Shown piece after piece: positions 1-40,831 of a stretch of 40,831 nt of DNA. The notes under the pieces were generated by a model, which saw only the letters and a program-made list of their open reading frames with translations, ran no database searches and had not been told where the DNA came from. Within the stretch, counting starts at the first letter, position 1; each line of letters opens with the position of its first letter. The DNA is from a virus. The translations under genes and the position numbers were made by a program. The stretch is taken from the IMG/VR virus record IMGVR_UViG_3300045988_122236, positions 1-40,831 of that record. One strand, 5' to 3'.

Positions 1-26
1 CTACAAGCAAGGTATTTCTTACAGCC
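1..26. repeat. Left copy of a 26-bp terminal direct repeat (ctacaagcaaggtatttcttacagcc), identical to 40806..40831. It marks a circular or circularly permuted contig overlap.
   Basis: Exact string match read directly at both ends of the window. Confidence 0.95.
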
Positions 27-77
27 TTGATTTTTGCAGTATCTGTTTACCGTCTTGAAAAATTCAACTGCGTCCAT
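1..77 (-). CDS. 5' part of a junction-spanning ORF (MDAVEFFKTVNRYCKNQGCKKYLAC...). It continues in frame at 40805 down to 40532.
   Basis: The ATG at 77 overlaps the TGA of the 77..403 ORF (TGATG). 25 codons plus 2 nt reach base 1. After removing the 26-bp overlap the frame continues as R-G-D-L-C-M-I-W into the 40532..40798 track ORF. Confidence 0.6.
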   Translation of the reverse strand, partial: MDAVEFFKTVNRYCKNQGCKKYLAC

Positions 78-403
78 CACAATTCCTCCAATCTCAAAAT
101 TTCATCCCATGTGATTTTGTCATACCCGCGCTGCACATACTGGCCGTAGGAGATGTCCAGCGCGGCAGCTTCTCTTACGCATTGTTCAATGGATTTGATG
201 CGGGGTTTCAGTGCTGCCGCTTTATCCGGCTTTTTTGCCTGCATGGCAGAAATAACGCCTTGCTGCTGCGCTTTCTTTTTCTCGTAGTTCTGCTTTGCCT
301 TTTGTCTTGCTTTTTCTTTTATGCAAGTATCGCAAAACCGCTTGCATGGCTGCACGTCCCACATCATCTTGCCGCATTTCTTGCAGAATTTAGATACTGT
401 CAT
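77..403 (-). CDS. Hypothetical early protein with an N-terminal Cys4 zinc-ribbon-like motif (CKKCG...CKRFCDTC).
   Basis: 108-aa ORF. SD GGAGGAG lies 6 nt upstream of the ATG at 403. It sits in the co-directional early gene string. Confidence 0.7.
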   Translation of the reverse strand: MTVSKFCKKCGKMMWDVQPCKRFCDTCIKEKARQKAKQNYEKKKAQQQGVISAMQAKKPDKAAALKPRIKSIEQCVREAAALDISYGQYVQRGYDKITWDEILRLEEL

Positions 404-738
404 AGCGGCTCCTCCGTCTTTTTGGCATCAATGCCGATGCCCTGTAGTGTTACCTGTGCCCAAAGGTCTGCAAGCTGGTCGTTGCGGTACTCATTGTATT
501 TGTCGGCCACCGGGCCGGTCATGTAATTTTGGATTTTAACCAACGTCCGGCGGGATAAGCCTGCCTGATAGCAGGCCAGCAAGCAAAGATATGTTGCCCT
601 TGTGGCAATGTCGTTGCGCTCTTTCATTACCGCTTCATAGGCGCGGGATTTAATGTCCTTAATTTTTTCTTCGGCATATTCGTCAACGGCTTTCTGCAAT
701 GCCGGGGTAGGGTGTAGTCTTGCTTTCACGTCTTTCAA
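400..738 (-). CDS. Hypothetical early protein.
   Basis: 112-aa ORF. Its TTG start overlaps the TGA of the upstream gene (TTGA). It is co-directional and tightly packed. Confidence 0.55.
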   Translation of the reverse strand: MKDVKARLHPTPALQKAVDEYAEEKIKDIKSRAYEAVMKERNDIATRATYLCLLACYQAGLSRRTLVKIQNYMTGPVADKYNEYRNDQLADLWAQVTLQGIGIDAKKTEEPL

Positions 739-941
739 CTCTTTCCTGTTTTGTATAATCCGTATTTTCTGACATCTCGGCGGATTTTAATTCCGCGCTC
801 TGCATCTGCCGCGTCCGCTGCGGCATCTGCAAGCCGCTGTGCGCGGATTTTTTCAAACATGGCAGCATACTCGCCGTAGCGATTGCAAGCGCTGTGGCAG
901 TGCGCATGGCGGTCTTGGCAGTCTTTACACGGGCTGGTCAT
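735..941 (-). CDS. Small Cys/His-rich protein (MTSPCKDCQDRHAHCHSACNRY...).
   Basis: The ATG at 941 has GAGGAG about 10 nt upstream. The longer track ORF (to 992) would overlap rusA by 68 nt, so the trimmed start is preferred. Confidence 0.55.
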   Translation of the reverse strand: MTSPCKDCQDRHAHCHSACNRYGEYAAMFEKIRAQRLADAAADAADAERGIKIRRDVRKYGLYKTGKS

Positions 942-1323
942 CGTCCTGCATCTCCTCGATAAAAATTTCGGTGCGGGGGTTGGATTTGTCATACATCACG
1001 CAAGAGCCGTCTACGCTGGCGATGATGGTGTTGTTGTCGTCTGCAAGGATTTTGGCGGCTACAAGCGTGTCATGGCAGGCTTCGAGCAAGTTCGTGAGGT
1101 CTACTTTGCGGCGGGTTGGCATGTAGAACACCGTTGCGACGCGGTAACGTCCTGACAGCGGGGCTTTCGGCTTTGGGGTGAGATACCACATGGCGGCCTG
1201 TTCGTACTTCTTGTACTGCTTGCTGGGGGCGATGAACGGCTTGCCGGTGCGGTGGTTTGTAAGTATCTGCTGTGAGTTCTTTTTTGTGATAGGGGGCAGG
1301 GAGATTATGTATTTTTGTATCAC
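925..1323 (-). CDS. rusA: RusA-family Holliday-junction resolvase.
   Basis: 132 aa. RusA-like pattern: PPITKKNS..., KPFIAPSKQYKKYE, DLTNLLEACHDTLVAAKILADDN. The GTG start overlaps the upstream stop (GTGA). Confidence 0.8.
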   Translation of the reverse strand: MIQKYIISLPPITKKNSQQILTNHRTGKPFIAPSKQYKKYEQAAMWYLTPKPKAPLSGRYRVATVFYMPTRRKVDLTNLLEACHDTLVAAKILADDNNTIIASVDGSCVMYDKSNPRTEIFIEEMQDDDQPV

Positions 1324-1508
1324 GGTACAATCTCCTTTACTTTCGCGTAGTACTTCTCGCTGTACCAGATGTCCGGCAGGCGGGGGTTTTGGGTAAAGCC
1401 CGCCTTTCGCAGCTCCTTTTCGGCTGCGCCGGTGGTAGTGTAGGTCTGGTGAGAGTGGCGGATGTCACCGGTAGAGCGGGAGTAAGTGATGATTTCAATA
1501 CGTTTCAT
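1320..1508 (-). CDS. Hypothetical small early protein.
   Basis: 62-aa ORF in the operon string with an ATG start. Confidence 0.5.
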   Translation of the reverse strand: MKRIEIITYSRSTGDIRHSHQTYTTTGAAEKELRKAGFTQNPRLPDIWYSEKYYAKVKEIVP

Positions 1509-1680
1509 TCATCAATCTATCTGCTGCCTCAATCAGCCGTTTCGCGGTGGAATAGCAATCAGACATTTCTTCAACCATCGGTTTGATTTTTTCTCGGATT
1601 CCATCGGCAGTATCCAAAACTCTTTCAGCATATCGGAGATATATTTCTGCCATTTTCTGTCTAAATTCTTTATCACTCAT
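1495..1680 (-). CDS. Hypothetical small early protein (MSDKEFRQKMAEIY...).
   Basis: ATG at 1680 with GAGGT 8 nt upstream. It overlaps the dnaB stop by 8 nt. Confidence 0.55.
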   Translation of the reverse strand: MSDKEFRQKMAEIYLRYAERVLDTADGIREKIKPMVEEMSDCYSTAKRLIEAADRLMNETY

Positions 1681-2929
1681 GTTTTGATACCTCACAAAAT
1701 AGATGAAATGGTTTTACCCACACAAAATCCAGTTGGCCGCAGGCACCGTGCCGGTTTTTTACTACCTCTATCACGGTGTCCCCATCGGTGGGCGGATTGA
1801 TTTCTTGCGTTTCCCGGTTTTTAGTGTACATGCCGGGGTTGATAGCGATTATTATATCTGCATCATGCTCGATAGTCGCGGAGCCGAACATGTCCGACAT
1901 TTTAATCATGCCCGTATCGGCGGCTCTCGCGGCCTGTACGAGTTCGATAATGCATATATGATATTTCATGGCAAGCTGCTTTAAACCCCGTGTGAGGGCT
2001 GCCAGCTCGTCGTTACGCTTTTCTTTAGCGTTTGGCGGTGCAACAAGGCCCAGATGGTCAATAACGACTACTTCCGGCTTGCGCTCTTTGATCGTGGTTT
2101 CTACATCGGCAAGGCTGGTCAGGCTGGAATCATCCAGTATCAGGCGGTACTTGCTTTTCAGGTGATCTGCTGCCTCACGGATGGCGTATTCTTCCTCCGG
2201 CGTCAGGCGATGGTTTGTGATACGGGTGCTGTCTATCTGTGCCCAGCGTGAGAAGATGGCGGTATAAAGCTGTTCGCGGCTCATCTCCATGGATTGATAC
2301 AGCGTCAGCGCGTTTTGGGAGATCTGGCAGGCCATCTGCAAAGCCAGCGTTGATTTGCCCTTGCCAGGGCGGGCAGCAATTACGGTAACGCCATTGCGGG
2401 CAAGACCGCCGGTCATGGTGTCCAGGCTGCCAAACCCGGTTTGGATACTGTCGCTTGGTTTTTTCATCCAGGATAGGAACGCATCAATGCCATCGGCAAA
2501 ATCTTTTGCGCTGCGCTCCTTCTGGTGGGCCATAATGTACTGCTGGCGTTCCGCAATGTGGAACAGCGCAGCGCTCATTTCATCGGCATCACCATCATCG
2601 GTCAACAGCTTTGTTAATGCCGCTGTCAGCTCACGCTTTCTCCATCCGTCCATAACGCAGTTGATATAGGTGTTGTAGCCGGATATGGATGGAACCGTTT
2701 CAAAGCACTGCATGGCGAGCACTTTTGTGTCGTCATCGCATTTGGAAATAACCGATACCGTATCAGCCCTCTGGCCTTTATCGGCCATATCCTTGCAAAG
2801 CAGGAAGATATTCCCAAGCGCTTTCAGCTCAAACATTTTGTAGGTCAGGGAAGAAAAAGCATCGTCCTGCAATTCCGGTTTCATAAGCATAATGCCGATA
2901 ACAGCTTTTTCCGCTACGATGGTATTCAT
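1673..2929 (-). CDS. dnaB: Replicative DNA helicase, DnaB family.
   Basis: Walker A ARPGKGKST. DnaB-type N-terminal domain (AEKAVIGIMLMKPELQ). The ATG at 2929 has a GGAGGAGG SD and forms an ATGA overlap with the upstream stop. Confidence 0.85.
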   Translation of the reverse strand: MNTIVAEKAVIGIMLMKPELQDDAFSSLTYKMFELKALGNIFLLCKDMADKGQRADTVSVISKCDDDTKVLAMQCFETVPSISGYNTYINCVMDGWRKRELTAALTKLLTDDGDADEMSAALFHIAERQQYIMAHQKERSAKDFADGIDAFLSWMKKPSDSIQTGFGSLDTMTGGLARNGVTVIAARPGKGKSTLALQMACQISQNALTLYQSMEMSREQLYTAIFSRWAQIDSTRITNHRLTPEEEYAIREAADHLKSKYRLILDDSSLTSLADVETTIKERKPEVVVIDHLGLVAPPNAKEKRNDELAALTRGLKQLAMKYHICIIELVQAARAADTGMIKMSDMFGSATIEHDADIIIAINPGMYTKNRETQEINPPTDGDTVIEVVKNRHGACGQLDFVWVKPFHLFCEVSKHE

Positions 2930-3711
2930 GCTTTCGCCTCCTCCCATCCCACGATTTTCGGGACAACTCCATTCATCCGTTCTTCAAACGTGTACTCACG
3001 GTCAAACACAGGCCGCAGGTTATCAGTAGAGCGGACAGTAGTAGGCGGCTTGGATGCTTCATCCTGCCAGCGCTTTTGATTCAACCATGTAGACGGGTTT
3101 GGGATGTACTTGCCATTCTCACGCTGCCACTGGTCAGTGGTCTTGAGGTACTCAAGGCTGGACAGGATGGCGGACAGGGTTGATTCATCCGGCACAAGCT
3201 TTTTAAATTTTTTACGGGCATCTGCCTTGCCGACCTTCTTTGGGTAAGCTGCCCAGAAACGGTCAAAGGAAGGGGAATCCGCGTCAACCCCCGTGGGGGG
3301 TATAGGGGGTATTTCTTTACTTCTTACCTTCTTAGTATTAGAGGGTTTGTTGCTCGTTTGTTGCTCGTTTGTTGCTGGATTGTTAGAGTCTTTGTTGATT
3401 GCCTGATAATCGGCATAATTATTTATCGTGTAAACGGTGAATTTTGACGTTGCGTTCTTTGTTACTTCGTTTGTTGAAATTAGCTTGCCTAAAGCAGTAC
3501 GAATTTGTTGCGTTGTCAGGCCAAGCTTTACGCTCATTTCCTTGACTGTTGTAACAACTTGGCCGCGTTCCAGCGGGATACCACGATAAAATTTATCCTC
3601 ATAGCTGGCAATCAGCAGCAGGTGAATAAACACGTCCTTTGTGGGGCCGTCATCATACCAGCCCCATTCGAGCATTTTTCTGTACAGCTTGATGAAGCCC
3701 TCATTTGCCAT
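2926..3711 (-). CDS. Phage replication initiator / helicase-loading organiser (winged-helix N-terminus, DnaD-like C-terminus).
   Basis: N-terminus FIKLYRKMLEWGWY...TQQIRTALGKLIS and C-terminal FDRFWAAYPKKVGKADARKKFKKL are typical of phage replication proteins. It lies directly upstream of dnaB. Confidence 0.65.
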   Translation of the reverse strand: MANEGFIKLYRKMLEWGWYDDGPTKDVFIHLLLIASYEDKFYRGIPLERGQVVTTVKEMSVKLGLTTQQIRTALGKLISTNEVTKNATSKFTVYTINNYADYQAINKDSNNPATNEQQTSNKPSNTKKVRSKEIPPIPPTGVDADSPSFDRFWAAYPKKVGKADARKKFKKLVPDESTLSAILSSLEYLKTTDQWQRENGKYIPNPSTWLNQKRWQDEASKPPTTVRSTDNLRPVFDREYTFEERMNGVVPKIVGWEEAKA

Positions 3712-3714
3712 TTT

Positions 3715-3924
3715 TCAACACTCCATGTAATACTCGGCATAGCTGACTTTTTCGCCGTAGCGGTTCTTGCTGCTTGCCGTTCGCTTTTGGATGGGTACGC
3801 CGCGCTTTTTCAGATCATTGATGCGGGAAGCAAGGCGGTAGATGCCGTATTCCTGCATAGCCTGTGCAGCGGTCAAGCTGCCGCCGCTCTCTAAGTGGCG
3901 AAGGATTCTGTCACATTGTGTCAC
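3715..3924 (-). CDS. Small winged-helix/HTH DNA-binding protein.
   Basis: 69 aa, ILRHLESGGSLTAAQAMQEYGIYRLASRINDLKKRG. Confidence 0.6.
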   Translation of the reverse strand: MTQCDRILRHLESGGSLTAAQAMQEYGIYRLASRINDLKKRGVPIQKRTASSKNRYGEKVSYAEYYMEC

Positions 3925-3952
3925 GGTGCATCACCTGTCTTTCTTTCAAAAA

Positions 3953-4396
3953 TCAAAAGGGAAGGTCGCCCTCGTCATCGTCAATCGGGGCGTAGTCTGC
4001 ATCGGGTTCGCCATGCGTGCGCTGTGAGGGGGCTGCGGGGCGCTGTGCGGCGTTCTGTGGGGTGGGGCTAGTACTTTCCTTACTGCCGCAGAAATTCACG
4101 TTCTGGGCCACGATTTCGGTCGCTGTGCGGTTCTGGCCGTTCTTGTCCTGATACTGGCGGGTCTGTAAGCGGCCATCAATGGCGATCAGCGCACCTTTGG
4201 GGAAGTATTTGCAGACAAACTCTGCGGTTTTGCCCCAGGCAGTAACGTCCAGCCAGTTGGTCTGGTTCTGGCCGCTGGCATCCTTATAGCCGGAATCGTT
4301 GGCGATGCGGAAAGAGCAGACGGATTTACCGCTGTTCGTGGTTTTGATCTCCGGGTCTTTGACCATACGGCCGATGATAGCAACAACATTCAACAT
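3953..4396 (-). CDS. ssb: Single-stranded DNA-binding protein.
   Basis: OB-fold SSB pattern (NVVAIIGRMVKDPEIK...WLDVTAWGKTAEF...IDGRLQTRQY) and acidic tail DDDEGDLPF. Confidence 0.92.
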   Translation of the reverse strand: MLNVVAIIGRMVKDPEIKTTNSGKSVCSFRIANDSGYKDASGQNQTNWLDVTAWGKTAEFVCKYFPKGALIAIDGRLQTRQYQDKNGQNRTATEIVAQNVNFCGSKESTSPTPQNAAQRPAAPSQRTHGEPDADYAPIDDDEGDLPF

Positions 4397-4399
4397 AGA

Positions 4400-4771
4400 T
4401 TAGTCCTCCGTAATATCGAGATAGTTTTTGTAAAAGCGGCGGCGAAAGTCAGACACCGTCCAGTGGGAGTAGGCCATTGCATGGCGTTGGCCATCTTGTT
4501 CAAGCCACAGCCGCGTAGCGGCACAGTTATGTACAGCGTCAGGCGCGTTTCTATGGCAATCTGCACACAGAGGAACCCAAAGACCGTATTGCTTGCTTTT
4601 GTCGCGGCGGCCATTGTATTTGCTCCCGCTGCCAAAAAATATTTCATGGCGCTCGGTCGGTTTCCATTGCTGGCATTTGTAGCATTTAAACCCATCAATC
4701 GGCATAATAGATGGCGCATACCCGTTTCGGTCAAGCTGAACGCCGTATTCATTGCGTGTCGGTCGGCGCAT
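4400..4771 (-). CDS. HNH-type nuclease of the recombination module (NinG/Rap- or DUF968-like).
   Basis: CYKC...HEIFFG...PLCADCHRNAPDAVH metal-finger pattern. It sits between the NinB-like gene and ssb. Confidence 0.55.
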   Translation of the reverse strand: MRRPTRNEYGVQLDRNGYAPSIMPIDGFKCYKCQQWKPTERHEIFFGSGSKYNGRRDKSKQYGLWVPLCADCHRNAPDAVHNCAATRLWLEQDGQRHAMAYSHWTVSDFRRRFYKNYLDITED

Positions 4772-5300
4772 CGTCTGTCAGTCCTTTCAGTTTTGCGATT
4801 TCTTCCGGGGTCATGGTGGGAATGCCCTGCTGTTGGCATTCCTGCACAATCAGCTCAATCAGGCGGTGCATCTGAGATGTATCAAACACGCTGGAACCGT
4901 ACCAGCATTGCAGGGTGTAGAACGCGCCCTGCGGGGTTGCCATTTCGTCTAACTTATGCACCTGCCAGCCATCGCCTTTCGCTTCCCAGCCGACCTTAAA
5001 CGCCTTAGCGGCGGGGGCTGAAATTGTGATAATAGCAGAGCTGCCGCCGATGTCGCGTATCAAATCTCGGTAGATGTCCAGTACAGGGCGGTTGATTTTG
5101 GCGGCAAGCTGATTCATGAGCGTCCAAGCATAAGCGTTGGCAGACAGGCTGCGCTTTTGTGAGGCCGTGCCGATGACGGCGGCAAGGGGCTTGTTTTCGT
5201 CGATGACAGCGCGGACTTTATCGCAATCAGCCGGGTAACATTCCAGCGTGATTGTGTTGCCGATAACAACGGCCTGTTTGATGGAGATTTGTTGCTTCAT
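4749..5300 (-). CDS. NinB/Orf-like recombination mediator.
   Basis: KRSLSANAYAWTLMNQLA and SSVFDTSQMHRLIELIVQECQQQGI parallel the lambda NinB signature (RSLDQN..W..L and STSRM..EF.ELLE.I..FG.E.GV). Judged from memory, not by alignment. Confidence 0.5.
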   Translation of the reverse strand: MKQQISIKQAVVIGNTITLECYPADCDKVRAVIDENKPLAAVIGTASQKRSLSANAYAWTLMNQLAAKINRPVLDIYRDLIRDIGGSSAIITISAPAAKAFKVGWEAKGDGWQVHKLDEMATPQGAFYTLQCWYGSSVFDTSQMHRLIELIVQECQQQGIPTMTPEEIAKLKGLTDDAPTDTQ

Positions 5301-6004
5301 TTTCTGTGTTCAAACTCCTTTGCAACGCTGCGCCAATCATCATCGGTGAAGTCCTTAAACAACTTGCCAATAAAGGTCTTTGCTTCTGTTTGGACTGTCT
5401 TTTTGTCCTTACCAGTTCGCTGTGCATATCCTGCCAGCGCAGTTGTTGCCATGTCCTTTACGACCTGTGCGGTAACTTCTGGCGCTGCTGTGACAGGCTG
5501 CGGTTCTTCTTCATAGCGCTCTTTAAATTCATCTGCTTCACTGTCGGAATAGATGCCGTCAAACGCAAGTTTGCAGATTTTTAAAACAACACGGTCAAAC
5601 AAACGTTTGTATGCCATTGCATAAGGGTACGCATTCTTGCAATTTTGAGCGGATGCCTCGCCGACCTCGTACAAACCCTGCTCCTTATTGGCATAGGTAA
5701 ATACAAGGGAATTTCCATAGCCGGACTTATCAACGGAAACGCAATCCGGGTTAAACTTGTCCTTCTCAGGAAGATTGTCATTTATTTTCAGACAAGCGTT
5801 GTGGCTGATTATCAATCCCGTGTATATCATCTTTCCGGTTTTTGTCTCATTCATAAGAATCCAAAAATCAGACTCCTTGAGGTATTTGCGATCTTCAAGG
5901 GTTTTTAATGCTTTTTCACGGCTTGCTCGATACTTTGCACTCTGAATTACAGGAATTTCTTGTCGTGATTTGAGCGAATACTCATATTCCTTCTCGCCAA
6001 ACAT
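5297..6004 (-). CDS. Hypothetical early protein, possibly an annealase/ERF-like partner. Function unassigned.
   Basis: The ATG at 6004 overlaps the upstream stop (ATGA). The longer track start at 6055 lacks support. The AYPYAMAYKRLFDRVVLK motif is only vaguely ERF-like. Confidence 0.6.
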   Translation of the reverse strand: MFGEKEYEYSLKSRQEIPVIQSAKYRASREKALKTLEDRKYLKESDFWILMNETKTGKMIYTGLIISHNACLKINDNLPEKDKFNPDCVSVDKSGYGNSLVFTYANKEQGLYEVGEASAQNCKNAYPYAMAYKRLFDRVVLKICKLAFDGIYSDSEADEFKERYEEEPQPVTAAPEVTAQVVKDMATTALAGYAQRTGKDKKTVQTEAKTFIGKLFKDFTDDDWRSVAKEFEHRK

Positions 6005-6351
6005 CAGATAGCTTCTCCTTCCGGGTCTGGTGTGGTTAGGTGGATGCGGTAGCACTCCGGCGGGCAGGTGTGCTCAAGCGGAACGGCACGAACTACAGGC
6101 TTTTCAATGTATTCACCATCCACGAACGTAAAAATTGTCATGTTGCGGCGACTGCCGCTGGAAAAAAAGCGCAGCTTAAAAGCCTCTTCCAGCGCTTCAA
6201 TTTCCTCTTTTGTAAGGCTAGACAAAGTCGTTCCAAATCCTGTTATGCTGTAGATTCGTGGGCGATTAGCCACATACTTTACAATTTTTGCTACCGATAA
6301 AAGCTGCGAGTATAACTGTAGCGCAATATTCGCTTTTTCCAATTGTGTCAT
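6004..6351 (-). CDS. Hypothetical early protein.
   Basis: 115-aa ORF with ATGA coupling at both ends. Confidence 0.6.
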   Translation of the reverse strand: MTQLEKANIALQLYSQLLSVAKIVKYVANRPRIYSITGFGTTLSSLTKEEIEALEEAFKLRFFSSGSRRNMTIFTFVDGEYIEKPVVRAVPLEHTCPPECYRIHLTTPDPEGEAI

Positions 6352-6536
6352 CTGTCATCCTCCATGCAGGCAGGTTCTTCCCAAGCGTCGTTCTGGGTGA
6401 TGCAGTTCTCACATCCAAGAACCTCGTTGCCTTGCTTATAAATGATGATGCATTCATCTCCGCATACCGGGCAGTGGGGGTGGCGGGGTTCGTCAGGCGG
6501 AAAGGGGTTATCTTGATGCCCCCAAAAGCTGGTCAT
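6348..6536 (-). CDS. Small zinc-ribbon protein (CPVCG...CENC).
   Basis: 62-aa ORF with ATGA coupling at both ends. Confidence 0.6.
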   Translation of the reverse strand: MTSFWGHQDNPFPPDEPRHPHCPVCGDECIIIYKQGNEVLGCENCITQNDAWEEPACMEDDR

Positions 6537-7231
6537 TCGTCGGCCTCCTGATTTTCTTCCCCATCAGAAAAATGAAGCTCCATCAAGTCGGCAATTGCGA
6601 GGTACTCTTTGGCGTATTTGCTGTCGCCGTGGGTTTTCTTGACGATTTCGCGGAACTGCGCCAAATCACCATAAAAGCAACCGCACTGTACGCGGAGAAT
6701 TTTATCCTTGCAGCGAAAAAATGTGGTCGCGCGGAAGTATCTGCCAAACCCTTTGACGGCGGCATAGTCCGCATTGCCGGAGACCTGCGCATCGCCGGAG
6801 ACCTCCGCATTGCCGGAGACCTGCGCATTGCCGGAGACCTGCGCATCGCCGGAGACCAGCGCATTGCCGGAGACCCGCGCATTGCCGTAGACCAGCGCAT
6901 TGCCGGAGACCAGCGCATTGCCGTAGACCAGCGCATTGCCGGAGACCAGCGCATTGCCGTAGACCCACGCATCGCCGGAGACCCGCGCATTGCCGGAGAC
7001 CCGCGCATTGCCGTAGACCCGCGCATTGCCGTAGACCCGCGCATTGCCGTAGACCAGCGCATCGCCGTAGACCCACGCATCGCCGTCGTGGGAGAGGTTG
7101 TCTCCCTTCTCAATAAATCCGCCAAGTTCTCCCTTCTCGACGTTGCCAAAAGCGACGAGAGCCTTAATGCGGAACAGCTTCTTCCCAAAAACATTCGTTA
7201 CAAATTCGGCGGTCAGTTCAAATTTTTTCAT
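6533..7231 (-). CDS. Hexapeptide-repeat (predicted left-handed beta-helix) protein with a Cys-containing C-terminal domain.
   Basis: ATG at 7231 with an AGGAGG SD. About 17 consecutive V-[YS]-G-[ND]-A-x hexads, flanked by non-repetitive N- and C-terminal domains. Confidence 0.75.
   Translation of the reverse strand: MKKFELTAEFVTNVFGKKLFRIKALVAFGNVEKGELGGFIEKGDNLSHDGDAWVYGDALVYGNARVYGNARVYGNARVSGNARVSGDAWVYGNALVSGNALVYGNALVSGNALVYGNARVSGNALVSGDAQVSGNAQVSGNAEVSGDAQVSGNADYAAVKGFGRYFRATTFFRCKDKILRVQCGCFYGDLAQFREIVKKTHGDSKYAKEYLAIADLMELHFSDGEENQEADE
6771..7088. repeat. Phased 18-bp tandem array (about 17.5 units, consensus gcattgccggagaccngc on the + strand) inside the hexapeptide gene.
   Basis: Units were read one by one and differ by 1-3 substitutions. 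The absence of stops leaves several frames open on both strands (four overlapping track ORFs). Confidence 0.95.
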
Positions 7232-7394
7232 GGCTGGATTCCTCCTTAAAGTACAGCCCACACAGCAGATTCAGGGCCAGCAGTGCGAGGACGGTTACGG
7301 GAATGTTCAGGCTGCCGAGCGCCGCCAGCAGCAGCACCAAATCTGCGGTGATTGCCAGCTTAACGGCGGCGCGTTTCAGTGATACAATATTCAT
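7218..7394 (-). CDS. Small (58 aa) membrane protein.
   Basis: ATG at 7394 with an AGAGGAAA SD. Hydrophobic stretch LVLLLAALGSLNIPVTVLALLALNLLCGL. Confidence 0.5.
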   Translation of the reverse strand: MNIVSLKRAAVKLAITADLVLLLAALGSLNIPVTVLALLALNLLCGLYFKEESSHEKI

Positions 7395-7459
7395 GTAATA
7401 AGTTTCCTCTCTATTTTTGCCGCGTCGGTGCGCCAACACCGATGCGGCGTTTTTTTGTT

Positions 7460-7657
7460 TCAGCATATAAGGCTTGCGATTTGTTCGCAGGTCATGTTGT
7501 GTATGCTGCCATAGTGCATCCAGACCCAGTTGCGGGAGCGGCCGAGAATCTTTGCAACCTTAGTAGGGCCGAAAAGCATCTCGCCGGGGTAAAGCTCGGC
7601 AGCGCGGGCACGGACGGTGACAAGGGTATCACGGTATAGGGGCTTTTCACGGGGCAT
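7460..7657 (-). CDS. Small HTH protein (excisionase/AlpA-like or early regulator).
   Basis: 65 aa, PTKVAKILGRSRNWVWMHYG. It is the second gene of the early operon. Confidence 0.5.
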   Translation of the reverse strand: MPREKPLYRDTLVTVRARAAELYPGEMLFGPTKVAKILGRSRNWVWMHYGSIHNMTCEQIASLIC

Positions 7658-7663
7658 GGCGGG

Positions 7664-7849
7664 TTACTCCTTTCTTAAAAGGTCGTCTACGGTGCAGCCG
7701 TAGAGCTTGGCCATAAGGACGAGCGTTGCGGCGCGGGGCATGTTCTCGCCGGTTTCCCAGCGGCATACAGCCGACTGGTCAACACCGAGTTCCTTTGCTA
7801 CCTGCGATTGGGAAAGACCTGCTTTCTGGCGGGCCTGTGCAAATGCCAT
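7664..7849 (-). CDS. Cro-like XRE-family HTH regulator.
   Basis: MAFAQARQKAGLSQSQVAKELGVDQSAVCRWETGENMP is a classic XRE HTH. The ATG at 7849 lies 5 nt after GGAGGTGA. It is divergent from the CI-like gene. Confidence 0.85.
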   Translation of the reverse strand: MAFAQARQKAGLSQSQVAKELGVDQSAVCRWETGENMPRAATLVLMAKLYGCTVDDLLRKE

Positions 7850-7873
7850 AAATCTCACCTCCCGATATGAAAT

Positions 7874-7890
7874 AATGAGATAATCTCATT
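7874..7890. promoter_or_regulatory. Operator-like perfect inverted repeat AATGAGA-taa-TCTCATT abutting the rightward -35. The half-site TCTCATT recurs at 7998..8004.
   Basis: Read directly from the sequence. Confidence 0.6.
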
Positions 7891-7917
7891 GACAAACAAG
7901 AGAGCCAAAGTTATAAT
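7889..7917 (+). promoter_or_regulatory. Consensus sigma-70-type promoter TTGACA-17-TATAAT pointing right, toward the CI-like gene.
   Basis: TTGACA at 7889-7894, 17-nt spacer, TATAAT at 7912-7917. Confidence 0.6.
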
Positions 7918-7991
7918 GAAGTTGTCAGAAATCATTGGTAAGCCGCTGAAACATGGGGCTTGGCTTTTGCTTTGCTTGTTTGTATACTATG

Positions 7992-8020
7992 ATTATATCT
8001 CATTTACATTAGTTTTGCAA
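7992..8020 (-). promoter_or_regulatory. Near-consensus promoter TTGCAA-17-TATAAT on the minus strand, pointing left toward the cro-like gene.
   Basis: -35 at 8020-8015, 17-nt spacer containing TCTCATT, -10 at 7997-7992. Confidence 0.55.
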
Positions 8021-8047
8021 TAGCTACGCATTAGTTTCATTAGTTTC
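8008..8047. repeat. Three copies of ATTAGTTT(C): 8008-8015, 8030-8038 and 8039-8047, the last two in tandem. They overlap or lie upstream of the leftward -35.
   Basis: Read directly. Candidate repressor-binding direct repeats. Confidence 0.5.
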
Positions 8048-8081
8048 AGCGGATTGCACAAAATGAGGTGTAAGCATTTAT

Positions 8082-8408
8082 ATGTTTTGGGATAATTTTG
8101 TGCGCTTGTGTAATCAAGCAGGCAAATACCCTAATACCGTTGCGGCAGAGGTTGGTGTAAAATCCACTGGCACGGTAACGGGGTGGAAAAACGGGGCAAA
8201 TCCAAGGCAGGCTGTCTTGTTAAAACTAGCTGATTACTTCGGCGTGACCGTTGACTACCTTTTAAACGCAGAAAAAGAAAACCCCACCAGCGTTGCCGCT
8301 GATGGGGTGGATGAGCTTGATAAAGAGGCTCTGAACATTATGCACCAGCTGCCGCCGGAGAAGCGGGCGGCGGGTCTGGCGATGCTGCGAGGGCTTTTAA
8401 ATAATTGA
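8082..8408 (+). CDS. CI-like XRE-family repressor.
   Basis: HTH NTVAAEVGVKSTGTVTGWKNGANP...LLKLADYFGVTVDYLL. It is divergent from cro-like and co-directional with the integrase. Confidence 0.8.
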   Translation: MFWDNFVRLCNQAGKYPNTVAAEVGVKSTGTVTGWKNGANPRQAVLLKLADYFGVTVDYLLNAEKENPTSVAADGVDELDKEALNIMHQLPPEKRAAGLAMLRGLLNN

Positions 8409-8520
8409 TATAGGCTGCCTTATCTGGCAGTTGATGAAGCATGGCGATAAATTCCCGGTCGCTGATTTCCTGCATGGTCGTTCTCCTTCTTTATGTAGCT
8501 GCTGTTTTCGATACAACTAT

Positions 8521-8541
8521 AACACAACTAACAGTTGTGTT
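8521..8541. promoter_or_regulatory. Perfect 9-3-9 palindrome AACACAACT-aac-AGTTGTGTT, immediately upstream of a TTGACA at 8545-8550.
   Basis: Read directly. Lies in the intergenic region between the repressor and the moron gene. Confidence 0.5.
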
Positions 8542-8851
8542 CCATTGACAAAATGCACAAAATAGGTTGTATTGGTTTTACTGTACGGATTATGGGACGT
8601 TTTTTCTTTCTGGTTCTGCCGTGATGGGCGGGCGGAGGCTCTTGCACTTTGCACATATCGCAGCTCCTTTTGTTTAAAGTGTACTACACCCACAATAGGA
8701 TTTTTGTCAGAGCGTGTAAATAACCAGAAAAGAAAATTCTATACATGACGGAATACATCGGCTTTCGGGGGTGAGTTGCGGAAAATGTGGCTGGTGCTTG
8801 ATGTGTCGATTGGGTCGATTGGGTTTGTGAGGTATCAAAGAGGTGGCATAG

Positions 8852-9607
8852 ATGCCGAAACCGTTAGTCTTTTGGCGTACTGATGAAAAGGATGACTATG
8901 TACACACAGAAAAAGACTGTGTAGAAATAGTCAATGCAAAGACGGTACAATGTGGGGCGATTGAGGATGCGCAACGGAGCGGGCATACAAGAGCTTGCCC
9001 ATACTGCCAGAGAGCGCGGAATTTATCAGAGAGAAAAGAAGCCGCTGTTGTAAAAATTAAGGCGGACGCGCCAGCAGTACAAAAAGCTCCCGTATGGATT
9101 GCAACGCTTGCAGCTGTTGCGTGTACATGGCTGTGTTGCTGGTTATACTATAATGAGCAAAGCACAGATATAAAAAATGCTGCATATAACGATGGGTATG
9201 TTGCAGCAGAAACGGATTATTCGGAAACGTACGAAAGCCGTTACCGCGAAGGGTATGACACAGGTAAATCCGCAGGTTATGACTATGGAAAACGCGAAGG
9301 ATATACAAGCGGATACACTGAAGGATATACAAAAGGGAAAGATTCTGTAGATACCGATTCAAGCTATCAGGACGGATATAACAACGGCTATAACAAAGGA
9401 TACGATGCCGGTTATAATGACGGTGCCGGAAGCTATAGCCAATACAGTGCACCACAAAGCAGTTATACATATACTGTTTATATCACCGCAACAGGGAACA
9501 AATATCATGCGGCGGGGTGCCAGTATCTTAAAAAGAGCTGTATCCCTATAGATATAAACCAAGCAATATCGCAAGGATACACGGCATGCAGTCGATGCAA
9601 TCCGTAA
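8852..9607 (+). CDS. Membrane-anchored moron protein with duplicated (K)YH..C...C..C modules at both termini, one TM helix and a Tyr/Gly/Asp-rich repeat region.
   Basis: GAGGTGG SD 6 nt upstream. TM helix APVWIATLAAVACTWLCCWLYY. Repeats EGYDTGKSAGYDYGKREGYTSGYTEGY...DGYNNGYNKGYDAGYNDG. Visibly AT-richer than its neighbours. Confidence 0.75.
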   Translation: MPKPLVFWRTDEKDDYVHTEKDCVEIVNAKTVQCGAIEDAQRSGHTRACPYCQRARNLSERKEAAVVKIKADAPAVQKAPVWIATLAAVACTWLCCWLYYNEQSTDIKNAAYNDGYVAAETDYSETYESRYREGYDTGKSAGYDYGKREGYTSGYTEGYTKGKDSVDTDSSYQDGYNNGYNKGYDAGYNDGAGSYSQYSAPQSSYTYTVYITATGNKYHAAGCQYLKKSCIPIDINQAISQGYTACSRCNP

Positions 9608-9712
9608 CAAAGTAAAAAGCCCCTGCCGGTGGGACAAGCACCGACAAGGGCAAAGGGTGTCAGCATTACGCTGGCATCTTTTAGTATATAGCGATTTTAA
9701 GAGGGTGTCAAC

Positions 9713-10855
9713 ATGGCAAGAGCAAAAGCGCGGGCCGATGGGCTAATTGAACGAACAAAAACCTACGACGGCAAGCGGGTACACTTTTACGGCAAGACCG
9801 CGAAAGAGGTCGCCGCAAAAATTGAAGAGTACGAACGCCAGCGGGAAGCGGTGAAAGAGAACGGCCCACTGTTTGAGGATGTGGCCGGTGAATGGTGGGA
9901 GACCCATTCAAAAAATATCAAGACCGGCGCGGAAAGAGCCTACAAGGGCAGCTACAAGGCCGCGCTGGAAGAGTTTAGCGGGTACAGAATGAAAGAGATA
10001 ACCCCTGCTGTGGTGTCGCTGTGGGGCGAGAAATTCAAGGCCGCAGGATATGCAGGGAAGACGGCAAGCAACGCCCGGAGCGTGTTGTCTTGTGTGTTCA
10101 AGTTTTGGTGCGTCCGGGATGGCGAAACATACAACCCGGTAACAGTTACAGATTTGCCGCGAGGAATGAAAAAGGAGCGCCGGGAGCCGCCAACGGTGGA
10201 ACAGCTGGAAACGGTCAAGGCACACCCGGAAGGGTTCGGGCTGTGTGCCTGGCTGTTCATGTACACCGGCTGCAGGTTGGGCGAGGTGCTGGCTCTGCAG
10301 TGGGGGGATGTGGATTTTGAAAACAACAAGATCGTCGTCAACAAGGAAGTCGCATGGGTAAATGCGAAGCCCGTTGTACAAACACCGAAAACCGCAAACG
10401 GTGTGCGAGTAGTGCCGCTGCTGACACCGCTGCGGGCCGTGCTGGAGCCGTTGAAGGGCGGCAAGAATGATTTTATATTAGGCGGGAAAAAACCGCTTAA
10501 AAGCTACGAATACCATAATAATTGGCTGCGCTATTGTGTTGCTGTCGGCATGGCTGAAATAGATGCAAAAGCAGAGGCAGCACGAGAACGGAAGCGGGCC
10601 GCAGCTGCCGGAGGGTCAGAACGGAAAAAGCAGTGCAAGACGCACTGCTACAAGGCCAGCGTAACGGCACACCAGTTCCGGCACGAGTATGCCAGCATGT
10701 TATATGCTGCAGGCATCGGAGAAATGGAAGCTCAAAAGCTGATGGGGCATGCCGATATATCTACGACGCGGAAAGTTTACACGCATATCCGAGAACGACA
10801 GTTAAACGAAGCGGCGGAAGCGCTCGAAAAATTTATAAACGATAATACGAAATAA
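9713..10855 (+). CDS. int: Tyrosine recombinase / phage integrase.
   Basis: GCRLGEVLALQWGDVD (Arg box), HQFRHEYASMLY, LMGHADISTTRKVYTH (H-x-x-R ... Y catalytic pattern). attP-like region lies downstream. Confidence 0.92.
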   Translation: MARAKARADGLIERTKTYDGKRVHFYGKTAKEVAAKIEEYERQREAVKENGPLFEDVAGEWWETHSKNIKTGAERAYKGSYKAALEEFSGYRMKEITPAVVSLWGEKFKAAGYAGKTASNARSVLSCVFKFWCVRDGETYNPVTVTDLPRGMKKERREPPTVEQLETVKAHPEGFGLCAWLFMYTGCRLGEVLALQWGDVDFENNKIVVNKEVAWVNAKPVVQTPKTANGVRVVPLLTPLRAVLEPLKGGKNDFILGGKKPLKSYEYHNNWLRYCVAVGMAEIDAKAEAARERKRAAAAGGSERKKQCKTHCYKASVTAHQFRHEYASMLYAAGIGEMEAQKLMGHADISTTRKVYTHIRERQLNEAAEALEKFINDNTK

Positions 10856-10861
10856 ATTTTA

Positions 10862-10892
10862 AACCGGCTGTGCCAAAAACAGCCGGTTTTTT
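10862..10892 (+). terminator. Intrinsic terminator after int.
   Basis: AACCGGCTGT-gccaaaa-ACAGCCGGTT followed by a T-run. Confidence 0.8.
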
Positions 10893-10970
10893 ACGACGTT
10901 TTTACGACACTGGTACAAGAATTACTGCGTTTACGACATGTTTACGACCTGTTTTTTTACTGTTTAGGAC
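10891..10970 (+). repeat. attP arm, left: four direct TTACGAC copies (10891, 10902, 10931, 10942) plus a degenerate TTAGGAC (10964).
   Basis: Read directly. The arrangement matches arm-type integrase binding sites. Confidence 0.7.
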
Positions 10971-10993
10971 GTAAAAAAACATACAAAAACAAG

Positions 10994-11039
10994 AAAAAAG
11001 CGCGTTGCAAAGTGGATTTGCTTTGCCAACGCGCTTTTT
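10994..11039. terminator. Bidirectional hairpin terminator (GCGCGTTGCAAAG...CTTTGcCAACGCGC) flanked by A- and T-runs. On the minus strand it directly follows the tRNA 3' fragment.
   Basis: 13-bp stem with one bulge, A6 upstream and T5 downstream. Confidence 0.75.
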
Positions 11040-11043
11040 GGGG

Positions 11044-11071
11044 TGGAGCTAGTAACAGGAATCGAACCTGA
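11044..11071 (-). other. attP core candidate: 3' end of a tRNA gene (T-arm, 7-nt acceptor strand TACTAGC, discriminator T, encoded CCA).
   Basis: The minus strand reads CAGGTTCGATTCCTGTTACTAGCTCCA. It contains the GGTTCGATTCC T-loop signature. Only the 3' part is present. Confidence 0.7.
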
Positions 11072-11105
11072 ATAGATTGACGATATACAGTCAATAATAA
11101 AACAT

Positions 11106-11175
11106 TTACGACTTAATTACGACTGTCCAAAATAATAAAGCCGCCCAATATGAGCGGCTTCTTGTTCAGTCGTAA
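11106..11175. repeat. attP arm, right: TTACGAC at 11106 and 11117 (direct) and GTCGTAA at 11169 (inverted).
   Basis: Read directly. Confidence 0.6.
11128..11160 (-). terminator. Intrinsic terminator ending the leftward accessory operon.
   Basis: On the minus strand, AAGCCGC-N9-GCGGCTT is followed by TATTATTTT. Confidence 0.7.
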
Positions 11176-11333
11176 ATTTCATTAAACCATATCGGGCCGA
11201 AGCGGTAGCTGATGACGTAGCCGGAGCCGGACGGGCCGACGGGTTGCGCGTTGAGCATCGCAGTGCGGGCACCGGCAGCGAAGGACGCCGCCAGCGCGGC
11301 GGCGATAATGACAGCGGCAAATGCTTTTTTCAT
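11166..11333 (-). CDS. 55-aa secreted small protein (MKKAFAAVIIAAALAASFAAGA...). Below the ORF-track size cut-off.
   Basis: AAGGAG SD 9 nt upstream of the ATG at 11333. Signal-peptide-like n/h regions. Terminator immediately downstream. The longer track ORFs here are in other frames and look like junk. Confidence 0.55.
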   Translation of the reverse strand: MKKAFAAVIIAAALAASFAAGARTAMLNAQPVGPSGSGYVISYRFGPIWFNEIYD

Positions 11334-11347
11334 GGCGTAGTACTCCT

Positions 11348-11533
11348 TTACAGTTCAATTTCTGGGCCGTTTGCAATGCGGCGAAGCTCAGCAAGGTCGC
11401 TGCTGAATAACGCCAGCGCTTGCTTGATGATTTCCGCGTCCGCATCCTGATACTGCGGCAGGACATCTTGTAAAATCTTAATGCGGCGCTGTACCGTGTC
11501 GGCAGCATAAATGGCGAGAACTCTGGAATTCAT
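11348..11533 (-). CDS. Hypothetical 61-aa protein.
   Basis: AAAGGAG SD. Co-directional in the accessory operon. Confidence 0.55.
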   Translation of the reverse strand: MNSRVLAIYAADTVQRRIKILQDVLPQYQDADAEIIKQALALFSSDLAELRRIANGPEIEL

Positions 11534-11548
11534 GGGGGAGCTCCTTTC

Positions 11549-11923
11549 TTATTCTGCATTTGCGCGGCGGATGATCTCGGCCAGAATCTTGTCGCGGTTC
11601 TCGTTTGTGGCGGGCAGCATCCAATCGAAGTCAATCACCAGGCGCTTGCCGCTCTCGTGTAGCTTGGTGGTGGGGTTGTAGCGGCCCCAACATCCGCGCT
11701 CGTCGTAGACGTAGACATCTACAGACCAGTAGGACGGCAGCACGTAGGAGATGAAGCCGTGACGGTGCCAGAGGTTGGGCAAGCTGTTTTTATAACTGTT
11801 GTCGGGGTGGATGGCGGTAAAATCAACCGCGACGGTTTCGCCGCGCGGGGTAGTCCCGGCGAAGTTGTAGGTGGTGAGCGTGGCGGTTCGCTCTTGGATG
11901 GTGCAATCTTTCAAGTCGATCAT
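11549..11923 (-). CDS. Hypothetical 124-aa protein (MIDLKDCTIQERTATL...).
   Basis: ATG at 11923 with an AAAAGGAG SD. The track extension to 12070 lacks an SD and overlaps the repeat element. Confidence 0.65.
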   Translation of the reverse strand: MIDLKDCTIQERTATLTTYNFAGTTPRGETVAVDFTAIHPDNSYKNSLPNLWHRHGFISYVLPSYWSVDVYVYDERGCWGRYNPTTKLHESGKRLVIDFDWMLPATNENRDKILAEIIRRANAE

Positions 11924-11993
11924 GTTATTAACTCCTTTTCTGTTTTGGGATATGGGGCGGGGCTGCTTTGCGCTGTGCAGCCCTGCGAGAGTT
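11924..11993 (-). repeat. Intercistronic element copy A: stop codon, 7-bp hairpin GGGCTGC/GCAGCCC, then ATCCCA and GAAAAGGAGTT SD.
   Basis: Alignable by eye to 12635..12699 with one compensatory base-pair change in the stem. Confidence 0.7.
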
Positions 11994-12458
11994 TCAGCGG
12001 TGGACAAGTCCATAATAGAAGTGCTGCAGGCCGTGACGGACAAAAGCCATATATAGCAGCCCTTGTGCATCGCTGCTGTGCGGTTCGCCCATCAAAAAAC
12101 CCTTGTGACCATCGCGGCGCAGATCGCGCGGCAGGCTGTACGGTGGCATGCAGTTCAGCATATCGTCATACACGTCGGCGGTAATGGCCTGGCCTGGGCG
12201 GGCGTTAAACGTTCCACTGCGCTCCCAGTCGGCGCGGGTGTAGGTGTCGGCGGTGGGCCGGTCGGCGGCCAGGTCGCAGTAGTGGTTGAACATCAGGCGG
12301 GCGTCCTTCGGGTCGTTGGTGTGGTAGCACTCGATTTCCCGGTCGTCGGGGCACATGGCCATTACTTCAATATAGCCACATTCGGCGGTGAGGTCTGCCG
12401 CGTCGATGATGATCTTGCGGCCTTGCCAAATGGTTTCGGTGTGGTGTAGGGTTTTCAT
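11994..12458 (-). CDS. Hypothetical 154-aa protein.
   Basis: ORF with an ATG start. Protein-like composition with no assignable motif. Confidence 0.65.
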   Translation of the reverse strand: MKTLHHTETIWQGRKIIIDAADLTAECGYIEVMAMCPDDREIECYHTNDPKDARLMFNHYCDLAADRPTADTYTRADWERSGTFNARPGQAITADVYDDMLNCMPPYSLPRDLRRDGHKGFLMGEPHSSDAQGLLYMAFVRHGLQHFYYGLVHR

Positions 12459-12472
12459 GGTGGTGAATCTCC

Positions 12473-12634
12473 TTAATAGATAATAACTGTTTTGATAATG
12501 CGGATGCCTGCGGCGCGGTAGCTTGCAAGCAGGGCGTCAAGGCCGCCCGCCTGCTGCACATCGACGGCGTTGTATACCGACGCGCCGACCTGCCCCGGAA
12601 TTCCGTTGTCGTGAATGATGGTTAATTCTTTCAT
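12473..12634 (-). CDS. Hypothetical 53-aa protein (MKELTIIHDNGIPGQVGASVYNAVDVQQAGG...). Below the ORF-track cut-off.
   Basis: ATG at 12634 preceded by AAAAGGAG. Fills the gap between two genes in frame. Confidence 0.5.
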   Translation of the reverse strand: MKELTIIHDNGIPGQVGASVYNAVDVQQAGGLDALLASYRAAGIRIIKTVIIY

Positions 12635-12699
12635 GGTGTGAACTCCTTTTCAATTTTGTAGTGGGATAGGGTCGCTTTGCTGTGCGGCCCTGCAAGGTA
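12635..12699 (-). repeat. Intercistronic element copy B (hairpin GGGCCGC/GCGaCCC, then ATCCCA and GAAAAGGAGTT SD).
   Basis: See copy A. Confidence 0.7.
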
Positions 12700-13233
12700 T
12701 CAGGCGGGGATGGTTTCGCGGTCGCGAGTTTGGTAGCTCTGGCCGCTGTACTTGTTATAAATGTCTTGGTAGCTGGCTTTACGGTTCCGGCGGCTGGTGT
12801 CGCCGGTGGGATGCCAGTAGTATTTGCAGCGGTTAGCAGACCAGCGAAAACCGAGTTTTTCGAGGGTGTGCAGCCACTTGTGGTTTGTGTCGGCCCAAAT
12901 CCAGGAGCCGACAACGTCGAACTGCAAACCGGGGCACTTGGCCAGCTCTTCGGCAATCTTGACGGCCTCTGCATCTTGCGCGGCCTTGGCGGCATCATCT
13001 GCCGCTTTGGTCTGCTCGTACTGCTGGCGGCCTTGCTTGGCCTGCTCACTGCAGAAGCGGGGGAGCGTGGGCTTCAGCTCGTCCCACTCGGCGTTGATTT
13101 CCTGCATGTCGGTGACGCTGCCGCCGTGATCGGGGTGGTGCTTGCTGGCCAGGTCGCGATACATCGCGGTGCCTTCGGTAATGGTGCTGGGGCGGGGGTT
13201 AAACCATTTGTAGGTTTTATATGTGGTAGTCAT
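12700..13233 (-). CDS. J-domain (DnaJ-like HPD motif) protein with a C-terminal domain of unknown function.
   Basis: MYRDLASKHHPDHGGSVTDMQEINAEWDEL matches the helix II-HPD-helix III signature. AGGAGGAA SD. First gene of the leftward accessory operon. Confidence 0.75.
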   Translation of the reverse strand: MTTTYKTYKWFNPRPSTITEGTAMYRDLASKHHPDHGGSVTDMQEINAEWDELKPTLPRFCSEQAKQGRQQYEQTKAADDAAKAAQDAEAVKIAEELAKCPGLQFDVVGSWIWADTNHKWLHTLEKLGFRWSANRCKYYWHPTGDTSRRNRKASYQDIYNKYSGQSYQTRDRETIPA

Positions 13234-13286
13234 GTTGTTTCCTCCTGTGGGGCCGTTGGGCGGCTGTTCTTTGTTTCGATGGCTTT

Positions 13287-13315
13287 ATTATACATGCTAG
13301 CATGAACAATGTCAA
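13287..13315 (-). promoter_or_regulatory. Perfect-consensus promoter TTGACA-17-TATAAT (minus strand) for the accessory operon. The palindrome CATGCTAGCATG fills its spacer.
   Basis: -35 at 13315-13310, -10 at 13292-13287, operator at 13293-13304. Confidence 0.7.
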
Positions 13316-13389
13316 CATGCTATCATGAAGATTGGAGAAATGCACAATAATGCTAGCATGAATCTATGCAATTTGTACATGCTTGCATG
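13293..13389. promoter_or_regulatory. Array of four 12-bp palindromic operators: CATGCTAGCATG (13293), CATGCTATCATG (13316), AATGCTAGCATG (13349), CATGCTTGCATG (13378). Related half-sites occur at 13401 and 13653.
   Basis: Read directly from the sequence. Confidence 0.8.
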
Positions 13390-13411
13390 ATTCGGCGTTC
13401 TATGCTATAAT
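13383..13411 (+). promoter_or_regulatory. Promoter TTGCAT-17-TATAAT for the RHH gene. Its -35 lies inside operator 4.
   Basis: Motif spacing was counted directly. Confidence 0.6.
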
Positions 13412-13441
13412 GTGGGTACTATACAAAAGGAGGCACGCAGA

Positions 13442-13642
13442 ATGTCAACCGATGCAAAACGGGCCGGGAATGCGCGATACTTGGCAAAGCTGAAAACTAT
13501 TACAGTAAGGATGCAGCCGGATACAGCGGAAACTATCCAGCAGGCAGCAGCAGCAGCCGGGGAAAGCGTTAACGGCTATATCCTGGCGGCAGTAGATGCG
13601 AGACTGCAACGAGAAAATCACGATAAACCGAAAAACACTTGA
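13442..13642 (+). CDS. Ribbon-helix-helix (Arc/CopG-like) DNA-binding protein.
   Basis: KTITVRMQPDTAETIQQAAAAAGESVNGYILAAVDARL gives a beta-alpha-alpha pattern. AAAGGAGG SD before the ATG at 13442. Confidence 0.7.
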   Translation: MSTDAKRAGNARYLAKLKTITVRMQPDTAETIQQAAAAAGESVNGYILAAVDARLQRENHDKPKNT

Positions 13643-13667
13643 CAAAATCGCACTTGCATGCTAAAAT
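13639..13667 (+). promoter_or_regulatory. Late-operon promoter candidate TTGACA-17-TAAAAT, with a second TATAAT at 13671-13676. The operator-like CTTGCATGC lies in the spacer.
   Basis: Motifs were counted directly. The -35 overlaps the RHH stop codon. Confidence 0.5.
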
Positions 13668-13764
13668 GTGTATAATGAGCGAACCACGCGAGGAAGCGAG
13701 CTTCCGCGACGGGGCTCACTCATTATACAGTTTTGACGTATCAACGCGAAAAATTAGGTTTCTG

Positions 13765-13795
13765 GCGTCCAGCTTTACCGCTGGGCGCTTTTTTT
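13765..13795 (+). terminator. Strong intrinsic terminator 30 nt upstream of terS.
   Basis: 9-bp stem GCGTCCAGC/GCTGGGCGC, 6-nt loop, T7 run. Confidence 0.8.
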
Positions 13796-13824
13796 GTTGC
13801 TATTTAAGATAGGAGGGCGGCAAC

Positions 13825-14400
13825 ATGGCAGAAAAGAAGGCGGCGCAGGCCGTCCAGCAGATGAGCAAAGCGCAGCAGGGTGTTGAGCGAGCGAGACAGC
13901 AGGCAGAGCGCGGGGAACTGATCAGCAGGAAGGGAATCCGAATGAATCCGGCCAGCCTGGCGAATCTGAGGCCGTGCCGAACGCTTGACCAGCTAGAGCC
14001 GGAAGAGAAGAGAGAACGCCAGCAGTCAGGGGGAGCGGCAAGCGGAGAAAGCAGAAGGGCGCGGAGAAGTCTTCGAGAAATCTGCCAGGCAATAGCGGAC
14101 CTTCCTCTTTCTGATAAGGAAGCGCTGACTGATGCAGGAGCGCAGAGAATCGCAGAACAGACGGAACAGCAGACCGGGAAGCCCTGCACAATATATGAAG
14201 CGATGGCGGCTGCGCAGGCGGTGCAGGCGATGGCCGGGAATGTCAAGGCGTTCGTGGCGTTCCGGGATTCTGCGGGGGATAAACCGGCCGAAAACGTAGA
14301 GATTGGCGGGGAACTGTCGGCAAACTCGCAAGCGCTACTGGATAAGTTGGCGGCTATGAATGGGCTAAAAGTCCATGAAGACGGCGAGAATAACGGATAG
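13825..14400 (+). CDS. terS: Terminase small subunit (probable).
   Basis: GGAGGG SD. NPASLANLRP...GGAASGESRRARRSLREI...AQAVQAMAGNVKAFVAFRDSAGDKP resembles Firmicute-phage TerS proteins. First late gene, upstream of terL. Confidence 0.6.
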   Translation: MAEKKAAQAVQQMSKAQQGVERARQQAERGELISRKGIRMNPASLANLRPCRTLDQLEPEEKRERQQSGGAASGESRRARRSLREICQAIADLPLSDKEALTDAGAQRIAEQTEQQTGKPCTIYEAMAAAQAVQAMAGNVKAFVAFRDSAGDKPAENVEIGGELSANSQALLDKLAAMNGLKVHEDGENNG

Positions 14401-15632
14401 ATAACGATATAACGACAAAATGTATTTCGGTAAATAAGTATTTAGCGAAATAGTCAGGTTGACGGCGGGAAAAACAAGGCGGAGGGCCTAAACCTGAAAA
14501 CGGTTCCCGGTGCCTGAAGGACGGGGCAGGGTTGGCTGATGGGGGCTATTTTTTTAGGCATGGTTCTGCCCGATGGGGCATGGGGTGGGGGTATCCCCCC
14601 CCTATGATGGGCGACCGGGGCGCGAGGACGAGCGCATACCAGTACGAATGTGTCCGTCCCCCCAGACGAATATGCAAAAAAAATCCATGCAATATGCCAG
14701 AGAACCAGGGGCTATACCAAAAAATGGAAACAAAACTACATATCCTCCCCTATAAAGGGAATGGGGTGTGAAATTTATAGGTTCCCCAAAACAAAAATGA
14801 CATACGAAAAATCCCGGTGCGGAAGTAAGTCAACCTCCTCTCTTACTATTGGGATTAGGGCCGTCCGCTTCAAGACCCAGCGGCCAAATATAAAGCGCTT
14901 TGCAGAAATGCAGGCGCTTTTTTATATGCTGCATAGCCGACCAAACACCGGCTTGTTATCCATACAAGATTTAGACAAGTATTTGGTAGGGGCGCCGCGC
15001 ACGACGCGGCAAAGGTGCAAGACCTATGTGCAGTACCAAGGCCGATGATACGGGTAAAGGTAGCAGGGCCGGACGCGGCAATTGTGTTCCCCGTTAGGCA
15101 ACCGCCACGAGCCTACTGACAGTGCGTAACATGTGGCGGGTTCTAAACAGGTTCATGCCGATATGCCCCGCTAAAGAAACTTGCAGGGCAGAGCGCATGA
15201 GCCTTATATGCCAACATAGCTTAACTGGTAAAGCCGGGCCTTATGACAGCATAGCTGCGGGTTTAGTTGTGGGTTCAAATCCTGCTGTTGGCGAAAGCTG
15301 GGTCGCGCCCACCGGTGAAAGCCCGGCGCAGGCAAAACGCGATAGATCAACCTAAACGCTGTAAGCAAAGCGGCAAAGCCGATAAGGAGCGCGGCGCGAT
15401 GGCAGACCGCAACGGGACTTCGAGAGCCTGAAAAAGTCTGCACCACATCTGCTTGCGCGGACGCTGTCACTGACGCCGTTGCGCGTTGTGGCCCACTTTA
15501 ATCAAAGCAGAAACCGCGACCAGCGGACGGGATATAAATAACGCTGGATTACGTTGCAGGTGTGCAGCTGCAACGGGTGAGACCGGCACAGCATATACCG
15601 GTAGGGCGGGTACGGGGAATGTTTGAAAAGAG
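14401..15632 (+). ncRNA. 1.23-kb ORF-free, hairpin-rich region between terS and terL. Candidate large structured non-coding RNA(s).
   Basis: No SD-led or protein-like ORF in any frame. Many short GC helices. Internal hairpin plus U-run at 14892-14923. Embedded tRNA-like module. Boundaries and strand are not established. Confidence 0.4.
15210..15293 (+). ncRNA. tRNA-like module with a canonical acceptor stem, D-arm and T-arm but an aberrant anticodon arm (19-nt loop).
   Basis: GCCAACA/TGTTGGC acceptor. GCTT-AACTGGTA-AAGC D-arm. GTGGG-TTCAAAT-CCTGC T-arm. The anticodon stem is only GGGCC/GGTTT (3 G-U pairs) around an oversized loop. Confidence 0.5.
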
Positions 15633-17120
15633 GTGGGAGCGGTGGCAACTATAAAGGACCTGCTGGAAAGCGAACGTGAGAAATGCCGCCGTGACTCGGT
15701 TTATTTTTGCGAGACCTATTGCCACATTGAGGACAAGGATGCACCGGACCTGATACAGCCGTTTACTTTATGGGACGGGCAGAAGAAAGCGCTGCGGGTA
15801 TTTGCAGAAAACCGGCTGGTATGTGTGCTGAAAGCGCGACAGCTTGGCTTTACATGGCTCGCGTTGACAGAGGTGGCAAGACTGCTGGTTTGCAATACAG
15901 GCCGAACAGCGATTGGTTTAAGCCGGTCTGAGGACGAGGCAAAAGAACTGGTGCGCAGACTTGGCGTGATTTTGCGGTATATGCCGGAGCTGATTGCAGA
16001 TGGCGACGTGGCAAACTGGCCTGGGCCATCGTTTACCATGACCACCATGCAGCTGACAGTGAAATGGCCAGACGGGCCGGAGAGCGTGTTCAAGGCGTTC
16101 CCGTCAAGCCCGGCGGCAGGACGTTCCTTTACCGCTGACTTGATTGTGATTGACGAATGGGCGTTCCAGCAGTATGCAGAGGAAATCTGGCAGGCAGGTT
16201 TTCCAACCATCAACCGGCCGCTTGGCGGACGTGTGATAGGATTGAGCACTATCAAGCTGGGGACGTTGTTTGAGGAAATATACACAAACCCGGCAAATGG
16301 TTTTTATAAGCTGTTTTTGCCGTGGAGCACAGACCCGCGCAGAACGGCGCAATGGTACGCACAGACGGTTGCAGCGCTGGGGGAAGATAAGACGATGCAG
16401 GAGTACCCTGCCACCGAAGAAGAGGCCCTGAGCGCGCCGGGAGGACGTTTTTTCAGCGAGCTGGATAAGGACAAGCACCTTGTGGACACACCGCCCACAG
16501 GGAACCTGAGACGGTATGTGGCAATTGACTATGGCCTTGATATGCTGGCTGCGCTCTGGATTGCGGTGGACGAGGAAAACCACGCCACTGTATACAGGGT
16601 GGACGGCGGGCCGAACAAGACCATAGGCGAGGCGGCAGATTTGATTTTGCGTGACAGCGAGGGTGAAGAGATAGACATGTACCTTGCGCCGCCTGACTTG
16701 TGGAACAGGAGCCAGGAGAGCGGTAAGAGCCGGGCGCAGCTGTTCAGCGAAGCGCACCTGCCGCTTGTACAGTCGAGCCGGGATTTCCCCGCCGGGTGCG
16801 CTGCCATGAAGCAATGGTTGAGCGTGGACGAGAAAACCGGGAAAGCGTGGCTGACGTTTTATAAGCCCGGTGCATTGTGGGAGTGCATGACGAAAATCCA
16901 GAAGGATGACAAGAACCCGGATGTATACGCCAAGAACCCGCACAACCTGACGCATTATCCTGACAGCCTTAGGTATTTTTGCGTTTGGTGGACAGCCCCG
17001 GCGAAGAAGCCGAAGAACATCAAGAAGCGGCAATGGACGGCGGACATGTACGAGGACTACAAGAACGCCACATCTGATGAACGGAAAATGCTGATAGAAA
17101 GGTGGGGGCACCCTGCATGA
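15633..17120 (+). CDS. terL: Terminase large subunit. The likely true start is the GTG at 15642, 6 nt after GAGGTG.
   Basis: 495 aa. ATPase Walker B-like LIVIDEWAF. C-terminal nuclease-type region. Typical TerL size and position. Confidence 0.85.
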   Translation: MGAVATIKDLLESEREKCRRDSVYFCETYCHIEDKDAPDLIQPFTLWDGQKKALRVFAENRLVCVLKARQLGFTWLALTEVARLLVCNTGRTAIGLSRSEDEAKELVRRLGVILRYMPELIADGDVANWPGPSFTMTTMQLTVKWPDGPESVFKAFPSSPAAGRSFTADLIVIDEWAFQQYAEEIWQAGFPTINRPLGGRVIGLSTIKLGTLFEEIYTNPANGFYKLFLPWSTDPRRTAQWYAQTVAALGEDKTMQEYPATEEEALSAPGGRFFSELDKDKHLVDTPPTGNLRRYVAIDYGLDMLAALWIAVDEENHATVYRVDGGPNKTIGEAADLILRDSEGEEIDMYLAPPDLWNRSQESGKSRAQLFSEAHLPLVQSSRDFPAGCAAMKQWLSVDEKTGKAWLTFYKPGALWECMTKIQKDDKNPDVYAKNPHNLTHYPDSLRYFCVWWTAPAKKPKNIKKRQWTADMYEDYKNATSDERKMLIERWGHPA

Positions 17121-17296
17121 GATGCCAGACATGCGGTATTGAATGCCGAACTGTTTCTGAAACGGAAACACTCAGATTTGTTTGCCGGAACAAGAAATGC
17201 CCCGATTACGGGCATGTAATGGGCGAGAAAACAAACAATGCCCCCACTGTTAGAACCAATTACCCACAGGGCGAACAGAAGCCCGCAACTTTGTAA
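17117..17296 (+). CDS. Small zinc-ribbon protein (MRCQTCG...CRNKKCPDYGH).
   Basis: The ATG at 17117 overlaps the terL TGA (ATGA). A terminator follows. Confidence 0.5.
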   Translation: MRCQTCGIECRTVSETETLRFVCRNKKCPDYGHVMGEKTNNAPTVRTNYPQGEQKPATL

Positions 17297-17298
17297 AG

Positions 17299-17332
17299 AG
17301 CGCTTATCCCATTTGGGGTAGGCGCTTTTTTT
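17299..17332 (+). terminator. Intrinsic terminator (12-bp stem, T7).
   Basis: AGCGCTTATCCC-attt-GGGGTAGGCGCT followed by TTTTTTT. Confidence 0.8.
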
Positions 17333-17374
17333 ATAGGAATTTTTAGCTGGCGAGCGTTGAACGCGGAGGAACCA

Positions 17375-18184
17375 ATGGAAGAACTTGAAAATGGCGTGAC
17401 CGAGAGCGTAGCCGACTCTGAACCCGAAACCCAGGAAACCGAAGTACAGCAGGAAGAAACTGCACAGGAACCCGAACAGGAGCCTGCGCAGGAGCCTGAA
17501 ATCCCAAATAGCGTATGGGCTACCGCACGCAAGCGCAGCGAGCGAGAAGCACAGGAGCGGATTGACAGGGAGTTTGAACAGCGGTTTGCAGGGTACAAGA
17601 ACCCCAAGACGGGCGCTACCATCACATCCATGAAGGATTACTTTGCAGCGCTGGACGCACAGAACGAGATTGCCAGGCAGCGCGACATTGAGCGTGTTAC
17701 GGCAAACCAGACGGCAGAACAGGCGCAGGCAATCCGGCGATTGATTGAGAATGACCCGGAAAAAGCAAAGCTGAAAGCTGACATGGAGCAGATGCGGCAG
17801 GACGCTGCCCAGCAGCGTGCACAGGAAGCATTCAACGCTGATTTTGCTGCATTGCAGAAATTAGACCCGAGCATTAAGACCGTGCAGGATTTGAGCAATC
17901 AGCCCTGCTTTGCACAGGTGGTTGAGCTTGTGCAGAACAACGGCCTTGACCTTGTGACGGCCTATAAGGCTGCCAACTACCAGAATGCTGCCCAGAATAG
18001 TGCGGCGGCAGGCAAGCAGGCAGCGATCAATGCAGCGCGGGGGAAAAACCATCTGGCCCCGCATGACGGTGCATCGACACCGGGAAACCGCAAGGTTATG
18101 AGCGACAGTATGCTGCGCATGGCCCGCGAGGCGTTTCCCGACAAGAGCGATGCAGAACTTGAGAAGCTATATAACCAAATCTGA
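17375..18184 (+). CDS. Scaffolding protein (probable).
   Basis: GGAGGA SD. Acidic N-terminus. Long Q/A/R/E-rich coiled-coil-like body. Directly upstream of the capsid gene. Confidence 0.6.
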   Translation: MEELENGVTESVADSEPETQETEVQQEETAQEPEQEPAQEPEIPNSVWATARKRSEREAQERIDREFEQRFAGYKNPKTGATITSMKDYFAALDAQNEIARQRDIERVTANQTAEQAQAIRRLIENDPEKAKLKADMEQMRQDAAQQRAQEAFNADFAALQKLDPSIKTVQDLSNQPCFAQVVELVQNNGLDLVTAYKAANYQNAAQNSAAAGKQAAINAARGKNHLAPHDGASTPGNRKVMSDSMLRMAREAFPDKSDAELEKLYNQI

Positions 18185-18198
18185 AAGGAGCCTGAAGT

Positions 18199-19200
18199 AT
18201 GGCTGTTATTTTTAGCAAGGCAAGCGGCCTTGCAAACGATTTTTGGAATGAGTGGGCAGACCTGCTGACCATGAAGATGAAGGACACAGACAACGAGAAG
18301 AACAACGACGACGCACTGGTCAATGCGCTGTTCAACGTGAAGAAGTCCAAGCGCTTTGGCGAGAAGATTGCCGGCATGTCTACCTTCTCGAACTTTGATC
18401 TGGTGGATGAGGGTGCCTCCTCTCCGCTGGATGATTTCGGCGAGGTGGAACCCAAGCTGATTCAGCACAGCGAGTTCAAGAAAGCGTTCCGCATTACCAA
18501 GACAATGATTGAGGACAACCAGTTCGATATGGCTGCCGCCCGCGCTGCCGCTTATGTGCGTGCTTACAAGCGCAGCCGCGCTGAGCTTGCCAGCAAGGCA
18601 CTGACCAGTGCCGCCAAGACCTTTACTTATGGTTCCAAGAGCGGGCTGGATTCCACCACCGCCGATGGTCTGGCACTGTTTGATAAGGCCCATACCGGCA
18701 AGACCGGCGTTGCCACCCAGTCCAACGTGTTCACCAACGCTTTCGGCAATGATGATGCCATGCTGAACCGCCTTGCCAACATCGGTTTCAACTTTAAGAA
18801 CAACTCCGGCAACGGCATGGGCTATGTGTTCGACACCCTGATTGTTCCTTCCAACTGCTACCGCCTGATCACGCTGGGCAAGAAGATCATCAACTCTGAC
18901 CAGCAGGTGGGCAGCAACTACAACGATGTGAACGTAAACAAGGGCATGTGGAAGCTTGTGGTTGACCACCACTGGCAGGCCGCTGACGGAACAGAGCCCT
19001 ATATCCTGATGTCCAGCCAGGCCAACAAGGACCTGCTGGGCAACGTGTTCTACGACCGTACCGCGATGGAGACTTTCCAGAATGTGGACACCCTGACGCA
19101 GGACCTGATTACCTCCTGCCGTGGCCGTTTCAGCTGCGGCTTTGGCGATTGGCGTCATGTGATTTTGGGCGGTGCTGCTGCCGGTACGACCTTGGAGTGA
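18199..19200 (+). CDS. Major capsid protein (probable).
   Basis: 333 aa. AAAGGAG SD. Lies between the scaffold-like gene and a strong terminator. Composition is typical of major capsid proteins. Confidence 0.7.
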   Translation: MAVIFSKASGLANDFWNEWADLLTMKMKDTDNEKNNDDALVNALFNVKKSKRFGEKIAGMSTFSNFDLVDEGASSPLDDFGEVEPKLIQHSEFKKAFRITKTMIEDNQFDMAAARAAAYVRAYKRSRAELASKALTSAAKTFTYGSKSGLDSTTADGLALFDKAHTGKTGVATQSNVFTNAFGNDDAMLNRLANIGFNFKNNSGNGMGYVFDTLIVPSNCYRLITLGKKIINSDQQVGSNYNDVNVNKGMWKLVVDHHWQAADGTEPYILMSSQANKDLLGNVFYDRTAMETFQNVDTLTQDLITSCRGRFSCGFGDWRHVILGGAAAGTTLE

Positions 19201-19204
19201 TGGC

Positions 19205-19354
19205 ATGATTCCAAAAAACCTGAAACCGGGCGACACGTTTGAAGACGGCGGCCGTACCTTTGTGGTTGAGGAAATCTGTGCTGAGGGGTACATCAGCCGG
19301 ATGATTGAAAAAACAGAGGAAAAGCCGAAGCGCAAGCGCCGCACGGCAGAATGA
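19205..19354 (+). CDS. Small 49-aa protein with a basic tail (head decoration or unknown).
   Basis: ATG at 19205 preceded by GGAGTGA. Confidence 0.45.
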   Translation: MIPKNLKPGDTFEDGGRTFVVEEICAEGYISRMIEKTEEKPKRKRRTAE

Positions 19355-19359
19355 GTATC

Positions 19360-19390
19360 AGCCCCCACCTTAACCGGTGGGGGCTTTTTT
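19360..19390 (+). terminator. Intrinsic terminator after the capsid block.
   Basis: GCCCCCACC-ttaacc-GGTGGGGGC followed by T6. Confidence 0.85.
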
Positions 19391-19429
19391 ATCACAATTA
19401 CGGGGGCATGACCCCGCAGGGGTGAGGGT

Positions 19430-21295
19430 ATGAAGAAAACCGAGAAAGACAAAAGCCTTGAAAAGTGGCAGGGCAGGCTATCCACCGCAAAGGCACAGTA
19501 CAGCAGTGAGCTGAACAAGATGCGTCAGCGAGAGAATATGTACTACGGCAGCCATGAGATACTTGGCGCGAAAAAGAACGCTACCACCGGGCGCAACATT
19601 ACTTATGAGCTGATTGAAAGCCAGGTGGATTCCAGCATTCCGCAGCCGAAAGTGACGGCCATCCATGCGGAAGATGAAGAGAAAGCCCGCAAGATTGAGA
19701 ACCTTTTGCGCAATGAGGTGCGCAGAATCCACATTACGGAACTGAACGACCGGAGCGAGAGAACCGTGCCGATTCAGGGCGGAGACTTTTTCCATGTAGA
19801 ATGGAACCCGCTGGCAGGCTACCACTGTACGCTTGGTGATGTAGAAATAGATTTGCGCCACCCGCGACAGGTTATCCCGCAGCCCGGTATTTATGAGCTG
19901 GAACAGATGGATTATGTGTTTGTGCTGGTAAGTAAGAGCAAGGAATCCATTGAGGAGAAATACGGCATCACACTGGACACCGACACGGAAGATGCGCCGG
20001 AGGTGCGCGGTGGGGATGACATGACCCACACCGGCGTGGTAACACAGAACATTGTGTACTACAAGCACGATAAAGGCACAGTGGGCATGTTCAGCTGGGT
20101 AGGCAATCAGGTGTTGGAGGATTACCCAGACTACTACGCACGCACAGCAGAGGTCTGCACAAAATGCGGACGGAAGCGGATGGGTGACGTTTGTGTGTGC
20201 GGCAACAAGAAGTTTAAGGAACAGGCCGTGCAGACGGTGACGCTGACAGAAGATATTACCTTGTCTGACGGCACGGTGATTCCTGCCATGACGCAGGGCG
20301 AGGATGCGCCTGTGCTGAACCCGGACGGCAGCGAACAGCATGACGTAAATACCGGCGAAGTGATTATGATGCCGACGATGCACGCAACGGAGCTGCCGAC
20401 ATATAAACCGCGCGGGTTCCCGATTGTGGAGCGCATCAACATTGCCAGAAGCGGAAGCTTTTTGGGCGTTTCGGATGTGGATATTATCACAGACCAGCAG
20501 CAGGCCATCAACAAGTATGCTACCAAAATTCAGGAAAAATTGATGAAGGGCGGCAGCTTTGTGACGCTGCCGGATGGGCTGGATGTTGATAAGAGCGATG
20601 ATGAATTAAAAATTATCCGCATCCAGAACCCGAGCCAGGCACAGCAGATCAGCGTGATCAATGTGCAGCCGAACGTGAACAACGACATTACCATGATGGG
20701 GCTGCACTACGATTACGCCAAATCCATGACCGGCATTACCGACGCATATCAGGGCAAATACGACGCATCGGCTGTATCGGGCAGTGCAAAGCAGTTCAGC
20801 GCAAATCAGGCTGCCGGACGTATGCAGTCGAAACGCGAGATGAAGAACCAGGCGTATGCAAGACTGTACCGCCTGATTTTTGAGTATCTGCTGGCGTATG
20901 CGGACGAGCCGTACCCGATGACCGAGACCGAGACGGACGGCGAACAGCAGTACGGACACTTTGACCGCATGGAGTTTTTGAAGATGGATGCTGCCGGGGA
21001 GCTGTACTGGGATGATGAGTTTATCTTTGAAGTTGACCCCGCCAGCAACCTTGCCAGCAACCGCGAACGGCTGTGGGATATGATTGATGTGAAGTATCAG
21101 GCAAACGGCTTTGGCCCGATTACCGACCTTTCGAGCCAGTACCGCTTGTGGACGCTGCTGAAAGAAACCAATTTCCCGTATGCGGCAACGATGCAAAAAG
21201 CCATTAAAGAAGAGATGGAGAAGCAGGAATTGCAGCAGATGCAGTTACAGCAGATGCAGGGTGACATGGGGGTGACACAGGGTGACATGGTATGA
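19430..21295 (+). CDS. Portal protein (probable), with an inserted Cys4 knuckle (CTKCGRKRMGDVCVCGNKKF).
   Basis: 621 aa. N-terminal region ...NITYELIESQVDSSIPQPKV... resembles portal families. No other portal-sized candidate in the morphogenesis block. Confidence 0.6.
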   Translation: MKKTEKDKSLEKWQGRLSTAKAQYSSELNKMRQRENMYYGSHEILGAKKNATTGRNITYELIESQVDSSIPQPKVTAIHAEDEEKARKIENLLRNEVRRIHITELNDRSERTVPIQGGDFFHVEWNPLAGYHCTLGDVEIDLRHPRQVIPQPGIYELEQMDYVFVLVSKSKESIEEKYGITLDTDTEDAPEVRGGDDMTHTGVVTQNIVYYKHDKGTVGMFSWVGNQVLEDYPDYYARTAEVCTKCGRKRMGDVCVCGNKKFKEQAVQTVTLTEDITLSDGTVIPAMTQGEDAPVLNPDGSEQHDVNTGEVIMMPTMHATELPTYKPRGFPIVERINIARSGSFLGVSDVDIITDQQQAINKYATKIQEKLMKGGSFVTLPDGLDVDKSDDELKIIRIQNPSQAQQISVINVQPNVNNDITMMGLHYDYAKSMTGITDAYQGKYDASAVSGSAKQFSANQAAGRMQSKREMKNQAYARLYRLIFEYLLAYADEPYPMTETETDGEQQYGHFDRMEFLKMDAAGELYWDDEFIFEVDPASNLASNRERLWDMIDVKYQANGFGPITDLSSQYRLWTLLKETNFPYAATMQKAIKEEMEKQELQQMQLQQMQGDMGVTQGDMV

Positions 21296-21881
21296 TGTGA
21301 AGCTGGCCGCCTTGCAAAAGATGTTTGCAAGCGACGGCACCGATATTTCCAACCCGGATGAAGCAACCAAAGAATACCTGAACGCCATGCCGCATGCCGC
21401 GAATGAAGCCATTGAGATGCTTTGCACGGCAGGGCGTTATCTGCGAAAAAGCTACATGACAAGCAAGGACAAGGGCGAAGCCCTGACGGTAAACCTTGAA
21501 TACGAAGTGCCGGACTACTGGCGCATGGGGAACATGGAGGTTTACAAGCTGGTGGACGATACGCCTGAACCTGTGGACGGTGTGGCGCTGTACGGCGGTA
21601 AGTATCTGGTATTCCCGGCGGAATTCGAGGGTGACTTTGAGTTCTTTTACGATGCCAAGCCAACAACCATTACGCTGAGCACGCCGGATTCCAAGAAGAT
21701 TGATTTGCCGGATGACGCTGTGGTGCTGCTGCCGCTGTACATTGCAAGCCAGCTGTACAAGGACGACGATAATGCGATTGCCACGATGTACCGCAACGAG
21801 TTTGAAACGGCCTTTGAACGGCTGACCAATCCCAGAACCGTAACGAGGGAGAAGTTCAGCAGCAATACAGGGTGGTGGTAA
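21282..21881 (+). CDS. Head-tail adaptor / head-completion protein (positional call).
   Basis: 199-aa ORF. Its GTG start overlaps the end of the portal gene. Confidence 0.5.
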   Translation: MTWYDVKLAALQKMFASDGTDISNPDEATKEYLNAMPHAANEAIEMLCTAGRYLRKSYMTSKDKGEALTVNLEYEVPDYWRMGNMEVYKLVDDTPEPVDGVALYGGKYLVFPAEFEGDFEFFYDAKPTTITLSTPDSKKIDLPDDAVVLLPLYIASQLYKDDDNAIATMYRNEFETAFERLTNPRTVTREKFSSNTGWW

Positions 21882-21883
21882 TT

Positions 21884-23746
21884 GTGGCGAGATTTACAAT
21901 CCCTACCCAGGTGGCGCGCAGCAAGCTGACGATTGATAAGCTGCTTGGCATTGACTATACGAGCAATACCGCGAACGTGAATGTGCACCAGAGCCCGAAC
22001 GCGCCAAACATGATACGCAGCGAGCCCGGCAAGGTGCGCAAGCGCATGGGGTATAAGCGGCTGTATACGTTCCCGGCAAGAATCAACGGCTGCCACATGC
22101 TGAAAGGCAAGACGCTGATTCATGCAGGGACAGCCATTTACCTGATGCCGGAGGAAGGCAAGAAACTGGGAGACGCGCTGTACAGCGATATGGCAGATGC
22201 CAGAAGCAAGAGCTGGCAGATGGAAGATAAGCTGTTTATTGCAGACGGGAAATGCCTGCTGGTATATGACGGCGAGAGCGTAAAGAAAGCCAGCGAGGGA
22301 GCCAAAATCCCGACACTAACCATTGCCAAGCCACCGAAAGGCGGCGGCACCGAATACGAGGCGCTGAACCTGCTGCAGCCGAAATTTAAAGAGTTGTTTG
22401 CTAGCGACGGCGAGAGCAAGGAATATCATTTGAGTTTCAGCGGGCTGGACAGTGCAGAGATACAGGTGCGCAAGCTGAACAGCAGCGGCGATTGGGAAGA
22501 TGTAAAGAGCGGATACAGCTGCAACGCGGAGACGGGTATTGTTACGTTTGACACAGCACCTGAAAAAAGCCCGGTGACCGGCGAGGATAACATTGAGATT
22601 ACCGCCAGCCGGACGGTGGACGGCTATGCCGACAGAATTAACAAATGTACCATCGGTATTCTGTTTGGCGTGAACGGTGCCTCTGATCGGCTGTTTTTGA
22701 GCGGCAACCCGGATTACCCGAATCAGGACTGGTACAGCGGGCAGTATGACCTTGCCTATTGGCCGGATACCGGATACAGCAAACTGGGCAGCGAGAAAAG
22801 CGCGGTGATGGGATACAGCATCATCGAGAACCGAATTGCGGCGCACAAGGACGAAAACGAGACGGACCGAAACGTAGTTATCCGGCAGGGCAACCTTGTG
22901 GATAACGAACCGGCTTTCCCAATTACAAACACGATACAAGGCCCCGGCGCGATTGCAAAATACAGCTTTGCCTACTGTGCAAACGAACCGTTCTTTTTGA
23001 CAAATCTGGGCGTGTATGCCATTACGCCCAGCGACATTGTGGGCGAGCGGTTCAGCCAGAACCGAAGCTACTACATGAATGGCAAGCTGCTGGAAGAAGC
23101 GAATAAGAGTGAAGCGTATGCCTGCGTGTACAAGGATATGTACTGGCTGTGCCTGAACGGGGTTGCGTATATCCTTGACGGGCAGCAGAATCTTGGCACG
23201 AATGCAGGGGAGCCGTACTCAACCCGGCAGTACGCATGCTTTTATGAAACCAATATCCCAGCGCGGATTATGTGGGTAGATGAAACCGACCTGTATTTTG
23301 GGGCAGACAGCGGCAAGGTATACCGCTTTTACACCGACCCGGACGAGCTGGCCAGCTACAACGATGACGAAGAAGCGATTGCTGCCGCATGGGAAACACC
23401 AGATTTGAGCGGAAACTTGTTTTACAAGAACAAGAGCTTCCGATACCTGGCATTGCAGATGGCACCAAGTGCCATTACCAGCATTGCGGTATATGCCATG
23501 AAGCGCGGCATCTGGAACAAAATCTGGCAGGATGAAACCCATGCGCGATATTTTAGCTATCATCAGCTGCGATATTCGCGCTTTACTTATTCCAACGACC
23601 AGACGGCGCGAACGCTGCACAACAAAATCAGGATTAAACGGGTAGACAAGGCAAGGTTCCGGTTTGTAAACGATACGTTAAATGAGCCGTTTGGATTGAT
23701 GCAGATTGCCGTTGAATTTGTAGAAAACGGAAACTTTAAGGGGTGA
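21884..23746 (+). CDS. Large tail structural protein.
   Basis: About 620 aa, with a GTG start 3 nt after the upstream stop. Lies between the adaptor and fibre genes. Confidence 0.6.
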
Positions 23747-23750
23747 GATT

Positions 23751-25235
23751 GTGGCCTTTAAAAAAATTAGCGATTCCGATTTGCAGAATAAGGGAAACAT
23801 TGGCATGCCAGATACGCCCGGTTTAAGCACTGCTGACATGCAGAAAAAAATGGATGAAATCCCGCGTGAAGTCATTATCCCTGTTTTAAATGCCCTGATT
23901 GACGGGCTGAACGGGATGGAGCTTGAAAAAAGAACCCATAACGGCGGCGGGTGCCTTTATATCCGTGTAAACAGCGACCGCGTTGTTGAAACGAGCGATG
24001 ACGGCACTTCCTGGCAGGCGACAGGTAGCAGTGGGCACTTAATCATTGACGAGACCGGCAATGAAATGCCGCAGCGAAACCGCATGCAGTTTTTGGGGGC
24101 CACCGTTACCGATACGGGGCTTTACACGGTTATTCAGGCGCGAAAAGGAGACCCAGGGCAGCAAGGCCCACAGGGACCGGTAGGACCGCAAGGCCCGCAG
24201 GGTGTGCAGGGGCCTATTGGCCCGGCAGGCCCACAGGGAGCACAAGGATTACGCGGTGCAACGGGCGACCCCGGCCCGGCAGGCCCGGCAGGCGCAACAG
24301 GTCCTACCGGACCGAAAGGAGAAAAAGGCGAAAAGGGAAGCGACGGTTCCAGTTTTGTTGTGAAAGGCTTGTATGCCACGCTCTCCGCACTGAAAGCTGC
24401 ACACCCAACCGGCGTGGTTGGAGACGCTTACGCGGTTGGAACGGCTGACAACAACGTTGTGTATTTGTGGGACGTTGACAAGAGAGCATGGGTATCTGTT
24501 GGAACGCTGCAAGGCCCGCAAGGTCCTACTGGCCCGCAGGGGCCGCAGGGGCCTACCGGCTCTGTTGGGCCGCAGGGACCTACCGGCCCGCAGGGTGAAA
24601 CCGGCCCGCAGGGTAAACAGGGCGTACAGGGTGAGCCTGGCGAAAAAGGTGAGCAGGGAATCCAGGGTTTGCGCGGTGAGCAAGGCCCTACCGGCCCACA
24701 GGGGCCGCAGGGCGAAAAGGGAGACCCCGGACTTGTACAGAGCGTAAACGGTAAAAGCGGCAAAGCAATTGTGCTGACCGCAGAAGATGTTGGCGCGTTG
24801 GATGAGAGCACAGTAAAAGAACTTATCAACAGCCAAACGTCCGGAAAAATGGCGGCAAGCACCTACGACCCGCAAGGACGGCAGACTGATATTTTCAAGG
24901 CAATCGACAAGGTCTCCAACATCTACTACGCCAGGCTTACGCTGAACGGGTGGACGGCCTGCAGCAGCGCCGACCAGGCCAAAGACCTACTGTACCAGCA
25001 GACGGCTACGCTGACCTGCGCGAACAGCCATGCGCCTGTGGTGACGGCTGCCAGCGAGTTTTTGTCCGGCATCGGCTACGACAAGACCGGGGTGCCCGCT
25101 ACCGATAATGTGCTGAATGAAGTGCAGGACATCATCAACGACGGCGTGACGGTCACGGCGTACAATTCAGTGCTGGTTAAGGTAAAAGCAAAGCCTACCG
25201 CCGAAATCCGGGCGCGGTGGGTCATTCAAAGTTGA
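23751..25235 (+). CDS. Collagen-like tail fibre with two Gly-X-Y tracts separated by a globular insert.
   Basis: [19 protein letters not shown]...[10 protein letters not shown] and [16 protein letters not shown]...GEKGDPG were read directly. Confidence 0.85.
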
Positions 25236-25324
25236 TGGAGGTTTAGCATGAAACATTCGTTTGTATGTAGTTTTACCTCCCCCCGTAAGAAATCTGCGGC
25301 ATGTGCTGCGCGGGGTGGCTGCTG

Positions 25325-25858
25325 ATGGGTGTAGCACCGAGGGTTCCGGGCGGCGGGAAAACATATAAAAGCCTTATTCCGGTTATGACTGCCAACAACC
25401 AGAATGGATATAGCGTATCTGCATCAAGCAGAAATAAAGGAGAAGCTTACTATGCGTTTGATGGAAACTGCAAAATCCAAAACTGGCTCGAACAAAACAA
25501 CGGTGGAACGCAGTATGTTTTTTCTTCTAGAACAGGCGGATATTTCCAAATTCGTTTCCCATCGCCCACAGAAGTAAATGGCGCGTTGGTAATTGGACCT
25601 GGATACAATCAGCAAGGTGTTGCCAATGGTGCACTTTATGGCATCTCTTATTCAGATGACGGCAGTACGTTTACCTTTGTATCAATGAACACCGGCCTGA
25701 CCGTGAACGGAGAATCCGGCGAGGAAAGAACCTTGAAGGAATATCTAGCGCTGCTCTCCGGCTACAAAAAGAAGCATCTCGGTGCGCATTTGTATTGGCG
25801 TGTACACCTTGCCATGGCAGAAGAATTCATTGGAGTAAACCAAATCGTACTTTTTTAG
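25325..25858 (+). CDS. Galactose-binding-domain-like (discoidin/CBM-type) receptor-binding candidate.
   Basis: LIPVMTANNQNGYSVSASS...AYYAFDG...W pattern. The start is uncertain (25301 or 25325). Confidence 0.55.
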   Translation: MGVAPRVPGGGKTYKSLIPVMTANNQNGYSVSASSRNKGEAYYAFDGNCKIQNWLEQNNGGTQYVFSSRTGGYFQIRFPSPTEVNGALVIGPGYNQQGVANGALYGISYSDDGSTFTFVSMNTGLTVNGESGEERTLKEYLALLSGYKKKHLGAHLYWRVHLAMAEEFIGVNQIVLF

Positions 25859-25878
25859 CAACGAAAGTAGGTAAGTTT

Positions 25879-26445
25879 ATGAAAATCTACGATAAAATCA
25901 CCAACGAGGAACTGACCTCTCCCGACCTGTCAGCGGGTTATCTCTACACCGCCCGGCGGGTTGCCGAGCATGTGCCGGAGAGCCGGGAAGTGATGCAGGG
26001 CACTGTCACCGAGGACGACCCCAAAGGCCTTGAGCACATCATCTCCGGCTACGATGTGTACGAGGACTGCCAGTTGTACCACCGCTACACCGTGGCCGAA
26101 CTGGCCGAGCGGCAGCAGGCGGAGATCGAGGCGAGCACCATTGTGCTGGACGATGCGACCAAACTCTCCCTGATGTTGGCCGAGATCCCCACCGAGGCCA
26201 AGCCCACCATGCCCCCGAAACTGGGCTACAAGTGGGTGCCGACCTACAGCGGCACGGCGGGGTTTGCGTGGGAACTGCAGGAAGACCCCAACGCCTACGG
26301 AACCAATGACCGCCCGCTGTACTGGGTGGACGGCATGACCGTCTGCACCGGCTACTACTACACCGACGGCGACAATCTGTACATGGCCCTGCAGGACGGC
26401 GCGGCCCCGGCTCTTGATGACACAGAATGGTTTGAGGTGATGTAA
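25879..26445 (+). CDS. Tail-fibre-associated protein with a C-terminal CBM5/12-like aromatic motif.
   Basis: MKIYDKITNEEL...PLYWVDGMTVCTGYYYTDGDNLYMALQDG...W. Confidence 0.55.
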   Translation: MKIYDKITNEELTSPDLSAGYLYTARRVAEHVPESREVMQGTVTEDDPKGLEHIISGYDVYEDCQLYHRYTVAELAERQQAEIEASTIVLDDATKLSLMLAEIPTEAKPTMPPKLGYKWVPTYSGTAGFAWELQEDPNAYGTNDRPLYWVDGMTVCTGYYYTDGDNLYMALQDGAAPALDDTEWFEVM

Positions 26446-27548
26446 TGGCATTGCATGAAGTACAGCTGAAAGGATACAGTGTTAGACCCGGCAACTTATC
26501 GCTTGGCACTTTTGACAGTTACGGTATCGAGCAGCTGCATGTGACGGCAGATGATGAATGGGCGGGGCTGGACATTCTGGCCGTATTCCACGCGCCGGAC
26601 GGTACTGCGACAAAGGTTGTTGTTGGGGCAGACAGTATGCTTGCCGTACCGCCGGAAGCTACGGCAAAGCAGGCAGGCGTCGGCAGAATTGTTTTTGTTG
26701 GGCTTACGGAAAACGTGCAGCGCATTACTGTGGACATGGGATACAATATCAAGCCGCACTCTGACATCGAGGGAGACAACCCCGGCATGCCGACGCCGGA
26801 TGTGGTGCAGCAGATTCTTGCCAACTCGAACAATGCCGTCAGCATTGCTACGGCGGCGCAGGACGCCGCCGAGAACGCCCGCCAAGCCGCTGAGGATGCG
26901 GCCAAAAAGGCGGGCGAGGGAGCGGGCGGCGCTGCTGCCAGTGCAGCGGCCGCCAAAAAGAGCGCCGAGGACGCTGCTGCATCCAGTGAGAGCGCGGCGG
27001 GCAAGGCAGAGGCGTCTGAATCCTCTGCCAACGCGGCCAACGAAAGCGCCAAAGCAGCTCAGGCCGCACAGGGCAGCGCCGAAAATGCTGCTCAGACAGC
27101 CGCTGATGCAGCGGGTGCCGCTAGACAAGCTGCTGGCATGGCCGGCAGTGCCGCTAAGGCTTCCAGCACCAGTGCTGGCGAGGCCGCACAGAGGGCAGAG
27201 GCGGCTGAAACTGCCAAGCAGAGAGCAGAGGACGCAGCAAAAAAGGCGCTTGAAGCAAAAACGGGCTCGGAAAACGCCCTGCAAGATGCTGACGCAGCAA
27301 AAGATGCCGCAAGTGGCTATGCCGATGCTGCGGCAAAATCAGTTACAGCAGCAGCGGCCAGTGAGAAAAATGCAGCGAAATCCGCGAACAGCGCTGCTGA
27401 TAGCGCGGCGGCGGCTAAAAAGAGCGCGGCAGATCTGGACAGTGGCCTGCTGACGGAGGACGACATCACAGAAGTGGAGACTCTGGCACAGGCGTACTAC
27501 GACGCTCTGGACGCTGAAGACAAGTCGAACCTTTCTATCCCCGGTTAA
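26445..27548 (+). CDS. Ala-rich coiled-coil fibre protein.
   Basis: TAATG coupling with the upstream gene. A stretch of about 230 aa has A/S/E/K-rich periodic sequence (AAENARQAAEDAAKKA...). Confidence 0.65.
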   Translation: MALHEVQLKGYSVRPGNLSLGTFDSYGIEQLHVTADDEWAGLDILAVFHAPDGTATKVVVGADSMLAVPPEATAKQAGVGRIVFVGLTENVQRITVDMGYNIKPHSDIEGDNPGMPTPDVVQQILANSNNAVSIATAAQDAAENARQAAEDAAKKAGEGAGGAAASAAAAKKSAEDAAASSESAAGKAEASESSANAANESAKAAQAAQGSAENAAQTAADAAGAARQAAGMAGSAAKASSTSAGEAAQRAEAAETAKQRAEDAAKKALEAKTGSENALQDADAAKDAASGYADAAAKSVTAAAASEKNAAKSANSAADSAAAAKKSAADLDSGLLTEDDITEVETLAQAYYDALDAEDKSNLSIPG

Positions 27549-27602
27549 GCGTGGGCGCGGCCCACGCCGCCGGCTGGTGATGAATAATGATGAGGTGATA
27601 CC

Positions 27603-28835
27603 TTGACAGGAATTTTTAAAGGACAGTTTCGTGTACGGTACAACTACGCCCGATTTGGTTACACGCGGGGCGGCGGCAAGACGTGGCATGGCGGCATTGA
27701 TCTGGAAGCGCTGGACGATGAGACCATTTACATGCCCACCTACAAGGGCAAGAGCATTTCCGGCACGGTGACCCGGGCGCGGATTGTGACAGACAAAAGC
27801 AATGCGACGTGGGAGTGGGGATATTACGTCTGTGTCCAGCTGGACGCAAACCAGACACCGGATGCGGTCAACTACCTGTATTTCTGCCACTGCGCCAAGC
27901 TGCTGGTCAAGGCTGGGCAGAAAGTCAAGAGCGGCGATGCACTGGCCGTTATGGGCAACACCGGCAATGCCGCGTTGGCAGACCCGCCCTACAAGCACTG
28001 CCATTTCGAGGTGCGTGCCACTGCCATCGGCAAGGGACTTGACCCGACGGCGTATGCGGGCTGCCCAAATGAGGTGGGAACCTACGGCGACCAGCCTGCG
28101 CAGACAAGCGGTGAGGAAGTACTGATTGATGTGTCCCACCACCAGGGCGCCATCGACTGGGCAAAGGTTCCCTACCGCGCCATTGTTCGCATCGGGTATC
28201 GCGGCTACGGCAGCGGAAAGCTGATGAAGGACGAACAGTACGATGCCAACCTTGCAGGGGCGAAAGCGAACGCAAAGCTGTTCGGCTTTTACTTCTTCTC
28301 GCAGGCCATCACAGTGGACGAAGCTCGCGAGGAAGCAGACTTCTGCGCAAGCCTTGCCCCGTCTGGATACCCGCTGTTTTTCGATGCCGAGTGGAGCCAT
28401 GAGACGCACGATGGACGCGCCGACAACCTGACGAAAGACCAGCGCACGGCAATCGCAATGGTGTTTTGTGAGAGAGCCAAAACGCACGGATTCACGGCAG
28501 GCATTTACACATTCACGGCCTTTGCAAGCGCAAACATCGACTACGCTTATCTGTGCGAGGATTATATCGGCTGGCTGGCCGATACGCGCACGAACTATGA
28601 CAAGACGCTGCCGCGATACATCCACCAATACGGGCAGGGCAGCGTCGCAGGCATCACCGGCAAGGTCGATCTTAACCATTTGGTTAAGACCCTTCCTGCA
28701 GTGGACAAGCCCGCAAGCAAGCTACAAGTGATTACCATTGGGCCGGTATCGCAGGGCGATGCAAATGCGGTATTTGCTGTGTGCCAGCAGCGCGGGCTGA
28801 CGGATGCTGGATTGTACAAGAGCGAGTGGGCATGA
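27603..28835 (+). CDS. Bifunctional endolysin: M23 peptidase, GH25 muramidase and a C-terminal domain of unknown function.
   Basis: HGGID (HxxxD) and HCHFEV (HxH) are M23 motifs. IDVSHHQGAIDWAKV...FFDAEW are GH25 motifs. TTG start after GAGGTGA. Confidence 0.85.
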   Translation: MTGIFKGQFRVRYNYARFGYTRGGGKTWHGGIDLEALDDETIYMPTYKGKSISGTVTRARIVTDKSNATWEWGYYVCVQLDANQTPDAVNYLYFCHCAKLLVKAGQKVKSGDALAVMGNTGNAALADPPYKHCHFEVRATAIGKGLDPTAYAGCPNEVGTYGDQPAQTSGEEVLIDVSHHQGAIDWAKVPYRAIVRIGYRGYGSGKLMKDEQYDANLAGAKANAKLFGFYFFSQAITVDEAREEADFCASLAPSGYPLFFDAEWSHETHDGRADNLTKDQRTAIAMVFCERAKTHGFTAGIYTFTAFASANIDYAYLCEDYIGWLADTRTNYDKTLPRYIHQYGQGSVAGITGKVDLNHLVKTLPAVDKPASKLQVITIGPVSQGDANAVFAVCQQRGLTDAGLYKSEWA

Positions 28836-28855
28836 GCCCGGGCGGGAAGTGAAAC

Positions 28856-29107
28856 ATGGATGAATGGGTAATCTTTAAGGACATTGTGGTGATTGTGGGG
28901 CTGGTTATAACCGTAACCACCCCGATTTTGAAACTGAACACCAGCATTACCGAGCTAAAAACGTTGTTGGAAAGCGTGATGAAGAAAGTAGAAACGCTGG
29001 ACAGCAACAACACCGAAAGCCACCGCCGGTTGTGGGAGCACAACACCGAGCAGGACAAAGTCTTGCAGAACCACGAGCAGCGGTTGCACGATCTGGACGG
29101 CAAGTAA
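28856..29107 (+). CDS. N-terminally membrane-anchored coiled-coil protein (lysis accessory candidate).
   Basis: TM helix IVVIVGLVITVTTPIL followed by heptad-like sequence. Lies between the endolysin and the holin. Confidence 0.55.
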   Translation: MDEWVIFKDIVVIVGLVITVTTPILKLNTSITELKTLLESVMKKVETLDSNNTESHRRLWEHNTEQDKVLQNHEQRLHDLDGK

Positions 29108-29230
29108 CTTGCTGAATTGCAGCAAATATTAAAACGCGCAATTAAAACTACGGTAATGCGCCATAATTTAATTTGCGTGTAATTTGCCGCGCGATTAAAA
29201 TACGCGCGCGTTTTTGAAGGGAGAAAAACC

Positions 29231-29527
29231 ATGAGTATTGACTACATGAACTACATCAAACCGGAGCTGCTGGTGCTGATTCCGGCGCTGGTATTTATCG
29301 GCTATTGCCTGAAAGCAAGCACCGCCGTGAAAGACAAGCTGATTCCTGCGCTGCTGGCTGGCGCAGGCGTGCTGCTGGCAGTTTTGTATGTGCTGGCGAC
29401 AACTGTTATTGCCAGCCCGCAGGACGCAGCACAGGCCGTGTTTACCGCCATTGTGCAAGGGCTGCTTTGTGCGGCTGGGGCTGTGTATGCGAACCAGTTC
29501 GTTAAGCAGAGCGGGAAAGAGGAGTAA
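29231..29527 (+). CDS. Holin (multi-TM, LL-H/holin-5-like).
   Basis: 98 aa with three hydrophobic segments. IKPELLVLIPALVFIGYCLK...DKLIPALL...NQFVKQSGK pattern. Confidence 0.65.
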   Translation: MSIDYMNYIKPELLVLIPALVFIGYCLKASTAVKDKLIPALLAGAGVLLAVLYVLATTVIASPQDAAQAVFTAIVQGLLCAAGAVYANQFVKQSGKEE

Positions 29528-29539
29528 GGAGGGATTTGT

Positions 29540-30337
29540 ATGCCGAAACCGGTAACAGGTTCTACAAAAGATTATTATGTTCGCCCTGGCACGAATACCG
29601 CCACAAAATATGGCAACAGTGGGAGAACGTATACAACCTCGACGACAAAAAAGAACACCGGGTATGTGCAGCCCACAGGCAATGCGGGGAACGTAAGAAC
29701 CGGCGGGAATACTTATGCTGCATCTACTGGCGTACAAAGCGCAGCGCCCGTGCAGAGCAACAGCTACAACGCTTATGCAGAGATGCAGGCAGCCATTGCA
29801 GAGGCAAACCGCCGCGCAGAGGAGCAGATGCGCGCCGCACAGGAGGCACAGCGCCGTGCCCGCGAGGAAGCATACCAGAAAGCAGCCGCACAACAGAAAG
29901 CCAACTATGACTATTCTGCCGGGCAGGTAAACAATGCGGCGGATAAGGCGCTGCAGGAAGCGTACATCAACCGCATGCTGCAGAACAAGAACTTTGCCCA
30001 GACGATGAGTGCGCAGGGTTTGAACGGCGGTGCCAGTGAAACGACTGCTGCCGGTATGTACAACAACTACAACAATGCCCGTAACAGTCTGGAAGATGAG
30101 CGCCAGAGCCAGCTTGGTAGCTTGCTGAACACCTACCAGAACAACATGGCACAGCTGGAAGCACAGCGCGCCGGCGGTGAGGCTGCAAGCCTGAGCCAGT
30201 ACCAGACGGCGCTTGCCAACCTTGCAGCCAACAACAATACCAACCTGATTAGTTTGCTGCAGGGCTACGGCGCTACCGCTACGCCGATTGTGAACAGGCG
30301 CTACAATGCCGTTACAGGGCAGTGGGAAGAATACTAA
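29540..30337 (+). CDS. Q/N/A-rich 265-aa protein of unknown function (virion-internal candidate).
   Basis: AAGGAGG SD. Followed by a terminator. Confidence 0.6.
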   Translation: MPKPVTGSTKDYYVRPGTNTATKYGNSGRTYTTSTTKKNTGYVQPTGNAGNVRTGGNTYAASTGVQSAAPVQSNSYNAYAEMQAAIAEANRRAEEQMRAAQEAQRRAREEAYQKAAAQQKANYDYSAGQVNNAADKALQEAYINRMLQNKNFAQTMSAQGLNGGASETTAAGMYNNYNNARNSLEDERQSQLGSLLNTYQNNMAQLEAQRAGGEAASLSQYQTALANLAANNNTNLISLLQGYGATATPIVNRRYNAVTGQWEEY

Positions 30338-30346
30338 CTTGTTATC

Positions 30347-30371
30347 AGCCGCCCTACGGGGCGGCTTTTTT
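30347..30371 (+). terminator. Intrinsic terminator.
   Basis: AGCCGCCC-tacg-GGGCGGCT followed by T6. Confidence 0.85.
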
Positions 30372-30388
30372 AGTAACAGGGGGAACAA

Positions 30389-33300
30389 ATGGCTAGAGTA
30401 CGCACGCGGGAAGAAGCACTGCTGAACGCTTACTTAAACCGCTACCAGAATGTACAGGCGAGCACCGTGAACAGCGGAAGCAGCGCCGCCCAGAGTGCCC
30501 AGAGCAAGGGCAGCGCACTGATGAACAGCACCGACAAAACGTTGCCGGAAGTGAAAGACTATTCTGCCGACGTATATAACGGCATCATCAAGAGCGCTGA
30601 CCGGGACCAGAACCTTACCGTTACGGCGGCAAAGGCCTACCAGAAAGAGCAGGAGGAAGCCGCAAAGGCCGCCGAAAAAGCAGTGGCAAAGAGCCGCAGA
30701 TCAAGTGGAAAATCCAGCAGCAAAAGCAGCGGCAAGGCTGCGGACAGTGACAGCGATACTACCGATGTGAGCGCTGCGGTAAATGAGCTGCTTGGCGGTA
30801 CGGCAAAGGACAAACCCCAGAGCAATACCACCAAGAAGAAAGTAACAGACGCAAACAGCGGTGCTACTGCACAGGCGGAGCGCAACGCCAGTGCGCGGAA
30901 GAAGTACGATGGTAGCGAACAGGAAAAAAGCGACAAGAAATACCGGCAGGAACAGAAAAACCAAAAGATTCAGCGCACGCTGAATGAGAAGCAAAACGGA
31001 AACCCCGGCAAGACCGGCAACAGCTATGCGGAGCGCCGGGCTGCCGCGCAGGGCACGCAGAGCCGCGCTGTAACGAGCGCGGGCAAGCAGGTAGGCAGCA
31101 GTTATGCTGCCGCCGGACAAGCCCCCACAGAGCGAGAGATAGCCGCTGGGCAGCAGGTGAAGAAGCAGACCGCCGACACGCTGCAAAAGCTGCAGACAGA
31201 CAATGATTATCTGGCCGAGCTGGCAAAGCCGGGACGCAAGCTGACGCAGAGTGAAATTAACGCGGTAAAGCAGTATGGCCGGAACGCAAACGACCTGTAC
31301 AAAGAGTATCAGGATGGGAAGATCAGCGTGTCCGAGTACAACCAGCAAGCGCAGGACCTTGCCCGGCTGAACCAGAAAGCCAGCCTGAACGGACTGGGAC
31401 AGGGGATGCAGGCATTTACCAGCGGCCTGATGACCAGTGTGCCGTTTTTGAAACAGGCCGACAAAGCTGTTAAGTCTTTGGGCGGGGATGCTTACAGCAA
31501 GGCGATAGAAGATGGAGTGATTCCCGATACTCTGGAAACCTTGCAGGGATACCAGGACCAGAACAAACTTGCCGCTGCTGCCGGTACAATGGCCGGAAAG
31601 AGCGCGCAGTATGCCACCTTTAACAACTTGATGGCGGGCACACATTTGGCCGACACAATGGGCAAGGTGGGCGGCAAGGTGATGGGTGCGGCAAGCAAAA
31701 TCCCTGGATTGGAGCGGTTTGCCACACCGGCTGCCGGGGAAGCGCTTGGGCGCATTTTGACCGACCAGACAGCGGACACGGCACTGGATACGATACCGAG
31801 CCTTGTGAACGACCTTGCGGCGTATGACGAGCAGCAGGGGCGCATCAAGAACGGTGAGCAGGTGGATAATGCCCTGACGCCCGGACAGATTGGTTTAAAC
31901 GTGCTGGGCAATGTTGGGCAAAACTTTGCCATGAACGCGCTGCCGGAAATTGGCGGAGCGGTGGTGAACGGCATCAAGAACAGCCGCACGGCACAGCGAA
32001 TGTTGGATGAACAGGCACAGGCGCTTGCAGACGGCACTTTGCAGAACGACGCTGCCATGCTTTTGCGCAGTAACGATTTGACACCGACCAAAAATCTGCC
32101 GATTGACAATGCTGGCAGACAGGCGCAGAATGAAGTTACAGGAGGGATAGCAAATGGCACAACTGACTTGGGAGGAACTGTTCCGGCAAATATTCCCGTC
32201 TTGTCTGACGGTGGCAAGCGCCTTGAACCGCAACCCGGAGAAAATGGCATTGAAGTTTCTGGAACAGCAGGTGCAGGCAGGGAAGCTGCCGAAGCGGCAG
32301 GCAACGGAGCAAGAGCTGCGGCAGATGGAGCAGCAGATTCTACGGACGTGGGCAGCTGGGCAAGCGCCATCACAGGGAAAGACAGACGAAGCGCCTTAAC
32401 CCGGCGTGTGGAAGATCTTGGACAGAGAATTGCCAGCGGAGAAAACCGGGATACGCTTTTGCGGGACGCCAACGACATTGCCGCGCGAATTGTAAAAGAA
32501 AGCGACTTTGCCGAGCAGACCGACCATGCGGCAACCGTGCTGCGGGATTATATGAAAAACACCCCCATCCGCCTTGACGAGCAGACGGCTGGGGAGCTTT
32601 TGTATACCAGCGGATTAAAGAATCTTGGCCAGTACAACATCCAGAACGGCACGAATTTCAGCACAAAAAAGGGGCTGGACTTTGATGTTGCCATGCAGGA
32701 ATTAAACGGCATGAATGTTGGCCTGAGCGGCGGGGACGGCGTGGATGCCCTGCTGGATGCTGTAGCCAAGAGCAAGTCAAAGCCTGCTGTGGATGAAGTG
32801 TATGCAAGCGCTTATACGGAATATGTTCGGGATACCTTACTGGACGGTACGCAGAAGGGCGGACTTTCGGATGAGGGGTTCAGCGATTGGCTGGAAGTGC
32901 AGGGCTTTAACGAGGATGCACCGGTTTATGTACGGCAGATGTACGAACGCCAGAACGGCTACAACCCTTGGAGAGGGACGGACTATAACCAGAATGTGCT
33001 GAACCGTGCAGAGGATGTACCGACAGAGAACCCCGGCGCGCTGGGGCTGGAACGGCAGACGGCGGAAAGCGTGAGCGCGGAGGTGCCCGCAGTGAACCGT
33101 GAGGCCATGCCGCTGAACGGCAGCGAGAGCGTGCCGGAGAATGCGGTAGGTGCGGAGAACACCCAATACGACCGCAGGGAAGTGCTGAACCAGGACTATG
33201 CAAACCAGCGCGTTATGTCCGGTGATATGAGCAAAGAGGAAGCAGCGCAACTGGGTATTGGGCAGCAGACACATACAGTGTACAGCCGCGCCGAAGGCCA

Positions 33301-36300
33301 TGACGTTGCTATGCAGGACTTTGATCTGCTGACGCAGCAAACAGGCAGCGTTACAAAAGCCGCACGCACGGTGGCAGATGAGTTGACACAGGCGGTAAAC
33401 GCCGACAAGTGGGATGCAGAGAACGTATACAAAGGCTACTATGCCGCAGAGCAGCTGCAGCATCGGTTGAGTGAGCTTCCGCCTGACAGTGCAGAAGCCG
33501 CGCTTGTGAAGGCGCAGATTCAGCGAATTAACGGTGCTGTGAGTGTCGGGCAGAGCAAAGCCGGACAGAGCCTTGTATCGGGACGGTGGGCACAGCCGGA
33601 TGAATACACGGCCCTGCGAAAGCTTGACCAGTATAATCAGGGAGCCGTTGACCGTTTTTCGCGCACTGCAAATGGACGCAGGCTGAACGAGGTTGCACAG
33701 GACGTTGCAGACACATTTGCCGGACCGATGGACGATGAGTTTACGGCGTTTGTGCGGGAGCAGGGCATTGATACCGGCGATGATGTGCGCGATCAGATGG
33801 AGTATTTGGCCGGGCAGATTCAGCGCATGGGCCAGACCCACCATGTGGATATCAACGAGGAACAGGCGCGGGCGGCAGCGGCCAGCGTGCAGGCAGGCGG
33901 CACGATTGAGGATATTTTTAGCGCATTTGCCCGGCAAAGTCTTGGCATTGAAAACCTGAGCCAGGAAGACTTTGATTATGCGGTAAATGCTTTTTCCCGC
34001 ATCCGCGATATGCCGGACAGCAAAGAGCGGTATAAGCTGGAAATGAGCGTATACAACCGTATGGCAAACTATATGCCTGCGCGCGGCTTTGCCGACAGGC
34101 TGAACAATATCCGGTATTTGTGCATGCTGGGCAACAGCCGGACGCATATCCGAAACATACTGGGCAACGTGATGATGGGTACGGTAGTGCGCGCCAAAGA
34201 CAATGTTGCCGGTGTGATGCAGCTTGCCTTACCGCAGAGCGAGCGCACAAAGGCAATTGGCACTACACTGACGGCAGACGGACGGCAGATGGTACAGCGC
34301 GCCAGAGAGTACGCAGAAAGCAACATGTATTCCACGCTATTCCAGGACGGACGATGGAACATGGACACCGGCCTTGCCGCTGCAAGAGATACGTTTACGA
34401 CGAGACCCGGCAGAGCGATTGAACGGTTGTCTGACATCAACGGCAATTTGCTGGAAGCGGAGGATAATTACTTTCTGCGCAGCGAGTTCGGCAACAGTAT
34501 GGCCAGCTTTTTGAAAGCACGCGGATATGACAGCAGCATTTTTGATGCTACAGACACGCACAGCAGAAGTGTTATACAACAGGCAGCAGCGCAAGCTTTG
34601 GAAGATGCGCGGGAGGCTACTTTCCATGAGGAAAACTTCCTGAGCACGGCGTTTAAAAACCTTTCCAACGATGTGCGGCAGCACGGCCCGGCGGGCACGC
34701 TGGCGCACGCTGTAATTGAAGGTATTCTGCCGTTCAAGAAAACACCCATCAACATTGCCAAGAACGCACTGGAATACAATGCGATTGGCGGCACGGTGGA
34801 GGCAATTTATCGAGGAGCAACCGGGCAGGGCGCAGCGCGCGTTATGGATGCGGCGGCCAAAGGTATTACCGGGTCTGCCATTATGGGAGCCGGGTATCTG
34901 CTGGCTAAGAACGGCATGCTGACCGGCGGCGCCAGCGGCGACGACCGTGCCGACGCCTACAAGGACATGACCGGCGAACAGAACTATGCGGTCAAGGTCC
35001 CCGGCAAGGGAACCTATACGCTGGACTGGGCAAGCCCTGCCAGCGTGCCGCTGCTGATCGGCGCGGAGATTGCCAACGACAATACAGACCTTACGGTTGG
35101 GCAAATTTTGGACAAGGCACGGCAGCTGAGCCAACCCGTACTAGAAACCACCATGCTGCAGGGATTAAATGACACGCTGGACAGCATCAGCTATGCGGAT
35201 TCCAACGACAAGCTGGCAACGCTGGGCATGAGTGCGCTGGGCAGCTATGCAAACCAGTTTGTACCGACAGCGCTTGGGCAGATTGCCCGCACGGCGGACG
35301 ATACAAGACGCAGCACCTACGGCGGCGGAGACACAAAGACGGAACGGGACGTTGGCTACAATCTGAACAAGATGGAGAGCAAGATTCCCGGTCTGAGCAG
35401 AAATCTGGAACCGTATGTAGACCAGTGGGGCCGCGAGGAAGCAAGCCTTGACGGCACAGGGAATACAGCAGGCGGCACGCTTTTGCGCGGGCTGTACAAC
35501 ATGGGCAGCCCCGGTTACCTGAGCCAAGAGAATGTGACGCCTGTGGACGAGTATCTGCAAGTGCTGTACGGTGAAACCAACGACAGCAAGGTACTGCCGG
35601 AAAAGGCAAGCAGCAAGCTGACGCTGGACAAGGAAACCTACTACATGACCCCGCAGGAAAAGACCGAGTACGCCAAGACCAGCGGCAAGACGGCCTACGA
35701 CATTGTGGACAGCCTGCGCCAGAACGAAATGTTCTTGCAGCTGCCGGAGGAGCAGCAGGCGGAGCTTGTGCAGGATGCCTACACGGTGGCAAAAACCGCC
35801 GGCGGCGTGGCCGCTGTTGGTGACGGCGTGAGCGGCGTTGATTCCAAGGAGTATCAGGCATACGAGGACGGCGGCACAGATGGGCTGGTAAACTACATGC
35901 TGGCGAAAAACGCGGTGGATGTTGCCAAAGGCGATGCCGACAGCATCAGCAAGACGGACAAGTGGGAAGCAGTAAGTGGCACGCTGAGCGGTGACGCGGC
36001 AGCAAGTGCCTACGTTGCGCAGAGCGGCAAGGACAGCGTTGAACGACGCGTTTACGACGCGGCAGGGGAAAGTGGCTTGACTGCCTATATGAACGCCTAC
36101 AGCAGCATTTCTGCCGGTCTGGAGGAGGGCAAGGAACCGAGCCAGAAGCAGATGACCGCTGCGCTTTTAAAGGCCGGGCTGAATGACACCGATCTTGCCA
36201 AAACGTACTTTTCTGTTTACTCAAAGGATGAAAAGGGCGCGGCCATGTATTCAAAGTACGGCACAAGCGGGCTGAAAAGCTGGCTGGCGTATATCACGGT

Positions 36301-36442
36301 GGCGGACGCTGACGGAAACGGCAGCATCAACCAGACCGAAGCCAAGAACGCGCTGAATGCAATGGACCTGACGGAAGAATTGAAGCGCGCCTACTGGCAG
36401 AACACGAACAAGAGCTGGAAAGCAAACAATAATCCGTACTGA
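30389..36442 (+). CDS. Giant 2017-aa protein: basic low-complexity N-terminus, a large conserved-looking core and a C-terminal EF-hand-like loop. Candidate packaged/ejected polyvalent protein.
   Basis: Single uninterrupted ORF with protein-like composition throughout. No catalytic motif recognised. Confidence 0.85.
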   Translation: MARVRTREEALLNAYLNRYQNVQASTVNSGSSAAQSAQSKGSALMNSTDKTLPEVKDYSADVYNGIIKSADRDQNLTVTAAKAYQKEQEEAAKAAEKAVAKSRRSSGKSSSKSSGKAADSDSDTTDVSAAVNELLGGTAKDKPQSNTTKKKVTDANSGATAQAERNASARKKYDGSEQEKSDKKYRQEQKNQKIQRTLNEKQNGNPGKTGNSYAERRAAAQGTQSRAVTSAGKQVGSSYAAAGQAPTEREIAAGQQVKKQTADTLQKLQTDNDYLAELAKPGRKLTQSEINAVKQYGRNANDLYKEYQDGKISVSEYNQQAQDLARLNQKASLNGLGQGMQAFTSGLMTSVPFLKQADKAVKSLGGDAYSKAIEDGVIPDTLETLQGYQDQNKLAAAAGTMAGKSAQYATFNNLMAGTHLADTMGKVGGKVMGAASKIPGLERFATPAAGEALGRILTDQTADTALDTIPSLVNDLAAYDEQQGRIKNGEQVDNALTPGQIGLNVLGNVGQNFAMNALPEIGGAVVNGIKNSRTAQRMLDEQAQALADGTLQNDAAMLLRSNDLTPTKNLPIDNAGRQAQNEVTGGIANGTTDLGGTVPANIPVLSDGGKRLEPQPGENGIEVSGTAGAGREAAEAAGNGARAAADGAADSTDVGSWASAITGKDRRSALTRRVEDLGQRIASGENRDTLLRDANDIAARIVKESDFAEQTDHAATVLRDYMKNTPIRLDEQTAGELLYTSGLKNLGQYNIQNGTNFSTKKGLDFDVAMQELNGMNVGLSGGDGVDALLDAVAKSKSKPAVDEVYASAYTEYVRDTLLDGTQKGGLSDEGFSDWLEVQGFNEDAPVYVRQMYERQNGYNPWRGTDYNQNVLNRAEDVPTENPGALGLERQTAESVSAEVPAVNREAMPLNGSESVPENAVGAENTQYDRREVLNQDYANQRVMSGDMSKEEAAQLGIGQQTHTVYSRAEGHDVAMQDFDLLTQQTGSVTKAARTVADELTQAVNADKWDAENVYKGYYAAEQLQHRLSELPPDSAEAALVKAQIQRINGAVSVGQSKAGQSLVSGRWAQPDEYTALRKLDQYNQGAVDRFSRTANGRRLNEVAQDVADTFAGPMDDEFTAFVREQGIDTGDDVRDQMEYLAGQIQRMGQTHHVDINEEQARAAAASVQAGGTIEDIFSAFARQSLGIENLSQEDFDYAVNAFSRIRDMPDSKERYKLEMSVYNRMANYMPARGFADRLNNIRYLCMLGNSRTHIRNILGNVMMGTVVRAKDNVAGVMQLALPQSERTKAIGTTLTADGRQMVQRAREYAESNMYSTLFQDGRWNMDTGLAAARDTFTTRPGRAIERLSDINGNLLEAEDNYFLRSEFGNSMASFLKARGYDSSIFDATDTHSRSVIQQAAAQALEDAREATFHEENFLSTAFKNLSNDVRQHGPAGTLAHAVIEGILPFKKTPINIAKNALEYNAIGGTVEAIYRGATGQGAARVMDAAAKGITGSAIMGAGYLLAKNGMLTGGASGDDRADAYKDMTGEQNYAVKVPGKGTYTLDWASPASVPLLIGAEIANDNTDLTVGQILDKARQLSQPVLETTMLQGLNDTLDSISYADSNDKLATLGMSALGSYANQFVPTALGQIARTADDTRRSTYGGGDTKTERDVGYNLNKMESKIPGLSRNLEPYVDQWGREEASLDGTGNTAGGTLLRGLYNMGSPGYLSQENVTPVDEYLQVLYGETNDSKVLPEKASSKLTLDKETYYMTPQEKTEYAKTSGKTAYDIVDSLRQNEMFLQLPEEQQAELVQDAYTVAKTAGGVAAVGDGVSGVDSKEYQAYEDGGTDGLVNYMLAKNAVDVAKGDADSISKTDKWEAVSGTLSGDAAASAYVAQSGKDSVERRVYDAAGESGLTAYMNAYSSISAGLEEGKEPSQKQMTAALLKAGLNDTDLAKTYFSVYSKDEKGAAMYSKYGTSGLKSWLAYITVADADGNGSINQTEAKNALNAMDLTEELKRAYWQNTNKSWKANNNPY

Positions 36443-36450
36443 GGTGGCGT

Positions 36451-36612
36451 ATGAAGTTTGACTTTTGCAAGGACTGCCTGACGGACGAGGAGCGGGCGGT
36501 GCTTGCCCTGCGGAAGCGGGGCTGGCGCAATGCGGAGATTGCCGCTGAGCTGCATTGCAGCGAACGGACGGTGAACCGCAGGGTGCGGAAGTTGAAAGAC
36601 AAGGGAATATGA
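36451..36612 (+). CDS. 53-aa LuxR/GerE-type (sigma-70 region-4-like) HTH protein. Below the ORF-track cut-off.
   Basis: MKFDFCKDCLTDEERAVLALRKRGWRNAEIAAELHCSERTVNRRVRKLKDKGI. GAGGTGG SD 4 nt upstream of the ATG. Confidence 0.65.
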   Translation: MKFDFCKDCLTDEERAVLALRKRGWRNAEIAAELHCSERTVNRRVRKLKDKGI

Positions 36613-36618
36613 CACCGG

Positions 36619-36658
36619 GAGGGGGTAGTGCCAGATTGGCACTACCCCCTCTTTTTTT
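36619..36658 (+). terminator. Very strong intrinsic terminator (14-bp stem, T7).
   Basis: GAGGGGGTAGTGCC-agatt-GGCACTACCCCCTC followed by TTTTTTT. Confidence 0.9.
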
Positions 36659-36746
36659 GTTGGCGCAGAATTGACGCAAGGAAGGCGCGGGATTGGCCTA
36701 CGGATACGGGTGGCAAGCGGTACAATAAAGGCAAGAGGTGAGGACG

Positions 36747-37085
36747 ATGTACCAGAACTGGAATACCTTTGGCAATCCGTATGGCGGCACATACCAGCCG
36801 CAGCCCTGCACCATAACGAAGGTGAGCGGGGAGAACGGCGCGAGAGCCTTTGGGATGGCACCAAATTCCAGCGTGCTTTTGCTGGATGAAACTGCGCCTT
36901 TGGTTTGGCTGAAAACCACAGACGGCGCAGGCTACCCGACCTTGACGCCCTACACAATTACGCCTTACCATGCAGCGCCGCCGGTAGATGTGAACGCACT
37001 GGAACAGCGCATTGTGAGATTGGAGGAGAAGCTCAATGACAAACCCGATCCTGCAGGCAATGGGGACAAGCGGCCTGCCAAATAA
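36747..37085 (+). CDS. Hypothetical protein (MYQNWNTFGNPYGG...PNSSVLLLDETAPLVWLKTTDGAGYPT...).
   Basis: ATG at 36747 after AGAGGTGAGG. Confidence 0.6.
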   Translation: MYQNWNTFGNPYGGTYQPQPCTITKVSGENGARAFGMAPNSSVLLLDETAPLVWLKTTDGAGYPTLTPYTITPYHAAPPVDVNALEQRIVRLEEKLNDKPDPAGNGDKRPAK

Positions 37086-37248
37086 CCCGATGGCCATGAT
37101 GCAGCAGTTTGTGCAGTTCAAGCAGCAGATGCAGGGGAAAGACCCGCAGAAAATGGTGGAGCAGATGCTTGCCAGCGGGCAGATGAGCCAGCAGCAGTTT
37201 GAACAGTTAAAGGGCATGGCGGAAAGCCTGAAAGGGATTTTGTACTGA
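37036..37248 (+). CDS. Hypothetical Q/M-rich 70-aa protein.
   Basis: GGAGGAG SD 7 nt upstream. Overlaps the previous gene by 50 nt in another frame. Confidence 0.55.
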   Translation: MTNPILQAMGTSGLPNNPMAMMQQFVQFKQQMQGKDPQKMVEQMLASGQMSQQQFEQLKGMAESLKGILY

Positions 37249-37302
37249 TATAGGCTGGGTCGACACGGCTTATAAATACATTTTTACGGAAGGAAACGCA
37301 AC

Positions 37303-37890
37303 ATGGACAACGGATACTCTTTGAGTGACCTGCGTGCAGCGACCGGCGACGGCAACAGCTGGGGCAACGGTGCCTGGTGGATTATTATTTTGTTCCTGTT
37401 CTGCTTTATGGGCGGGAACGGATGGAACCGCAACACCGATTACAGTCAGTTTGCCACCGCTGCCAGCCAGCAGGAGATACTGTTTGGCCAGCAGTTCGGC
37501 CAGCTGAACGACCGCATCACCAACATTGGCAACGGCGTCTGCAATCTTGGCTATGAGATGCAGGGCAATGTGGCACAGCTTGGCAAAGAAGTGGCGCTTG
37601 GGCAGGCCAATTTGCAGCTGCAGGCCAGCAACAACGCGGCCAACCTGAGCCAGCAGCTTGCCAACTGCTGCTGCACAACCCAGCGTGCCATTGACGGCGT
37701 GAACGCAAACATCGACCAGAAGTTTGCCGCGCTGGAAAAGAGCCAGCTGGAACAGCGCATTGCGCAGCTTGAACAGGCAAACAACCAGCTGTACATGGCA
37801 CAGCAGTTTACCGGTGTGGTACGCTACCCGATGAACTACGCCTACAGCGCAGGCAACAGCCCGTTCTGCGGCGGGTGCGGCTGCAACTAA
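37303..37890 (+). CDS. Membrane protein with an N-terminal G/W-rich TM segment, a Q/N-rich coiled coil and a C-terminal CGGCGCN motif.
   Basis: GNGAWWIIILFLFCFMGGNGWN TM segment. Internal CCC. The ORF carries its own terminator. Confidence 0.65.
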   Translation: MDNGYSLSDLRAATGDGNSWGNGAWWIIILFLFCFMGGNGWNRNTDYSQFATAASQQEILFGQQFGQLNDRITNIGNGVCNLGYEMQGNVAQLGKEVALGQANLQLQASNNAANLSQQLANCCCTTQRAIDGVNANIDQKFAALEKSQLEQRIAQLEQANNQLYMAQQFTGVVRYPMNYAYSAGNSPFCGGCGCN

Positions 37891-37908
37891 TTCGCTATAA
37901 CAGCGCAC

Positions 37909-37940
37909 AGCCCGCATAGCAAGCGCTGTGCGGGCTTTTT
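37909..37940 (+). terminator. Intrinsic terminator (AGCCCGCA/TGCGGGCT plus T5), with an alternative upstream pairing CGCACAGC/GCTGTGCG.
   Basis: Read directly. Confidence 0.7.
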
Positions 37941-37961
37941 ACATGAAGGGAGACAAGTTAT

Positions 37962-38402
37962 ATGGCTTGCAATCAAAGGCTGAAGAACAGCCACTACAAG
38001 AGCGCACAGAACGCCTACAACAACACCGCTCAGACAATGGCTGCCACTGCCACGCCGGTAAATGTGCTTGGCGTGCTGAACACCGATACAGGGTGCGCGA
38101 TTGACACAAACGCGGGAGGGTTCCTGATTCAGTGCAGAGGCCTGTACAGAATCAGCTATGATGTGGTTTTCACGGCGGGGGCCGCCGGAACGGAAGTGCT
38201 GCAGGGTATGAAGGATGCTGCGGCACTGCCCTGCATGACGGCACAGGCCACTGTGGCGGCTGACGGCAGTGTGACGCTGCACGCGGAAACGACCGTGTAC
38301 ATCCCGGTATGCTGCGGCAATACACCGACCATCAGCGCGGTTATGAGCGGCGTTGCGGGTACGGTGACCCATGTATGTGCAAGCGTTGTAAAGCTGGCAT
38401 GA
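37962..38402 (+). CDS. C1q/TNF-like (BclA C-terminal-domain-like) jelly-roll protein.
   Basis: ...FLIQCRGLYRISYDVVFTAGAAG...SVTLHAETTVYIP...THVCASVVKLA matches the strand pattern of BclA_C/C1q domains. Judged from memory. Confidence 0.5.
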   Translation: MACNQRLKNSHYKSAQNAYNNTAQTMAATATPVNVLGVLNTDTGCAIDTNAGGFLIQCRGLYRISYDVVFTAGAAGTEVLQGMKDAAALPCMTAQATVAADGSVTLHAETTVYIPVCCGNTPTISAVMSGVAGTVTHVCASVVKLA

Positions 38403-38412
38403 GGTGGCAGTG

Positions 38413-38877
38413 ATGGAGAATATCAAGGCATACAAGGAAAAACTGGAACACGAGATTGACGAGTTTGCAGAGCACTACCCGGTGAACGAGCGCACAGTTG
38501 CCACACTTACGGCCATGCTGGAATGCTGGGAGCATGTAAAAGAATGCGCCGAGTGCGGCTGCGGCGGCGAGCTAACGAAGGACGAGGCAATGGCTTGGAT
38601 GTACAATATGCGCAACGAGGACGGCAGCATGGGCGCGCACTGGGATGTGGAACAGACACGGCCCTATATGGAGCCGCGCGGCATCAACTGCGAAGTGTGG
38701 AAGTGGGCCGCTGTGATGAACATGATGTACAGCGACTATTGCAAGGCGGCACGCAAGAACAGCGTGGACAGGCCGGAGTTTTACGCCGATCTGGCGGCGG
38801 CATTTCTTGACGACCGGGACGCGCCGGAGGATAAAGCCGGACGGTATTACCACAGTATTGCGGCAGTGCAGAAATAA
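38413..38877 (+). CDS. Hypothetical 154-aa protein. Last gene of the rightward unit.
   Basis: ATG at 38413 lies 5 nt after GAGGTGG. Confidence 0.6.
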   Translation: MENIKAYKEKLEHEIDEFAEHYPVNERTVATLTAMLECWEHVKECAECGCGGELTKDEAMAWMYNMRNEDGSMGAHWDVEQTRPYMEPRGINCEVWKWAAVMNMMYSDYCKAARKNSVDRPEFYADLAAAFLDDRDAPEDKAGRYYHSIAAVQK

Positions 38878-38883
38878 AAAATC

Positions 38884-38922
38884 AGCCCGCAGCTGACGAG
38901 GATTTTTCGTCAGCTGCGGGCT
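38884..38922. terminator. Bidirectional terminator between the convergent late and early units (15-bp perfect stem).
   Basis: AGCCCGCAGCTGACG-N9-CGTCAGCTGCGGGCT, with an A-run upstream and T residues downstream. Confidence 0.85.
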
Positions 38923-38930
38923 TTGCTGTG

Positions 38931-39377
38931 TCATGGGAGAATATCAAGTTCCCATCCGGAGGGAAGTTCTAAGAGAAACAAGCCGGTGCGTTCCTGGGCA
39001 CGTACCCAGAAATCAGAGCGGTTCAGTTCTTTTGCTGTATCCCGGCGCGATTTGCCCTCAAAGTAAATGGCAATCAGGACGGATTGCTGGTCGGAGTTGA
39101 GGGGTTTCATAGCTTCGTGCCGCTTGGAATAGGCTGTGTTCATCTCGGCGCTGGCACGGCAGTACCGGACATAGGCTTTATCGTACCGCTCTGCCAGGCG
39201 GGCCACCGGGTCGGAGCGGGCGTTGCCTTTTGGCATACCATCGGCAGGGTGAGCCGACATGGCGGCGTTGGATTCATAGAATTTGTCGCGGGCCTCGATG
39301 AAGGCTTTCTGATAGGCGGCGTATTTTTCCATCCATTTTTGACGCTGGGTGTTGCCGCAGGGTACATTATTTTCCAT
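38931..39377 (-). CDS. ArpU/RinA-like (sigma-70 region-4-like) late-gene transcriptional regulator.
   Basis: C-terminal SDQQSVLIAIYFEGKSRRDTAKELNRSDFWVRAQERTG. ATG at 39377 after GGAGGG. Last gene of the early operon. Confidence 0.6.
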   Translation of the reverse strand: MENNVPCGNTQRQKWMEKYAAYQKAFIEARDKFYESNAAMSAHPADGMPKGNARSDPVARLAERYDKAYVRYCRASAEMNTAYSKRHEAMKPLNSDQQSVLIAIYFEGKSRRDTAKELNRSDFWVRAQERTGLFLLELPSGWELDILP

Positions 39378-39528
39378 TGCTGATTCCCTCCAACCAGTAA
39401 TCTTTTTTGCACTGTTCACAGGGTTTACCATCCCTTACACATTTGGTTTTATATAATTTATCAATCTTTTTAGGGCATATATTTATAATGCCGTTTTTCA
39501 TTGGGGCATACTTCAAATTTTTCAGCAT
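39367..39528 (-). CDS. 53-aa Cys-rich small protein (…ICPKKIDKLYKTKCVRDGKPCEQCKKDYW…). Below the ORF-track cut-off.
   Basis: The ATG overlaps the HNH stop (TGATG). The 3' end overlaps the ArpU-like start. It lies in an AT-rich patch. Confidence 0.45.
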   Translation of the reverse strand: MLKNLKYAPMKNGIINICPKKIDKLYKTKCVRDGKPCEQCKKDYWLEGISNGK

Positions 39529-39893
39529 CAATCAGTCGCATGGTTATCCCTCACTTTCTCAAAATAGAATTTAATCGCTTTCGGATTTTCCAGCACATTG
39601 CCGTAAACGACGCCGACCTTGTAAATGTAGTTCTCTTGCAGCTTTCGCGGGATCTCTGCAATGTACTGTCTGAATGTTTCAAGGTCGTGGGCGCGTTTGT
39701 AGTGATTGCACATGCGGCAGGACGGCATAAGGTTTTCAATGTCATCTGTGCCGGAACCCCCTGGGTTCCATGCCCTCTGCGGCTTAAAGTGGTCTACCTG
39801 CATATCATTGTAGGCAATGTGGCGGCCACAGTAAGCGCAATGACCGTCAAATTTCTTGTACACCGCAACGCGGGTCTTTTTACTGATTGCCAT
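39528..39893 (-). CDS. HNH endonuclease.
   Basis: CAYCG...VDHFKP...NLMPSCRMCNHYK. Confidence 0.85.
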   Translation of the reverse strand: MAISKKTRVAVYKKFDGHCAYCGRHIAYNDMQVDHFKPQRAWNPGGSGTDDIENLMPSCRMCNHYKRAHDLETFRQYIAEIPRKLQENYIYKVGVVYGNVLENPKAIKFYFEKVRDNHATD

Positions 39894-39912
39894 TTATTCA
39901 TCCTCGCTGTAC

Positions 39913-40539
39913 TTATAGTCGTATTGATACATCCTCTACATATGCCATGCCCTTGCGCAGATTGAGCGATTTTGGGTTGAGAATACAAGCCGGGGCGACA
40001 GCACCGCCAATGTACGCACAGCAGTTGCACAACTTACCATCCGCGTGCACAATGAGAACGTAGCTCGCGTAGTCTGTGTTGGAACCCTTGTCACCGCAAT
40101 ACCAAGGTGTGGCAGTCCAAATCCAGCTGTCGTAGTGTGGGATGTAGTCACGGTACTTGCGATACTCGTCACATGTCAGGATAAAAACGGTGTCTTTCAC
40201 TGTTCCATAGGCGCGGTCGCCGTTGTCGGCTACAAGGTCAACGGCATGTAACAGCAGACTTTTTTTCTCGAAAACAGCGTTCGCCATATCAGATAGAATC
40301 CCACGCACATTGCTGGTGCGGTAGTTATTCATATTGCCCTTTTCGTCAGCAAAAAGACAACTTTGGCAGAACTTTTTATCGGTAAATTTATCACTTGGGC
40401 AGAATTTTACATCTTTTGCCCAGGGATTTGCCATAATAGCCAGCACACCGCCGTCAGGGTGGTTCGTGTCAAGGCATACCCACTCGAAATTCTTGAACAT
40501 GAAGTGTTCTCCGGGGCGCATGGTTGTGATGTTAGTCAT
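39913..40539 (-). CDS. DUF6273-like protein of unknown function.
   Basis: FEWVCLD...GGVLAIMANPW...NVRGILS...FILTCDEY...WIWTATPW...GAVAPACILN pattern. GGAGGT SD. Confidence 0.6.
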   Translation of the reverse strand: MTNITTMRPGEHFMFKNFEWVCLDTNHPDGGVLAIMANPWAKDVKFCPSDKFTDKKFCQSCLFADEKGNMNNYRTSNVRGILSDMANAVFEKKSLLLHAVDLVADNGDRAYGTVKDTVFILTCDEYRKYRDYIPHYDSWIWTATPWYCGDKGSNTDYASYVLIVHADGKLCNCCAYIGGAVAPACILNPKSLNLRKGMAYVEDVSIRL

Positions 40540-40805
40540 TGTCGGTTACCTCCGTGAGCCAGTATTTGCGACGGCAGCCGTCGCAGTCTTTTTCATTTTT
40601 GCATCCAATTCTTTCATCAATGTCGCAAGAGCGAATACCCAAAATTCCATCATCTTCATCTATTACTGCATTCGGGAACAACTTTAAAAACTCACTCTGG
40701 CGGGTCTTAACGGGGTGGTCTTTTGCCCATTGCTCGCCTTTTGAAACTGTTTCCTCAATGCTTTTATCCGAATCGTCATCTGGCCAAATCATGCACAAGT
40801 CCCCT
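40532..40805 (-). CDS. 3' part of the junction-spanning ORF (…LCMIWPDDDSDKS…CDGCRRKYW…).
   Basis: The track ORF 40532..40798 begins at a TTG only because the window ends. The upstream in-frame sequence is found at 77..1. Confidence 0.6.
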
Positions 40806-40831
40806 CTACAAGCAAGGTATTTCTTACAGCC
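40806..40831. repeat. Right copy of the 26-bp terminal direct repeat.
   Basis: Identical to 1..26. Confidence 0.95.

Follow-up and report, generated by a model that had tools for sequence, protein, structure and literature searches.

A non-coding gap upstream of terL

The window analysed here, a stretch of gut phage DNA of 40,831 nucleotides (IMG/VR record IMGVR_UViG_3300045988_122236), contains 1,232 nt (14401–15632) between the stop of an ORF at 13825–14400 and the start of the large terminase gene, terL (15633–17120, + strand; PHROG 2, E=2.4e-25), a separation that the original prediction had claimed and that the ORF coordinates bear out. A crude gene call showed no other non-coding stretch longer than ~560 nt in this 40.8-kb genome. 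The upstream ORF (+ strand, 191 aa) had been labelled terS, which the searches did not confirm: it falls in phrog_2412, a family of unknown function, had no Pfam or NCBIfam match at or above the family cut-off, gave only weak matches to the PDB (E≥0.09) and was not similar to the GP3-type TerS of sister phages. Its amino acid identity was only ~50% among relatives with ~85% identical TerL.

The ORFs inside the gap, none longer than 132 codons, had been judged non-coding, and this judgement held. None matched Pfam, and in the closest relative (L001, TerL 99% identical), used for frame comparison, each was broken in its own frame by a length change that is not a multiple of three, an in-frame stop, or both; substitutions between the two gaps showed no third-position bias. 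A coding reading of the gap was rejected on the Pfam result and the broken frames: in L001, at least, there is no trace of the conserved coding frame that the original prediction had named as evidence against itself.

The terL gene has 102 relatives in IMG/VR. Gap size in relatives varied with TerL identity, being 1.06–2.34 kb in the ~85% group, 0.45–1.1 kb in the 64% group (where one contig had no gap) and 0.3–0.5 kb in the 55–58% group, and relatives' gaps hold variable true tRNAs (Ser, Thr, Asp, Trp, Gln). BLASTN in distant mode, run with the whole gap against 50,697 GenBank phage records, returned no match; no cultured phage among those records has the modules described below. The gap is real, non-coding and conserved.

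It is also structured, as had been observed from the letters. The helices named at the outset are all present at their coordinates: GGGCAG/CTGCCC, GGGGG-tat-CCCCC (14587–14599), GCCGCG-cacga-CGCGGC (14994–15010), and GTTGCAG/CTGCAAC with ACCGG/CCGGT (15553–15602). Three ATAACG repeats (14390, 14401 and 14409) likewise exist, but are not conserved in relatives such as L018 and are therefore probably due to chance. By itself, folding energy says little: z was −2.9 for 14401–14930, −0.9 for 14931–15632 and −0.4 for a terL control, and for the 3′ half this measure is uninformative. What decides against chance is the conservation and covariation seen over more than 100 loci.

Structured modules of the gap

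Near the left edge is an AT-rich, near-perfect palindrome, TTTCGGTAAATA-ag-TATTTAGCGAAA (14425–14450), with 87–97% identity in 29 relatives and perfect in L018, which is possibly an operator or a hairpin. The modules that follow are all on the + strand. Module B (14576–14665) consists, in the alignment, of G-run/C-run hairpins (GGGGGUAUCCCCC; CCCCUAUGAUGGG), with 73–93% identity in 15 related loci. Module C (14812–14889) comprises a hairpin (14825–14846) with a conserved CCUCC loop, which is anti-Shine-Dalgarno-like, and a candidate pseudoknot in which GCGGA/UCCGC crosses GGCCG/CGGCC. Its core (14832–14886) was found in 32 related loci, a 33rd (L014) matching only from 14850, and its 5′ 20 nt are absent from several of the matches. 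The stem takes three forms around the same loop (GUAAG/CUUAC, GUCAG/CUGAC and CAGUA/UACUG). One compensatory pair per pseudoknot helix, all from a single lineage, makes the pseudoknot a candidate with moderate support.

At 14892–14923 follows a hairpin resembling an intrinsic terminator (AAAGCGC..GAAA..GCGCUUU and a U-run). This had been proposed to divide the region, rightly so: its pairs are 98.6–100% kept in 21 distinct sequences, and its position was confirmed. L018 has an ORF inserted here, which separates the hairpin from module C. Even phages whose upstream sequence differs keep the U/A-rich tail TTTTAT(A/T)T before the next module. The promoter/terminator pattern scan overlooked this hairpin, which is bulged.

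The gap contains two tRNA look-alikes. TL1 (14928–15038), a cloverleaf ending in ACCA, was recovered from 91 loci, representing 55 distinct sequences of 82–121 nt. It has an 8-bp acceptor stem, a hypervariable arm 1 and a GC-rich hairpin, arm 2 (14994–15010), in place of D and anticodon arms, and a T-arm-like AGGU-GCAAG-ACCU before the 3′ ACCA; neither arm 1 nor arm 2 has a 7-nt anticodon loop. The same four-way junction was predicted in 7/7 sequence types, each folded on its own, and the acceptor stem shows a compensatory change (GCUACAC/GUGUAGU, in L001 and L193). Neither the Rfam tRNA model nor ARAGORN detects TL1. In the alignment its counterpart in L010, L018 and L005 is the 3′ end of a genuine tRNA-Thr. 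By eye, the opposite strand just upstream of TL1 carries a Shine-Dalgarno-like motif and ATG in many sister phages; a divergent gene there, if real, would place the start of a leader transcript within ~80 nt of TL1. Module C2b (15039–15145; 25 loci), a trailer RNA with a hairpin at 15102–15139, comes after TL1, or after tRNA-Thr in relatives, and its hairpin shows two compensatory pairs (CCGCCAC/GUGGCGG to CCCCCGC/GCGGGG). A spacer hairpin, AGGUUCAUGC / GCAUGAGCCU (15149–15204), was predicted in MFE folds and occurs in 7–10 loci.

The tRNA-like nature of TL2 (15210–15293) had been anticipated, and both Rfam tRNA (RF00005; 43.9 bits, gathering cut-off 29) and ARAGORN, which calls it ‘tRNA-His (atg)’, recognise it. 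The anticodon loop is expanded to 19 nt by an extra 12-nt hairpin, CAGCAUAGCUGC, that follows position 37 (a 17-nt insertion at a place where the Rfam model has 5). CCA is not encoded, and the stems are weak and G.U-rich, with three G.U pairs in the anticodon stem; the 84-nt form is the same in at least 11 sequence variants. A 5-bp stem closed by a canonical 7-nt loop that presents a sensible anticodon is lacking in both TL2 and TL1, and ‘tRNA-His(AUG)’-type calls in these phages should not be equated with decoding tRNAs. A tmRNA-like reading of TL2 together with module D was rejected: ARAGORN found no tmRNA in the gap, Rfam was also negative, and no tag frame is conserved.

Module D (15297–15442), a ~145-nt pseudoknotted RNA, has no entry in Rfam 15. 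The structure drawn from its alignment (A1, 47 sequences) comprises P1, P2, P3, a small hairpin P5 and an H-type pseudoknot, S1×S2, with an inner hairpin P7 and an A-rich third loop. Paired cells made up 96.8%, RNAalifold was in agreement, and 15 pairs had changed on both sides, against 4.9±1.2 in shuffles (0/500) and 2–4 when the helices were slid; covariation strongly supports the predicted fold. A further helix, CCUGA/UCAGG (columns 63–67 with 97–101), was not accepted, being 89.8% paired with many uncompensated changes, and a 10-codon mini-ORF (AGGAG 9 nt before ATG) was rejected as not conserved, because its ATG and stop are lost in other variants. G.U alternates were found in the covarying helices (A-U/G.U in 16 sequences, C-G/U.G in nine), and since these pairs form only on the + strand, that is the structured strand of D; the TL look-alikes and D12-methyl (below) likewise match on it.

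Searches for related loci, seeded with one exact 17-mer and one 18-mer and thereby limited in diversity, placed D in over 120 viral contigs, whose terminases are mostly unrelated, as well as in six Clostridia/Oscillospiraceae genomes, including assemblies of the cultured Hominicoprocola fusiformis CLA-AA-H269 and Dysosmobacter segnis BX15, where D lies in tRNA arrays. The covariance model R1 scored D at 153–176 bits, one copy per locus, and no extra or diverged copy was found by covariance model search of the window and distant TerL groups. D also lies inside tRNA arrays of Oscillospiraceae phages and prophages, arrays that hold tmRNA and ROOL as well. In most mid-size phage contexts examined, D starts a few nt past the 3′ end of a tRNA or look-alike, the identity of which varies, and in L218 it occupies the slot between two tRNAs; in large-phage arrays it is non-adjacent, ~80 nt from the tRNAs on either side.

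Could these elements be decayed material, such as pseudogenes, dead tRNA genes or an ORF-less group II intron remnant? TL1 and TL2 do resemble damaged tRNAs, with intact tRNAs at the same places in relatives, and the sole Rfam near-match of D was group-II-D1D4-4 (24.1 bits, E=0.006, and 18.4 bits, E=0.021). Those scores, however, are far under the cut-off of 49, and the pairs of that model, flagged as non-canonical, disagree with the covarying helices; membership of D was rejected and the match kept as a weak lead. D5/D6 (RF00029) had no match at E≤10 in 14200–15800, the gap ORFs are short, and L001 retains no residual frame. D is 88–97% identical across phages with unrelated flanking genes and has compensatory helix changes, which points to selection rather than decay, and TL1 keeps its architecture over all its distinct sequences. 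We regard decay as the least probable account.

The strand on which the helices pair bears also on a second alternative, in which the conserved element is DNA (a cos or pac site with terminase-binding repeats, or operators and promoters) and not RNA. Cos sites of lambda-like phages lie just upstream of terminase genes, as does this gap; the palindrome at 14425–14450 would suit such a role, upstream of TL1 sister phages have −35-like and −10-like hexamers that flank a hairpin or inverted repeat, and several related contigs end in or near the region (L067, L017, L008). These ends were rejected as cos evidence: they are expected anyway, because 90%-identical blocks of co-occurring phages break assemblies, as in the contig whose name ends in _104055, where D and D12-methyl lie at opposite ends. 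Moreover, helix covariation passes through G.U intermediates, which can form on just one strand; these blocks stand before unrelated terminase, portal and methylase genes, whereas packaging sites co-vary with the terminase; D occurs in tRNA arrays, regions without a TerL match; and the window's own ends (a 26-nt repeat) are elsewhere. A DNA-level element is accordingly quite improbable.

Modules E and D12-methyl complete the gap. E1a (15449–15510; 49 distinct sequences) is a long hairpin built of CUGCUUG/AAAGCAG, CGCG/CGCG, an inner stem and the 7-nt loop UCACUGA, in which CGCG/CGCG changes to UGCG/CGCA and an inner G-C pair to U-A; other phages have an unrelated linker (type 2) in its place. 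E1b (15514–15547), delineated by eye, appears to be a small hairpin/pseudoknot followed by an A/U-rich tract, GAUAUAAAUAA. Also by eye, its stem 1 is kept in four sequence types (CCGC/GCGG, CCGCG/CGCGG, CCGU/ACGG), and its loop would pair downstream (AUCCGC/GCGGAU, AACC/GGUU).

The last module, 18 nt before the terL start and accounting for 63 of the gap's 1,232 nt, is a D12-methyl RNA (RF02950; 15552–15614), two hairpins and a conserved 3′ tail (AGGGCGGG). It matched positions 1–64 of the 64-position Rfam model at 78.3 bits (gathering cut-off 57), and relatives scored 74–94 bits. The 3′ end of the gap is thus already catalogued; what is undescribed is at least module D. At more than 170 loci, D12-methyl usually has D and a tRNA look-alike before it. 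In L241 16 nt separate the end of a tRNA-Met from the D12 core that was searched for, which by alignment places it ~2 nt before the motif; L200 lacks E entirely, along with the 3′ half of D, and keeps D12-methyl before a methylase; D and D12-methyl each exist without the other modules.

The D12-methyl family takes its name from its location upstream of a D12-class N6-adenine methyltransferase gene. Here the downstream gene is terL instead, and in sister phages the D12 methylase is one of at least five gene types in that position: the ORF after D12-methyl is a GP3-type terS (most loci), a ParB-N/N6_N4 methylase, a D12 methylase or, as here, terL, and the start of an SPP1-type portal ORF lies ~225 nt downstream. 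The nearest downstream ORF of at least 90 codons was 12–60 nt away in most loci and ~180–340 nt away in a minority. The methyltransferase neighbour names the family and does not define membership. Whatever gene comes first in the packaging module (terS, methylase, portal or terL), D12-methyl is a generic element of its leader; the orphan motif goes with packaging-module leaders at large rather than with methyltransferase genes. In the literature collection searched, no paper uses the term ‘D12-methyl’.

These properties invite a reading in which D, E and D12-methyl form a cis-acting regulatory leader, serving as sensor, antitermination or translation control, in the manner of a riboswitch or of the processive-antitermination RNAs HK022 put and Bacillus EAR, with no small RNA released. 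D12-methyl is usually within ~60 nt upstream of the first ORF, before non-homologous genes, and its ~64 nt consist of two hairpins and a conserved single-stranded tail; the putative E1b loop-to-downstream pairing around the A/U-rich tract recurs in four sequence types. In the D 3′ domain and E1b, compact pseudoknots whose third loop is rich in A are predicted, a fold typical of RNAs that bind ligands or resist nucleases. Yet D is found tRNA-flanked in tRNA arrays with no D12-methyl match, and so cannot be a leader element only; L200 keeps D12-methyl before the methylase in spite of its losses; and no terminator/antiterminator or Shine-Dalgarno-sequestering alternative was seen by eye from D12-methyl to the terL start. 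A purely cis-acting leader is on these grounds unlikely.

Separate RNAs and their proposed expression

The original prediction had interpreted the gap as one giant ornate RNA, a relative of GOLLD or ROOL or a new large class; on this reading 0.7–1.2 kb would fold as a unit that might multimerise, its peripheral domains being variable and tRNA-like parts being built into it. The structured modules are indeed contiguous and on one strand, and the block 15272–15614 (D, E, D12-methyl) is kept together in many phages. GOLLD likewise has a variable 5′ half and a linker that may carry tRNAs, and both GOLLD and ROOL occur near phage tRNA islands (10.1101/2024.12.08.627333; PMC5737381). However, an Rfam scan of both strands of 14200–15800 at E≤10 matched neither GOLLD (RF01998), which also had no match at gathering score in the window, nor the 574-position ROOL model (RF03087), although the same tool, as a positive control, scored ROOL at 348.5 bits in the related loci L101 and L208. 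HEARO, OLE, raiA, the group I intron, tmRNA, RNase P and 6S had no match in that scan either, and of the further classes that had been proposed for checking, including group I/II introns, only the sub-threshold group-II-D1D4-4 appeared.

No contiguous RNA of more than 500 nt with co-occurring domains, the mark of the giant ornate kind, was found. A single giant RNA is very unlikely, because the presence of each module varies independently among close relatives, because putative, protein-sized ORFs (~91 and ~105 codons) intervene between modules in L018, and because D is found alone in tRNA arrays and D12-methyl alone, directly after a tRNA. In addition, the conserved terminator-like hairpin cuts the region in two, and a long-range inter-module helix was seen in no alignment. 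The alignments indicate that the gap is instead a string of separate small structured RNAs coming and going independently among relatives, of which D, TL1, C2b, E1a and D12-methyl are conserved structures. The original interpretation is therefore partly supported: a non-coding, strand-specific region full of conserved RNA structure beside a tRNA-like element was borne out, and an undescribed class was found for one part, module D, but not for the gap as a single RNA.

We think it probable that the gap is a non-coding leader punctuated by tRNA-like elements, a + strand ‘RNA island’ of exchangeable small-RNA modules heading the packaging operon. Positions 14401–14923 would be the untranslated tail of the upstream unit, carrying the CCUCC-loop RNA and ending at the terminator-like hairpin, and a leader transcript from ~14928 would run through TL1, C2b, TL2, D, E and D12-methyl into terL. 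RNase P and RNase Z need an acceptor stem and a T-arm; TL1 and TL2 retain both, and so would be processing punctuation. Cleavage at TL1 and TL2 would release trailers, and D as a stable ~145-nt small RNA, comparable to what happens in true tRNA arrays, and would leave terL with an mRNA whose 5′ leader is rich in pseudoknots and has D12-methyl as its last element. Our leading guesses are that D12-methyl and E might act in RNA stabilisation or in the processivity of late expression, and that D might have a trans-acting role linked to tRNA or translation.

Several findings weigh against parts of this punctuated-leader model. A pattern scan predicted no sigma-70-like promoter between 14400 and 15632, and the hairpin and U-run before TL1 would stop upstream read-through, so that either an unrecognised promoter or read-through is needed. 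The distance of ~80 nt between D and the tRNAs of large-phage arrays, the missing CCA and weak stems of TL2, the unremarkable folding-energy z of the 3′ half and the single-lineage origin of the module C pseudoknot support also count against it.

A bolder proposition, which we put forward as doubtful but possible, is that D and TL1 are new, widespread classes of stable phage small RNA, cut from punctuated precursors and acting in trans on host tRNA or the translation machinery, with D12-methyl as a shared packaging-module RNA switch. If this were true, one example of trans-action would be decoys or sponges, based on the acceptor arm, for defence toxins that target tRNA or for enzymes that process it, and the D12-methyl switch would turn on packaging in many unrelated gut phages.

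Comparison with known systems

Phage tRNA islands harbour enigmatic RNAs (GOLLD, ROOL, T4 RNAC/RNAD) whose function is a long-standing question. To these the locus adds a compact ~145-nt RNA with covariation support, D, and a family of anticodon-less cloverleafs, both abundant in phages of human-gut Clostridia. Their small size makes D and TL1 accessible to direct biochemistry, and the host family Oscillospiraceae includes cultured species.

The tRNA(-like) structures of the E. coli thrU-tyrU-glyT-thrT-tufB operon, the mascRNA at the 3′ end of MALAT1 and mitochondrial punctuation are co-transcribed with other RNAs as RNase P/Z signals, which set where the neighbouring RNAs end. TL1 and TL2 are alike in keeping acceptor and T-arm features, without the canonical 7-nt anticodon loop. 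They differ in that cleavage at TL1/TL2 is a prediction, and in that TL1 encodes ACCA and conserves a large, GC-rich arm 2, which would be superfluous for a mere processing signal.

GOLLD and ROOL resemble the gap in being phage-encoded, beside tRNA islands and rich in pseudoknots, and a genuine ROOL copy lies in the same tRNA arrays as D (L101, L208). Each, however, is a single RNA of 570–830 nt, in contrast to the separable 60–150-nt units here, and RNAs of their kind are reported to form homo-oligomeric cages (10.1101/2024.12.08.627333); the gap has no sequence or structure match to them and no sign of multimer-forming kissing loops. T4 RNAC and RNAD are small non-tRNA RNAs of unknown role in a phage tRNA cluster (PMC3014915), and D occupies the same kind of inter-tRNA slot in L218; D, however, comes from Clostridia phages, where in 40-kb phages it is fused to the packaging-operon leader, and kinship is not expected.

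A further correspondence is with D12-methyl itself (RF02950; Weinberg et al. 2017, PMC5737381): the copy here is full-length, with both hairpins and the tail, on the strand of the downstream gene, and differs in standing before terL rather than a D12-class methyltransferase. Its placement recalls another group of RNAs. HK022 put and Bacillus EAR are cis-acting leader RNAs of processive antitermination. D12-methyl has no sequence similarity to either and the likeness is an analogy only, but it would match put in position and size, as a two-hairpin element of ~65 nt that opens a long late operon.

The gap upstream of terL

The window (~40.8 kb) was assembled as a circle and is probably a whole phage genome; it carries an exact 26-nt terminal repeat (1–26 = 40806–40831), and its ends lie far from the terminase region. 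The large terminase is encoded by ORF 15633–17120 (PHROG 2, E=2e-25), and the 1,232 nt preceding it (14401–15632) hold only short, overlapping ORFs, with no match in Pfam. In L001, the closest relative (TerL 99% identical), every one of these ORFs is length-shifted by a non-multiple of three and/or stopped in frame, and substitutions between the two phages are even across codon positions. The gap is non-coding, as had been predicted, and each helix listed for it was located where expected, as were the tRNA-like module and the U-run with its hairpin. The accompanying assignment of the upstream ORF (13825–14400) as terS was not confirmed: its sole match among PHROGs is phrog_2412 (function unknown), no Pfam or NCBIfam match reaches the family cut-off, PDB matches are weak (E ≥ 0.09), and the ORF product does not resemble the GP3-type TerS found in sister phages.

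Promoter prediction returned none in the gap. A strong terminator-like hairpin with a T-run (13764–13789) lies between the upstream ORF and a ribbon-helix-helix gene (13412–13642), and two related contigs (L013 and L028) start ~30–40 nt before their counterpart of position 13803. A palindrome of 12+12 nt, AT-rich and 25 nt past the stop of the upstream ORF (14425–14450), is kept in 29 relatives and is perfect in L018; it resembles a protein operator more than it does an RNA element. A DNA packaging site would be an improbable reading of a gap so distant from the genome ends.

Conservation of the gap and known RNA families

At least 80 related IMG/VR loci were recruited by TerL. The gap measures 1.06–2.34 kb in all members of the ~85% TerL-identity group, 0.45–1.1 kb in the 64% group (with one contig lacking it) and 0.3–0.5 kb in the 55–58% group. 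Its blocks are 80–97% DNA-identical, although the flanking upstream ORF is only ~50% identical in protein. Conservation is blockwise, and the presence or absence of each block independent: 14415–14460 is matched in 29 related loci, 14570–14670 in 15, 14775–14945 in 33, 14995–15145 in 25, 15290–15445 in 33, 15445–15550 in 20 and 15548–15632 in 39. The sets of true tRNAs in the gaps also vary between relatives (Ser-GCU, Thr-UGU, Asp, Trp and Gln). ORFs of ~91 and 105 codons (L018 3147–3422 and 3969–4287) lie between RNA blocks of the homologous gap in L018, the RNA island apparently accepting putative protein-coding ‘morons’. Independent blocks and intervening ORFs argue against the single giant RNA of the original prediction, now a very improbable reading of this RNA-dense region; the gap has the layout of a cassette array, not of one RNA.

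Rfam 15 was scanned at gathering thresholds over the window and permissively (E ≤ 10) over 14200–15800 on both strands. The gap contains D12-methyl (RF02950; 15552–15614, + strand, 78.3 bits) and a tRNA-model match (15210–15293, + strand, 43.9 bits), to which the permissive scan added only a sub-threshold group-II-D1D4-4 (24 bits, cut-off 49). GOLLD, ROOL, HEARO, OLE, raiA, group I, tmRNA and RNase P were absent at E ≤ 10 from 14200–15800, both strands. Because the same tool detects full ROOL (348 bits) in related loci, the negative result is meaningful, and the gap is neither GOLLD nor ROOL.

Outside the gap, RAGATH-5 (RF02685; 11946–11998, − strand) scored 52.5 bits (cut-off 50). It lies apparently between two leftward genes, with a 5-nt overlap with the 3′ end of ORF 11994–12458; in our reading, an intergenic location requires the next gene to begin at an internal ATG near 11926. 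RAGATH-5 recurs at the equivalent place in two related loci (L011 and L006), and two twister-sister ribozymes replace it in L034 (64% TerL group).

Module D

Module D (15297–15442) was modelled on an alignment (A1) of 47 sequences as helices P1–P3 and a small hairpin, together with a pseudoknot of H type (S1, GCG/CGC; S2, GGCAGAC/GUCUGCC) that holds hairpin P7 and an A-rich third loop within it; 96.8% of cells in A1 are paired. Fifteen pairs changed on both sides, compared with 4.9±1.2 on shuffling (0/500) and 2–4 with slid partners; covariation was seen at 7/7 pairs of S2, and RNAalifold independently recovered P1, P2, P3, S2 and P7. A-U/G·U and C-G/U·G alternation is frequent, and the structured strand is therefore +. 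A covariance model found one copy per locus (153–176 bits) and no others in the window or among distant TerL groups. Given this covariation and the lack of an Rfam family match, D is a real structured RNA absent from Rfam 15. The original prediction thus stands as regards an RNA-dense gap that includes an undescribed RNA class, and falls as regards GOLLD/ROOL and a single giant RNA.

D was rejected as part of a group II intron: its only near-match, group-II-D1D4-4, scores 18–24 bits and has pairs that miss the supported helices. Decayed sequence or an intron remnant is the least likely account of the gap.

A 17-mer from the D block matches >120 viral contigs, most without TerL similarity (exact-seed ascertainment limits the diversity of both D and TL1, a tRNA look-alike discussed below). 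In many of these contigs 15272–15614 is kept as a unit, with homology ending exactly at the D12-methyl end; ~25 loci keep only 15300–15444, and these are tRNA arrays of 60–125 kb phages, also with tmRNA and, in L101, ROOL. A genome scan found D, among tRNA genes in every case, in assemblies of Hominicoprocola fusiformis, Dysosmobacter segnis and other Oscillospiraceae/Clostridia, and in one Paludibacteraceae MAG (L203). In most of the 40-kb phage contexts examined, D starts a few nt downstream of a tRNA or look-alike of varying identity; in L218 it occupies the space between two tRNAs, 2–3 nt from the CCA of the first and ~7 nt from the second, and in large arrays ~80 nt separate it from the tRNAs on each side.

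Bona fide ROOL (348 bits) shares arrays with D at L101 599–1208 and L208 7081–7690 (− strand). These two loci and L095, L142, L151 and L159 are large Oscillospiraceae gut phages or prophages, with D in arrays of >25 tRNAs that also hold tmRNA (72–90 bits) and tRNA-Sec-model matches. In one further locus (L200) D lacks its 3′ half, D12-methyl lacks its first bases and E is missing altogether; the junction falls immediately 5′ of the hairpin of D12-methyl. The sequence CGCAACGGG occurs in both D and D12-methyl shortly downstream of the junction point, and the S1 region of D resembles the first hairpin of D12-methyl; the arrangement suggests that related sub-structures of the two may have recombined.

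Proposed leader elements and tRNA look-alikes

Taking the nearest ORF of ≥90 codons as the downstream gene, D12-methyl in other phages is followed within ~60 nt in most loci (12–60 nt) and at ~180–340 nt in a minority. The ORF is most often a GP3-type terS; others are ParB-N/N6_N4 methylase, D12 methylase and the terL of this phage, and an SPP1-type portal ORF starts ~225 nt downstream. A D12-methyl-seeded scan found a full or partial D match upstream in 46/58 new loci, and in a few, for example L241, a tRNA-Met stops 16 nt short of the D12 core used in the search, or ~2 nt short of the motif itself by alignment. These varied downstream genes and upstream neighbours point to D12-methyl as a leader element of the packaging module generally, one that can also take the tRNA-trailer position. 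A purely cis-regulatory leader is a possible, if unlikely, reading of a gap whose module D also stands in tRNA arrays.

Module C2b (15039–15145), which includes a hairpin with two compensatory pairs, follows TL1, or tRNA-Thr in relatives. E1a (15449–15510) and E1b (15514–15547, judged largely by eye) keep their helices across sequence types, and an unrelated linker takes their place in other phages. An A/U-rich tract (GAUAUAAAU at 15527–15541; variants GAUAAAU, AAUACAAG and UAUAAAA) always follows the E1b hairpin, ~10–25 nt before D12-methyl, in the window and at homologous sites; it may act as a −10-like promoter element or RNase cleavage site, or supply a pseudoknot third loop. Module C (14812–14889), likewise judged largely by eye, has a hairpin with three stem versions around a constant CCUCC loop and a tentative candidate pseudoknot, and is followed by a conserved terminator-like hairpin (14892–14923). 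The loop of hairpin 14825–14846, retained through three changes of stem, reads ACCUCCU, exactly as the anti-Shine-Dalgarno end of 16S rRNA does; ribosome-binding sites are possible pairing partners, as for C-rich loops in Firmicute sRNAs, and the opposite strand might instead supply a Shine-Dalgarno sequence.

The look-alike TL2 (15210–15293) has a perfect acceptor stem, a D-arm and a T-arm, but a 12-nt hairpin after position 37 gives a 19-nt loop, and its stem has three G·U pairs. Loop and G·U-rich stem rule out a decoding tRNA, and ARAGORN's spurious ‘tRNA-His (AUG)’ results from the insertion. The insertion (15246–15257) falls exactly between tRNA positions 37 and 38, where archaeal and eukaryotic tRNAs canonically carry introns; for a bacterial virus the site is odd. 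TL1 (14928–15038), undetected by tRNA finders, begins GCUGCAU, finishes GUGCAGU-ACCA and can be aligned with a genuine tRNA-Thr of relatives over its T-arm and acceptor. Across 55 distinct sequences (82–121 nt) its first arm is fully variable in sequence and length, and the acceptor, GC-rich second arm and T-arm-like hairpin are retained; folding alone gave the same four-way junction in 7/7 types, and a compensatory change was seen in the acceptor. What TL1 and TL2 both keep is the acceptor/T-arm part, which in established enzymology suffices for RNase P and RNase Z. In many sister phages an SD-like motif and ATG were seen by eye on the opposite strand just upstream of TL1; should these mark a divergent gene, the start of a rightward transcript there would need to lie no more than ~80 nt from TL1.

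The gap is a non-coding mosaic, structured on the + strand, and holds one catalogued motif together with at least one new RNA supported by covariation. As an overall picture we favour, with rather better than even confidence, a punctuated leader transcript, which would run through TL1, C2b, TL2, D, E and D12-methyl into terL. Its mechanism is put forward less firmly: the look-alikes may serve as RNase P/Z punctuation, releasing D as in arrays and leaving the terL mRNA with a pseudoknot-rich 5′ leader. Punctuation by tRNAs has precedent in tRNA-linked operons. For D itself the precedent is T4 RNAC and RNAD, likewise small RNAs of a phage tRNA region, with unknown roles (PMC3014915). The RNAs of the gap would add new families to the enigmatic ncRNAs of phage tRNA islands, a kind already known.
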